From: Camelus dromedarius
Taxonomy: Eukaryota
NCBI RefSeq assembly: GCF_036321535.1
Contig: NC_087436.1
Coordinates: forward strand, 31,560,001-31,624,000
Reading direction: 5' to 3'
Length of the DNA: 64,000 nucleotides
Part shown: positions 1 through 64,000 of the stretch, piece after piece
Layout: the number at the start of each line of letters is the position of its first letter
How positions within the stretch are numbered: the stretch's first letter is position 1
Position numbers and translations under genes: made by a program
The notes under the pieces: generated by a model
The model's database searches: none
The model's input: only the letters and a program-made list of their open reading frames with translations
What the model was told of the DNA's origin: nothing

Positions 1-1460
1 AAATTGGCAGCTATGTGCCTTACTGATATAAATAACCTTGAGGGGAGGCAAGTCTGCAAATTTGGCAGAGTTGAGAGCTGCCAGTTTAGCAGCCGGAGAA
101 TTAGGCTCCTGATCTCAGAGGAGCATTTGGATATTCATAGACTCTGGGTTGTAGTCAACCACAAATGGGTCCTAGATCGTTAGGCAATGGAGGAATATCC
201 TTACGTGGCACTCAATTAAGAAAACCCCTGTGGGAATTAAGAAGAATTAAAGTGGATCGTGTGGATGTTCACAAAAAAATCCAGTTCCCAGCTCAGAAAG
301 GAGACTGGAATGCTAAGGCAGATGCCTTAATCAGATTCCTGAGCTAGCTACCTGGGTTCTTGCACTCAGCAGGTATGGAGGTTTGGATACCAAAGCAACC
401 TATGTCTTACCTAGCACGGGTAAATGTTACATGACATCTGTAAAAACCTGTACCATAACACCTGGAATAAACCAAATGGGACCCAGAATTTACTGAACAA
501 TGGACTCTAGTCACCACCCTTATAAAGGGGAATGTGGTATAGGAGAAGACATTTCTATTGAGAACAGAATGATCCCATAATATTAACAAATACACGATGT
601 GTCAAATGTTACTTTAATCTCTCTTCTACAGCTATATGGTATAACAAAGAATTTGTAAATTTATTTATACAATTAAATAAAAAGGAAGATTTATGTAAAC
701 AATAATTTCCCAGGATAAGAAAATATTTAGGGAAGTTGAATTAAATCTCCCAACAGATATAACACTTATGGAAACAAATTGGCCGGAGAAGGCAATGTAT
801 TTGGCCTTAGAAAAATTATACACTCAAGTTAAATTCTTAATTCAGCACATTATTTTAAAAGTTCAAATAACTGTGGATAAACAAGGGGAAAAGAGTAACT
901 GAATTGGTAAAAGACTTATGAAGCAGTATGGTCATTGTTAAGGTATTCTGTAGAGGGAATTCTTGCTCCTTATTAAAGCTGCTGGCTGAAATTTGTTTCT
1001 CTCTGATTACCAAGGGAACATACTCCAGGAAAGAAAAAAAGACAGGTGTCCCAGTCTTAATATTTTTGTAAACATGCTGATAACTGACTTCTTTAGGCTA
1101 AGGATATGTGCTATCAGGTGAGTCCTTATCTGTGGAATTCTCTTAGCAAGATTGTCCCTGGAATCTATGGATTTATAAGGCATGGCCAAGGGAGAAATGG
1201 CATATAAGGCCTTAACTAATCTAAATATAAAATGGGAATGGGCAACCCTTCTCTTACTATGTGAGATCAGCCACAAATCTCACTAAAAGACATCATCTAT
1301 CACTGGCCAGAGAAAGTCTCTTACGCAGAAAGGAAACACCAAGATAGCCATATAGAATGAACTAGCTTTCTTTCTGACTTGCCTGAGCTTTTGGTTATTT
1401 ATATCCTTGAAATTATTAGTAAGTCTAATTTGACAGTGAAATTTTCTGTTAGCTCCAGGA
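1..1460 (+). mobile_element. Degenerate LTR-retroelement (ERV-L-like) remnant: RNase H fragment followed by unassigned internal and LTR-like sequence
   Basis: Bases ~40-345 translate, with frameshifts, to GGKSANLAELRAA...WIFIDS...VDVHKK...GDWNAKADALI, resembling retroviral RNase H motifs (SAQxAEL, TDS, H...GNxxAD). The right boundary is approximate. Confidence 0.6.
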
Positions 1461-1537
1461 TGCTAACATTTATATCTAAGATGGGAGGATATGACAATTT
1501 ATACATATTTGCTTATATTAAAAAATGGAAGCATGAA

Positions 1538-1690
1538 GGGGGACGGTATAGCTCAGTGGTAGAGTGCACACTTAGCATGCACAAGGTCCTGGATTCAGTT
1601 CCCAGCAGCTCCATTACAAAAAAAAAAAGTAAAATAAATAGATAAATCAAATTACCACCCCCAAAAAAGTTTAAAAAATAAATTATTTTT
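1538..1690 (+). mobile_element. tRNA-derived SINE (camelid-type) with 17-bp TSD
   Basis: GGTATAGCTCAGTGGTAGAG A box, GGATTCAGTTCCC B-box-like motif and A-rich tail. Perfect TSD AAAAATGGAAGCATGAA at 1521-1537 and 1691-1707. Confidence 0.92.
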
Positions 1691-1709
1691 AAAAATGGAA
1701 GCATGAATT

Positions 1710-2990
1710 ATAATTTTTTTAAATGGTTATCTATAGGGGTAGAGAGGTGATGGGTTGGAGGGAATCAGAATAGAGGCCAGAGTTCTCTGAGTATATCTTC
1801 ATTTGTAGATTTGAATTTGAGACCTCTTAATATTTTAAATTATTAAAAAAATTTTTAATTCCCCCAAAGTAAAAGGGGAATTAAACCAATGAACTTAATT
1901 GTGTATTGACTTCAGTGCATATTGACTTCAGTGCATAATACATAGACAGAAACTACTTTCAAGTGACTTTAGAGACAGGAATTGGACTGTATATTTTTGG
2001 TGGGATATATGCTAAGGTCAAAATGAATAGGAAAAATAAAAATACCCTTTAAACTCTTTCTAGTAATCATATTCTTATTGATAGTGTTAATTTATTCAGT
2101 CTAGTGTGTGCATTGTAGGAAAAAAACAAATGAGATTATGTTGAAATCACTGAAAACCAATTTGGGCCCTATTAAAACAGAAACAGATGTAAAATGTATA
2201 AAATTAAGTAGGAAGTATCAATATGAAGTCATGATGCATTTTTTAAAAAGGACTAGGAAAAAATAATCAACCCGTTAGCAATAGGCACTCTTAGTATTCA
2301 AATAGTGGTCTTTAAAAATCATTTGCTACCAAGAGAAACCAAGATTTACTGGAGAAATGGCAAGCTCTATGTCTATAGCAGGCAATGTCCAAGATGAGCC
2401 CAGAACATCTTGTTATACCAGAAAGCAAATAAGCTACTAAAGACTACAAAGGTCATATCAAAAGACTTAGGAACAAACTTAAAGAGATTCCACTGGCCAA
2501 AGACAGAACACATTGACCACCAATGAGAAAACTGCAATGAATTGATACACATACAATATTTTTAAATCCATGAGCTCAGAAAGATATTTTTAAAAATATC
2601 ACTGGTCATCTTTGGAGATTGCTGGAGAATCAAGTATTCAGAAAATAGTTAAATCAAAGGAAAAAAATCAAGCATTTATCTTGTAAAAACAGTGCTTCTT
2701 GGAATCTAAATAGTTGAACTGGGATAATTCAACAGCTAAGAAATATGGAAGTAAAGATAAAATTGGATTATCATTTATGGACTTAGGCAATGTTCATCAG
2801 TGGCTTCTAACATCACAAAATGGAGACAATCAGACATAATGCATCTCCTGATAGAAGAATCTTACAATACTGTCTATGAACTATTCTTACCAAAAATTGA
2901 ACCTGGATGTAATCAAGTATCTAGATATAATTCACAGAAAATACAGGAGACAGATGGAAGCATGGGAATACAATTATCAAAATCCAGACT
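1710..2990 (+). mobile_element. Old LINE-1 3' region (L1MC-like)
   Basis: Recalled L1MC 3'UTR-like motifs (TGGAGAAATGGC...AAGATGAGCCCAGAACATCTTGTTATACCAGAAAGC). Boundaries are approximate. Confidence 0.55.
1905..1936. repeat. 16-bp perfect tandem duplication
   Basis: ATTGACTTCAGTGCAT x2. Confidence 0.9.
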
Positions 2991-4559
2991 TCAGAGAATT
3001 GTAATTTTCATGAAATGAGTAACATATTTAGAATAGTGCCATAAATCACTGAGTATTTTCTCTTATGTTAGATTTTGTGGTTTGTCATTGTGAGGCTTAT
3101 AAAACCCAGTCATTTCATATACAAAAAGGAAAGATGTCTTTGGATGAAGAAGACCTAAAAGATGGTAGAGCAAGAAAACCACATATAAATTGAGCTAGAA
3201 ACCTGATGACACAGTAAAAATGTCAACCTCTACATCAAACTGCCAAGAAGTCTGCCATATCTCCTATTACCATTTAAGCTAGCTTGAGTTGAGCTAACTT
3301 TTACTTATAACTCAAAGCATACAGTAAAAAGGGACCACGTGCAATGAATATATGTAAAATCTGAGGCTCTGTATCTTTGCAAGTGCTATCTACCTACCTA
3401 CCTATCTCTTAAAATTTATAGAGTTGAAGAATAAAGTGGAAGACCATATTTCTTTCCTTAGTTTTTAAGCTGCATCAGAGACACATTTGAATATGAGGTT
3501 CCCCTCCAAATCTTTTTCAGTCACTAATCATTGAGAATCTTTTAGACATTAACTAGTTATGCAGAAGATAATATTGTGAAGAACCAAACTGTTTAAAGCC
3601 TGTGTTCTGTAAACACTCAAAACTGATGGATTTTGAACTTTTGTGACTAGATCTAAAATATGAACAAAACTCTTGAAACAATATATATACTTAGTGAATA
3701 TGATATACTCTTTTATTTTCAATTCTAATTAATTATTTATGGTTACAACCTACTATTTGGATTCTATAATCTACTCCCTAGTGGGTTTGCAACTTGCAAC
3801 TTGAAAAGTCACTGATATAAGTTAACCTACTTTATTGTTTTTGATAGAAGATAATCCTCTCAGAAAGGAAAACAGATACACTGTCACTGTTGCAAACAGT
3901 AAAATATTAAGAAGAGGAATGCAGATACTCACAACCTTGAGGTTTTCTGCACAAGCAGATTATAAGATCATTTAGAACAAATTACTGCTAAATTTCTCCA
4001 GTTTCTGATACATGGAGATAAGTCTATTACAGTTATTGCCAAGTTGCTCAAGTTAGTGCAAGTTACTCAAGGGTGTGAAGTTTGGTTGCCAAAGTTTTCG
4101 TATCTTCTGAAGCTTATGACAAAAATGTGTTTTGATTTTTGACAAAAGCCAAGTTAGTAAAAGCATTTAGTATAGTTGCAGCCTGGGTTTTCTTCCTCTC
4201 TGATATTATATCACACTGTGGTTCATTCCCTACTCAGGATAAATCCTAAGAGATTTCCATTCAGATTAGCCACAAGTCCACCACCAAAGTACACCAGCTG
4301 TAATGACAATTTTCAGGTGTGACATTGCACTACTGCAATAAATGATACCCTAGAAGAGCCTAGGGGGAAAATGTGTTTCTCTTAGCAAGTGGCTTATTAA
4401 TGAGCGACTTGTATACCCATCTTCTCTGTGAGTGTACTACAAAAAAGTGAAGGGCTTATGAACCTATTTTTCCTTCTATGTTATTTTTATTTATAGAATC
4501 AGGCAAGAAAGAACTCACTTCAGTAGCTCTATTTTATAGATGAAAAATCAAGACTCACA

Positions 4560-4790
4560 GAGGCTGCAGCATAGTTGACGAGTGCCCGGTCTCCAGAATC
4601 AAACTTCCTGGGTTCAAATCCACTTTTTAGCTGTATGATCTTGGGCAAGACATTTAATCTCTGAAGGCCTCAGTTTCCTTAACTTTAAAAATAAGCATTC
4701 CAAGATATACAATTCTCTCTGAGGTTGTTGTCAAAATTAAATATAAAGGTCCTGAATGATTCCTGAAAAATAATAAATATTAGAAATTTT
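4560..4790 (+). mobile_element. MIR SINE
   Basis: CTGGGTTCAAATCC...GATCTTGGGCAAG...CCTCAGTTTCCT core. Confidence 0.75.
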
Positions 4791-5639
4791 AATGAAATGA
4801 CGCACAAAATCTGGCAGTCAGGAGCAAAGCCAGGACTATTGTAGGAATACAAGACACTTGGTGCTTCTATGATATGTATCAAAGCTTACTACTTGTGGTA
4901 TTAATTATCTTTTTTTCTTCTGGATATTCTTTTCAAAGTTCATTCAAAAACATACATTTGTATTTAGCACATTTTTAACTTTTTGGAATGCTTTCATTTA
5001 TAGCTCGGTTTTCTATTTCCGCAAAGCTCTCTCTTCAAAAGATGTACTCCAGGCACTGAAGTGCCTTAGGGCATTATTAGAAACCTCGGTTTTCAGTGTA
5101 CTATTGAGCCAGAAATACTACTTAACAGATATTTGAGTTGATAAACTGCCAGAAGAAAATTAGTTTTTACTGAACTCTGCATTCTCTGTGAGTTTTTCCA
5201 CTACAAAGTAAAAAATTAACAGAAAAGCACTAAAGCTCTCTCCAATGATAGAATTATATATTACTGTAATTCCTACAGATGGTAAAGTGAAATATCATTT
5301 AACAATATTTTCTACTATTTCTCCTTTAAATTATATATTAGATTTATAAATATGAGGCATAAAATTTATCTATGGATTACACTGTGTGGAAAATAATATT
5401 TTAATTACTAGCTATTTATCACAAAGTCATAAAGAAAAATTTATACAGACACTCCACTTTTCATAGAATAGTAACTTCCATTTTCTTATATTCCTCATAC
5501 ATGTGTCATCTGGCTGTAGTGAAAATCTTTTCACTATTCCTTACATGAAAAATGATAGCTGGTGATAATAAATTGTTATAATATTCAATTTTATACATTT
5601 TTCTCTTACAAAGAAAAATTCGGAAAATAAATGATCAGA

Positions 5640-6410
5640 AAATGGGTAGTATCCACCTATTCGTTTATTTTCCTTTTTAGTGCTTCTTTACTTCCTGGCA
5701 CTGGGAGATGCTCTAGGCTTAACCTGTCTTTTCCTTGAACTAGCCCTAGAATTAGCCATTCCTCTAAGGATCCCTAGTTCCTTTATTGGAAAATGATATT
5801 TAGAATACTGAGAACACACCTCACTGAATACTGGGTGTGCTTATTGTTGCTGGGGTGTCATTGCCTCTGGGCTTTCTCTGAGGACAGAGATAAGATATAT
5901 ATTTAAGTATACTAAAAATGTATAAACACCCATCTATAATCTGTCTATCCTATCTATACCTACCTATCATCTATCCATGTCTATCAATGACTTATCTATC
6001 GATTGATCTATCTACCAAGACTAAACACGAGTTCATACTGATGTATCTAACTCTAAGCAAGTACCGCAGAGTTAATCCTAAATTTCCCCCTTGCTTATTT
6101 GTAATTTATTTCTATGATAGTAAGAAGCCCAGATCCTATTTAACTAGCATTTATTCTATTATTTTTCAACCCTAGTAAACATATAAAGTAGTTTCAGAAT
6201 TATTAACTGGTATTCCTATGAGAAATAAATTTACTATCTAGAATACTGTGTTTACATATAGTTGGGTTGTTTTTGTTTTGTTTTTTTTTTTTGTCTTTAG
6301 TCTGTTTTCAGTCAAAACATCATTTTCCTAAGTTACTTAGGAAACTCCTTTTTTCTCCTACCACTTTCAGTGAGGTTATGTCATACACTTATATTACAAA
6401 TAAAGTCATT
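5640..6410 (-). mobile_element. Old LINE-1 3' region (L1MC-like) with degenerate (CTAT)n at ~5930-6015
   Basis: The reverse complement of 5690-5800 resembles the L1MC-like segment at ~2310-2430. Confidence 0.55.
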
Positions 6411-7370
6411 ATACCAATCAAAAAAAAGAAAGAAAGAAAGTGGGTAGTGCTGAGGAATGACAATTTTTTTTAAAAATATGCCCCCATACATATCTTCAAT
6501 TAGAAGATTTGTTACACAGATATACTCATCTCAAAATGCAAATGCTCTACCTCTTGGACTTAAGTCCAGAATAGTGTAAAATACCCTAACGGTTGAGTCA
6601 ATACCTATTTAAAAGATCGGCACTTAGACAAATTAAAAATTTTGTCCGTGACGAAGACTAATGGAAAAGGTGGGGTGAGTTGAAAGGACTGGGGAGAATG
6701 GACACCTGGGACAGACAGAAGGAAGTGGGGAGACCCTCATGTTTAGGGGCCAGAAGAAGTAGCAGGAGTGGCTAGAGGAACCTTAAAAGAAATTCTATTT
6801 AAAAATCAATACAATTTAAGATGACTGTACTATGTAAATAATGTTTTGGCATAGGCACTGCTAAAACTAGAATAAATGAAAAAGACACAGGTCCTTTCCT
6901 TTTTTGTCTACTATTTATTTTATCTAGGACACTGAAAGTGGCTTGTGTGACAGGAAAAAAATTTTTTGCAGGTTGCTAAAGTCTGAGTTATGATTTTAGG
7001 GAAAATGAGAACTTTTTAATTTCCTAAATGTAGGCCCATTTTCCCAGTCACAACTAACTAGTCCTATGTCTCCGATCTATTTTCCAATGGAAATAGGAAG
7101 GTAAAAGACAAGGAAAGATGAAGAGAGAGAAGGAGAAAAAGGTGATGTCTGGATGTATTTCCACCTTCTCTCCTTCCCTCACTAAAACCAGTATCACAAC
7201 GGAAAATATTCCAGGATTGTCCCTACACATGAAATTTTGAAATATATCCTCTAAAGTTATTAAATCCAATAAACACTAGCTGAATGCTTAAATGAGCTCT
7301 GGACTATTTTTGTGGAGATAGGTCTTTCAGAATAACAAAGAGACATAAAGATGAATAATTACAATGCAGT

Positions 7371-10300
7371 GTACTTTAGTCTGGGTTTCACCAAAAGGAG
7401 AGCCTGAGAAAAGAGCTCAGTGCCATTCATTAACTTTAGAACATGATTCTAAAGAATGAGAATGGAGATTTTGGAAAAAGTAAACAGGATAAACCAATAT
7501 AATGTTGTGTTTTTGAGCTGATCACTACCATAGGCAATTGAAGGTTAGTCCTGAGGACCACTGAAGAACTATATGGAATTTACCTCAGAACTGTCTATCC
7601 AAAGAATATTCTGAAGAGAGGAATATTTACCTAATAACTCCTGTCCCCATTTGACCAAGGATGCTAATTCCCTCAAACTTGCAGGTTTGCACTTATGCCA
7701 GAATAGCTGAGCATATTGCAACAGGTGTTCCATGTAGCTGAAGTGTCAGAAAAGCATCAAGGCAGAAACCAAGATATATGTGGTACACAGAGGTAAGATG
7801 CTATCAAAGAGTGAAATAGGTAGACTTAAAAGATGGCTTGAGAAGATGTGAGGTGGGACACAAGAGCTATCCAGTACAGTCTACTCCTTGCAGCCACATG
7901 TTCCATACTGAGTCAAACAGTCTTTAAGGTAGTGGTCAGCCAGCATATAAAGCTTTAATGCAAAATATTTAGTGAAACAAGCTACAGTCTCCACTGCTGC
8001 AACTGATTTTATATGTATAAATGACATTTATCTTCTACTTTCTCCACCACAAATTCTACACTTCTTTCACATTTGGCCAAGCTCCTCAGTGGGTACAGGT
8101 TGTTTGAGTGATGAGATAATCTAGACCTTCATTCTCATTGGATTAGTGTCCTTGGCTGCTTTGCCTTGTCAGGCTGTGGTCACTACAGTTGCCTATTCAA
8201 GGTTTTCAATTGACACTGAAGCACCAAGAGATGCCCATTTTCAATGGATCCCCTAAGGAGGACATAATCCATTCTGCCTCCATTAAAGTTGTAACACTAA
8301 CTCTTCATGGTAGTCAGGATCAATAGCCCCTTCCAATATTATGCATGTACTTGCTTGATGAACTGCTAGCACAAGAAGCCATTAAGACTAAGTGGTTTTC
8401 ATAGCTTCAGGTTCTGTGGAAAACTCACTGAGTTCCATTGTGGAAGGCTTCTCACTTTACCTCCAATCCAAAAGAGCCCACAGTTGCATCATTGTGAGTG
8501 ATGTAGAGAATCGCCAATTTCCACCTTCAGGTTCTTGGATCTCAGGTTCAGTGCAAATACTACATCCTTAAAAATATCAGCCCAACCTTCCAGCTGTCCC
8601 TGAGCTTCTACTTAGTTAAGTCTTTAATAGGCCACTTCATCATTCTGTTAGGTGGCTGCTTTCAGGTTGCACAGTATATGGTAAGACCAGTAGATTCTGT
8701 GGGAATGCAACTATTTTCATATATCCTCTACCATAAAATGAGTCACTTGGTCAGAGGTGATATTATATAGGATCCCATGTCAGGAAACCAGACACCCTAT
8801 AAGCTTTTTGGATGGTGGCAGCAAATTCAAGTCTGGAACAGATGCTGATTCCAGCACAGATGAGCTGTTGTCTTTCTCAAATAGGAGCCAGGTATAATCA
8901 ACTTGCCATCAAGTGGCTGGCAAGTCTCCTCAGGGAATAGTACCATATCAAGGTCTTGGCATTAGTCTGGGTTGCTGATATTTTGAGCATTCAAGAGTAG
9001 GTCACTAGTTTCAGCACAGCAAGAAGGAACACACGCTATCGGGCCCACACATAGCCTTTATCCCAGCCAACATGGTTACTCTATTTATGGATCCATCGTA
9101 CAAGCTCAAGAGTGGCTGAGGACAGAGGCTGGCTGACATCCACTGGTTAAGTCACTGTGACCACCTATTTATTCAGGGCTTCCTCTACAATGGATCTGCT
9201 CTGGTAGGGATTAATATGAAATGTAAAAAGATCCTCATGCTTTATGCCTAAAACCATAAGTCCATCTACATGCCTCCTTCCCAAGCTTCCTTGCCTCCCA
9301 ACTTCAAATCTTGCCCCAACCAGTCAAATCATTTCCCAAGGGTCCTTAAATATGTGTACTTACAGGCATTTCTTCACAACACAAGTGAATGACAAAGTAA
9401 ATTGCTCATGTACCTGTCCTCTAGAAGGCTTTCCCTTCATCTGTCATTCAAGGACTTTCCTAATTGGGCCTGAAGAACAGCAAGAGTTCCCTTTCAGTTA
9501 GTACTAACCCATCAGGCTTGACTTTTTTCCTCCTTTGTATTTGGTTGTAGGGATCCTCCCATGAAGCCATGGACGTGAGCTGAGGGAAAGGCATCAACAC
9601 AACAAAGGTAGGTGACGTGGGATTCTGGGACACCTATTCATGCAACTTATTTGTGCCCTCTGGACCTGATCTTAAAGGTAGTGTTGGCATCAGATGATGG
9701 ATTACTGCTATGCCCTCTTGATCTCATGACTTAACAGATCTGATAATACCTATCTCATGATAGGTAGCTCTGGTCACATAGTCACTTATGTGTCCCATGG
9801 TCAGGTGCTCAGCCTTTACCAGAACCCAGGAGTATGGTAGAAACTTCTTTTCATATATTCTTAGCAACAGAAGACATGGCCTTGCTCCATAAACCTAAAG
9901 AGTCTGTATTAGACTTCTCTTGTTGGGGCTTTCCAGAGACCCTACCCCATATTCTTACTCACCATAGATACCTCTTGGCCCTGTCACGCCATTAATCTGA
10001 CAATGCTGAAGGTATCTAAGGGGTGACAGGGCCAACTGTGCCATAGCCAAAAGTGCTGCAACACCCTTTCTTGCTCTGGGGAATAACCTGGGGGCAGGAG
10101 GGTGTGGGTGATGGAACTACTGTGAGATGTTCTTGGCCAGGATTTCTTTGATCACCTGGCCTCCATGTGCCCCATTCTAACAGAGGGCCATAATGTAATT
10201 CAGGTACCTTATTATTAATGTCAGCTCAGTTATCAAATTTACTGTATTCAACAGTCCCCAAACATCTTAGTAGTCACCTCTGTTTGAACTAAAGTTATTC

Positions 10301-11995
10301 TGATTGAATGGCCACAGATCTCTCTGGGGAAGAATTAGAATATTTATTGTATATTCTTGGGGTGACACTTGGTTATTTTATCAAGAGGATTCAGCTTCTC
10401 TTTCAATTGGCTATGGATCTGAAAGTTGGATTAGACCTACAATAAGGGTGACATATCACAATGATCTATTCCGTGAGCTGTAAACAGCCTTCTTCTCACC
10501 AGCTCTGAATTATTTTTCTGGTATACATTCAAGTTGGCTGGCTACTTTTATCACCCTCAGGTATACTTTGGAATATTAGCCATATTCATGGATATCTGAT
10601 GTTAATACATTCTGATTGCCACTCCTACCTTATTGCTCACTACAGAAATTACATTCACATGACTTCTGTTAACTAGCAGCTCTGATATTCTGGGAACTTA
10701 TGATGCTCATTGAGAAATCCCAGTTCTATGGCAACACTATCTACTCAGTAGTGGGTTACACAGGCTACCTACAGTTACTGAGGTCACTACTGAGTGTCTC
10801 AAGAATGATGGTGCTACCCTCTACAGCTTCTTTATTTTATTCCCCTCCTGATGAATATAGATGGTGGGTTCTCTGGTTTCATATAATATTCTACATTTTT
10901 GGCTTCTTTTTTTTTTTAAAAGTACAGCTGATTTACAATACTGTGTTAGTTTCTGGTGTATGGCATAGGGATTCAGTTATTTATATATATGTATATATGT
11001 ATTTTTCTCTTTTTCATATTCTAACATTTTAACATCATCATCTCTTCAAGCCTTTGACCTTTCCTCAATACTCCACCAAGGCAATTTTAGCATTTCTGCT
11101 TCATGTACTAAAAGCTACCATTAAATCCAAGTTCAAGAAGTCATCTTGGCAGCATGCTAAGTTCCAGGTGTCCTTGTCAAGATGTTAAGCTCCAAGTTTA
11201 ACACCCCATGCCATCTTCTCAGAATCCACCCCCCCCCAATTATTACTTTTTGTTAATGTAGAAAGAGCAAATGGAATCATTTCAGCATCAGAATTGTTAA
11301 AAAAAAAAAAAACGCAGTTAACACCACAGTCCCTATTATTACCACTACTTCTATGTCATGTGCTATCTACCACTTACACTGATGTTTGATTTTCACCTGC
11401 ACTTCAAGCCCATCTACCATTGAAAATCTTAGTAACTATGATGTTACACCAGGGTCATCACAACCACCAATGGGGCCCCTATCATGGAATGCCCCATGGG
11501 AGATACAGTTCCTGATTCCCATCCTGAAGGGCTACTTCTGAGGGCCACTGCAGGTGACAACTGACTTAGCCTGGGTCCCCCATAAAGCACACCTTGTAAT
11601 AGCTGTTTGAAATGCTTGCATGTAGGATTTTGGTAAAGTAATTCCAAACAGGAGTAAGGAATTAGGAAGAGTAAAACAGAAAATGAGGGAAAGGCAATAT
11701 AAGTTGTGTTACTATTTGGCCACTGCTGTGAACAACCAGAGTGTCATGTTTTTAGGGGTCCTCCAAGGGGCTGTGTGGAAGGGAACTCCAAATTGTCAGA
11801 CTCACAGATGAAAGGAGTATGTATCCACCTACTTCCATCCTTCTTGGTTAAGAGTTGTCCCATAGGGTGTAAGCTCCCTCACACATCCAGGGTAGTTTAT
11901 GTATGAGATTGACTAAATGGGTTCCCCAACAGCTGAGGCAGCAGCGAAGCCACAAGACAGGATATATATAAGCTGAGGCAAGGTGCTGTCAGTTA
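7371..11995 (-). mobile_element. Ancient, degenerate ERV-L-class provirus with two diverged LTR16-like LTRs (~7371-7880 and ~11560-11995)
   Basis: Minus strand 8620-8705 gives HRIYWSYHILCNLKAA/LTE**SGLLKT, similar to ERV-L integrase HGIHWSYHVPHHPEAAGLIERWNGLLK. The flanking blocks share ordered motifs (TTAG(T/C)CTGGGT; CAATATAA(T)GTTGTGTT; TCCCTCA; GATATAT; GAGG(T/C)AAG(A/G)TGCT). Confidence 0.7.
10905..11025 (-). mobile_element. Short LINE-1 3' end nested in the ERV-L
   Basis: Poly(T) followed by AAGTACAGCTGATTTACAATACTGTGTTAGTTTCTGGTGTA. Confidence 0.75.
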
Positions 11996-12879
11996 GCCGG
12001 TTGCTGTGTCAAGAGAGCTTTCTAATGCACAATGGGAAAAGTGCTGCAATAAAGTAATGTTAAATACTATGGACACTTAAATGGGAAAAAGGAGACGGGC
12101 TCTGAGGCATGAGTAGAAATGTTGGTTTATTGTAATAACTTCACCACTTATAACCTTCCTTTTACTTTTTAAATATCAGGTTAACTGTATTCATTACCTT
12201 CTGCCCTCAAAGCCTAATATTTTAAAGAGGAGGAGGAAAAGGAAGAGAAAAACTTAAGTATTTTTTTCCTGTGGCAAAAAAATTTTTAGCGTCAAAAAAG
12301 GTACTTGAGGGCTAAAAATAAATGTTATATTTCCCTCTGGACTGGGACTTACACTTTACTGAAGCTGAGAAAAAGCATGAGAAAGCACCTGAATAAATAT
12401 ACACACTGTGTAATCTATTTAGGTGGTGAGAAAAGAGAACCTACGTGATACTGTAGTGAATAATTTACCACACAGCAGGGAAATGCACTTATGCATATAT
12501 TAAACAAAGGAATGATTATTCTTTAGTCCTAGAATTGAAAAACAAATTTCAAACAGCTATTACAAACACCCACTCTTAAAATACTAAGTTTCTATAGGGT
12601 GCATTGTTTGTATCTTACTAATGGACAAATCTTCCAAAATTCTGTGGTTGAACTGCATGTTCCTTTTAAAAGAAAATGCTTATATAGCATGTTTTTGCTT
12701 GCTTGGTATTGGGAGAAGGAAAATATTTCTTATCTAGACAAAAGTTAAGAGATGTTTTAAAAACAACCAAACAGATAAAAATAAGTTTTAAAAAGCTCAC
12801 AAACCATAATATCCAAATTCAACATTTTACATAATTTTGCTTGTATCTAGGATTATTTGTGCTTTGCTTTGCCTTCATG

Positions 12880-14450
12880 CTATAAAGTTATGGTATATAC
12901 CTGAACCTGTGATTAAGGTTCTCCACAGTCTCATTAATACTTAGTATTGTCAGTTGTTTTCAATTTTAGCCATTACACCAATTTATAATTCTGGTTATTA
13001 TTCAGTGGTATCTCATGGTTTTGATTTCCTTGGTGGTAGGTGAGGTTGAGAGCCTTTCTATATACTTATCGGCCTTTTACATATTTTCATCTGTGAAGTG
13101 TCTGTTCCAGTCTTTTGCTCTTTAAATGGCTTGTCCTTTTACTATTGATTGTAGGAGTTCTTTATATATTTTGGGGAGAGTCCTTTGTCAAATATGTCTA
13201 TTTTGAATAGTTTATCCCAATCTGTGGCTTGCCTTTCCACTTTATTTTCCTAATTCTTTTTTTATTGAGGTATAGTTTATATATAATATTACACAAGTTT
13301 CAGGTGTACAATACAGTAATCCATAATTTTTAAAGTTTATTCCATTTAGTTATTATAAAATATTGGCTGTATTCCCTGTACTGTACAATATATCCGTGTA
13401 GCTTATTTAATTTATACACAGTAGTTTGTACCTCTTAATTCCTTATCCCTTATTTTGCCCTTCCCCCTTCTCTCTCTCCACTGGTAACCACTAGTTTGTT
13501 CTCTATATCTGAGTCTGTTTCTTTTTTGTTTTAGTCACTAGTTTATTTTTTAGAGTCTACATACGTGATATCATACAGTATTTACCTTTCTCTGTCTTAT
13601 TTCACTTAGCATAATATCCTCTAAGTTCATCCATGCTGTTTCAAATGGCAACATTTCCTTCTTTATTATGGCTGAGTAGTATTCCATTGAATATATATAC
13701 CATATCTTCTTTATTCATTCATCTGTTGATGGACACTTAGGTTGCTTCCATATCTTGCTAATTGCAAATGATGCTGCTATGAACGTTAGGTTGCCAGGTA
13801 CTTTTTTAAATTAGTATTTTGGGGTTTTTTTTGGATATATACCCAGGAGTGGAATTGCTGGGCTGCTCCTTTACTTTCTTAATGGAAGATTTTGATGAAC
13901 AGAAATTTTAAATTTTGATGAAGTCCAATTTCCCATTTTTTATTTTCAGTTAGTGTTTTTTATGTCCTATTTGAAAAAAAATCTTTGTCTACACCAGATT
14001 GTGAACATTTGTTCCTAGAATTTTTTTTATTTAACCAGTCACATTTAGGTTAATTTTTTTTCATGTTTTTCCAGTTATTCCAACACAACTTGTTGAAAAG
14101 ACTATCCTTTCTCTTTTTAAATAAATTACTATCTCTGTCAAAAATCAACTGACTGCATGTAGTTTTTTTTTCTAGTTTCTCTATTCTGTTGCACTGATAT
14201 CTCTGTCTAAGTCTATGCTAACGTCATACTGTCTTCATCAGTATAATGATGAAGCTTAATAAGAAGTCTTGGAGTCAGGAAATACAAGTCCCCCAATTTT
14301 GTACTTTTTCAAAACTGTTTTGGCTGTTTCAGATCCTTTGCATTTCCATAAAAAATTTGAATCAACTTGCTTATTTCTATCAAACAAGCCTTCTAGGGTT
14401 TTTAAATGATATTGCACTGAATCTATAGATCAACTGGGGGAAATAAATTA
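12880..14450 (-). mobile_element. Old LINE-1 ORF2 fragment interrupted by a younger L1 3' end (~13255-13865)
   Basis: Typical antisense L1 text (TGATGGACACTTAGGTTGCTTCCA; CCCAGGAGTGGAATTGCTGG). Degenerate TSD CTTTATTTTCCTAAT / CTTTACTTTCTTAAT around the inner copy. Confidence 0.8.
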
Positions 14451-15091
14451 GGCAGTTTATTTTCTTCTTCATAATGAAGTCTTCAGGTAGGCAGTCGGAT
14501 ATGATCTGTTACTCTACTGTGCTGTTTGAAACCCAGACTCCTTTGTCTTGCTACTGAGCTATCCCTGGGTTGTCTCTTTATTAACACAGTGGAGCTACTT
14601 ATGTTACCTCAGGTATTAATTCTACAATTCAGGAAAAAGGAAGAGGAAGAGTAAAGGACAAAATGTATATGGCAACTGAGTCTTTCATCTGTAAGGCATC
14701 TCTAACACTGTATACTTACATCTCACTGACCTGAACTGTTTTATAGTGTCATTTCTATCTACAGAGGAATTTGGGAAAATTTAGTTTTTGAGCAGAGCCC
14801 CTAAACATTCAAGTTATGTAAAAGAGCTAGCAAAGAAGAGGAGAAAGTATATCATTGTGTAGGAAATTAGGTATCTGTAATAAAGGTTCTTCTTCTCCAA
14901 GATCACTTATCTGTGAGTTAAGAATTCTGGTGAAGGACCAGGTTTGGTGGAGAAGTTCATAGATAATCTACTAGATGGCTTCAAACTATGAATTATAACA
15001 CAAAATTTGAAAATTATAGACCAGGAGTGTTTGATGTTTATAAAGTAGAATGATATTTCAGACATCTTGTTTAATAGGATTAAGAAAATGA

Positions 15092-15268
15092 CCAGGGAAA
15101 GGGGGTGGGAAGAAATAAATTTGGGAATTTGAGACATATAAATGTTAGCCACTATAAACATAAATAGATTTTAAATAAGTTTCTTCTGTACAGCACAGGG
15201 AAGTATGTTCAATATCTTATAATAACCTTTAACAAAAAAGAAATATGAAAACAAACAAAAAAGAAAAA
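15092..15268 (+). mobile_element. LINE-1 3' terminal fragment
   Basis: GGGGGTGGGAAGAAATAAATTTGGGAATTTGAG...CTGTACAGCACAGGGAA...A-rich tail. Confidence 0.75.
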
Positions 15269-15914
15269 GTCATTTATTTGTAAGTGAAAGCAGAATCTGA
15301 TGCCTGAATTCAAGACTATGTTATTCCATTTCTTTCTACAGAAAAAAAGTAGTCATAAGACAGGAAAAACAGCTGATTAAATAGCACGTGTATCATAATA
15401 ATTCCTGAACAGATGGATTTCCTATTCAACTAAAATATGTCATTTTTCTCCTCATTTCAAGAATGGACATAAGATTCTGAGTAACAAATTATTACATGTT
15501 ATGATGGAGTTCAAAAATGTGCAAATAAGATGTTCAGTTTCAAACTGGCTGAAGTTTAGGGAAATGGGAAGAGAAATAATGATTTTGGTTGACAGAGACA
15601 GGGATATTTGGGGTAATGGTGATGCAAGGCAGATGGTAGAACCTGTTGACATGATGACTCCTGGACTAAGTGACTCCAAGAAACAGTTTCACTTTATAGT
15701 TAAAATCATCTATGAACTTTCTATTTTCTTGTTAATTTATACACAATTTGCCAGAGAGATACTATGATTTCATTGACTTCTATGAAAATCTTTGTTGTTG
15801 AAATGTGTTCACAGTTTCTTCAAAGAGATTGTACTTATTACTCATTTACCTTAAAAGGTATAGGACGAAATGACTGATACGGTCACCTACTATACTCCTA
15901 TACCTCAGGTTTCT

Positions 15915-16002
15915 CTATAGCCATAGTTCTGATTCTGGCTGTTTCCACTCTTCTCCAAGCAGTGTGTTAAAACTGAAAGGCTTGAAGTACTCCAGACGAT
16001 GA
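15915..16002 (-). CDS. C4orf33: C4orf33 (UPF0462) last coding exon: (F)[28 protein letters not shown]
   Basis: Acceptor CTTTTTCTTTGCATTTAG; 88 nt; phase matches the previous exon; resembles the recalled human C-terminus; TAG at 15917-15915. Confidence 0.93.
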
Positions 16003-17902
16003 CTAAATGCAAAGAAAAAGAAGGTGGGAATTTAAATGAACTATGCATTTGTGAAAAAACTGCCCCGAAGGGCTATATATTTTGTCACATCTGCGATAGG
16101 ACAACATTCTACTTTAAGAATATCGAAGGTAAGATGTATCCTATGTGTACAATTTTCTCATTCTAGTAATCAAACATTCAGCTCTGAAAATATTCACCCA
16201 TATCTCAAAGCACTCTCCTTTCAATTCTACAAATAGCTAGCTCCCTCACAGCTAAAGGGAGAAATAAAAATCAGCCCTCAAACCTGACTCATCCCATCTA
16301 GCCTTAAAGGAATCATATTATGCTCTTATAGATGTTTTCATAGTCAGACTTTGATGTAACTTATATCAATTACATAAACAATTGTTTTTAAAAGTTTCAA
16401 CTCAACAGATTAAAGGATAGACTCCTTTACCAAAGCAAGGTAGGTTTATGTAAAACAGTATTAATTCTATTTCTTTTCCTTCCAGGAAAAACCATTTAAT
16501 GATTAGGAAGCTTTCCACTGTGGCTTAATGAGGAGAGAAAGGCTTTGCTAATACGCTGCAGTAGAACTCAGCTCTGTAGGAAATCACTCCGCCCTGGCTC
16601 TGCCCTAGCCAATGGCATAATTATACTTTTATCTAGAGTAAGACTCCAGTAATGTATAAAAAAGAAGCTTGAATACAGGAAAGTATTAGTTTGCGAAGAG
16701 GCAGAGAAACAAACCATCTTGATATGAAAGCCCTGAATGAGTTGCATCTAGAGTCCTGTCCCACTCTGCCCACCTGACCAGGCTGAACCAGTTTTAGAGT
16801 CACAAGTGTCAATCCAGATTAAGCGGTCAAGGAAACAACAGCAAAGGATAAGAGAAAGGAAGGGAGAAAGAGGGCCAGGACTGGGGAGAAAAGCAAGGGG
16901 AAAAGGGAAAAATGTGTCAGGCAGAATAAACAGGTAAGAATAGATAAAAAGCAAAGTAGAGCAAAGTAAGGGCATACAGGAAGGACAAGGGAGAATAAGG
17001 ACAGTGCAGTACTTTCCAAGGGTAAAAAGGCAGGAAAGTTAGTCTACCATGCTGCAAAGCCCACTGGGATGTCTCTGGTAGGCTTTTCTAAGCATGCAGA
17101 CTCACCAGACTATCTTGGCCACTTGACTACAATGCTATACAGCAGGAGTCTCAGGTTGCCCCAGGACAGAATCTGGCTTTCCTCCCTAAGGGGGAAGTGT
17201 TTGCAGCAGTCCATGTAGCATTCATAAGGCTGTCTGGGAACTACATTCTTCATAAGTGACTGCTTCAGGTGCAAAGAGATCAGACTCAAAATGGGAAAGT
17301 GTGGGAGATACCTTGGCTTACATGCCTGCTGCCCCACAGGAAATAGTATATTTTGTAATAACTCTCTAGACATAGCTTCCAGGGTCCCCACAGGGAACAT
17401 AACTATTAAAGGGAAACCAGAAGCCATGCTATCCCCATCTATGTTGCCTAGAAATACAGTTGACATTTTTATCCTTATGAGGTTACAGGAGAAAAGAATT
17501 AGAGAGTTAACTTAAGGTCAGAGTCAAGCAGCAGGGGAAAGGATTTATTAACCCTTTGCTCACATCAGGAAACACAGATGCCTCTGGCCATTAAGCTCTG
17601 AAAGGAACCATAAATGAATTGGCAGCCATACTTTTATACCAGCTGTTGCAGTACTCATTAAGCAAGACTTTTCTTACATTGCTATGGAAATATAAGTGCT
17701 TTACTGACAGTAGTGAGAGAGACTATGTTTGTCCAAAGTCAGTCTATCAAATACTTACTCAAGATCATTGGGAAACAAAGCACTCTACTCAGTGCTTTTA
17801 CACATGTATTCTTCGATCAAAAAATGTTACTACTACTCTACGAAGAATTAATTTCAAAAAACTCTTATAGTCGGGACATATTTTCATTTATTTTCTACTT
17901 AC

Positions 17903-18102
17903 AAATCAGGTTTTTGTCCTTGCTGCAGTTCATGCTGAGGTACAGGGTAAAGAGCTTCATAGTTTCTTTTGTCTTTTGATCCATGAATTGCAAATGAATT
18001 GAATTTTGTCACATTTGGTGGAAAATAACTCCAAGGAAGATAAGCTTTACCTTCCCATTTTGTCTCTCCTCTGGACACTTTGAATGATAGATCAAGTTCT
18101 TG
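17903..18102 (-). CDS. C4orf33: C4orf33 coding exon 4: [66 protein letters not shown](F)
   Basis: 200 nt, AG/GTAAGT boundaries, open frame, strong match to the recalled human protein. Confidence 0.95.
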
Positions 18103-18217
18103 CTACAGAAACAACATGTGACACACAAAATGGAAATTCATATTTATACTTTAAACATTTAAAATATGCATATATACAAGATACATGGAATTTTGTCTCA
18201 TATTTTTATTTACTTAC

Positions 18218-18269
18218 TTTCCACACATTTCTTCTACCAGAGAGTAAAAGCACCAAATGCTGTCCGTGG
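18218..18269 (-). CDS. C4orf33: C4orf33 coding exon 3: (P)HGQHLVLLLSGRRNVWK
   Basis: 52 nt, GACAG acceptor, GTAAGT donor, phase consistent. Confidence 0.95.
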
Positions 18270-20640
18270 CTGTCAAAATTAAAATTCCTCATGAGTGTTT
18301 GAAAGAAAGAAACATTATTTTTTGGACTATTTATCATATCTGTGATGTGTGTGCTTATAACTAAATTTTCAAATAATTAAAAGATGCAATATAAATACTG
18401 GATAATTATAGGGAGAGCCAGTGTGTTCAGTTACTTAGAAATGGCATCTTTGATTTTACCACTTTTCAAGCAATTGCAGTCAAATGCATAAAACTATACA
18501 TGTTCAGACTGCTTTTCATATTCTTTAAATAAGAAATTATATAAAATACTTCAATTGGTTAGATGATGCAAAGTATGAAAAGAGGGCAGAGGTATACCAC
18601 GGTATCTGGAGTTCATAATAAACCTGTTTTGAAACTTAAAGTATCCCAAAGGAAGCTGGCACCAATTTCCAGGTCAAAATCCAACAACTTTACTAAAGGT
18701 TATTCTGTAAGAAAACTGTCTTGAAGATCATTAGGAAGATATAAAATAAAAATATAGATTGTCTAAAACTACTCAGCAGGCTGAAGACTTTAATTTGTAT
18801 CTATTCTCATACACAACTGTTCTGGACCTGTCTGCCTCTTGTGTTTTCCTGCTTTCTCCCATCAGTTCTGACACTGATGTCACACTTTCAAAAAGAAGCA
18901 CAATACACCCTCAAAAGAAAGCTCTAATAAGAGCACATAATTGGGATTAGACAGGTCAGTAAGAATCAAAGAATTTCAAATAGTTACATGAAGCAAATTT
19001 ACTGTCTGTGGAAAAGACTGCATCTAAACATTCTGACACAGATGGTCTGTTGGGAGCTTCTCAGGAAGGATTTCCTTCAAGAAACTAGTCTAACAGAAGA
19101 CAAGTATTCCTTTCCATTTAAAAGTCCTCTGCTTATTTTTATCGTTATGACACAACTTTAAGAATATCCTGAGGAATAAAATTTCTTGCAAATTCAAATA
19201 AGAATACTCTTCATATTGCTTTCCTAGAGGTTAATTGTCACAGGAGTTGACTGCCTAAAGCACAAACATGATTCCTGATTATTAACTGTCCTAATCTATC
19301 TAAAACCAAACAACTCTAGGGATTTCTTTTAACTTTTAACTTTATTAATTTTATGCATAGTGATTATCGTATAATTTCTAAACAAAAGAGAATCTAATTA
19401 TCCTATGTATCCTGTGATAAGTCATCACTTTATGAAAGTCAACTGATATTATCATCCAACAAAATTTAAACTAAGGATGTAACTTTATAATTCTAGTAGA
19501 TCCAAGTTCTTATCTATCTTTTGGACAAGTTATAAACCTATTTGCCTTAGCTTTCTCATGTCTATGGTGAAATTTTCTTATCTCATATGATAGTTTATAA
19601 GAATTAATCATACTTTTAATAAGATTTTGGCATGTTAGTTGAAAGGTAACACACAAAGATACAAAATTACTCTTCTGAAAAATATAATTATGAACAGCTG
19701 TATTTTCCACAAAAGCATTAGCAAGAAATCGAAACAATGGAAAAGAAAACGATATCTAAAATCTCATTTAAATCAGTTGTTTGGGACTCTGCTCACTCTA
19801 CAAAAGGACAAAGGTTACTAGATAATAGATACTGAGAAGTATTCAAATGTCATTAAAAAATAAATAATGGCAATATAAAAAATATATCACTACTAGGTAT
19901 TAACTTAAAATTTCTTATAATTTAGATAATACGTGGGCATAAATTTACTTTTTGCCATCTACAGAAAAAAATTGCCTACCAGATAGAATTCTCAAAGACT
20001 GATTAAATTTGAACAGAGACAGCCCAAGGTTAACATTTCTATTGAGTCTAGGAAAAGCCACATGTGATTTAGTTTTTATCCCTGGCACTGAACAAAAAGT
20101 GATACAGTATATACTCAATAAATGAATAAAGAATAAAGGAAGGAATACATGAATATGTAATTATGTAATATATAAAATTAAAGTTTAATCTAGCCATTAA
20201 ACGAATCCCCTAAAAGAAACATTTTCATAAACTGGTTCAATTGTTATATCTATATGCCTCTCTTTGTTTCTAAGTAGCTAATATTTAATAATGCAAAGTT
20301 ACAGAATAAATAATGAGAGGGATTCTGGGATTTTTTTTATAGAGTTTCTGTCTTGAAATAATTTTTTTCATTTTGCAAAAAGAATCCTTCAAAGTTATTA
20401 GAAAATCAACTACACTAGTGAATTAAAAATAGTATCAGTACACTTCCAAAAATTTACATACTCTAAGTTGTACATTTACTTGAAAATAAGGAATTACATA
20501 TAATTCAGATTAATTCAGATTAGCATTCCCCACAGTTGGCTGGAATTAGTGAGATTTTACTATAAACATATGATATATAACTAGAAAATAATGTGTTCAA
20601 AACACATAGTAATGAGTTAGAAAAAATATTTTATACTTAC

Positions 20641-20701
20641 GGACAAAGTTCAACTTCTAAATACTGTTCAGTTATGTCGTTCAAGAAAAATGCTTCCACA
20701 A
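20641..20701 (-). CDS. C4orf33: C4orf33 coding exon 2: (V)VEAFFLNDITEQYLEVELC(P)
   Basis: 61 nt, TTTTCAAAAG acceptor, GTAAGT donor, phase consistent. Confidence 0.95.
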
Positions 20702-23095
20702 CTTTTGAAAACAGAGATATGACATGTTAAGAAATTCACTTTTGTTTCATAATAATTTGTTTATATCTTTAGAATATAAAATAAATTAACTCATTTTTAA
20801 TTAAAGCTATATCACCAATAGGAAAAGGGGAAAAGAAAATAAATAGACATCACCTGGAAGAAGAAATATATAGAAAATAAATCATCAATTTTTTCCCATA
20901 TCAGATTTCTAGAAAATAAAAATATTAATAAAGCTTAGTGCTGGTGAGTTTATAAAAAAATGAATATTATCACACAGACTCTGAGCCAGTTATATTCTTG
21001 TAGGAATTTATCCTAAGGAAATAATCAGACAATTGGAAAAAGTAGTAAGTAAGATGCAACTTATCAAATTATTGCTCAAAAGGAAATGGTCTAAATGTTT
21101 ATCTCCTGTTATATAAATAAATCTCCTATTATATAGGAGAGTTGTTAAATACATATGGAACTTGTATATTCCCTGCAGTAGAATATAATGCAGTCATTAA
21201 AATGAAATATAGAGTTAAATATTTTTGATATAGGAAGACATTCATGGTATCTGATAAGTAGGCTGCAGAGCAATAACCAAATGAACATGAAATAAAAATG
21301 TCTGTGAGCCCGTGCCTAGATGGCTGCAAAATGTGCACAAAAATGTTATGACTGGTTGTCTCTGACAGGTGGAATACAAGTAGGTGATTTTTCTTTTCTT
21401 TATAATTTTCTGGAATTTTCCAAGCAAGTTTATTTTAAAAACTGTGTTATTATGAAAGTAAAACATACTTTTTATAAATTATTAAAACAATACAAACATA
21501 TATGAAGTAAAAAGTCAAAATCCTTTCCTTCCTACTTTGCTCTAAACTCTGTCAGACTTCTATCCATCCACAATCTATTTTACCTACATAGATTAAAAAA
21601 TACATAATCATTTCCTGTCTACAACTTGCTTTTCCCACACTCACATGCTTTACAGCATATAGCTACCTCTTTTTAATTACTGCATAGTATTCTTCTGTAG
21701 AATGCTATGACTTATTCACAAAATTCTTTATTGATAGACATTTAGGTAGTTTCTAGTTTTCCATGTGTTATTTTTATAACAATAAAATATCTAAGATACA
21801 GATATAGTCCCATCAACAATTCAGAGAGTCTTATTGCCCCTTTTTAAGTCTTTTCCTGTGGAAAGGATGGTAGGATGAAGAAGAGATACTGAATTAGAAA
21901 AACAATCAGGAGGTGAAACTGGCAAGATTTAATAAATAAACCCAAATATGGAGAGTGAGAGAGAAGATAACTTGGAAAGACCTCACATTTCTATATTTGG
22001 TGATTTGATGTATTACGGTGTCATTGATTGAAACTGGGCAATTAGGGAAAGAAGCAGGTTTATGAGAGAAGTGGACGAGCTGAGTTTACGACTTGCTGAG
22101 TTTGTTGTCTGTAGTACCTCCAGCAGGTAAGTCACATTGGTGTGTACACCAACAGGAAGCTGGTATATACAAGTTCTGTATCAATACAAGACAACCTTCA
22201 TTTAATGTATGATAAATGAACACTGACAAAATGCATGCTATACAGATGGTATAGAGAAAGCAGATGTTAGTATGGACTAGAAGAGTCATCAAAGGTTTCT
22301 CTGAAGAAATGAAACCTGAATTAGACCTTGAACTATGTGCAGTAGAGGCAGGGGGACTAGAATGAGGAAAGGGATATGAGTGAGAACATGCATGAACAGT
22401 GAGACTTTCAGCCTTTCAGAGGTCAAGAACTTTTGATTGAATATGATAGCTCAATTCATGAGTACCTTGAAAGCTTATGGGAATGGTTTGAACTTCATCT
22501 TAGGGATAGTAATGATTTGTAATTTAGGGAATGGCATCATAAAGAGTATTTCAGAAAGATAAGCCTGGTAGCTTAATTAGGATACATTATAAGGTGATCA
22601 TATAGCAAACCTGAAACTGTAATTTCATGACATGTCTTTTAGTCTTCACTTGATATGTGAGAGCACTAGGTAAGTACAAAATAAAAACTACATTTCATGT
22701 TGAAGTTGATGGGTCTCTATAATAAGTAAAACACCCCAAAACTTCCATAAAGAAGGTTTATAAGGTTAAAGCAGCAATTTGAAGACACTTTAAAACAAAG
22801 CAGGAATGCTGAACTCTTCTTACAATAGGTAACAGAAGTAAAGGAAGGAATTATAGCAGCAATTTAAAAATCTGGATTTGTAATTGCCATTTTTCACTGT
22901 TCTTGTTATATAGTTGAAGTCACATAGGTAATTGTGAAAAAGTCAGAATGAGAGATTGGTAGGAAATTATCAGAAACTGCACATGTCAGTTGCTCAGAAG
23001 CACTCACTTCCTTATAGCAAGATAAAATAATAGTTGTATGAGAGGTTATTATAAAAAGATTTATGTTTGCAATAAAATGCAGTACTTCCACTTAC

Positions 23096-23276
23096 CTTCA
23101 TAATCCCACAGTTCATTGAAAGGCTTTCCTGGTTCTCCTAGTGGGGCTGGAGGATCATTGAAAAATGGAGCACTAATTTCCATCATCACTCCTCCATCAC
23201 CCGGATTCACCCTGACAAACACTGGCTCATGCTTCACTGGAAACTCATCCCAAGTGTGTTCAATTTTAAAATCCAT
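23096..23276 (-). CDS. C4orf33: C4orf33 first coding exon: [60 protein letters not shown] (exon begins at 23285 with 9 nt of 5'UTR)
   Basis: ORF track 23061..23276; acceptor TCTTTTTCCCTTTAG adjoining 23285; donor GAAG|GTAAGT at 23095; spliced CDS totals 582 nt = 193 aa + stop. Confidence 0.96.
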
Positions 23277-26200
23277 CCGAAGACTCTAAAGGGAAAAAGA
23301 ATGAAAACAAACTCTTTAACAATTTACAAATGTTTCCTTTAGATGAAATAAAATGAAAAGTTCAAAGCCACATAGCAGGTAGGAAGGCAGCAGAGTGAAA
23401 AGAACACAGTTCTGAGAGTCAAAAGATCATTTGTGCTATGGCAAATCACAGACATGGAATTCAATTACAAAATAGGTGGTTGTATCCTAAAAGCTTTAAG
23501 TCTAGATCTAGCTCATGTTACCTTGTAAAGACTATATCAAAATCATTTTTAAGAACTGTAATTAAATCTACTGCAAGTTGTTCATGTACTTAACTATAAG
23601 CACTATGAGTTTATATGTCATGCTTTGTCATGCAGATGAATTACTGGATCTCATGGGAGTCAATATCTTTACAATAAAATTCAATTTGATTTTTAAAAAT
23701 CTCAATAAATGAGTACAAGCATTGCAGTTAACACTTGTTCTTTCGGCTTAAACTCTTCTCTTCTTAAGCTAGGAGTGGAAGGGGACTTCAATCATTTGAA
23801 GGTAAGCAGAGTTTAATATTGTCTTTCTTGATCTCGGGGTATAGATTTTCTTAGCCTTTTCAATTTATGTTATTTCAAGTGCTAAATGACCATTTGCTTT
23901 GTTACTTCCTTCTCTCCACTGAAACATGGGGAAAAATCTGCTATCATTTAAACTATGAAATAGACTAAGTTCATTTGACACAAACAGTATTTGCATTTTA
24001 ATTATTTCTCTAAGGATTAAAGGGGAGGACATAGTATTATATTAATAAAATTATGTTTTGCTGAACACTATGGATCAGGTGTTTTATAAACATCATCTCA
24101 TTTAATTTCACAAAAACTTGTAGAGGAAGTATTATTATCTTCATTACAAATGAAGAAACAGACTTGTCCAAGGTCAGATGGCTAGTAAATCAAGAAATCG
24201 AATCAATGTCAGCCATGCCTTCCTAGACGAAGACATTTCAGGAATCTGCAAAGAGATGAAAACCTTATTTCAGGAGAGGTGGATCCCCCCAAATTATACT
24301 AGGTCCTTATGTCTTGTCCAAAAGATAACCTTGATTAGTAAATGATGATATTTCCAGGCTGTAATTTTTCTTATCTGAAGTCTCTGGATGCATTTCCTTG
24401 CTTCATTTGTTATTTTTACTGCAAGTAACCAAGTTCTACATTTTGAAGAAATTTCTCTCTTTAAAAATTATTTTTAGATTTACTGAGGTATAATTGACAA
24501 ATTTATATATTTAAGGTGAACAGTGTGATGGTTTCATATAAATATACTTAAATACATTTATTTCAGTGAGTATATTTTGAGTACTTTACAATGTGTCAAG
24601 CACTTGGAGAACCAAATATACAAGCTCTGGGTCACATAAAGAATCCAAGATCTCTGAAAACCTTTTTCTAAAGTATGTAACTTTTTTCAATTTTCACTAT
24701 GTGCTAACAAATTTTAATAGATAACCTCTAAAATTAAAAAATAGTTCTGGTATTACAACCCATCTGCAAATAAAAGCATATTAAAAGAGGATAGGTTAAG
24801 CAATTTATATTCTTCATCATTGAAATAAGCTCAATGAACAATAAGACTGTATATAGATTCTGATTTATGTGAAATTAAGTCCGGACTTGCATGGAATAGA
24901 ATACCTTAGTAAAAAACTTATTTTCTTTAGTTGAAATATCAAGGTACATTCTTCAAAAATAAATATATTACCTTCTACCCCAAATTCTGGTACTAGTAAG
25001 TAAGTACCCTCTTGCAGCATATAGGAAGAAATAAGAATAAATTAAGTTATTAGAAATGATGATTTAATCTGATTCTGACACCAATATGCTGAGAGAATAT
25101 GCTACTCTCCTAACTTAGAGCTTGAGAATTCTTGACAGTCCTGGCAAAACATAGCTCAGCAACTAGGGAGTTTTGGTAGAGACATTCATTCTCCACATAA
25201 CCAACATATCCACAGAAAATGCTGCACACGTTAAAAGGATCCTTATCCTACTCAGTAGGTTTCTACCAGGGAATTTTCAACTCCCAGCTCTCTTAGGCAA
25301 TCATCTCTACGCCTAAATGGAATTACATCATATCCAGTGATGTGGTCCTAAACATGGTCTGTCACTTTCATGCACATATAATAGGTCTCACGGCCAGAGT
25401 GAGGTTTCAAATTACTTCAAAATGCAATCCTAACTGGAAGATAAGAAGAAATAAACGATAAAAGCAGAGCTACCCTTGTTGACAGTATAAGGTAGTGGTT
25501 TCTACTGGTTAATTCTGCCTTTTCCTCTAAGCGTTGTTTGGAAATTATTGCAAGAAATATTGACTAGACTTCCACTAGTGGGAAGGAGTGCCACAGCTGA
25601 CGTGTCCAAGTGTAGGATATAATTTTGGCTTTAACTGTACAAAATGACTTTAGATTCTTATCACAACAAATTTGTTCATTTGCTTAAAGAATATTCATGC
25701 TAATCTAAATGTGCATAATATTTATTTTAAAAAATCAACCTAAAAATTATAGTCCTGCCCACTAGTTTATGATCTAATTTAAAGATAACATGGACCCAGA
25801 GACAACTGATTCACCTTTCAACTCCCTGGGGACCCTTGGATTAGGATTGTATAGGTTTAACCTGCATCACCTTTCAATTTTCATTGTTTGCACATGTGCT
25901 CTTACGAAGTACAGACAATTCAACCACCAGCATCCTTCACGACCTGGGCTAGTGTGCATCCGTGCAGCATTCCAATCCCTATCACTCTATATTGCCCATA
26001 CACTGCTCTGTTTTGATTCACAACACTTATACTGCATGTCATGTTGTTTATTGTCTCCCCATTCCCAGCTAGAATGCCTGTAAGTAATAGGAATAACAAA
26101 GTATTTATTTGTTGAGTGAAAAACTGTTCTAGTCTCTGGATCCAAAATTTCATGATTCTGAGATTTTATGCAGGAGAAATCAACTGTGTTAGTGATATTA

Positions 26201-26399
26201 CCTCTTTCAACACCATCAAAACAATGGCAAATACCTAAGATGATACATCTAGAAAGTTCCTTCCAAATTAGTTTTCTACTCATTTTGTTGCAGGCACCAT
26301 ACAAGGTGCTGGAGAAATAAAGTATGAGAAAGTCTGTGGGGACTGGGGATCATTTTCATGTAAGTAATCAACAGGTCTCATGTTGATGCATTATCGTTT

Positions 26400-27600
26400 G
26401 GTTCATTTTGCAGCCTGATTTAATAAAGTTGGATCCCTATACCAAACTAAGTTTCAAACCAATCAAAAATCTAAACATAAAAATCACACCATATAAAAAC
26501 AAGAAAGAAAAAAGAAGGGAGGCTGTTTTTAAAAGATGATCTTATAGTAGAAAAATCCTTTTTAAAATATAACCCCAAACCCAGAAGCCATTAGAGACTG
26601 ATACATTTAGCTATACAGAAATTTTAAAAATAAAAGCAAAATCTGACTTCCTCCACCAAAAAACCCCACCATTATGAAATCAAAGATAGTCTGGGAAAAA
26701 AAAAAAACACCTGTAACTCACAGTTCCAACATATAACTAATTTCTTTAATGTTTAAAGGTTTCCTAGAAATCACTAAGGAAAAGATTACCCCAACAGAAA
26801 AGTGGATAAAGATATGAACAGCCAGTTCACAGAAAGGCAGGCCTCATTTATAATGATAGAAATGCAAACTAAAACAACAATAAATTATTATCTTTCACTA
26901 AGATTGTAAAGGAATAGAAAGTTTGGTAAGATGCTGTGATAATGAGGACACAGAAACAATCACATACTGCTGTTGGGGCATAACTATCACAGTCTCTGTC
27001 AAGAGCAACCCCTGAATATCTATCAAAATAAAAAACGCAAATAACCTTTGACTCAACAAGTCTAGTTCTAGGAGTTATACCTGCAGATATTCAAAATGAT
27101 ACAAGTATAAAGATATTTACTGTAACACTGTTTAGAATAACGAAACATTGTAAGCAACTTAAAAACCATCAGTAGCAAGGGGGAGAGGGCAGAGCTCAGT
27201 GGTAGAGCATGCTTAGCATGCACAAGGTCCTGGGTTCAATCCTCCATTAAAAAACTACCTCCATTAAAATAAATAAATAAATAAACCTAATAATCTACCC
27301 CCACCAAAACCCATCAGTAGAGGACTGGTAAATAAATTATGCTGTATCATACAGTAAAACACCACATAGCTGTTAAAAATAGTGAGGCAACTCTACATAC
27401 ACATCTAAAACGCATTAAGGAAAAAAAACAAGGTGCAAAAAGTGTGCATTTATTTAATAGAAAGGAAGGCTATTTGTATACATGCTTTTGAATGCATATA
27501 CTATCTCAAGAAGCATATACAAGGAACCAGTGTAGCAGCGATTGCCTCTTTGTAGAGAATTATCTGAGACAGGAGAGGAAGCAAAATTTACTTTCAAGTG
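26400..27600 (+). mobile_element. Old LINE-1 (L1M/L1ME-like) ORF2 end and 3' region
   Basis: Degenerate L1 motifs (GATATGAACAGCCAGTTCACAGAA; GAAATGCAAACTAAAACAAC; CCATCAGTAGAGGACTGGTAAATAAATTATG). Confidence 0.65.
27179..27308 (+). mobile_element. tRNA-derived SINE (camelid-type) nested in old L1
   Basis: AGCTCAGTGGTAGAGCATGCTTAGCATGCACAAGGTCCTGGGTTCAATCC; TSD CCATCAGTAG on both sides. Confidence 0.9.
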
Positions 27601-28249
27601 TCTCACTTTTTTCTTAACCTACTTGAATTTTATACTACGATAGGCACGCATTACTATTAAAAAATAAATGAATAATTTAAAATATTTTTTAAAGTCCAAT
27701 TTACGGCTGAGTTTCTCAGAGTATGGTGGCTTCCTTTTCTCTCTCTTACATTATGTATGCTGAACATTTCTAAAAAGTCTGAATGAACAGCAGGCATATT
27801 ACTGAAGGAATATATTCATTCAAGGTGATGACCCTCCTATTTTTATACAATTTTAATGTTGGCCTTTTAGACGTCCTTAAAAAGAATGTTTATTGTTAAT
27901 CTGTATTTTTCCACATTTTAACCTCTATTCAAATTACGCTTTCATCAAAAAAAGTGAAAAATAATTTTTAAATTATTTTCATGCTTTACATGTACTATGG
28001 ACAGACCTTTAAAAGCAAATCAAGGAAGAGAAAGGAGATAGAACCTCAGAGCATTAAGCGCCTGGAGAGGAAAAAAAATTCCACAAAGCTAAAGAAGTTA
28101 AAGGTAAAGAATGAAGTTGTGGAAAAGGTGCTTTCTCAACAGAACAGTCTGTGAGGAGAATTTCCAAATTCTTTCCAATTTCCAAATTCTTTTCATGAAT
28201 TTTTTTTTTTTAAGTTTTCCACAATAACTATCTCTTCAGTTTGAAGCCT

Positions 28250-28680
28250 TCTCCCCCCCCCCCCCCACCGCCCCCCGCCCAATTAAGAGAGAAACGGAGA
28301 AATGAGGAAGTCAGGCCGAAAGTGGGAGTAAACTGAGCCGGCACAAGTTGCAGCTGAAAAATAAGTTGCCACAGAAAAAAAGCCAACAAAGCTGGGAGAA
28401 GGTGAGAGGAATTACCGAGTGAAGAAAGCGCAAACAAGAAGACAACACAGACCGAAGCTTGCCTCAGTCCAACACTCGTGCGCTCCCTTCGCCGAGGTCC
28501 CTGCCGAAGGCCCCGCCCGGGCTCCGCCCCGCTGCCCGCGCGTCCGGGGGAGGGGCTCCAGGGTTGACGCAAAGACGCCTGTGGAAGGGCTGCCGGTGAC
28601 CCTCGGAAGACTTTCCATCCTTCACAGAAGTTTGAGCGGTTTTCTAGAAGGAGAAAGAAGGGTAACCCGGCAGTATTTCA
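28250..28680 (-). promoter_or_regulatory. C4orf33: CpG-rich proximal promoter and probable non-coding first exon of C4orf33 (donor TCG|GTAATT at 28416/28415)
   Basis: CpG cluster with GC boxes (CCCCGCCC ~28511, CTCCGCCCC ~28522) in an AT-rich background. Minus-strand donor lies 5.1 kb upstream of the first coding exon. TSS cannot be determined. Confidence 0.7.
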
Positions 28681-28819
28681 AATGGTGCAACAATTTAAAA
28701 ATCAGCTGTAAATCATTAAGATAACAATAGAATATGTACGGCAATAATTCACTTAATGCAACTAAAGGCTAACCGGCTATATAAGCAAAAACTGTAAATT
28801 ATATTACAGTACTAGGAGG

Positions 28820-29030
28820 CATGAACATAGTGGTTAACATTCTAACATTGGGATCAGATAGCCTGGGTTCAAAATCCCAGTTTAGGCACTTCCCAAATGT
28901 GATCATCAGCAAGTTATTGTAAAAAGGATTTTAAAATAGCACCTACCTTGCAAGGTTTTATGAGGTATAAGTGAGTATGTGTGTTATATACACATATATG
29001 CCTGGTGCATAGTAAGTACTAAAAAAAAGA
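28820..29030 (+). mobile_element. MIR SINE
   Basis: CCTGGGTTCAAAATCCCAG...GCAAGTTA...AATAGCACCTACCT...GCCTGGTGCATAGTAAGTACT. Confidence 0.7.
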
Positions 29031-29785
29031 TTTTCTATTATTATCAAAGTATATAGGTTTGCCTAAAGAAAATATTTTTCTGTTCAAATCATTAAAATTA
29101 CATGTTTCTTAAGTGGTTTTCTTATAGAAAATTAGACTGCGAGACAGGATCGTCTGACCCTTGAGATGAGAAAATATGGTTAAGTGCTCTAGAGATATGG
29201 TTCTGGTTGGCTCAGTCTTAACTATCCTAGCAGTTTAAGCATTTATCAGCCTGCTTTCCTTCATTTAGGGTCTCTTTCACCCAAGACAGTTTGACCTTAC
29301 TGTTTCCATATAGGATTAGAACTAAATTCATAAAATAATCATGTATAAAGTTTTAGACTTTTCAAGAAAAGGTAATAATTTACAGAATTACAATATTTCC
29401 AAATAATATAATCATTCTGTATTTTAGTTGTTCAGAGTTACCAAACTTCTAATAGGATCTAAGGGTTTAATTCAGCAAGGAGTCACTGCACCTGAACTTC
29501 CTAGCTACTGTGAGAAGAGTGTGCATATTCTACATGTTTAGGTAGACACTACGATTTTCTCCCAACTTGCAAAAGTAGATATTACATTGGTGTCTTGCCA
29601 TTATTCAAATATTTTCAGTTGAAGTATTAAGCTAAACCATTTGAAACTTTGGTCAACAATTTCATATGGTTCAGCCTAAAAATATTCTGCTTGTAACATA
29701 CTTCCAAAAACTTTGGGGGGGGGGGGAACAGCTTTTGTGTTTGTTTTAACAAAGCAATTATTTTTGTTTTATAAAAATCACTTTT

Positions 29786-30054
29786 GGTTGGAGACGGAAA
29801 TGGGGAGTTGTTCAGTAGGTATAGTGTTTCAGTCATGCAAGATGAAACAGTTCTAGAGATCTTTTGTATAACAATGTGCATATAGTTAACAATATTGTGT
29901 TCCATACTTTAAAAATTCAGAGTAGACTTCATGTTATATGTCTTCTACTACAATAATTATAATAATAAAAAAAGACAAGCTTAAAAAGAGAAATTTAATT
30001 TCCAGGCCATCCTTCTCTTGGTTGGTCAAATAAACATACTTATTAAGGAATTTT
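29786..30054 (+). mobile_element. 5'-truncated LINE-1 3' end plus ~80 bp of extra 3' sequence, bounded by a 14-bp TSD
   Basis: GGAAATGGGGAGTTG...AGTTCTAGAGATC...ATAGTTAACAATATTGTG; TSD TAAAAATCACTTTT at 29772-29785 and 30055-30068. Confidence 0.8.
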
Positions 30055-31819
30055 TAAAAATCACTTTTCGTGGCACCTAATAATATCAGTCAATGTTAAA
30101 TAAAGTTTAGATCCTAGCTTAAATTTCCAACTTTGTATTCTTCATAATGCTTTCCCTATAGTATTTGGTGCTCAATGTCAATTTATTGCATAAATTAATA
30201 TTAGTGAAATCTATTAATTTTCAAGGGGTTTCCTTACTGCAGAAATATATCTAATATAAAAACATAAATTAGTGACTAGAGAATGTTTAAACACATACTA
30301 AGTACTTTTCTCTCCTTTTCATTCCCTGTACTCAGTTACAGTAATAGTTACTTTCCATGCACATTCACCGAATTCTTCAAATTAATTCCTTCATCAGCTA
30401 CTTATTGAGTGCTCATTGTTTTCCAGGTAGTATGATGTAGCCTGAAGTCAAACTACAAAACAATATGATAGAGACTGCATGTACAAGCACAAAGAAAGTA
30501 ACAAGAAAGCACCTAGCATGGGGTAAGTCGGTAGAGAACACAAAGGGAGCTTTAAACAGGAAAAACACCAGAGGGGATACTTTAAAGACAGGTGGAATCA
30601 TAGCAATTTTGTTTCTTAAAGATGAAAATTACCTTGAAAGTACTTCATTAAAATTCAACCAGTAAAAATCTTGTAACAACAATAAAAAACAAAACCAAAA
30701 CCAAAACACACCACACCTCAGAACCCCAGAACTATAGTTTGTATTGACCTTAATCACATAGGCCAAATAATTCAAATTTCAGATGCTTAATTTATGCAGT
30801 GCAAAGACCACCTCATTATTTACATCCAGAAAGCACTGTTTGTTTTTACCCACACTAATATCTTATCAACTTGTAGCGTAAATATAAAGTTAAGTTTATA
30901 ACTACTTGTTTGGTGCCAAGTTAAATCACACTATGACAACATACAAGGTTCAAATGTAAGGGAAGTTACAAACAAGTCCTTGGAGAATCAAAAAGATTGT
31001 TCATGAAGAAGTCATACACTGACCTTCAAAAAAGAGTTGGAGCTTGCACTCATCAATTTCTCTTTCTAAGAAGTTTTGTGTTAACTTCATGGCCACTAAA
31101 AATCAGATCAAGTTCAATCTTCACTACCTCAGAGTTAAAGTAAGCTTTTTATGGTTATTAGATATACCTCCGTATTTAACAATGAGTCTTTAGAGGAAGG
31201 GACCATCTCATTCTCTTAATAGTGAGTATAGAGAAAACTTGTAACAGCAAATACCTAATTGGACACAGCTGGGCTCATTTTTAAAACTTAACACATTCTG
31301 CTAACATTACTTTCTTTATATAACATTATGAGTACAAGACAACAAAAACTTCTTAAACTGTTAAAGAGGAAGCTAAATCAAGCTACATCTATGACATGTC
31401 TGTTCAGGAACTTTACCTCAATCCATAAAAACATATTCGATTAAAAAAGCACTAAAACTGGTGGCTGGCTTCAAGTTAGTTATTATTGCTAGCACTGAAA
31501 TTTCCCCTAATGTTAACTGTTTAAAGAAAATGATGAGGTTTAAAATCTAGACAAAATCAATTTTTAAAAATGGGAATTATAATCCAGCTGCAATGTAAAG
31601 TTTTACCTAATTTTTTTTCTTGCAAAAAATGTAACTTTGGTCTTTTCTTCTTTTTTGAGGACGCGGTTTTCTCTAAAGAAATAACTGCTGAATTTGCAGG
31701 ACCTTTGGAGTACTGCATGCCTAATTAGCACACAGTTAACTATTTAAACAACAACTGTGTCCCTTCTCCAAAGACTCACGTACTTAGCTTCTGGAGATTA
31801 CTAAATTCACAGAATTTAG

Positions 31820-32900
31820 TGAACAGAATTCACTTGGCAGGTCCCCAGCAAACCCGAAATCTGAAGTTTCTACCCTGAGCGAGGGACTCGGCTGGGACTC
31901 GGTATAAGGAGATAACTAAATTCATACCCAGAAATCCTCCAGAGGGACAGCCTTGGATGTAGACTCTGAAGACGCCAGTCTGGGTTCCGACGCCAGTCTG
32001 GGTTCCAACCCCAGACGCAGAAAGCTGCGTGCTTTCCACCCACCCGCTTTGGCCAGCGGGTTCTCCCAGTCTGAAGTGCTAGGTAACAAAGATACTGGGG
32101 AATTTAAAGTATATATTTAATGCCTTACCTATGTTTACATTTGGGAGGGCTTCTTTAAAAAAAAAAAAAAAGAATAAAAGGGAAAAAAATTACCCCCCCC
32201 ACCCCCGCCCCAGCTTGCCGGCTACCACACAGGTGGCTAAACAGGCTGTCATCCAGGTTCCCAAAGCTCCGCCCCTCGCTTTGCAGGTAGCCAATAGTGT
32301 GAGAGAACTCCAGGAAGTGCGGCGACGCAAGCGCTGACGCCAGCGTGATGGCGCAGGCGGCGTCACTGTCTCCAAGGAGCGGTCTGGGGCACCGGTTTCA
32401 AAGTCGCAGGGCGGGCCGAGTGGACTTCCGCTGCTGGCCTCGGGCTTCCCGGCCGTCCTGAAGTCGCTCGTCGTTCTGCCAAGGACGCCGCCACCGGGCT
32501 GCCCGCCGGCTTCCTCGGCGCTCTCCTGAGTGGCTCGACACGACCCCGAGTGACCCGCGGGACGCATATATCCACCCGCGTCCCTGGTCCCACCTGGCTG
32601 AGATTCGAGTGAACGTGGAACAGAATTCACGTGGCGGGTCCCCAGCAAACCAGAAATTTGTAGTGTCTTTTGAGCGAGGGGTTCGGCTGGGACTCTGGGG
32701 AAGGAGACGCCGCGGGGCTATTGACGCCGCGTGAGTAGGATGCTAATTACACTGCTCTAGTGCCAAACAACCTCCGAAGCGTTGCCTTACTTTTGTTTTC
32801 CCGCACAGCGAGGTTTGTGTCTTTTTGAGAAAAGGTGGTGAATGCTCCAAACTAAAATTGTATCCAAATAGACACAGAAATCGACTTCCCGCGAGAACAA
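31820..32900. promoter_or_regulatory. CpG island; SCLT1 promoter/5'UTR, probably bidirectional with C4orf33
   Basis: High CpG density; GC boxes (~32202, ~32267), CCAAT (32291), ETS-like CAGGAAGTG (32311) and ACTTCCG (32424), TGACG half sites; strong minus-strand donor AG|GTAAGG at ~32128. Confidence 0.85.
31971..32006. repeat. 18-bp perfect tandem duplication
   Basis: GACGCCAGTCTGGGTTCC x2. Confidence 0.92.
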
Positions 32901-32901
32901 A
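32868..32901 (+). CDS. SCLT1: SCLT1 exon 1, segment orthologous to the first 34 coding nt; reads ATA-DTEIDFPREQ (start codon is not ATG, so it may be untranslated)
   Basis: Aligns to recalled human MAAEIDFLREQ; donor A|GTAAGC at 32902; phase 1 matches exon 2. Confidence 0.7.
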
Positions 32902-34059
32902 GTAAGCTCTATATTCCTTGATTGAGAATTCTTAAATGTAATGTTTAATATCGTCATTGTTAACTAATGTTTTCTGAGTGCCTGTTTGGTGCCTAAAAAT
33001 TTGCAAAAACTTTAAAAAGCTGCAGAAAAAGCTTGGTGGTATATATGAGGATGTGTATACACTTTAAAACCGTTTGGTAAATACAGGTTCCTTACGCTTA
33101 TATGGGACTCTGTTACAGGCATGTTTGTTATGCTCCTCGCATGCTCTGGAGAAATTAGAGGGCTAATGGCCAGAATAGTTTCCAGCTGCAGTTAGAACCT
33201 AGAAGCACAGCTCTGGCCATTTGTTCAAAGATTGTTTATTGAGCGCTTCCTGTTTCTGTTACGTGCCAAGCGCTATACAAGCATAGATACTACACGGGTA
33301 AGGAGGACTGTTCTATCCTCCAAGAATTTAATTTGAGGAGGAAAATCTGTAAATTCCATATATATGCTGAAGTGGTAGCAACGACTAACCTTTTTTGCCT
33401 CAGTTTCCTCACAGGGTTGTTGGAATGATTAAATGAGTGTTAAATATATAAAGGATTTATCATAGTGTCCGACACATAGGGCTAAACAAATATTAACAAT
33501 TACAGGGTTATAATTTACTGTGGTCAAGGAAGGTGCCATTTGTGCTGAAACTTGAAATACTAATATGAATTTACTAGGTAAAGAACTGTGTAAGCAGACA
33601 ACACTATTTGCAACACTGAAGGGATTAGGAATATGCTTTGTAAAAAATTTGAAAGAACGTTGGCTTGAATGGAATATGGTGTATATAGGAAACTGGCATG
33701 TGGAGCTGAAAGGGAAGAATTCGGCTAGATGGTGAAGGGCCTCCTCTGCTGTGTGTTAAGGAGTTTGGACCTTTGCACAGGTTTTAGGAATCACTGAAAG
33801 GAATTCAGTTGAGTAACTTGATCAGATTGTGATTTATTTGAAAAGCCCAGCTGGTTTTTATGAGGAACACGCGTTATAGCAGAGTGCAGTTAGGTGACTG
33901 TTGTCATTATCCAGGTAAGAAGTAAACTAAGGTAGGTACAGAGAAACTGGAGATGAGGGATTTTACAAAAGAGGTAGAGGACACCTCAGGTTTTTGGCTT
34001 GCTTGAGGAACAGGGGGAGTAGGAAAAAAGTAGTAAGTTCCATTTTGGAAGCATTATAG

Positions 34060-34300
34060 GCCAGTGGTTAAGAACTTAACCTCTGGATTCAGTCAGCCTG
34101 GGCTCATATTTTAGCTTTGTCTCTTTCCAGGTCTTTGACCTTGGGCAAGTTACTTAGCTGCTTCTCCGTGTCTGTTTTCTCATTTGTAAAATGGGTATAA
34201 TAGCACAACAACCCTTAAGGGTTTATTGTGAGGATTAAGATGATGCAAATAAAGCACTTAGGATGGTGCTTAGCACATATTAAGTGCACAGTGTATATTA
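34060..34300 (+). mobile_element. MIR SINE
   Basis: TGACCTTGGGCAAGTTACTT...TTTTCTCATTTGTAAAATGGG...GTGAGGATTAA. Confidence 0.8.
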
Positions 34301-36289
34301 TCTAAAATCATTAATGACCCTATATTGATAACATTAGGATTATTTCTTAGGTTTCTTAGGTTTGAAATGGAAATACCCTTTTCCAATAAAGAGGATTAAC
34401 TGGCCACCATCTGTGTGGTGTGGGAGAATTGGTGCTGAGGAGTTTGGTTGGGGTGGGGAGTAAAAACTATGTTTCAGAGGAATGCATCAGCCAGAATTCT
34501 TAAAACTGAAATCCAAATACCAGAGAGAATGGTAGAAGCATTGTAAATTATTTTTTGAAAAATGAGTGGTAGTTCACCAGAAGACAAATGAGTGGAAGAA
34601 GGGAGTCCTTACATGGAGGGAGCGGAAGAAACAAAGGCTTGGAGGCTTAAAATAACTGCTTATTCAGGAAATTGGAGTACAGAATGGTAAGATTTTCATG
34701 AAGAGATGATAATGAGTTTTGGATGTCTGTGAACCTCCCCCTTTTTCCTTTAACTGGATCTCACATGCCAGTTACAGCTAGTGGATGACCTCCACATTAG
34801 TTGACCTGCTAAACACCAGCTCAGGTAAATATAGATCGATTGCCTTTCTCCCACCTACCTGTGTATTCTCTGCGTTGACTTCTATTCCTTTTTGAGCCTC
34901 TTTTCATTTGTTCTAGCATTTGCAGGACACCATTCTTCCCTCTCCATCTGGGAAGTGAGATCTGATAGTCCTTAGGGACCTGTTCGAAGAGAGACTTGTA
35001 TATCAAGCTAAGGAATGAAGAATTCATTCTTGTAGTGGGGATTATGAGCATTGGGGATGGACTCTTTTGTTTTCCTTTTTATTCTCTTAAGAGTGTCTTT
35101 TACAGAGCAGAAGTTTTTAATTTTAATGAAGTTCAATTCATCAATTTATTCTTTAATGAATGTGCCATATATAAGAAATTTTTACCTTACCCAGGGCTGT
35201 AAAGATTTACCTCTGTGCGCTTTTCTACAAGTTTTGTAGTTTTAGATTTTACATTAAATGTTTTTTTCTTGTGTCTTTTTCTGGTTTTGGTATCAGGTAA
35301 TGTTGGCTTAATGGAAAATATTTTGCCCTCTTCAGTTTTCTGGGATACATTTGTGTAGAATTGGTATTATTTCTTCCTTAAATGTTGGTAGAATTTACCA
35401 GTGAAGCCAATTGGTTCCCTTTGTAGGAAGATTTTAAACTACAGATTCAACTTCTTTAATAGAGAGTTATTCAGTACTCTGTTGTGCAAGAAAGACCCTT
35501 TACAGGTGGTATATATATGGAGTTCTCTCTCTGTGCAGCTTTCTCTCTTATTCTTTGCCCTGCCAATTCTAGTTTAATTGTTTTCCACTGAGTCTCAACT
35601 TCGTCTCCTTAACTCGGAGAGTCTGCTGATCTCTGCTGCATTTTCCCCCTCTGTTCTACGGCCTGAAATGTCTCTCAGGTCATTAAGCTGGGGTGATCCT
35701 TAGGGCTCATCTCATTTGTTTTGTGTCTGTCATTATCATTGTCTGATGTCTCCTGTCTTGCAAACCCTTGTTTCAATTGTTTGTTTTTTGGTTGTGTCAG
35801 GTGGGAAAGTGGTTCTTGTTAACTTTATCTTGAGCGTGAAAATCCTATTCAAATTGACCTCCTTTTGAAACACAAATATCTTACTCCCACTGTAACTGTT
35901 CTTTGACTTCATCAAGACCTCTATTTGTTGAACCCTTCATTTTCTACCATTTCCTTAACTCTTTCCCAGCTTGTGTTTTACTACTTTCTTACACAGACTG
36001 TAACAGTTGCCCACTGGTCCATCTGCTTTCTTGTTAGTAGTATGACTATGCCCCTGCTTTTCTGTAGCACATGTCCAGTAACACCTTATACCTAGTTGCC
36101 TTTCAGTTCTCATACCCAACTGTTAATAACCATAGATAAAAACCTCCTAGATAAGTACCACCACAAATTCAAGGTTAATTCATAGCTAGTAAGTAACTGA
36201 GCTGGGACTTGAACCCAGGCAGTCAAGTTCCAGTGTCTGTTCTTAACTACTACCCGGCAAAGACACTTGCATGAAAGAAAACTTATAAG

Positions 36290-37350
36290 CCTGTTTCACT
36301 TATGCACATAGAAACTAAAATCTTAAATAAAATATTAATAAGTTGAATCCAGCAATGAATATAAATTGTGTATAGATACCTATATAAACATACAGTCATC
36401 TTCATATTGGGTTCATCCTAGCAATGAAAGGGTAGTTATAAAATTATTAGAAAATTAAATACATAAGAGAAGACCTAGATTAATGGAGAAACATCAAATT
36501 TATGAATTTGAGCGCTCAATATAGTAGACATAAATGTGTCAGTTATCTCATAAATTAATGAGTAGATTGAATGCAATGCCAAACCTAGTTTTGACAACAT
36601 GGTTCTAAAATCTATGTGGAAGAGCTAAGAATAACCAAAAGGGTTTTAAAGAACATCAAGATGGGAAATTTTATTTTACTATTAAGACTTATTATAAACA
36701 TACAATTTTTAAATCAATATTATATTGGCAGTTAAATATATAGATCAGTTAGCACAGAAACAAACACACGTATCCACGAACATCTGAAAGAACAAACAAC
36801 ACAAATCTAGACTGTTCAGCAAATGATGCTAGGATAATTGGCTTTCCAAACGAGATAGTAAAAATAATAAAGATATCTTTCTGACATCTTTCTCACGCCA
36901 TATAGAAAAATCATCTCCAGGTTGATTGAAGGAATAAATTCTCTTAAACTTACAGAAAAAAATTTAACAGGGTGTCTTTATGATCTCAGGATAGAAGATT
37001 TCTTCAATAAACATTTTTGACTGAAAGGAAAATATGTATGAATAGATTACACTAGAAATAAAAACTTGGATATCACAACATCATCAATATAATGACTAGC
37101 CCATCCACAGAAAGGGAGAATATATTTACAGTAAACATGACCAAGAGTTGATTACCATCCAGAATTTAAAGAGATCTTTCACAAACAAAAACACATTCAT
37201 ACTAATAGAAAAATGGTTTTTTTACAAAAAAAAAATAAAACCTGGAGAGGCCATTTACAAAAAATAAAACCTGGAGAGCTACTAAAAATATGAAAAGGTG
37301 TCACTCTCATCAGTAATTCAGAAAACGCAAATTAAACAATGAGATAAGTG
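36290..37350 (+). mobile_element. Old LINE-1 ORF2 fragments
   Basis: Degenerate L1 ORF2 motifs (TTCTAAAATCTATGTGGAAGAGC; AAATGATGCTAGGATAATTGG); contains a short direct duplication at ~37221-37278. Confidence 0.6.
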
Positions 37351-37919
37351 CTTGTTGAATAAAGGAAATACTAGATTTAAATTACAGTAAAACTCTGCTG
37401 ATTAAAGTCAGTGTATGAAGATTTTGTTTTCTTCATTAATGCACAATTGACTTCTTAACCTTGTTTAATTACTGAGAACTCAGATTTAGTATTTCTTCTT
37501 ATTTGAAAAATGTATCAGAAAAAGTAGTAGTTTGTATTGGAATTATTATATCCCTGACCATATCTCCAGTCTCCTTTTGAGACTGAAGAGTAATAAGCAG
37601 AAACTAGATCCTAATTTTAGAGCTGTGTCGAGCAACTTTCTTAAAAGTTCTGAGGATAACAAAAAAGGATAATTCCTTTTAAACTCAATAAAAAGTTAAA
37701 AATTATTTAAATTATTTATTTTTATAATTACTTATTCCTTTATCAGACTCACGTGTATCTGTCATATTTCTCCACTAAATTATGTGTGCTTTCAAGGAAG
37801 AAACTTATCTGAAGGTAACAATGTAGAATATGTACACTATCTGTGTGTACGTGATATATGTTTGTTTACTGATATATATAGTTAATGTGTATGTGCATAT
37901 ATATGTATATTTGCTTATA

Positions 37920-40900
37920 TATAACATATGCAGAAAAGTAGAGAAAACAAATATAAAACTAATAGAATTGTTACAAATCTCAAAACTCTTAACCACAACC
38001 CAGATCAAAAAATAAAATGTTGCTAAGACCTTAGAAGCCCTGTTGTAATCATAACCTCTCCCCCATCTCCAAAGATACTCAAAGATAACCAGTATTTTTA
38101 ATTTTACCCTGTGATTTAGTTTTGCCTCTGTTTGAAATTTATATAAATGGAATCATAAACAGAATCATAAATTGTGTATCCTTCCATGTTTGGCTTCTTT
38201 CATTCAGTATTACGTTTTTGAGATTTATTCATATTCTTGCTTGTAGATGTAATATGCTCATTTTCATTGCTGTAGAATAATCAGTTTATAAATTTATCAC
38301 TTTTATCCATTTTTCTTTTGATATTTTCAGTTGTTTCCAGTTTGGGGGGCCATTGAAAATAGTGTTTTTATCAATATATTTTGTCATGTCCTTTAGAGCT
38401 CAAGTGCCCACATTTTGGTTGGGTATATTCCTAGGAATTATGTGTTTGTTTAATCTTAAAGTTGTACTAATTTACACTCTGACTAGCAGTGTATGGGAGC
38501 TTTCTTTATTCCATGTTGTCAACATTTGTTTTTTAATCTTAGCTCTTTATTATAATTTTAGTTTGTATTTTCCTGATATCTGAGGTTGAGCAGCTTTTCT
38601 ATGTTTATTGACCACCTGAGTAAACTTTTTGTGAAGTACTCATTCAAGTCTTGCTTTTAGGAGTGTCTGCCTTCTAATTGATAAACGTTCTTTGTATATT
38701 CTAGAAATAAGCCCTTTGTCAGTTATATGTGTTGGAAATATCTTCTCCATGTTTGTAGCTAGCATTTTTACTCTCTTAACAGTCTCTTTTTTGATGATCA
38801 GAAGTTCTTAATTTTAATGTGGTCCAGTTTATCATATTTTTCTTTTATGGTTAGTGCTTTTTGTGTTTTGATTTAAAAATACCTTTTTCTCCTGTAAGGC
38901 TATAAAGATACTCTCTGTTCTCATCTAGAATGTATTGTTTTGGCATCCACAGTTAGATTGCCAATTCACATAGAATTGATTTTTATGGATGATGTTTTGT
39001 TCTTTTCCGTGAGGCTATCCAGTTGACCCAGAACCACTTACAAAAAGTCCTTCCCCCCTCACAGCTCTGGAGTGCCCCTTTGATCACAATATATATATGT
39101 ATTTTCCTGGATTCTGGATTCTCTTCAATTGCTCAGTTTTGTTCATCCTTATATGACTATCACCCAATCTAAATGACTATAGCTTTAAAATAAATCTTGG
39201 TATCTTGTTGAACAAGTCTTCCCCTCTGTTCTTCTTTGGCAAATGTATTAGCTATTCTCATTACATTTCCGCCATATTTCATTTTATTTTTTATTTTTAT
39301 TTTTTGAGTAGGGTATCTCATTGGTATTTTAATTTACTTCTCCATAATGCACAATGCATATCCTTTTCCAGTAATTCCCCAATGTTGATCAATTTATACA
39401 TACTTAGTTCACATTTATGTATAATTTTCAGTAAGGTAGTACTCATGTTGACCTATTTGTTTTAATTTGGGTTTGTTTTCTTATTGTGGAGATTTTCTAG
39501 TTCTTTGAGTATTTTGCATGCAAATCTTTCTTCATTTATGTGTTTTGAAGGCATATTCTCCTAGTTAGGGGCTTGTCTTACCATTCTTTGAACATTGTCT
39601 TTCACAGAGTGGACATTTTAAATTTAATAAAGTACATGTTATCAATGTTCTTCTTTCCTGGATTGTGCTTTTTGTGTTGTGTGTGAAAACTAATTATCAA
39701 ACTATAACTCACGTAGATTTTCGCCTACTGTCATTTTTGTAGTCTTTTTTTTTTTTATATTTAAGACAATGAATGATTTTGAGTGAACTGATGTCTAAGG
39801 GGCAGAGTTTTTGTCTTTATTTATTTCCTTATGGTCATCCGTTTGTAGCATCATCATTTGTTGAAGATGACTAAAGACTAAAAGTTGATCTTTTCTGTGT
39901 TGATGTTCCTTTATTCCTTTGACCAAGGTCAAGTTGTCTGTATTTGCATAGATCTATTAGTAGAGTCTCTATTGTGTTCCATTTATCTGTTATTTGTCTG
40001 TTTGTTTAACATTCTGTTCTCTCTTGATTATTTTAGGTTTATAGTAAATCTTGAAATTGGAAAATGTGAGTTCATTAACTTCTTCATCGGTGTTGTCTAG
40101 ACTACTCAATGCCGTGTTTAAACAAGTTTGTTGATATCTACAAAATGGCTTGCTGAGATTTTTTTATTGGGCTTGCACCGGATCTGTAAATCATTTTAAG
40201 AAGCATTGATTCTATTCTTATCTTGTGGTTGGCTTTATTCCTTTGATAACTATGTAAGTTTAAAAAGCTAAAGCTCGGAACTGTTCTTAGAAACAATGAA
40301 CAGTACATATATGTAAATTTAAAAAAAAGAAATATCCAGAAAAAAAGAAGCATTGACATCTTAATAATATTGTGGCTTTTGATCATGAGCAAGGAATATA
40401 TCTCAATTGGTTTTTCTTTCATTGCTTTCAAGAAGGTTTCATGTCTTTTTTTCTTTTTAAAAAAACTTTATTCTAAGTTTATTTTTTTAAAAAGATCCAG
40501 TTCATCCATCTCCCTGCCCCCACCCTCCACTTCTTACCCCAACCAATCTGTTTTCTGAATTGATGAGCTTGGTTCCTTCATTCCCTTTCCTTCCTTTTAC
40601 TCTTTCCCTTCCCTTCTCTTCCCTTCCCCTACCTTTCTTTCTTTTCTTTTTTTCCTTTTTTTTTTTTTTAACATGTGGAATCATGTAAGAGAAATCATGT
40701 CTTTCTGTTACTTATTTCATTTAGCTAATGCTCTTGAGGTCCATCCATATTGTCACAGGTGGCAAATTATTTTTTATGGCTGAGTAATATTCCATTGTAT
40801 ACATACCATAGTTTCTTTATCCATTCATCCAACAATGGACCCTTAGGTTGTTTCCATATCTTGGCTGTTGTAAATAATGCTGCAGTGAACATGGGGGTGC

Positions 40901-41480
40901 ATATATCTTTTCAAGTTAGTGTTTTCATTTTCTTTGAGTAAATACTCAAAAGTGGAATTGCTGGGTCATATGGTGGTTCTATTTTTAATTTTTTGAGGAC
41001 CTACATACTGTTTTTCATAGTAGTTGCATCAGTTTACATTCCTACCAACAGTATACATTTCCATGTCCTCACCAACACTTGTTATTTCTTGTCTTTTTGA
41101 TAATAGCCATTCTAACAGGAATAAGGTGATATCTTATTGTGGTTTTGATTTACATTTTCCTGATAATTAATGATGTTAAGTATCTTTTCATGTGTCTGTT
41201 GGCCATCTGCATGTCTTTGGAAAAATGTCTATTCAGATAATCTGTCCATTTTTTAATTGGATTGTTTGTTTTAGCTACTGAGTTGTATGAGTTTTTTGTA
41301 TTTTGGATATTAGCCCCTTATCAAGTACATTATTTGCAATTATTTTCAGTTGGCTGTCTTTTCATTTTATTGATGGTTTTCTTGGCTGTGCAGAAGTTTT
41401 TTCCTCTTTAAGAAGTTCCGAGGTACTACATTTTCACTATCATTCAGTTCAAAATACTTTCAGATTTGTTTTGCAATTCC
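37920..41480 (-). mobile_element. Mosaic of antisense LINE-1 fragments, with a younger copy at ~40470-41400
   Basis: Antisense L1 text (TTTTTATGGCTGAGTAATATTCCATTG; AGTGGAATTGCTGGGTCATATGGT; TAATAGCCATTCTAACAGG). Confidence 0.8.
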
Positions 41481-41604
41481 TCCTGAGACCAGTGAGTTAT
41501 TGAAAAGAAATTTCTTAACTTCATAATGTATGGAGATCTTTATTTTCTAATTTCTTGATTCCAGCCAAATTGCACTATTATCAGGTAATACACTCTCTTT
41601 GGCT

Positions 41605-42125
41605 TTGCAGGGGAAGAAAAATAATTTTCCTCTACCCTCCTAGGTTCTTACCTGAACCTCCCCTCTCTCCCCCATAAAAGACAGATGAACAGGAGAAAAA
41701 ACAAGTTTAGTAACATGTATACATTCTGTATGCATTAGAGAGGTCCAGGAAACCTGAGAAAAACTCTTTCCTTGGCTGAAGATTACAATCTTAAATAACA
41801 TCTTCAGCTAAAGACAAAAGAAGATGTTAGTGGGGAAAGAGTAGGCAGTTATGAGAAGTTACCAGGAAAAGACCAGTAAATGAGGGTGAGGTTGTTATGC
41901 AGATTTAAGTTGTTGCCTTCCCTATTGTTAGAGTCCTCTTTCTCTTTCTGGTATAGAAAGGGAAATATAAATGGAATTTTCTCTCATAAATGTTAAAGTA
42001 TTTACAAAAGGATAATTTCTCAGTTTTCAGAGTTTTTCCTATGTCTGCTATTTCTTAAAAATAATGAGCCTAAAATAATACTTATGCTAAAGAGGCATAT
42101 TTTAGAGTGGTGTATTCTTCTCCTA
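41605..42125. mobile_element. Probable solo LTR
   Basis: Recalled ERV1-type LTR text (AAAATAATTTTCCTCTACCCTCCTAGG...AAAGAGGCATATTTTAGAGTGG); family not assigned. Confidence 0.5.
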
Positions 42126-42224
42126 TGGAGTTACAGTCGTTTGACAGTTATTGAGACTTACTCTTTTGTCAGCAAATTATGAGTTTTAAATGTTCATGTG
42201 ATCTTGAAAGAATGAATTTTGTAG

Positions 42225-42658
42225 TGTCGATTGAAAAAAATGTACTGCCTAAAATTTGAGACTTACGTTTTATTCAGCAGACATACTGAGGACTTAACCT
42301 GGGAGACAGCCTCTCAGATAGCTCTGAGGGATTGTTCTGACGAGGTAAGGGAGGAGCCAGGATATATAGGAGTTTTTCCAACCAAGTCCAGGTAGTTGGA
42401 ACATCAAAAGATTACTATTAATTAAAGAAGAACCAGACATCTCAAGTTAATGAATTTTGCACTCTTTTATGAATGGGAAGATGCAAAAGTCTGGACTCAT
42501 TGAAATCATTCCTTTGATATGCACCTTAACTATCTAGGGCCAGTATCCTGCTTTTCTCCATCCTGAATTTCCTCAGGGTGCACAGTTGGGGATGACTGCA
42601 GTGGCTGATGGCCCCCACATCTTTTGTTTACTGATTTGCAGGGGACATTGTTCATTCA
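42225..42658 (-). mobile_element. ERV1-type solo LTR
   Basis: TG...CA ends; minus-strand AATAAA near the left end; shares GACAGC(C/A)TCTCAG(A/G)TAGCTCTGAGG with the element at 44915-45367. Confidence 0.65.
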
Positions 42659-43085
42659 TAGTATATTTGTTGGCTGCTGTGTTCTATTGTATGTTTCTTT
42701 TCTTGATGCAAATAAAAATATCACCTTGCACTTACTGAGAGCTCTGGCCTTTTCTGGACCTTCTTTTCCATTGTCTCTTGCCCATTAATTTGGATACTTT
42801 GTTCTGCAGTTTCTCTGTAGTGTGGAGGTTTGTCCTGGAAGAGAATTTCAGCAGATTTTAATTTCTGAAGATGTATAGTTACAGCCTTATCTTTCCAACT
42901 CTCTTCACTTCTAGTAGCAGGGACGAGAAAAATAAATGTGGAGAATATTTTTTGCCTTCCAGTAACCTGAAGATCAAGCCAAGAAAGACTGAGAATTAAA
43001 ATTTATAGGGTCAGAAAAATTAGTTCTTGCAGCTCTTTTTTTCCTGCTGTTAGTAGTTGGCCTAGGTGCGTAGAATGACCTATTC

Positions 43086-43408
43086 TTTTTTTTTTTTAAC
43101 ATTTTTTATTGAATTATAGTCATTTTACAATGTGTCAAATTCCACTGTAGAGCACAGTTTTTCAGTTATACATGAACATACATATATTCATTGTCACATT
43201 TTTTTTCTCTGTGAGCTACCGCAAGATCTTGTGTATATTTCCCTGTGCTATACAGTATAATCCTGTTTATCTATTCTGCATATGCCTGTCAATATCTACA
43301 AATTTTGAACTCCCAGTCTGTCCCTTCCCACCCTCCTACCCCTTGGCAACCACAAGTTTGTATTCTATGTGTATGAGTCTGTTTCTGTTCTGTATTTGTG
43401 TTCTTTTC

Positions 43409-43439
<31 letters not shown>

Positions 43440-43900
43440 TTCCACATATGAGCGATCTCATGTGGTATTTTTTCTTTCTCTTTCTGGCTTACTTCACTTA
43501 GAATGACATTCTCAGGGGACATCTATGTTGCTGCAAAAGGCATTATGTTGTCTTTTTTATGGCTGAGTAGTATTCCATTGTATAAATATACCACATCTTC
43601 TTTATCCAGTCATCTGTTGATGGACATTTAGGCTGTTTCCATGTCTTGGCTATTGCAAATAGTGCTGCTATGAACATTGGGGTGCAGGTGTCTTTTTGAA
43701 GTAGGGTTCCTTCTGGATATATGCCCAGGAGCAGGATCCCTGGGTCATATGGTAATTCTATTCCTAGTCTTTTGAGGAATCTCCATACTGTTCTTCACAG
43801 TGGCTGCACCAAAGTACATTCCCACCAGCAGAGTAGGAGGGTTCCCTTTCTCCACAGCCTCTCCAGCATTTGTAATTTGTGGACTTTTGAATGATGGTCA
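43086..43900 (-). mobile_element. Young 5'-truncated LINE-1
   Basis: Poly(T) tail, 3'UTR and ORF2 C-terminus ([16 protein letters not shown]); near-perfect TSD TAGAATGACCTATTCTT / TAGAATAGCCTATTCTT. Confidence 0.93.
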
Positions 43901-44083
43901 TAGAATAGCCTATTCTTAAATTTTAAAATGGTGTGTGAAAACTGAGGATTCATTTTATTTTGAATAGCAGTGAAGACTAGCAGTTTTGTATTACATATAT
44001 CAAATAATATCTATGTTATTTCTATTTTTTAAAAATTGAGTATTGCCTAATGAACTACAAATTGGTTTTTCTTTTTGTTTCAG

Positions 44084-44151
44084 ATCAAAGATTAAATGAC
44101 ATTCTTAGGCGATATCAAATGGAAAATTTTTTCAAATATTCATCAGTACAG
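44084..44151 (+). CDS. SCLT1: SCLT1 exon 2: (N)QRLNDILRRYQMENFFKYSSVQ; first in-frame ATG at 44119
   Basis: TTTTTGTTTCAG acceptor, CAG|GTATGT donor, 68 nt; resembles recalled human NRRLNEDFRRYQMESFSKYSSVQ. Confidence 0.93.
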
Positions 44152-44914
44152 GTATGTAAATTAAATTGAGGTCTAATAAACTAAGTTAAAATTTAATTGC
44201 AAATAATCTATGAATGAGTGCAAAATGAATTCTATTTAAGATTATTCCATGTGATGTTGAAAGTTTGTTTAATGCTTTGCTTCTTACAAGGAAGACTACT
44301 TGTGTTTTTGCTTAATGAATATAAATTCCTTGACCGTAGAAATTGCCTTTCTTCCCCCCAGAGTTGAAGCTTATGTATTATCTATGGTGTTCACATGTTA
44401 GAATTCTAAAATGAGAATTGATTAGACTTTTGAAACATCCTAAAATTGTTTTTCAGAATATAGCCAGTTGGAAATGTGAACTCTCTGAATTCTCATAAAT
44501 TATGACAAGCATAAACTAACCCAGTAAATAATATATGACATTGTTTTATTATATCTTTCCTTGGGTGTATGTTTTTGTTTAAATAATGTGTTAAAAATTT
44601 TTTTTTGACCAATAAGGTATATTTACTGGTGGACGTAGAGTTAGAGAATATTAAAAGAAAAATAGCTGCTGGATTAGTGGTAGTTCTTTACTGAAACAGC
44701 AAAGAAGTGTTTTGCTTTTGGCATAAATGAATTTTGTAAATTAAACTGAAATTGCTGTTGAGATATTAAAAAGAAGTTGTTTTTAAGATACTAGGTGTTA
44801 GAGAATCTTCATAATCCAACAGTCGCTAACTTTTGCTCAGATTCTTAGATTCTTTTGCCTCTGCTTAATGTCATATAGAACATGCCTGAAGGGAGGATTC
44901 AGACAAAAGATAAA

Positions 44915-45367
44915 ATCACTGAGATAAAATCACACAATGTGAGAGTTGTGGGTTAAGTTTTATTTGGGGTAGAATGAGGACTATAGCCCTGAAGACAGCA
45001 TCTCAGGTAGCTCTGAGGAACTGCTCCAAAGAGGCAGGGGGGAACTCACTATTATAATATGAAGGTGGCTTATATGCAGTCAAGCACACATTTAGGCAGA
45101 GGCTTGCTGCTAGTCACAAGGAACAGATGTCACCAATAATGATTTTAGTGCATATGAGGCGATGCAAGAATTTGGGCTCAAAATCTACTCCTGAAAATAT
45201 CTACCTATCTGAAGGCCTGTTCTGCCAGTTTTCCCAGAGCATAGAGTGCCGCATTCCTGATCTCCACCCTGCACTCCTTTCAGGGAGTGTTGGAGGTCAG
45301 TGTCTGTAGCAGCTCGTGACTTCATCCAAGCAGAGGCAGGTGGCAAGTGCCAATTTTTAGTTGGCAA
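44915..45367 (-). mobile_element. ERV1-type solo LTR
   Basis: Related to 42225-42658; ends ...TTAGTTGGCA. Confidence 0.6.
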
Positions 45368-48043
45368 GATTGATTTTAAAACCTGAGAAGACCTCTAGAC
45401 ATGGTATTGCATCATATCTACTGGAATCTATGGCTGATTTGTTTATGAAAGATGGTTTTAACAGATAAAATAATGACTCTAGGTGGCCCTTTAGATGCAC
45501 TTGAATTGTGTATCGTGATTATAATTAATTAAAACCTGATAGTAACATAGCAAGCAACAGGTTTTCCCTTACATAATAGAGTACTTTTTAGTGAAATTGT
45601 AGCTTTAATTCTCTGAAGGTACACATTCTTATTTTACATACACTGTTTTTGTCATCATATGATCAAATCTTGATTTCTATTTCTTATTTTTAGTGTTAGT
45701 ATGTTGTTACTGCCTAAGATTCCTCTGTAGTCTACCATCTCTTCAGAACATGTTGCTGTCTCAAGACTCCAATCCCCATGGGTCTTGCCTTTCACTGCAC
45801 AGTTTGCAATAGTGAGAGGGGAGGTCATATGAGAGCATGAAAGGGAGTTTAATCTGCTTTCTAGCAGAAAGGTCCACATCCTTGGCCACATGTAGTGCAT
45901 TCTTGGGGTTTTTTTCACCCCAGAAACATTATTCTGGTTTCTGATAAAATGCTCAGGGGGATTTCTTTTTTTGTTTTATTTTTGTTTTCTGTTTGTTTTG
46001 TAGTAAAGAATGACATAGAAGTAGGAGGAACCCTTTATCAAAGAGAAAATGGGACCCAGGAGCACTGGCTCAGATCTCTTGTCACTGTAGCTTTAGTCAT
46101 TGCTACTAGCAACAGAAATTCTTTAAAAATTTGCTTGCCTTTTTTGTTCAGCTGCATTTTCCAAGTTTCTAGAAAAGTTCTTGTTAGATACAATAAATAT
46201 TTAATAAATACTTGTTGACTTAATGAAACAACTATATCCTTCCTCTTCTTCGCTCTTACCTACTTATCTTCTTGCATCATTTGAGCTCCATGTGCCAAAT
46301 ACATTGAAAGTGGAGACGTCAAGAGTCATGATCACTTGGGAAATACAAATAGTTCATGCTTTTTAGTTCTATTTTTAGGGATAAAATTCCAATGAAGTGT
46401 CCCTTCTTTCTCACACTAGGCACCATAAAATTTCCAGGACTTGTGTTAAATGGACGTATTTTATGAAACCTTTTTCTAATATTGAAAAAACAAAGCTTCA
46501 GAGTTTGATATTTATTTCTTATATTTTAAGCTGGAACTTCAAACATGGTTTTCTATAGAAACTACTGTAAGTGATAGTTAAAATTCTTAAGTACTTTTAC
46601 TACATACTGATTATTTCAACTTCTTTTGGATCAAAGTATAAGTTTTATGAATTGCCTTAAGGTATTTTGTATAGTATTCTTGGGGAAATGATACATTTAT
46701 AGTAACTAATGATGTATAAATTCTTTGGATTTAAACTGAAAGTTGGACTCTTCCAATGTGTTGAGTAGCTTGTATATTTAATGTATTTGGTTCACAATAC
46801 TTTCATAATTTATTCATCTTTTAAAAAATATTTTCCCTTCTTATAATTGTATGTAACCTTATAAAGATATTTTAAATAGCAACTAGTTTCTTGAGTGATC
46901 CCTTCAAGTTGTTTTCAAATGTAGTTGTCTTTCTTTGATTATTTTGTGTTTTTTATATAAATAAAGTGTTTCAAGTAACATTGCTCTCTGAGAGTGTAGT
47001 AGTGGGCACTGGATGACAAATATTCAAAGATAAGTAAAATATTTTATTCAAGAAAGTGAATGGGAAATACTCCTCTTCTCCCATTTTTTTTCCCAATTTT
47101 TTATTCCCCATTGAATCCCTGCCTTTTCTCACAAGCAAGCTAATTGAATCTTCTTTGCAGTCTATACCATGCTAGTACATTTGTGTACTGAGGGGTGGGA
47201 TTCGTGTTTTTGTTCTCTTTGTACTTGCTGGAGGGACCGGGTGGAATATTAAAAATAAGTTTATTTTCTCTAAAAGCTCTCCTAAAAATATCTTCCTCTT
47301 CTAGGTTGGGACTTTTTCTACTTTTTACCCCTTGAACTCAAAATTAAAGTTAAAAAAAAAATTGAGAGGTAGTCTGCTGGGAAAGAAAGGAAACACATAA
47401 ACTGGAAAGAAGAGGAAGGAATAAATAAATAAAAAAGCATGATGTCAGGAGGTACGAGTTGGTTGTAGAGGAAAGACAGTCATAGTGCAAATTTACTTAC
47501 CGATTCACTAATATAATAAACATTAATATATTAATTCAACAAATTTTGAGTATATTCCTTTGCTAAGTAAGCTCTGGGGACAGAGCTATGAATAAGATAA
47601 GAAAAAAGATCCTTCTTCAGTGGAAGAGATATGAATAAATGAATGAATGAATGATTGAATGAAAACTGTCATATCCTGTGAACATAATAAACAGGGTGCT
47701 GAGATAGAGATTAATGTGTATGTAGTGTGGTGATGGCTGGGGCCCATTTTTGGTAGAAAGGTCGGAGAAGGCTTGTCTAAGGCAGTAACATTTAAGTTGG
47801 CACTCAAAGTGAAGAACAAGCCAAAGAATGGACCAAAAAGAGACAGAGGTGGGAAGAAATTTGGCATGTCTTGTATAAGGTATAAGAGCTGGTTCCAACT
47901 GTAATCAAATAATAGTTATTTGAAATTTACATAAAAAAAGAGGAGCTACTTCTGTTGATCATGAGTTTAAAAATATAAGACTTGTCAGGTAAAATATAAC
48001 AAACCATTTTTACTATATAAGTCAGATTATTAGCTTTCTAGAC

Positions 48044-48248
48044 CATTGCTATCCAGTAGAACTTCCTGTGATCATAGAAATGTTGTATAATTCTGTACTG
48101 TTTGGTATGGTAGCCAGTATCACATGGAGCTTTTGAATACTTGAAATTAGGCTTACAGAGCTGCCAGGTCTTTAATTTTCACTTAAAAAATGAAATTTAA
48201 ATTTCAATAGACTACTGTGGCTTATGACTATTGTGTTGGACAGTGTAG
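48044..48248. mobile_element. hAT-Charlie MITE (MER3-like)
   Basis: Imperfect TIRs (CATTGCTATCCA / TGGACAGTGTAG) and 8-bp TSD TTCTAGAC at 48036-48043 and 48249-48256. Confidence 0.8.
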
Positions 48249-50097
48249 TTCTAGACTCTCCATATGATGCCAGGTGATGAAGTACTCGGGTAATAACCTT
48301 GAAGTGTTGATTTTGCATCATTCCATCATAAGGATAGGTAATCAATGATTTAGTACTTTAAGGAGTCTGAATGTAAAAGTTTCTCAATTTCCCATGTTGT
48401 ACATCAACCTTTATTGATAAGTGATGAAAATCTGTTTCCTCATGATATGAATGAGAAAGACTTAAGGGTTTGCTGCAACCCTCTAAAATGTACAAGACCA
48501 CCTTCACAAAATGTTAGTCTACCTGTACTTTATTTTCTTCTGAAGGATAGAGGTAAGGATGCCACTTACTTATTTGATAGCCAGTGATACTGATTGAAGT
48601 CAGGGATACAAAATTAAACATACTGAATTATAATTACAATACTTAGAACATATGTAGTTTTGTTAATTAGAGGAAGAAAAGTGTCCAAAAAGTTTGTTTC
48701 CCTGACTACAATCCTGTATTACTGACATTCTTTGTGTGATATACCATCACTATCATCTTAAGAAGTCATCTTGGGATCAAAATAGATAGAAATTAATGTT
48801 ACAGTATCCATTATTCAAGATTCAAGATTTATAAAATTCTTTAGTTTGTATAGTTTGTTTAAATTTTGTTTGAGAATATAAGAAGTCTTATAAATGCTTT
48901 TATAGTCAATTTCAGTCTTATTTTTCTAACCTGATTTTTTTCCCTCTAGGTCTCCACTTTCTAAGTAATGCAGTCTCTTATTCCAGAAATTTTTCTAGCA
49001 AGTTGAAAGGGATTGCTGAATCTGTATTTTTATTTTCAGATGTTTTTCTTATGTTTTGATTTATTACGTTTATTTTTGGAATCTTAATAACTTCTATAAT
49101 TACTTTGGATTATTGGGTCATTTACTCTTGTATTTGTATTTCCTTAGCAACTGTTGTTAGAAAATAGTTTTGGAACAGTGTCTTCACAGAATTCAGCTTA
49201 AGCAGTATATTGAGCACCATCTTTATGTAAGGCACTATGCCAGGGGCTTTAGTGATAGAAAGGTATGTAAAACAAAATTACTGTTTCATAGGAACCTAGA
49301 GACTAATGAAAATATGGTATGAGAAATATTAAATAATTAGGTTAGAGGTATATTATTTGAAACTTGAGAACCTTAAAACCAAATATGGATATCAAGGAAG
49401 AAAAAGAGATCATATGCAGCAGGAGAGATCTGGGAAAGTTCCCTAAAGGGTGTAGCATATCTGATGGACACTGAAGAGTAGGTAGGATTTCAAAAGAATT
49501 TCACTGGGGGCCAAAAGAAGGGGTGGTGGAGAGCACTGCAGATGGACCCACTGGCTTGATGAGAAGCCAAGGAGGTGAGAAAATAAGTTATATTTAGGGA
49601 TTAAAACATACTTCAGTTTGTGTAATCTGTTTGGTATATGTGAGGGAAGTAATTGAAAGTAACATTAGGGAAGTTAGGTTGTTTCCACATTGTAGAGAAC
49701 CTTTAATGGTTAAGTTGAATAGTTTGGATTTAATTTAATATGCACTAGATAATTACTTGATATTTTTTAGAAGAATGGTTTTCTGAATTACCTGGAACAG
49801 ATTTATTTATCACTAATATATTGTGCATCTGTTGTAAGTAAGGCATTGTGTTAGACTATGATAACATAATAGTTCAGGCATGATGCTGTCTATAAGATAG
49901 ATGAAAGTGGAGAGAAATGTGATAAGAATAACAATTAGGAAACTTAAAATTGATGGGTGGGAAGTAAGGGTTTGAATTATTTTGCAAAATGTCATCCATC
50001 TCCAACTATCAGTCATAACATTGATAGCTGATTTTGATTTTATAAAAAATTCTAAGAAATTTGGGAAATAATACTTTTAAAGTTTAAACTATAATTA

Positions 50098-50399
50098 ACT
50101 TTGAACTGCAAGAGTTGTCTTAGGTGCAAGCTTTTTTTCAGTAAATATAGTACCTGTATTTTCAGTTTACAGATCTTTAAATTAACTAAGTGTATGGAAA
50201 GCTTTTCGTTAGCTTAGATATCACAATATGTAGAATCAAAAGAACTAAAGTTTGAGTCCTAATTCTATCTAGATTATTTCAGCTTCCTACCCTTGAGTAT
50301 TTGTCAATTCCTTTGTTTTTGAGGCAGAGATACCAGTGTGTGGATTTTTGACTGCTAGTCATCACCTCTAACCCCTGAGTTGTTCAAGGGTCAACTGTA
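50098..50399. mobile_element. TcMar-Tigger-derived MITE, left end truncated
   Basis: Right terminus GTTGTTCAAGGGTCAACTG followed by TA. Confidence 0.7.
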
Positions 50400-50849
50400 T
50401 TTAGTTATATCCAGAAGCTTTTAAACCAGTTTTGGAACAATTTAAAGTTAAAATAGGACTTGAGTCTTAATTAATTCTTTAAAAAATACAATAAATTTTT
50501 CATTGCTCTAGAACTGAGCAAACCACTCCCTGAGTTAATTACATAGACTACTGGATGCATTTACTCTTTAACTCATCAATTTCTTTCTGGAAGGTTACCT
50601 TTCTTTTAGTCTAATTCCTTTTGTAGTTCTTCTGGAGTGATGTGAACACATCTATTGAGGTTTTGCTTTGAGAGAGTTAATCCTTCCCATGTTGGTTGAA
50701 TTCTTATATAGCTTTGTTAGCCAATAGATTTTTTTACCCCCATATTCAGAAAAGAGAAATTAAAAAAATAAAGAGCTATGATTTACTAAAAGCTCTCCAT
50801 GTTCGGGAATTATGCTAAATGCTTTAGATATATTATTCCCTATATTTAA

Positions 50850-52350
50850 AATGTATATATGTTGAACATACATCAAAGTATAGAGGATAGTAAAAACTAG
50901 TATCTGTATAGCCACCACCCAGTTTTGTTCACTCTTAACTTTTTGCCGTGTTTGTTCATTCTTTGACCTAATGGGATTTTGTTGTATTTTTCATTTATCT
51001 GATTTTTAAAAAACTTACAGTAAAAGCTGCACTGAACATTCTTGTACATCTCCTTGTGTTTGAATGTTTCACCATACTTTATACTAGATACTTCATATTT
51101 GATCATGTTAAAAATGACCCTAGCCTTTTAACTTTGCTGTGGTATCTTTTGCTGTATAGAACTGTTAAATTTGGATATTGTAAAATATATTAGTCTTTCT
51201 GTTTATAGCTATTAACTGCTGATGTCTTACAGTTAGAAAATGTATTTTGAGTGAGATAATGCCAGGCAATGCTTGGAATATTGAACAAAACAGACAAAAT
51301 TTTCTGCATTTTTGGAGCTTAAGAAAGCTTTCTCTATTTCAAGGTTAATAATACATTTTGTTTCAATAGTTGTTAAGTATTTTTTAAAACATTTGGATCT
51401 TTAATCTAACTGTAATTTATTTTTCCATTTGGTATGTGCTGGAATCTACTTTTATTTTTTTGCCCAACACTAGTATTGAAAAGCAGTACTTTGTCCATCA
51501 GTTATAATTTCACTTCTTTTGTATACAACATTCCATAAGTACTTGTGTCTATTTCTGAATTTTCTATAATGTTGTTTCTGTGTTTGTACTATATTGTTTT
51601 AATTACTTTAGTATTACAGTGTGTTTTTTTTTTTTTTTTTGACCAGATGATCTTGGCTATTCTTGCACATTTATTCATGCATGGGAACTTTAATATCTGT
51701 TTAAGATCAGGTTTCATAAATTATTCCATTGGCTTTTTTTTTTTTGAATTACATTGCACTTGCAGTGAATTTTAAAGAATCGATGTACTTATAATATTGA
51801 CTGTTCCACACATGGATATGATATAGTTCCCTTTTTTTAAGTCCTTCAATAAAGTTAATTTTTCAGTAAAGTTATTACAACATTTAAAAATTTTATTTTT
51901 AAGTACTGCCGTATAGTAGGGAATACGATATTTTTCCTATTACATTTTGTTTAATGCTGGTATTTGGGAAAGCAGCTGTTTCGTTTTGCTGATCTTCTAT
52001 CTGGTGACTTGGTGCATTGTTATTGGTCTGAATAATTGGTAGATTATGTATAGTGTTTTCTAGGTAAATGGTCAAATTGTCTGTAAATGAGGTTAGTATT
52101 GTATCTTCCTTTTCAACCTTTAACTCTCCTAGCACCATCCACCCAACAGATTCCATTGACGAACCTTTAGTGTTACGTTGAATTTTCTCAGTAATAGTGA
52201 GCAGCCTTGTATTACTGAATTTAATGCAGTACTTCTGATGTTTCCTATTTCTAGTTTACCAAGAGTTTTTATTATGTATAAGTGTTAAAAATTACCAAAT
52301 ACATTTTTTAAAGCATCAGTTAAGATGATTATTTTTTTCTCTTTCTCTCT
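50850..52350 (-). mobile_element. Old LINE-1 fragments
   Basis: ORF 51899..52156 contains FTDNLTIYLEN, resembling the L1 RT FADDMIxYLEN motif. Confidence 0.6.
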
Positions 52351-52480
52351 TTTGAAAGTGCAATAATAGATTTTTTAAGGCTATAAAATTTTTAATTGTA
52401 TTTAATTTTAAACTACTGTCAGTTTTGGTTAGAGTGGTGAATGAAAACAAAGTTTTAAGATGCAGTATTTTCTGTTATAG

Positions 52481-52539
52481 AAAGCTGTCTTCAAAAGAGA
52501 TGGAGATGACACATTGGAAAACTCAGTCGTTGATCAAAG
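52481..52539 (+). CDS. SCLT1: SCLT1 exon 3: KAVFKRDGDDTLENSVVDQ(S)
   Basis: TTTTCTGTTATAG acceptor, AAG|GTGACG donor, 59 nt, phase consistent. Confidence 0.92.
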
Positions 52540-52694
52540 GTGACGTTGAGTTACCAGAAAAATAGTATTTTCTTAATTTTGTCCTCCTGTATATATATAT
52601 TTTTTATTGAAGTATAGTCAGTTTACAAAGTTGTGTCAATTTCTAGTCTTTTGTTGTTGTTGTTGTTGTTGTTGCTTTAAGAAGCAGAACTTCA

Positions 52695-52812
52695 TTTGGG
52701 GGGGTAATTAGGTTTATTTAGTTATTTATTTTTGGGTGGCAGTACTGGGGATTGAACTCAGGACCTTGTGTTTGCTAAGCATGCACTCTACCACTGAGCT
52801 ATACCTCCCTCC
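52695..52812 (-). mobile_element. tRNA-derived SINE (camelid-type), adjacent to (TTG)n and a short L1 3' end
   Basis: Reverse complement reads GGTATAGCTCAGTGGTAGAGTGCATGCTTAGCAAACACAAGGTCCTGAGTTCAATCCCCAGTACT. Confidence 0.9.
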
Positions 52813-52947
52813 ACCAATTATGTTTAATTATTGTTAAAATAATCCTTTTAGTGTTATTAATGTTTATTTTAGGTCTGGTGTAATTAGGTTTAAGTGATCT
52901 GTCATTGAATTGACAAAGGAAAAAAAGCTAGTATTATAGTCTGTAAG

Positions 52948-53169
52948 AGTGGTTCTCAGCTGGGTGATTTTTGCCTCCCTTCCCCTTCCAGTTACTTGAC
53001 AATGTCTGGAAACATTTTTGCTTAGTCACAGCTGTGGGAGGTAAGGGTGCTGCTGACTTCTAATGGGTAGAGTCCAGGAATGCTGCTAAACATTCTGCAG
53101 TGCACAAGTCAGCCCCTATAACAGAAAATTATTCAGCCTAAAATACTGAGCTAAGGTTGAGAACCTCTG
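52948..53169. mobile_element. MER20 (hAT-Charlie)
   Basis: AGTGGTTCTCA...CAATGTCTGGAAACATTTTTG...ATGCTGCTAAACATTCTGCAGTGCACA...GTTGAGAACCTCTG. Confidence 0.85.
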
Positions 53170-53304
53170 GTTTAAGAAAAAGGCAAAGTATTGATTGCTT
53201 TGGATAAAATTAGAATAAAAGTTCTGATGTTTAATTTATTTCATGTTACATATTTATTAAACTAAACAGAATATGTATCTTTTAACTTTGTAATTTTTCT
53301 TTAG

Positions 53305-53377
53305 CTTTTTAGCTCCTCTTATTACTGAGTATGATAAGCGTCTGGAAGAGCTAAATGGGCAGCTGAAATATTATCAG
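53305..53377 (+). CDS. SCLT1: SCLT1 exon 4: (S)FLAPLITEYDKRLEELNGQLKYYQ
   Basis: TTTTTCTTTAG acceptor, CAG|GTATGA donor, 73 nt; resembles recalled human SFLAPLVTEYDKHLGELNGQLKYYQ. Confidence 0.95.
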
Positions 53378-55448
53378 GTATGAAATCATCGTTATCAATC
53401 TTTTTATAATATTTTCTTATAAAAAAAGAAAAATAGACTCCCTTTCTTTTCAAAAACATTGATGAGGAAGAAAAGATTTACCTGTAACTAACTAATCAGT
53501 TCTTGACCCTCTGTGAGCGTAAGAGTGTGTGCGTGTTTGTCTGTTTGCATGTATGTTTTCAAGATTATCTTTGGTTTTGTCTTTTGATCCATTGTTTCCT
53601 TGCTCTTGGTATCTGGTAGGAGCATCTCTTAATCTCATTATTATTTGCTTACATCTTGATTTTTACCCCAGAAAGACCCCAAACCATCTCACATCCTTTT
53701 AGATCTCTCTTTCTCTCCCCTCATTTTACTTATATTTCCCATTATTTGGAGAATATATTTTTTTCCCTCAATTTCAGATGTCTGTCTATCAGATTTTAGA
53801 TGCTTTGATGTACTTCTGATATAGACTTAAGCTGTGGCAGCTTTTTGCTGAAATCCTCTTTAGAGGATTTTAGAATTGAAGGAAGTGAAGAAACCAAGAA
53901 AGCTGTCTATATAGACAGGTTGTCATTCTGAATCTCAAAATTTCTAAGATGGGATACATGGAGAACCAGAATCATAATACAGCATTGTTCAGGATAAAAT
54001 CTGAGTTTCAATGAGCTACATTTTTAGAGTATACATGATATTTATAATGTTTCTTTGATTTGAAAATGTTTTTTACATTTTCCTCCCAAACTTTGATCTT
54101 TCTGATTATTGGATAATCATACAACAGAAACATTTCTTATGTCTCAAGCTAAACCCACCAGGAGGTGATGACCACTCTTTCCTAGAGTTTGAATATACTC
54201 ATCATTGTGTTTGGCTCAGATACCCTGGATCAAGTCAGTTGTGACAAAGGTACCAGGGTTGACTTAATTTAATGCAAATGGAAGAAAGTATAACAACATT
54301 ATATAAAAACAACCCCTTAAGACTGATTTCCTTAGAATGGGGCTGTGGATATGATAGACGCTAAGAATTTTATTTGCTCCCTTACTTTCTTTTCTCTTCA
54401 TACATGGACAGAAAGAAAGAAATCTACTCTGTGCTTTGGATGACTGAATAAATGCCAGGGCTTATTGGAACAAGATTATTAGATCTGGTTTAACAATCTA
54501 TATATAAATTACTGGATAGATATGTAGCTTTACTGAAAGAACATATAATGCTTACAGCTTCTAAAAATAGATGTAAGTTCTTCTGTTACATTTGAAATTA
54601 TTTATATTATCATTTCCAAGGTTAATCTTCTAATAAATTTATTTATAAAGTGATCCTTTAGACCTAGATTTCAAAAACAAGCCTTTCTTTTAAGTTGCAG
54701 CTTCTGTTTTGTCATAATTGTCTTCTCCTAGTCTTTACTGTTTGCTTTTTAGCCTGTGGTCATTTAAGTTTGAGCCAACCATAGTAATTTCTTTTTCTAA
54801 TTGCCAAAGAGCAACAGAAAGCACTCTTTTGCACAAATGGCATTTTGCTTTTATTTTTAGGACTAGTGAGTCTAAAGTTTCTGCTGAATTCATTCTCTCG
54901 AAATTGTTATGACTTGTGGTTTATTATAAAATGGAATAGCTGGTTATCTTAAAATTAAACTACTTTAAATTTTTAATTTTTTGTAATCTCTCTGATTTGT
55001 TTCTCTCTTAAATCAGCGATTTTACTAAGGTGTTTAACTTCATTTTTCTATTTGGCATCCTCCATCTAAGAGTGATTACTGAATTAATTACAAGAGAGAA
55101 GAAACTGTAGTAGAAAGCCCAGAGGGCTATGATAAGAGTAGTTGCTACTTTTACAGAGAGAAAAGATGTTGACAGCTACTTCTAAGAACAGTTACTCACA
55201 TAGATCTTATTGGTTAGAAGTAGTGTTTATGATTTATCTTACTGACTGAGTCAAAAAATAGTATATCTTGAAAACAAGTATCACTATAATTCTCTATATG
55301 AAAGATTTTCTTCCAGAAAATACAAATAATAGGGGAAAATTTGGTGATACGGAACATACTGCTGAAATTTTGTTTCCTTCCAACTATTAATTATTTTGAA
55401 ATATTTTACGGTATAGAATCTTTAGTGTGACTGTAATGATCCAACTTT

Positions 55449-56349
55449 TTTTAACCATTTTTTATCGATTTATAATCATTTTACAATGTGTCAAATTCCA
55501 GTGTTCAGCACAATTTTTCAGTTATACATGAACATATATATATATTCGTTGTCACATTTTTTTTCTCTGTGAGCTACCATAAGATTTTGTGTATATTTCC
55601 CTGTGCTATACAGTATAATCTTGTTTATCTATTCTACAATTTTGAAATCCTGTCTATCTCTTCCCACCCTCCGCCCCCTTGGCAACCACAAGTTTGTATC
55701 CTATGTCTATGAGTCTATTTCTGTTTTGTATTTATGCTTTGTTTTTTGTTGTTTTTTTTTTTGTTTTTGTTTTTTAGATTCCGCATATGAGCGATCCCAT
55801 ATGGTATTTTTCTTTCTCTTTCTGGCTTACTTCACTTAGAATGACATTCTCCAGGAGCATCCATGTTGCTGCAAATGGCGTTATGTTGTCGGTTTTTATG
55901 GCTGAGTAGTATTCCATTGTATAAATATACCACATCTTCTTTATCCAGTCACCTGTTGATGGACATTTAGGCTGTTTACATGTTTTGGCTATTGTGAATA
56001 GTGCTGCTATGAACATTGGGGTGCAGGTGTCATCCTGAAGTAGGGTTCCTTCTGGATATAAGCCCAGGAGTGGGATTCCTGGGTCATATGGTAAGTCTAT
56101 TCCTAGTCTTTTGAGGAATCTCCACACTGTTTTCCATAGTGGCTGCACCAAACTGCATTCCCACCAGCAGTGTAGGAGGGTTCCCCTTTCTCCACAGCCT
56201 CTCCCGCATTTGTCATTTGTGGATTTTTGAATGACGGCCATTCTGACTGGTGTGAGGTGATACCTCATCGTAGTTTTGATTTGCATTTCTCTGGTAATTA
56301 GTGATATTGAGCATTTTTTAATGTGCCTTTTGTTGTAATGTAATGTATA
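55449..56349 (-). mobile_element. Young 5'-truncated LINE-1 with open ORF2 C-terminus (170 aa) and 17-bp TSD
   Basis: ORF 55774..56286 [17 protein letters not shown]...HCWWEC...; TSD TGTAATGATCCAACTTT at 55432-55448 and 56350-56366. Confidence 0.95.
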
Positions 56350-57654
56350 TGTAATGATCCAACTTTAATCCTAGTTTATGCATGTCTCCTATATAATTAT
56401 TTGAATAATATATATTTTTCAAGATGCATTAATATTTTTGCAACTTTTGAAGATCATTATTTTTAAAATTACAAAATGGAGGTCATTGCTACAGTGAAAT
56501 CCAAGCCTCTTAGTTATCATGGCATTCAAGACCTGCCACCTGCCTTTCCAGTTTTTTCTCTCATTGCATCACTCCATGTATGGTCAGTTCTCAGTTATCT
56601 GGCAGTGAATTTATTCATTTTTAGTTTAATTGTGATCCAGACGCAGCAGGGGCCTGGGAAAGGTTCACCTTTCAAGGCAGCTTTGTATGTAATTGGCTAT
56701 TACTGATTTCCTAGACCAAGCTGCCTTGAGCTTCTCTTGAAGCATTGCATGTTTCACCCTTCCCTTACCAGGTTCACTCTAGGCTTGTCTCTTCTCCTAT
56801 AACCTAGAGTACCCAATCAAGACTAATGGATATATCATGCATTGGTTGCAGTTTTGTTTTAAGTGTGATTTTACATGCCCTCCTTTCTGATCTCCATCTG
56901 CTCATTTACTTTTATTGAGAATTCACTATATACCTTGTTATCTAATGTTTTTTTCTTCATTTTCTCCCCACTTGAAATGCCCTTCCTTTAATCTTGAAAT
57001 CTAAAATCCCTTTATCCCCTCAAAGAAAATTAATCGTACCTTCATCTCATTTCCTTTACAGTGTGTATTTTATTCTTACTTATATTTCAGTTAGTGACTT
57101 TTTATCATCTTTCCTACTAAAATTTGTGTTAGCAACCACGTTGGCAGCCTTGTATAGTGCAGAGAGTTTCGACAATTAATAAAAGGTGATCAGAGACTGA
57201 ATGAATTACTGCTAAGGAAGATCTCTATTTTCTCTTTTCACCATAAACATTTTACTTTTTGAAATAAAAGCACTTAGATGGGCTTCACCTAAGATCGATT
57301 AATTAAGATATACATTCAAAGTCTAGATATCATCTGGTATTTGTTATGGTGACATACTGAGGAATATCTTTCATCTGTTTTCCTCTAAACATCTAGAAAT
57401 CATAGGAATTATTTATAAATATTCTGTAAATTTTATATAAAATACTTTTATATTCTATTCCAAGTGTTTTATCATGTTCTGCATATCATGAAAATACCTA
57501 TATTTAATATTGCTTGTTAGAAGTGAAGAATAATTATTTCTTATCTGTAGACTAGAGTCATATCTGGTTACTTGCAGATGGATGGACTACTTAATCCATT
57601 TCAGATCTAATTATGTGGAAAATGTTTTCCTACAACGATATTTTATTCTTTCAG

Positions 57655-57710
57655 AAACAGACAGGTGAAATGAAACTACAGCTTGAAAATGTCATCAAGG
57701 AAAATGAAAG
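57655..57710 (+). CDS. SCLT1: SCLT1 exon 5: KQTGEMKLQLENVIKENE(R); gene continues beyond the window
   Basis: TTTATTCTTTCAG acceptor, AAG|GTAGGT donor, 56 nt; exons 1-5 sum to 290 nt in one open frame. Confidence 0.95.
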
Positions 57711-57794
57711 GTAGGTCAATTAACTATTATTTTATTCTTTTCTTAGGTGGCTTTTATTATTTTTATCTGATATTTTATTCATGTAGTATACTGG

Positions 57795-57990
57795 TCATGA
57801 GTGTGGAGTCTTGGACTAATTTCCTGTTTCACTCCTAGCTCCATTACTTAGAAGACCTTGGACAAGTTATTTAACCTCTTTGGGCTTTAGTTTCCTCATC
57901 TATAAATTGGAGATAATAACAATCTATTATTAGATTGGAATAAAGTAAAATAGGGATACCTAATAAACACTTTATAAATATTAGCAATCA
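57795..57990 (+). mobile_element. MIR SINE
   Basis: GACCTTGGACAAGTTATTTAACCTCTTTGGGCTTTAGTTTCCTCATCTATAAATTGGAGATAATAA. Confidence 0.8.
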
Positions 57991-60367
57991 TTAATAGTAT
58001 AGTATATAACATATATGTATGTTAGGAAACATACTGATAGAACAAAAATCTGTCAACCCACCATCCAGTTAAGAGCTAAAATGTTACCAATACTGGTGCA
58101 CCTATCCATGTTTTCCTTCCCCATCTCATCCCTCTCCTTCCCTCTGCCATAGGTTAATACGATTTTGAATTTTATTTTTTAAAAGCAAGGGAATTATAAA
58201 AATTTTTATAGGTACGTTTTTTCCTAATGATATATTATTTAGTTTTGCATTTTTTTAAAGTATCTAAAATAGTGTTGTTTAGTCTTCTGAGACTTTTATT
58301 TCACTCAATACCATGCACAATTACAAGAGTTTAAAGGGATGAAATTGCTGAGTCATATGTTCTGTGAATACTCAATTTTGCAATTAATGCCAACTTAATT
58401 TTCAAAGTGGCTGTACCAGTTTACATACCACCAGTGATATTTATGAGTTCTTTTTGATTCAGATGTTTTATCAGCACTTGCTCTTATCAGATTTCTTAGT
58501 TTTTGTTATTTTGAGTCCTAGGTGGTATTTCATCGTGGTTTTAATTTACATTTTCCTGAATACCTGTATGATTAACCATTTTTCATGTATTTATTTACCC
58601 ATATGGCTTTCTGACAAAGTGCTTGTTAATTTCTTTTTCCAATTTTCTATTTGTTTATCTTTTCCTTAATAAATTGTCAAAGTACTTTATGTAATCTGAA
58701 TATTTGTTGGTGTACCAATCAATGTAAGCAGTAATCATTGTACAAATTTCAAATAAGAAGGAATTTAGTCAATTACAGTTGAGTACTATGTAAGTAAGAT
58801 CGTTGGTTTTAGGGTCATACCTTAGATGAGATTCTGAGGTCAGGAGTTAATGCTGCTGCCACCATCTCTGTAGCTACCACTACAGCATCATTTCCATGAA
58901 TCTGGACACTTGACACTGGAAAGCGGGGTGTGGGGTACTGACTGTAAGAGGCACTCTTGTCTACCATCTGTTGTACCAATAGAAAAATGTTCTCAGCTCA
59001 CTTCTGCCTTCCATATCCCCCTCAAGTACTTCTTACTGGTGCAACTTTAATCCCATCTACAATTTCATCTGCAAGGACATGTGGGAAACATAGTTTTAGA
59101 CTTTAGCCACTATGATAGAGGCTGGGATATGGAAAGGGATGGGAATGAAGAATGAGTGCCAATGGCCCATTCAACGTGCTAGACAATAGTTATGTTTCAG
59201 ATGTCTATTCTCAGGTTGTGATATATTTGGTAAACAGAATTTTTTTTTTTAATTTTAAGGTAGTTGAATATAACAATCTTTTGTCTTACAGTTGTTGGTC
59301 TTTGTGTCTCTAACAAATCCTCCCTCAGCTTGGGGTCAGAAAGATCTTCCCTTATATTTTCTTCTAAAAAATGTTTAAAGTTTTATTCTATCCCAAGTTT
59401 AACTTTCAAAGCTCATACAACTGGGCTGAACCCTGATATATCTTTTGTTGTTGACTTGTATAACTAAACCAAAAAATGAAATACATGTTTTTTAGTTTTA
59501 ATTTCATTTAAAGCATAGGCTGTTTTAAAGTTTGGCATTTCTTATTTGCATTCTTATATGCAAGTCTCTTAATTGTATTTTCAGTTTTTCTCATTTATTT
59601 GTGTTTTTTGCCATGAGAAACTTTTTCTGACTCTAACGTTTTATGATATACTCTTCTTTCGCAAGATAATCATTAAACAAGTTATCATCTTTGTAGTGAA
59701 GAATATTACTAAGATTTTTGAATCACCAGTGTATGTAGATTAAGTTTGTATTTTGTATTGGGCATAAATGCCTGATGATTGAGCTAATGATTTAGTTGTT
59801 TCCTATATTTGACTCCATACTCTTCCTTTTATGTCCAGGTCTTTTGCATCCAGTCTTGTAAAAATCTGCTATTTAATAGTAATGTGGTTATTTCTCATGA
59901 ATGTACTTATTCTTAGTGCAATAGGGAAGTGAGAAAAAATGGATTCTGAGCTTATTAAAAGGCACTTTTAGTAACTCGAAATGTCAGATTTTAAAGTGAA
60001 CTCTGTCATTAGGGCGACATCCTGCTTTTAATTAAGTATTGCAGTTAAGGATTGCAAAGTCAAAAGAGTATCATTTTTAATAAATGTAGTAAATATGTAT
60101 ACATGGTCAGGTTTAAATAATGGAAGTTAGCAATAGCATGAATTACATAATAGTATGCAATTCCACATTATTAGGTTTTAAACATTTTAATACATTTGAA
60201 GAATCAGGACATACTGAACAAGAGACAGCACAGAATTGCAAACTGTAAGATTAGACACCCCTTCCCTAAATACTTCAGATACCAAAACAAATAAAAATAA
60301 ACTACTTTAGGGAGTTCTTGTTTGGCATGACAATGCAGGACTATAAAAATGACCCTGCAAGGTATGT

Positions 60368-62379
60368 CCAAGATGATGGGATAGGGAGACCCTGAACTCA
60401 CCTCCTCCCATGAGCACACCAAAATGACAACTATTTACAGAGCAAATATCAATGAGAATGACTTGAAGACTAGCAGAAAAGATTTTCCACAACTAAAGAT
60501 GAAGAAACTGAAACAAGACAGGAAGGAGGGGGCAGAAATACAGTGTAGTCAAGACCCACATCCTGAGGTAGGTGACCCACAAATGGGTCACAGAAGTTCT
60601 CCCTAAGAAGCAAGTGGTCCAAGCCCCACATCAGTCTTCCCAGTTTGTGGTCCTGCAGTGGGAAGGCAAGGCCTCTGAACTTGTAACTTGAAGACAATCC
60701 AAACAAATGGAAAGATATATGATCATAGATTGAATTAATATCAAGAACAAATGAAATCCCTTTCAAAATACCAGTGGCATTTTTCACAGAACTAGAACAA
60801 ATAATTTTAAAATTTGTATGGAAACACAAAAGACCCCAGATAGTCAAAACAATTTTGAGAAAGAAGAACAGCTGGAGGTATCATACACCCAGATTTTAAA
60901 CTATACTACAAAGCTACAGTCACCAAAACAGTATGGTACTGGCACAAAAACAGATACACAGATCAATGGAACAGGATAGATGGCTCAGAAATAAACCGTA
61001 CTCATGTGGTCAGTTAATCTGCAACAGTGGCGGAAAGAACATATGATGGAAAAGAGAGCATTTTCAATAAATGGTGCTGGGAAAACTGGATAGCTGTATG
61101 CAAAAGAATCAAATGGAATTATTTTCTACTTTTTCACACCATATTCAAAAATATTAAAGAGTTAAATGTACCTGAAAGCCCAAAACTGGAAAAAAACATA
61201 GGTGGTAAGCTCTTTGACATTAGTCTTAGCAATATTTTTTTGTATCAGTCTCTTTAGGCAAGGGAAACAAAAGCAAAAATAAACAAATGGGACTCCATCA
61301 AACTTAAAAGCTTTTGAACAGCAAATCTATCAACAAAAATGGAAAGGCAGTCTACTGAATGAAAAGATGTTTGCAAATGATATATCTGATAAAGGATTAT
61401 ATCCAAAATATACAAAGAAATCAGCTCAACATCAAATACACAACTGTTTTTAAAAAAGGGCAGAGAAGCTGAAGACATTTTTCCAAAGAGGGCTTATAGA
61501 TGGCCAACAGACACATAAAGAGATGATCAGCATCCCTAATTATCAGGGAAATGCAAATCACAACCACTTGAGATACACCTCACACCTGTCAGAATGGCTA
61601 TTACTCTAAGTGACAAATAACAATTGTTGGCTAGGGTGTGGAGAAAAGAGAAAGAGAGCACTTGTACATTGTTGTCAGAAGTGTAAATTGGTACATCCAC
61701 TATGGGAAACAGTATGAAGATTCCTTAAAAAATTAAGAATTAATCTACCACATCATTGAAGAATACGAAACTACTAACTGCAAAAGGTATATGTACTCCT
61801 GTGTTCATTGTAGCATTATTTACAATAGCCAAGATATGGAATCAGCCTGTGTCCACTGATAGGTGAATGGGAAAAGATGTGTTATATATGTAGACACAGA
61901 TCTATCTATATCTGTTTACACATGCACACAATGAAATATTACTCAGCTATTAAAAAAAGAATGAAAACTAGCCATGGACAGACCTAGGGAGTATTATGCA
62001 AAGTGAAATAAGTCAGAGAAAGATAAATACCATACGATTTCACTTATATGTGCAATCTTAAAAATGAAGCATATAAACATAACAGTGGAAACAGAGCTAT
62101 AGAAACAGTGAACAAACAAGTGGTTTTCAGAGGGGGTTTGTAGAGGTTGAGGGATAAGTGAAGTGCAGGAGTATATTAAGAGGCAGACTTACAGTCATAA
62201 AATAAGTCATAGGGATGTACTGTACAACATAGGAAATATAGACAATAAAATAGTGTAATAACATTGGTGACAATGGTAACTAGACTTACTGTGGTGATCA
62301 TTTTGTAATGTATAAAAACATTGAATCACTGTGTTGTACACCTAAAACTGATAGAACATTGTGAGCCAATTATACTTCA
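60368..62379 (+). mobile_element. Internally deleted LINE-1: 5'UTR-like segment (~60368-60690) joined to late ORF2 and 3'UTR
   Basis: CCAAGATGATGG...GACCCTGAACTCACCTCCTCCCA...GAAGACTAGCAGAAAAGATTTTCCACAACT (recalled Laurasiatherian L1 5'UTR), then ORF2 (ESIFNKWCWENW) and terminal CAATTATACTTCA. Confidence 0.8.
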
Positions 62380-62381
62380 GC

Positions 62382-63797
62382 TTTTTTTTTTTTTACAGCT
62401 ATGGAAAATACTTTTTAAAAATTTTTTTTAACATTTTTTAATTGAGTTATAGTCATTTTACAATGTTGTGTCAAATTCCAGTGTAGAGCACAATTTTTTA
62501 GTTATACATGAACATACATATATTCATTGCCACATTATTTTTCACTGTGAGCTACCACAAGATCTTGTGTATATTTCCCTGTGCTATACAATATAATCTT
62601 GCTTATCTATTCTGCATATGCCTGTCAACATCTACAAATTTTGAACTCCCAGTCTGTCCCTTCCCACCCTCCTACCCCTTGGCAACCTCAAGTTTGTATT
62701 CTATGTGTATGAGTCTGTTTCTGTTCTGTATTTGTGTTCTTTTTTTTTTTTTTTTTTTTTTTAGATTCCACATATGAGCGATCTCATGTGGTATTTTTTC
62801 TTTCTCTTTCTGGCTTACTTCACTTAGAATGACATTCTCAAGCGACATCCATGTTGCTGCAAATGGCGTTATGTTGTCTTTTTATGGCTAAACAGTACTC
62901 CATTGTGTAAATATACCACCACTTCTTTATCCAGTTGTCTGTTGATGGACATTTAGGCTGTTTCCATGTCTTGGCTATTGTAAATAGTGCTGCTATGAAC
63001 ATTGGGGTGCAGGTGTCTTTTTGAAGTAGGGTTCCTTCTGGATATATGCCCAGGAGCAGGATCCCTGGGTCATATGGTAATTCTATTCCTAGTCTTTTGA
63101 GGAATCTCCATACTGTTTTCCACAGTGGCTGCACCAAAGTACATTCCCACCAGCAGAGTAGGAGGGTTCCCTTTTTCCACAGCCTCTCCAGCATTTGTAA
63201 TTTGTGGACTTTTGAATGATGGCCATTCTGACTGGTGTGAGGTAATACCTCATCGTAGTTTTGATTTGCATTTCTCTGATAATTAGTGATATTGAGCATT
63301 TTTTCATGTGCCTATTGATCATTTGTGTTTCTTCCTTGGAGAATTGCTTGTTGAGGTCTTCTGCCCATTTTTGGATTGGGTTGTTTGTTTTTTTCTTATT
63401 AAGTCATATGAGCTGCTTATGTATTGTGAAGATCAAGCCTTTGTCGGTTTCATTGTTTGCAAAAATTTTCTCCCATTCCGTAGGTTGTTGCTTTGTTTTG
63501 CTTATGGTTTCCTTTGCTGTGCAGAAGGTTGTAAATTTCATTAGGTCCCATTTGTTTATTCTTGCTTTTATTTCTATTGCTTGGGTAGACTGCCCTAGGA
63601 GAACATTTTTGAGATGTATATGAGATAATGTTTTGCCTGTATTTTCTTCTAGGAGGTTTATTGAATCTTGTCTTATGTTTAAGTCTTTGATCCATTTTGA
63701 GTTTATTTTTGTGTATGGTGTAAGGGAGTGTTCTAGCTTCATTAATTTACATACTGCTGTCCAGTTTTCCCAACACCATTTGTTGAAGAGACTGTCT
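62382..63797 (-). mobile_element. Young LINE-1 (ORF2 3' part and 3'UTR), closely similar to 43086-43900
   Basis: ORFs 63404..63742, 63089..63322 and 62838..63299 are L1 ORF2 pieces; 3'UTR is nearly identical to the 43-kb copy. Confidence 0.95.
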
Positions 63798-64000
63798 TTT
63801 TTTTTTTTAACATTTTTTTTTTATTGAGTAATAGTCATTTTACAATGTTGTGTCAAATTCCAGTGTGGAGCACAATTTTCAGTTATACATGAACATACAT
63901 ATATTCATTGTCACATTTTGTTTTTCACTGTGAGCTACCACAAGATCTTGTATATATTTCCCTGTGCTATATACAATATAATCTTGTTTATCTGTTCTAA
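63797..64000 (-). mobile_element. Second young LINE-1 3' end, apparently inserted in the previous L1 (runs off the window)
   Basis: ORF2 text GTTGAAGAGACTGTC is interrupted by poly(T) and a new L1 3' terminus. Confidence 0.9.

What the first reader, a model, noticed from the sequence alone, without database searches (positions are those of the whole stretch)
32842..44151. SCLT1 has lost its canonical start codon (ATA instead of ATG); the same base closes an upstream ORF
Seen: the codon aligning with Met1 is ATA (32868-32870), followed by DTEIDFPREQ and an intact donor. An in-frame TAA at 32853 rules out an upstream in-frame ATG in this exon. An out-of-frame ATG at 32842 (MLQTKIVSK) stops at TAG 32869-32871, a stop that exists only because of this A. 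With a G there, that ORF would run across the start and end in exon 2. The next in-frame ATG is Met24 at 44119 (caaATGg), 65 nt after the uORF stop in spliced mRNA and past a weak out-of-frame ATG at 44096 (taaATGa). Exons 2-5 are open with canonical splice sites. Known: SCLT1 is a centriole distal-appendage protein needed for ciliogenesis; human begins MAAEIDFLREQN (recalled). Inference: this lineage makes either a 23-aa N-truncated SCLT1 by leaky scanning or re-initiation, or uses a near-cognate AUA start. The apparent Leu-to-Pro change at codon 8 fits relaxed constraint on the skipped segment.
Basis: partly seen in the sequence, partly recalled or inferred. Interest (0 to 1): 0.72.

Follow-up and report, generated by a model that had tools for sequence, protein, structure and literature searches.

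The report
Camel SCLT1 lost its start codon
In camels the usual start codon of SCLT1, a gene needed to build cilia, is mutated and the first 23 amino acids have drifted, so the protein most likely starts at the next methionine; this is a real but familiar kind of gene change.

Summary
Observation confirmed: ATA at 32868-70 occupies codon 1 of SCLT1. Exons 2-5 match dromedary SCLT1 at 84 of 84 residues. Codons 2-23 differ from the mammalian consensus at 5 of 22 sites against 37 of 665 downstream (p=0.008), so the segment has lost coding constraint. That argues against an AUA start and for Met24 (665 aa).

RefSeq models of dromedary, wild camel, alpaca and one bat start there, giving an 11-residue replacement of the same length. 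It overlaps the likely branch point and may be an annotation rescue. The flagged uORF has a weak context and is probably incidental. No read or splice-junction data were obtained, so the start site is inferred. RefSeq already holds both isoforms; no paper describing the loss was found. The scan had no earlier SCLT1 note.

The parts
32731..32808 (+). Candidate 78-nt intron in the 5' leader (GT donor at 32731, pyrimidine tract and AG ending 32808); the donor is also in phase with exon 2
   Evidence: Signals in sequence. Polar-bear models P0072, P0134, P0135 join a homologous segment to exon 2 (compared by eye). In camel that join is open from 32664 but holds no ATG before Met24. Splicing not shown in camel.
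32740..32760 (+). Upstream ORF of 6 codons with A at -3; removed if 32731-32808 is spliced out
   Evidence: its stop lies 176 nt before Met24 in spliced mRNA
32842..32871 (+). Out-of-frame upstream ORF of 9 codons, weak context (-3 T, +4 C); its TAG uses the mutated A
32853..32855 (+). In-frame TAA five codons upstream of codon 1
32868..32870 (+). ATA at the position of the ancestral start codon (-3 C, +4 G)
   Evidence: indirect support for the base
32868..32901 (+). Formerly coding 34 nt of exon 1 (codons 1-11) with A2D, L8P, D10E against the mammalian consensus; intact donor at 32902
44050..44083 (+). In-frame intronic ATG plus 10 open codons (start of RefSeq 688-aa camelid models); overlaps the only yTnAy branch-point-like motif (A at 44050) and the pyrimidine tract
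44084..44151 (+). SCLT1 exon 2 (codons 12-34; E17D, V18I against consensus)
44096..44098 (+). Out-of-frame ATG in weak context (-3 T, +4 A)
44119..44121 (+). Met24, the most likely working start (-3 C, +4 G, the same context class as the lost start); start of RefSeq 665-aa models
52481..52539 (+). SCLT1 exon 3
53305..53377 (+). SCLT1 exon 4
57655..57710 (+). SCLT1 exon 5

Best explanation
An ATG-to-ATA change removed SCLT1 Met1 in the camelid lineage, probably before camels and alpacas split. The gene stays functional. On the normal exon 1 to exon 2 mRNA, ribosomes scan past the ATA and the weak out-of-frame ATGs at 32842 and 44096, or re-initiate after a short uORF, and start at Met24 (44119). 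The product is 665 aa and lacks most of a short N-terminal helix. Codons 2-23 became 5' leader and drifted. Shown: the sequence, the exon homology, the excess of changes, the annotation pattern. Inferred: timing, actual start usage, and that the short helix is dispensable.
For: (1) Codons 2-11 match the consensus in 16 of 18 non-camelid taxa (the two bears differ), while the window has 3 changes in 10. Codons 2-23 have 5 of 22 against 37 of 665 downstream, Fisher p=0.008; changes private to camel are 4 of 22 against 16 of 665, p=0.003. In the 16 non-bear taxa this segment is about half as variable as the rest (12 of 352 against 771 of 10640), giving 0.58 expected changes against 5 seen (taxa are not independent). 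(2) Residues 24-688 are ordinary: 37 differences, within the 23-80 range of the other taxa. (3) 0 of 10 camelid entries have the canonical N-terminus: 4 start at Met24, 4 at 44050, 2 further in; 114 of 135 other entries begin MATE. Met24 models exist for dromedary, wild camel and alpaca. (4) Met24 has -3 C and +4 G, like the lost start; ATGs 32842 and 44096 have neither a -3 purine nor +4 G. These two positions matter most for start recognition (PMC5666671 passages). (5) The alternative donor at 32731 also yields Met24 as first in-frame ATG. (6) In a horse-led model the lost part lies in helix 2-38, low confidence, separated by a linker from the long coiled coils. (7) None of the 19 human disease variants listed lies in codons 1-23 (PMC13260799 supplement part 1 of 3); weak, given so few variants.
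Against: No reads, junctions, ribosome profiles or peptides were examined. The excess is clear for codons 2-11 but not for codons 12-23 alone (2 of 12, p=0.15), so the data do not separate a Met24 start from a 44050 start. Met24 is not universal: it is Val or Lys in 3 of 18 non-camelid taxa, and a HeLa table lists only the annotated AUG for SCLT1 (PMC13219423, supplement search, 4 files not searched), so a pre-existing Met24 isoform is not shown. Residues 1-23 are strongly conserved elsewhere, which argues that they matter. Three or four upstream ATGs precede Met24 and should lower output. RefSeq models are predictions.
Confidence: 0.6

Rival explanations
1. N-terminus swap: camelids make full-length 688-aa SCLT1 from the intronic ATG at 44050, on transcripts whose exon 2 is extended upstream (alternative acceptor near 43967-43983, retained intron end, or an internal start site). 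Eleven intron-derived residues replace exon 1 at the same length.
For: RefSeq 688-aa models of dromedary (XP_010975977.1, XP_064352040.1 and two more), wild camel (XP_006180249.2 and others) and alpaca (XP_072793689.1) start there. The bat Hipposideros armiger has an isoform with the identical 12 residues beside a canonical isoform, so the model was built even where Met1 exists. The replacement keeps M1, F7, L8 and has L for I at position 5. Candidate acceptors lie at 43966-43983. Codons 12-23 show no significant excess of change.
Against: The ATG overlaps the only yTnAy motif in the last 64 nt of the intron, 34 nt from the exon, so splicing alone can conserve it. An unnamed Logan protein (P0005) reads the same stretch in a shifted frame, implying a pyrimidine tract one base longer and no frame conservation there. 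An open in-frame ATG arises in 13% of shuffles of the last 60 intron bases. Context is weak (-3 C, +4 A), and Phe and Leu are expected from any T-rich tract. Only 5 of 10 hits in a search with residues 1-40 carried this N-terminus: 4 camelid, 1 bat (13 candidates only). Gene predictors give this gene several odd first exons in other species. No transcript was seen.
Confidence: 0.22
2. Near-cognate initiation: ribosomes start at the AUA itself and make a full-length 688-aa protein as the main product.
For: The frame from ATA is open through exon 5, the donor is intact and +4 is G. AUA can initiate in vitro (PMC5666671 passages).
Against: -3 is C, and flanking bases weigh more on non-AUG starts; AUA is not among the four most efficient codons named. 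Codons 2-11 carry three changes including L8P in a predicted helix where 16 of 18 other taxa are invariant. An open 34-nt frame needs no selection.
Confidence: 0.07
3. An unseen alternative first exon inside the 11-kb intron or upstream supplies an in-frame ATG to exon 2.
For: Other species have models with other first exons joined to exon 2 or 3 (buffalo, polar bear, bat).
Against: None of the 10 camelid entries shows such an N-terminus. The one alternative donor tested (32731) gives no ATG. I did not survey intron 1 for exons.
Confidence: 0.07
4. The A is an assembly error or a private allele.
For: Base 32870 was not seen in laid reads. 9 of the 14 full-share runs may be the source of this DNA.
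Against: 5 runs from 3 samples in 2 studies not flagged as source hold share 1.00 of 102 sampled words; the chance that no sampled word covers the base is about 0.03 if words fall independently. Three camelid species lack a canonical model. Three further amino-acid changes sit in the same 34 nt.
Confidence: 0.04

Closest known systems
RefSeq camelid SCLT1 models: 665-aa isoforms (XP_031321933, XP_032319266), alpaca XP_072793687.1 (700 aa, Met24 start) and 688-aa isoforms (XP_010975977.1, XP_006180249.2, XP_072793689.1)
   Same: Same gene; the annotation already avoids codon 1 and starts at Met24 or at 44050.
   Different: These are predictions with no stated start-codon loss, no test of constraint and no choice between the two starts.
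N-terminally truncated proteoforms from alternative AUG selection (Ly et al. 2025, PMC12718117; passages read)
   Same: A downstream start bypasses a lesion near the annotated start and gives a shorter protein.
   Different: That work concerns human isoforms and disease alleles; here the lesion appears fixed in a lineage. SCLT1 did not occur in its 6 supplementary files.
Non-AUG initiation in mammals (Kearse and Wilusz 2017, PMC5666671; passages read)
   Same: AUA differs from AUG by one base and can initiate in vitro.
   Different: Functional cases rely on good context or a downstream hairpin and keep the translated codons conserved; here -3 is C and the codons drifted.
Mammalian SCLT1, distal-appendage protein of the CEP83-SCLT1 module (Kanie et al. 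2025, PMC11984956; passages read)
   Same: Same exon lengths as human through c.290; RefSeq camelid proteins about 90-91% identical to horse; all-helical model.
   Different: Lacks Met1 and probably residues 1-23; no function for those residues appeared in the passages read.

Membership tests
SCLT1 orthologue | Sequence identity to named SCLT1 proteins | tested here: met
   84 of 84 residues over exons 2-5 identical to dromedary SCLT1; 2 differences each from alpaca and wild camel
SCLT1 orthologue | Exon structure matching human (intron 5 after c.290) | tested here: met
   34+68+59+73+56 = 290 (PMC13260799)
SCLT1 orthologue | Family profile match | tested here: inconclusive
   Precomputed PF28159 on the hits, but the local Pfam copy matched 0 of 4 proteins, horse included
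Start loss rescued by a downstream AUG | Ancestral AUG lost | tested here: met
   ATA at codon 1; Met1 in 18 of 18 non-camelid taxa aligned
Start loss rescued by a downstream AUG | Nearby in-frame AUG with intact, conserved frame behind it | tested here: met
   ATG 44119; 37 of 665 differences downstream, within the range of other taxa
Start loss rescued by a downstream AUG | Skipped codons released from constraint | tested here: met
   5 of 22 against 37 of 665, p=0.008; significant for codons 2-11 (p=0.017), not for 12-23 alone (p=0.15); amino-acid counts, not dN/dS
Start loss rescued by a downstream AUG | Initiation shown at the downstream AUG | not testable with these tools
   Needs initiation-site profiling or N-terminal proteomics
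Functional non-AUG initiation | Favourable context (purine at -3 and G at +4) | tested here: not met
   -3 C, +4 G
Functional non-AUG initiation | Coding conservation behind the near-cognate codon | tested here: not met
   3 private changes in codons 2-11
Functional non-AUG initiation | Stable hairpin about 14-18 nt downstream | not tested
   Spliced mRNA was not folded
Regulatory uORF with re-initiation | Short uORF ending upstream of the main start | tested here: met
   9 codons, 65 nt before Met24; a second of 6 codons, 176 nt before
Regulatory uORF with re-initiation | uORF ATG efficiently recognised and conserved in relatives | tested here: inconclusive
   32842 is weak (-3 T, +4 C), 32740 has -3 A; no DNA of relatives was available
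Alternative coding 5' extension of exon 2 | In-frame ATG and open frame into exon 2 | tested here: met
   44050
Alternative coding 5' extension of exon 2 | Presence in mature transcripts | not tested
   No junction or read data obtained; only predicted models
Alternative coding 5' extension of exon 2 | Frame conserved across species | tested here: inconclusive
   Identical in three camelids and one bat; frame shifted in P0005
Pseudogene | Stops, frameshifts or raised divergence along the coding sequence | tested here: not met
   Exons 2-5 open; full-length models in three camelids; dromedary and alpaca differ at 8 of 688 residues

The most novel reading that the evidence does not exclude
Camelids replaced the exon-1 N-terminus of an essential ciliary protein with an 11-residue segment read from the branch point and pyrimidine tract of intron 1. 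The segment has the same length and keeps the hydrophobic positions 5, 7 and 8, so one stretch of DNA would serve both as a splice signal and as the main coding start. A latent minor isoform, also modelled in a bat, would have been promoted when Met1 was lost.
Probability: 0.15. Interest if true: 0.68.

Novelty: new member of a known kind. Interest (0 to 1): 0.38.

Why it matters
SCLT1 loss disrupts cilium formation (PMC11984956 passages) and human variants cause ciliopathies and retinal degeneration (PMC13260799). A mammalian family that apparently lives without Met1 is a natural deletion test of residues 1-23, which are nearly invariant elsewhere. It predicts that human start-loss or early truncating variants before Met24 may be partly rescued, which bears on variant interpretation. 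It also shows that public camelid annotation offers two incompatible N-termini, one possibly an artefact. The mechanism itself, rescue by a downstream AUG, is familiar.

Tried and rejected
No whole genome was held. No read-level, junction or expression result was obtained, so the base and the splice forms rest on indirect evidence. A 22-nt degenerate pattern around codon 1 found 12 metagenome loci; in 12 of 12 the similarity was confined to the pattern, so all were dropped as chance. Pfam scans matched 0 of 4 SCLT1 proteins and 0 of 1 minus-strand exon. The structure model is low confidence (mean pLDDT 67, pTM 0.28; 49 and 61 over residues 1-20), is horse-led, and was not searched against fold libraries. 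Earlier scan notes: none by place; by words, 8 notes on prokaryotic or viral AUA starts, none relevant. Literature searches that did not show this start loss, judged from listings: SCLT1+camel, 2 papers; SCLT1+start codon, 8 papers, 7 listed; camelid, start codon, gene loss, cilia at 3 of 4 terms, 154 papers, 15 listed; general start-loss searches. A camelid comparative-genomics paper has SCLT1 0 times in its text and once in an orthologue list (PMC12127551). The library lacks most subscription papers and bioRxiv supplements. Rejected: pseudogene; AUA as main start; the 32842 uORF as a selected compensatory element (weak context; its closure follows automatically from the same base).
Full report
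OBSERVATION. With G in place of A the upstream ORF would run 23 codons into exon 2. Exons 3-5 lie at 52481-52539, 53305-53377 and 57655-57710, all open with AG/GT ends. The coding lengths sum to 290, and human intron 5 starts after c.290 (PMC13260799 section 5), which fixes the ATA as the counterpart of human c.1-3.

IDENTITY. Exons 2-5 translate to 84 of 84 residues identical to dromedary SCLT1 (XP_010975977.1), with 2 differences each from alpaca and wild camel. The window is most likely dromedary DNA.

IS THE A REAL? I obtained no read-level data, so the evidence is indirect. A run search with 32300-33300 listed 24 runs; 14 hold share 1.00 of 102 sampled words, 9 of them flagged as possible source. 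The other 5 come from 3 samples in 2 studies. If words fall independently, the chance that none covers base 32870 is about 0.03. Among 145 SCLT1-like proteins fetched (best 120 of 498 hits; many are isoforms of one gene), 0 of 10 camelid entries have the canonical N-terminus, against 114 of 135 others that begin MATE. The camelid entries come from dromedary, wild or Bactrian camel and alpaca. A predictor would be expected to use Met1 if it were there, so I infer that the loss is shared and predates the Old and New World split, put at about 16.3 million years (PMC12127551 passage). I did not see exon-1 DNA of the other species.

LOSS OF CONSTRAINT. I aligned the window's N-terminus plus the dromedary protein with one full-length protein from each of 18 other mammalian taxa (human and pig were not among them). 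Codons 2-11 equal the consensus in 16 of 18; the window has A2D, L8P and D10E. Codons 12-23 add E17D and V18I. That is 5 of 22 against 37 of 665 downstream (Fisher p=0.008); private changes are 4 of 22 against 16 of 665 (p=0.003). In the 16 non-bear taxa the segment is about half as variable as the rest, so 0.58 changes were expected (taxa share history, so this overstates the significance). Codons 12-23 alone are not significant (p=0.15). The rest of the protein is normally conserved, so the gene is not a pseudogene.

An ATG at 44050 lies in frame, 34 nt before the exon-2 acceptor, the same length as the coding part of exon 1. RefSeq 688-aa models of dromedary, wild camel and alpaca begin there with MNYKLVFLFVSD; other models of the same species begin at Met24. 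A bat, Hipposideros armiger, has an isoform with the same 12 residues alongside a canonical one. Against a coding role: the A of this ATG is the A of the only yTnAy branch-point-like motif in the last 64 intron bases (the consensus is recalled); an unnamed Logan protein reads the same stretch in a shifted frame; an open in-frame ATG appears in 13% of shuffles; and the context is weak. Human start sites 274-404 nt before the AUG (PMC13219423 supplement rows) map roughly to 32460-32600 (no indel correction), so 32740 is probably within the leader unless spliced out.

MECHANISM. Best reading (0.60): scanning past the ATA and the weak ATGs at 32842 and 44096, or re-initiation after a short uORF, to Met24, giving 665 aa. 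Met24 has the same -3 C, +4 G context as the lost start, and the second candidate donor also leads to Met24. A low-confidence model puts residues 2-38 in a short helix set off by a linker from the long coiled coils; by eye I5, L8, N12, L15, L19, Y22 form a heptad, which L8P would break. Rivals: N-terminus swap to 44050 (0.22), AUA initiation (0.07), an unseen first exon (0.07), error or private allele (0.04). Against the best reading: Met24 is replaced in 3 of 18 other taxa, a HeLa table lists only the annotated AUG, and several upstream ATGs should reduce output. The 32842 uORF is real, but its closure follows from the same base and its ATG is weak, so I give it no special role.

COMPARISON WITH WHAT IS KNOWN. 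It works like rescue of a start-proximal lesion by a downstream AUG (PMC12718117, passages). It fails two tests for functional non-AUG initiation, context and conservation (PMC5666671, passages; its Table 1 values were not shown). SCLT1 forms a structural module with CEP83 and is needed for ciliogenesis (PMC11984956, passages). None of 19 listed human disease variants lies in codons 1-23 (PMC13260799; abstract, sections 5, 9, 10 and supplement part 1 of 3). Searches showed no description of the camelid start loss, but RefSeq encodes its consequence.

VERDICT. A real and probably family-wide start-codon loss in an essential ciliary gene, with measurable drift of the skipped codons. It is a new member of a known kind; interest 0.38. 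The bolder reading, an intron-derived replacement N-terminus that doubles as splice signal, has probability about 0.15 and would merit 0.68. Junction counts into exon 2 would decide between the two.

Noticed in passing
proteins P0136, P0144, P0139, P0070, P0071, P0140, P0142 (bears): Bears show a parallel drift of codons 2-23 while keeping Met1: black bear 4 of 22 (p=0.034), panda 6 of 22 (p=0.0015). Brown-bear models begin in a shifted frame or at Met24, implying an indel in exon 1 in that assembly; a polar-bear model is intact. Possibly an independent loosening of the same segment.
   Followed up: partly
proteins P0138, P0067, P0113: Met24 is Val in white rhinoceros and Lys in Rhinolophus and musk deer, all with intact Met1; in this panel no lineage lacks both.
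   Followed up: partly
window 31821-31912 and 32618-32707: A diverged direct duplication of about 90 bp (blocks 88% and 84% identical, about 796 bp apart) on either side of the GC-rich promoter; unexplained.
   Followed up: no
window 23061-23285, minus strand: An open frame that I recall as a coding exon of C4orf33, the head-to-head neighbour of SCLT1; name recalled, Pfam scan gave no match.
   Followed up: partly
window 32348: A further out-of-frame upstream ATG in strong context opening 37 codons; probably upstream of the main transcription starts if these map as in human.
   Followed up: no
window 43150-43900, 55470-56370, 62500-63820: LINE-1-like fragments in the SCLT1 introns, seen as reverse-transcriptase-end-like frames on the minus strand; class recalled, not tested.
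   Followed up: no
window 31971-32014: An 18-bp tandem duplication (2.4 copies, 92% match) just upstream of the GC-rich promoter.
   Followed up: no
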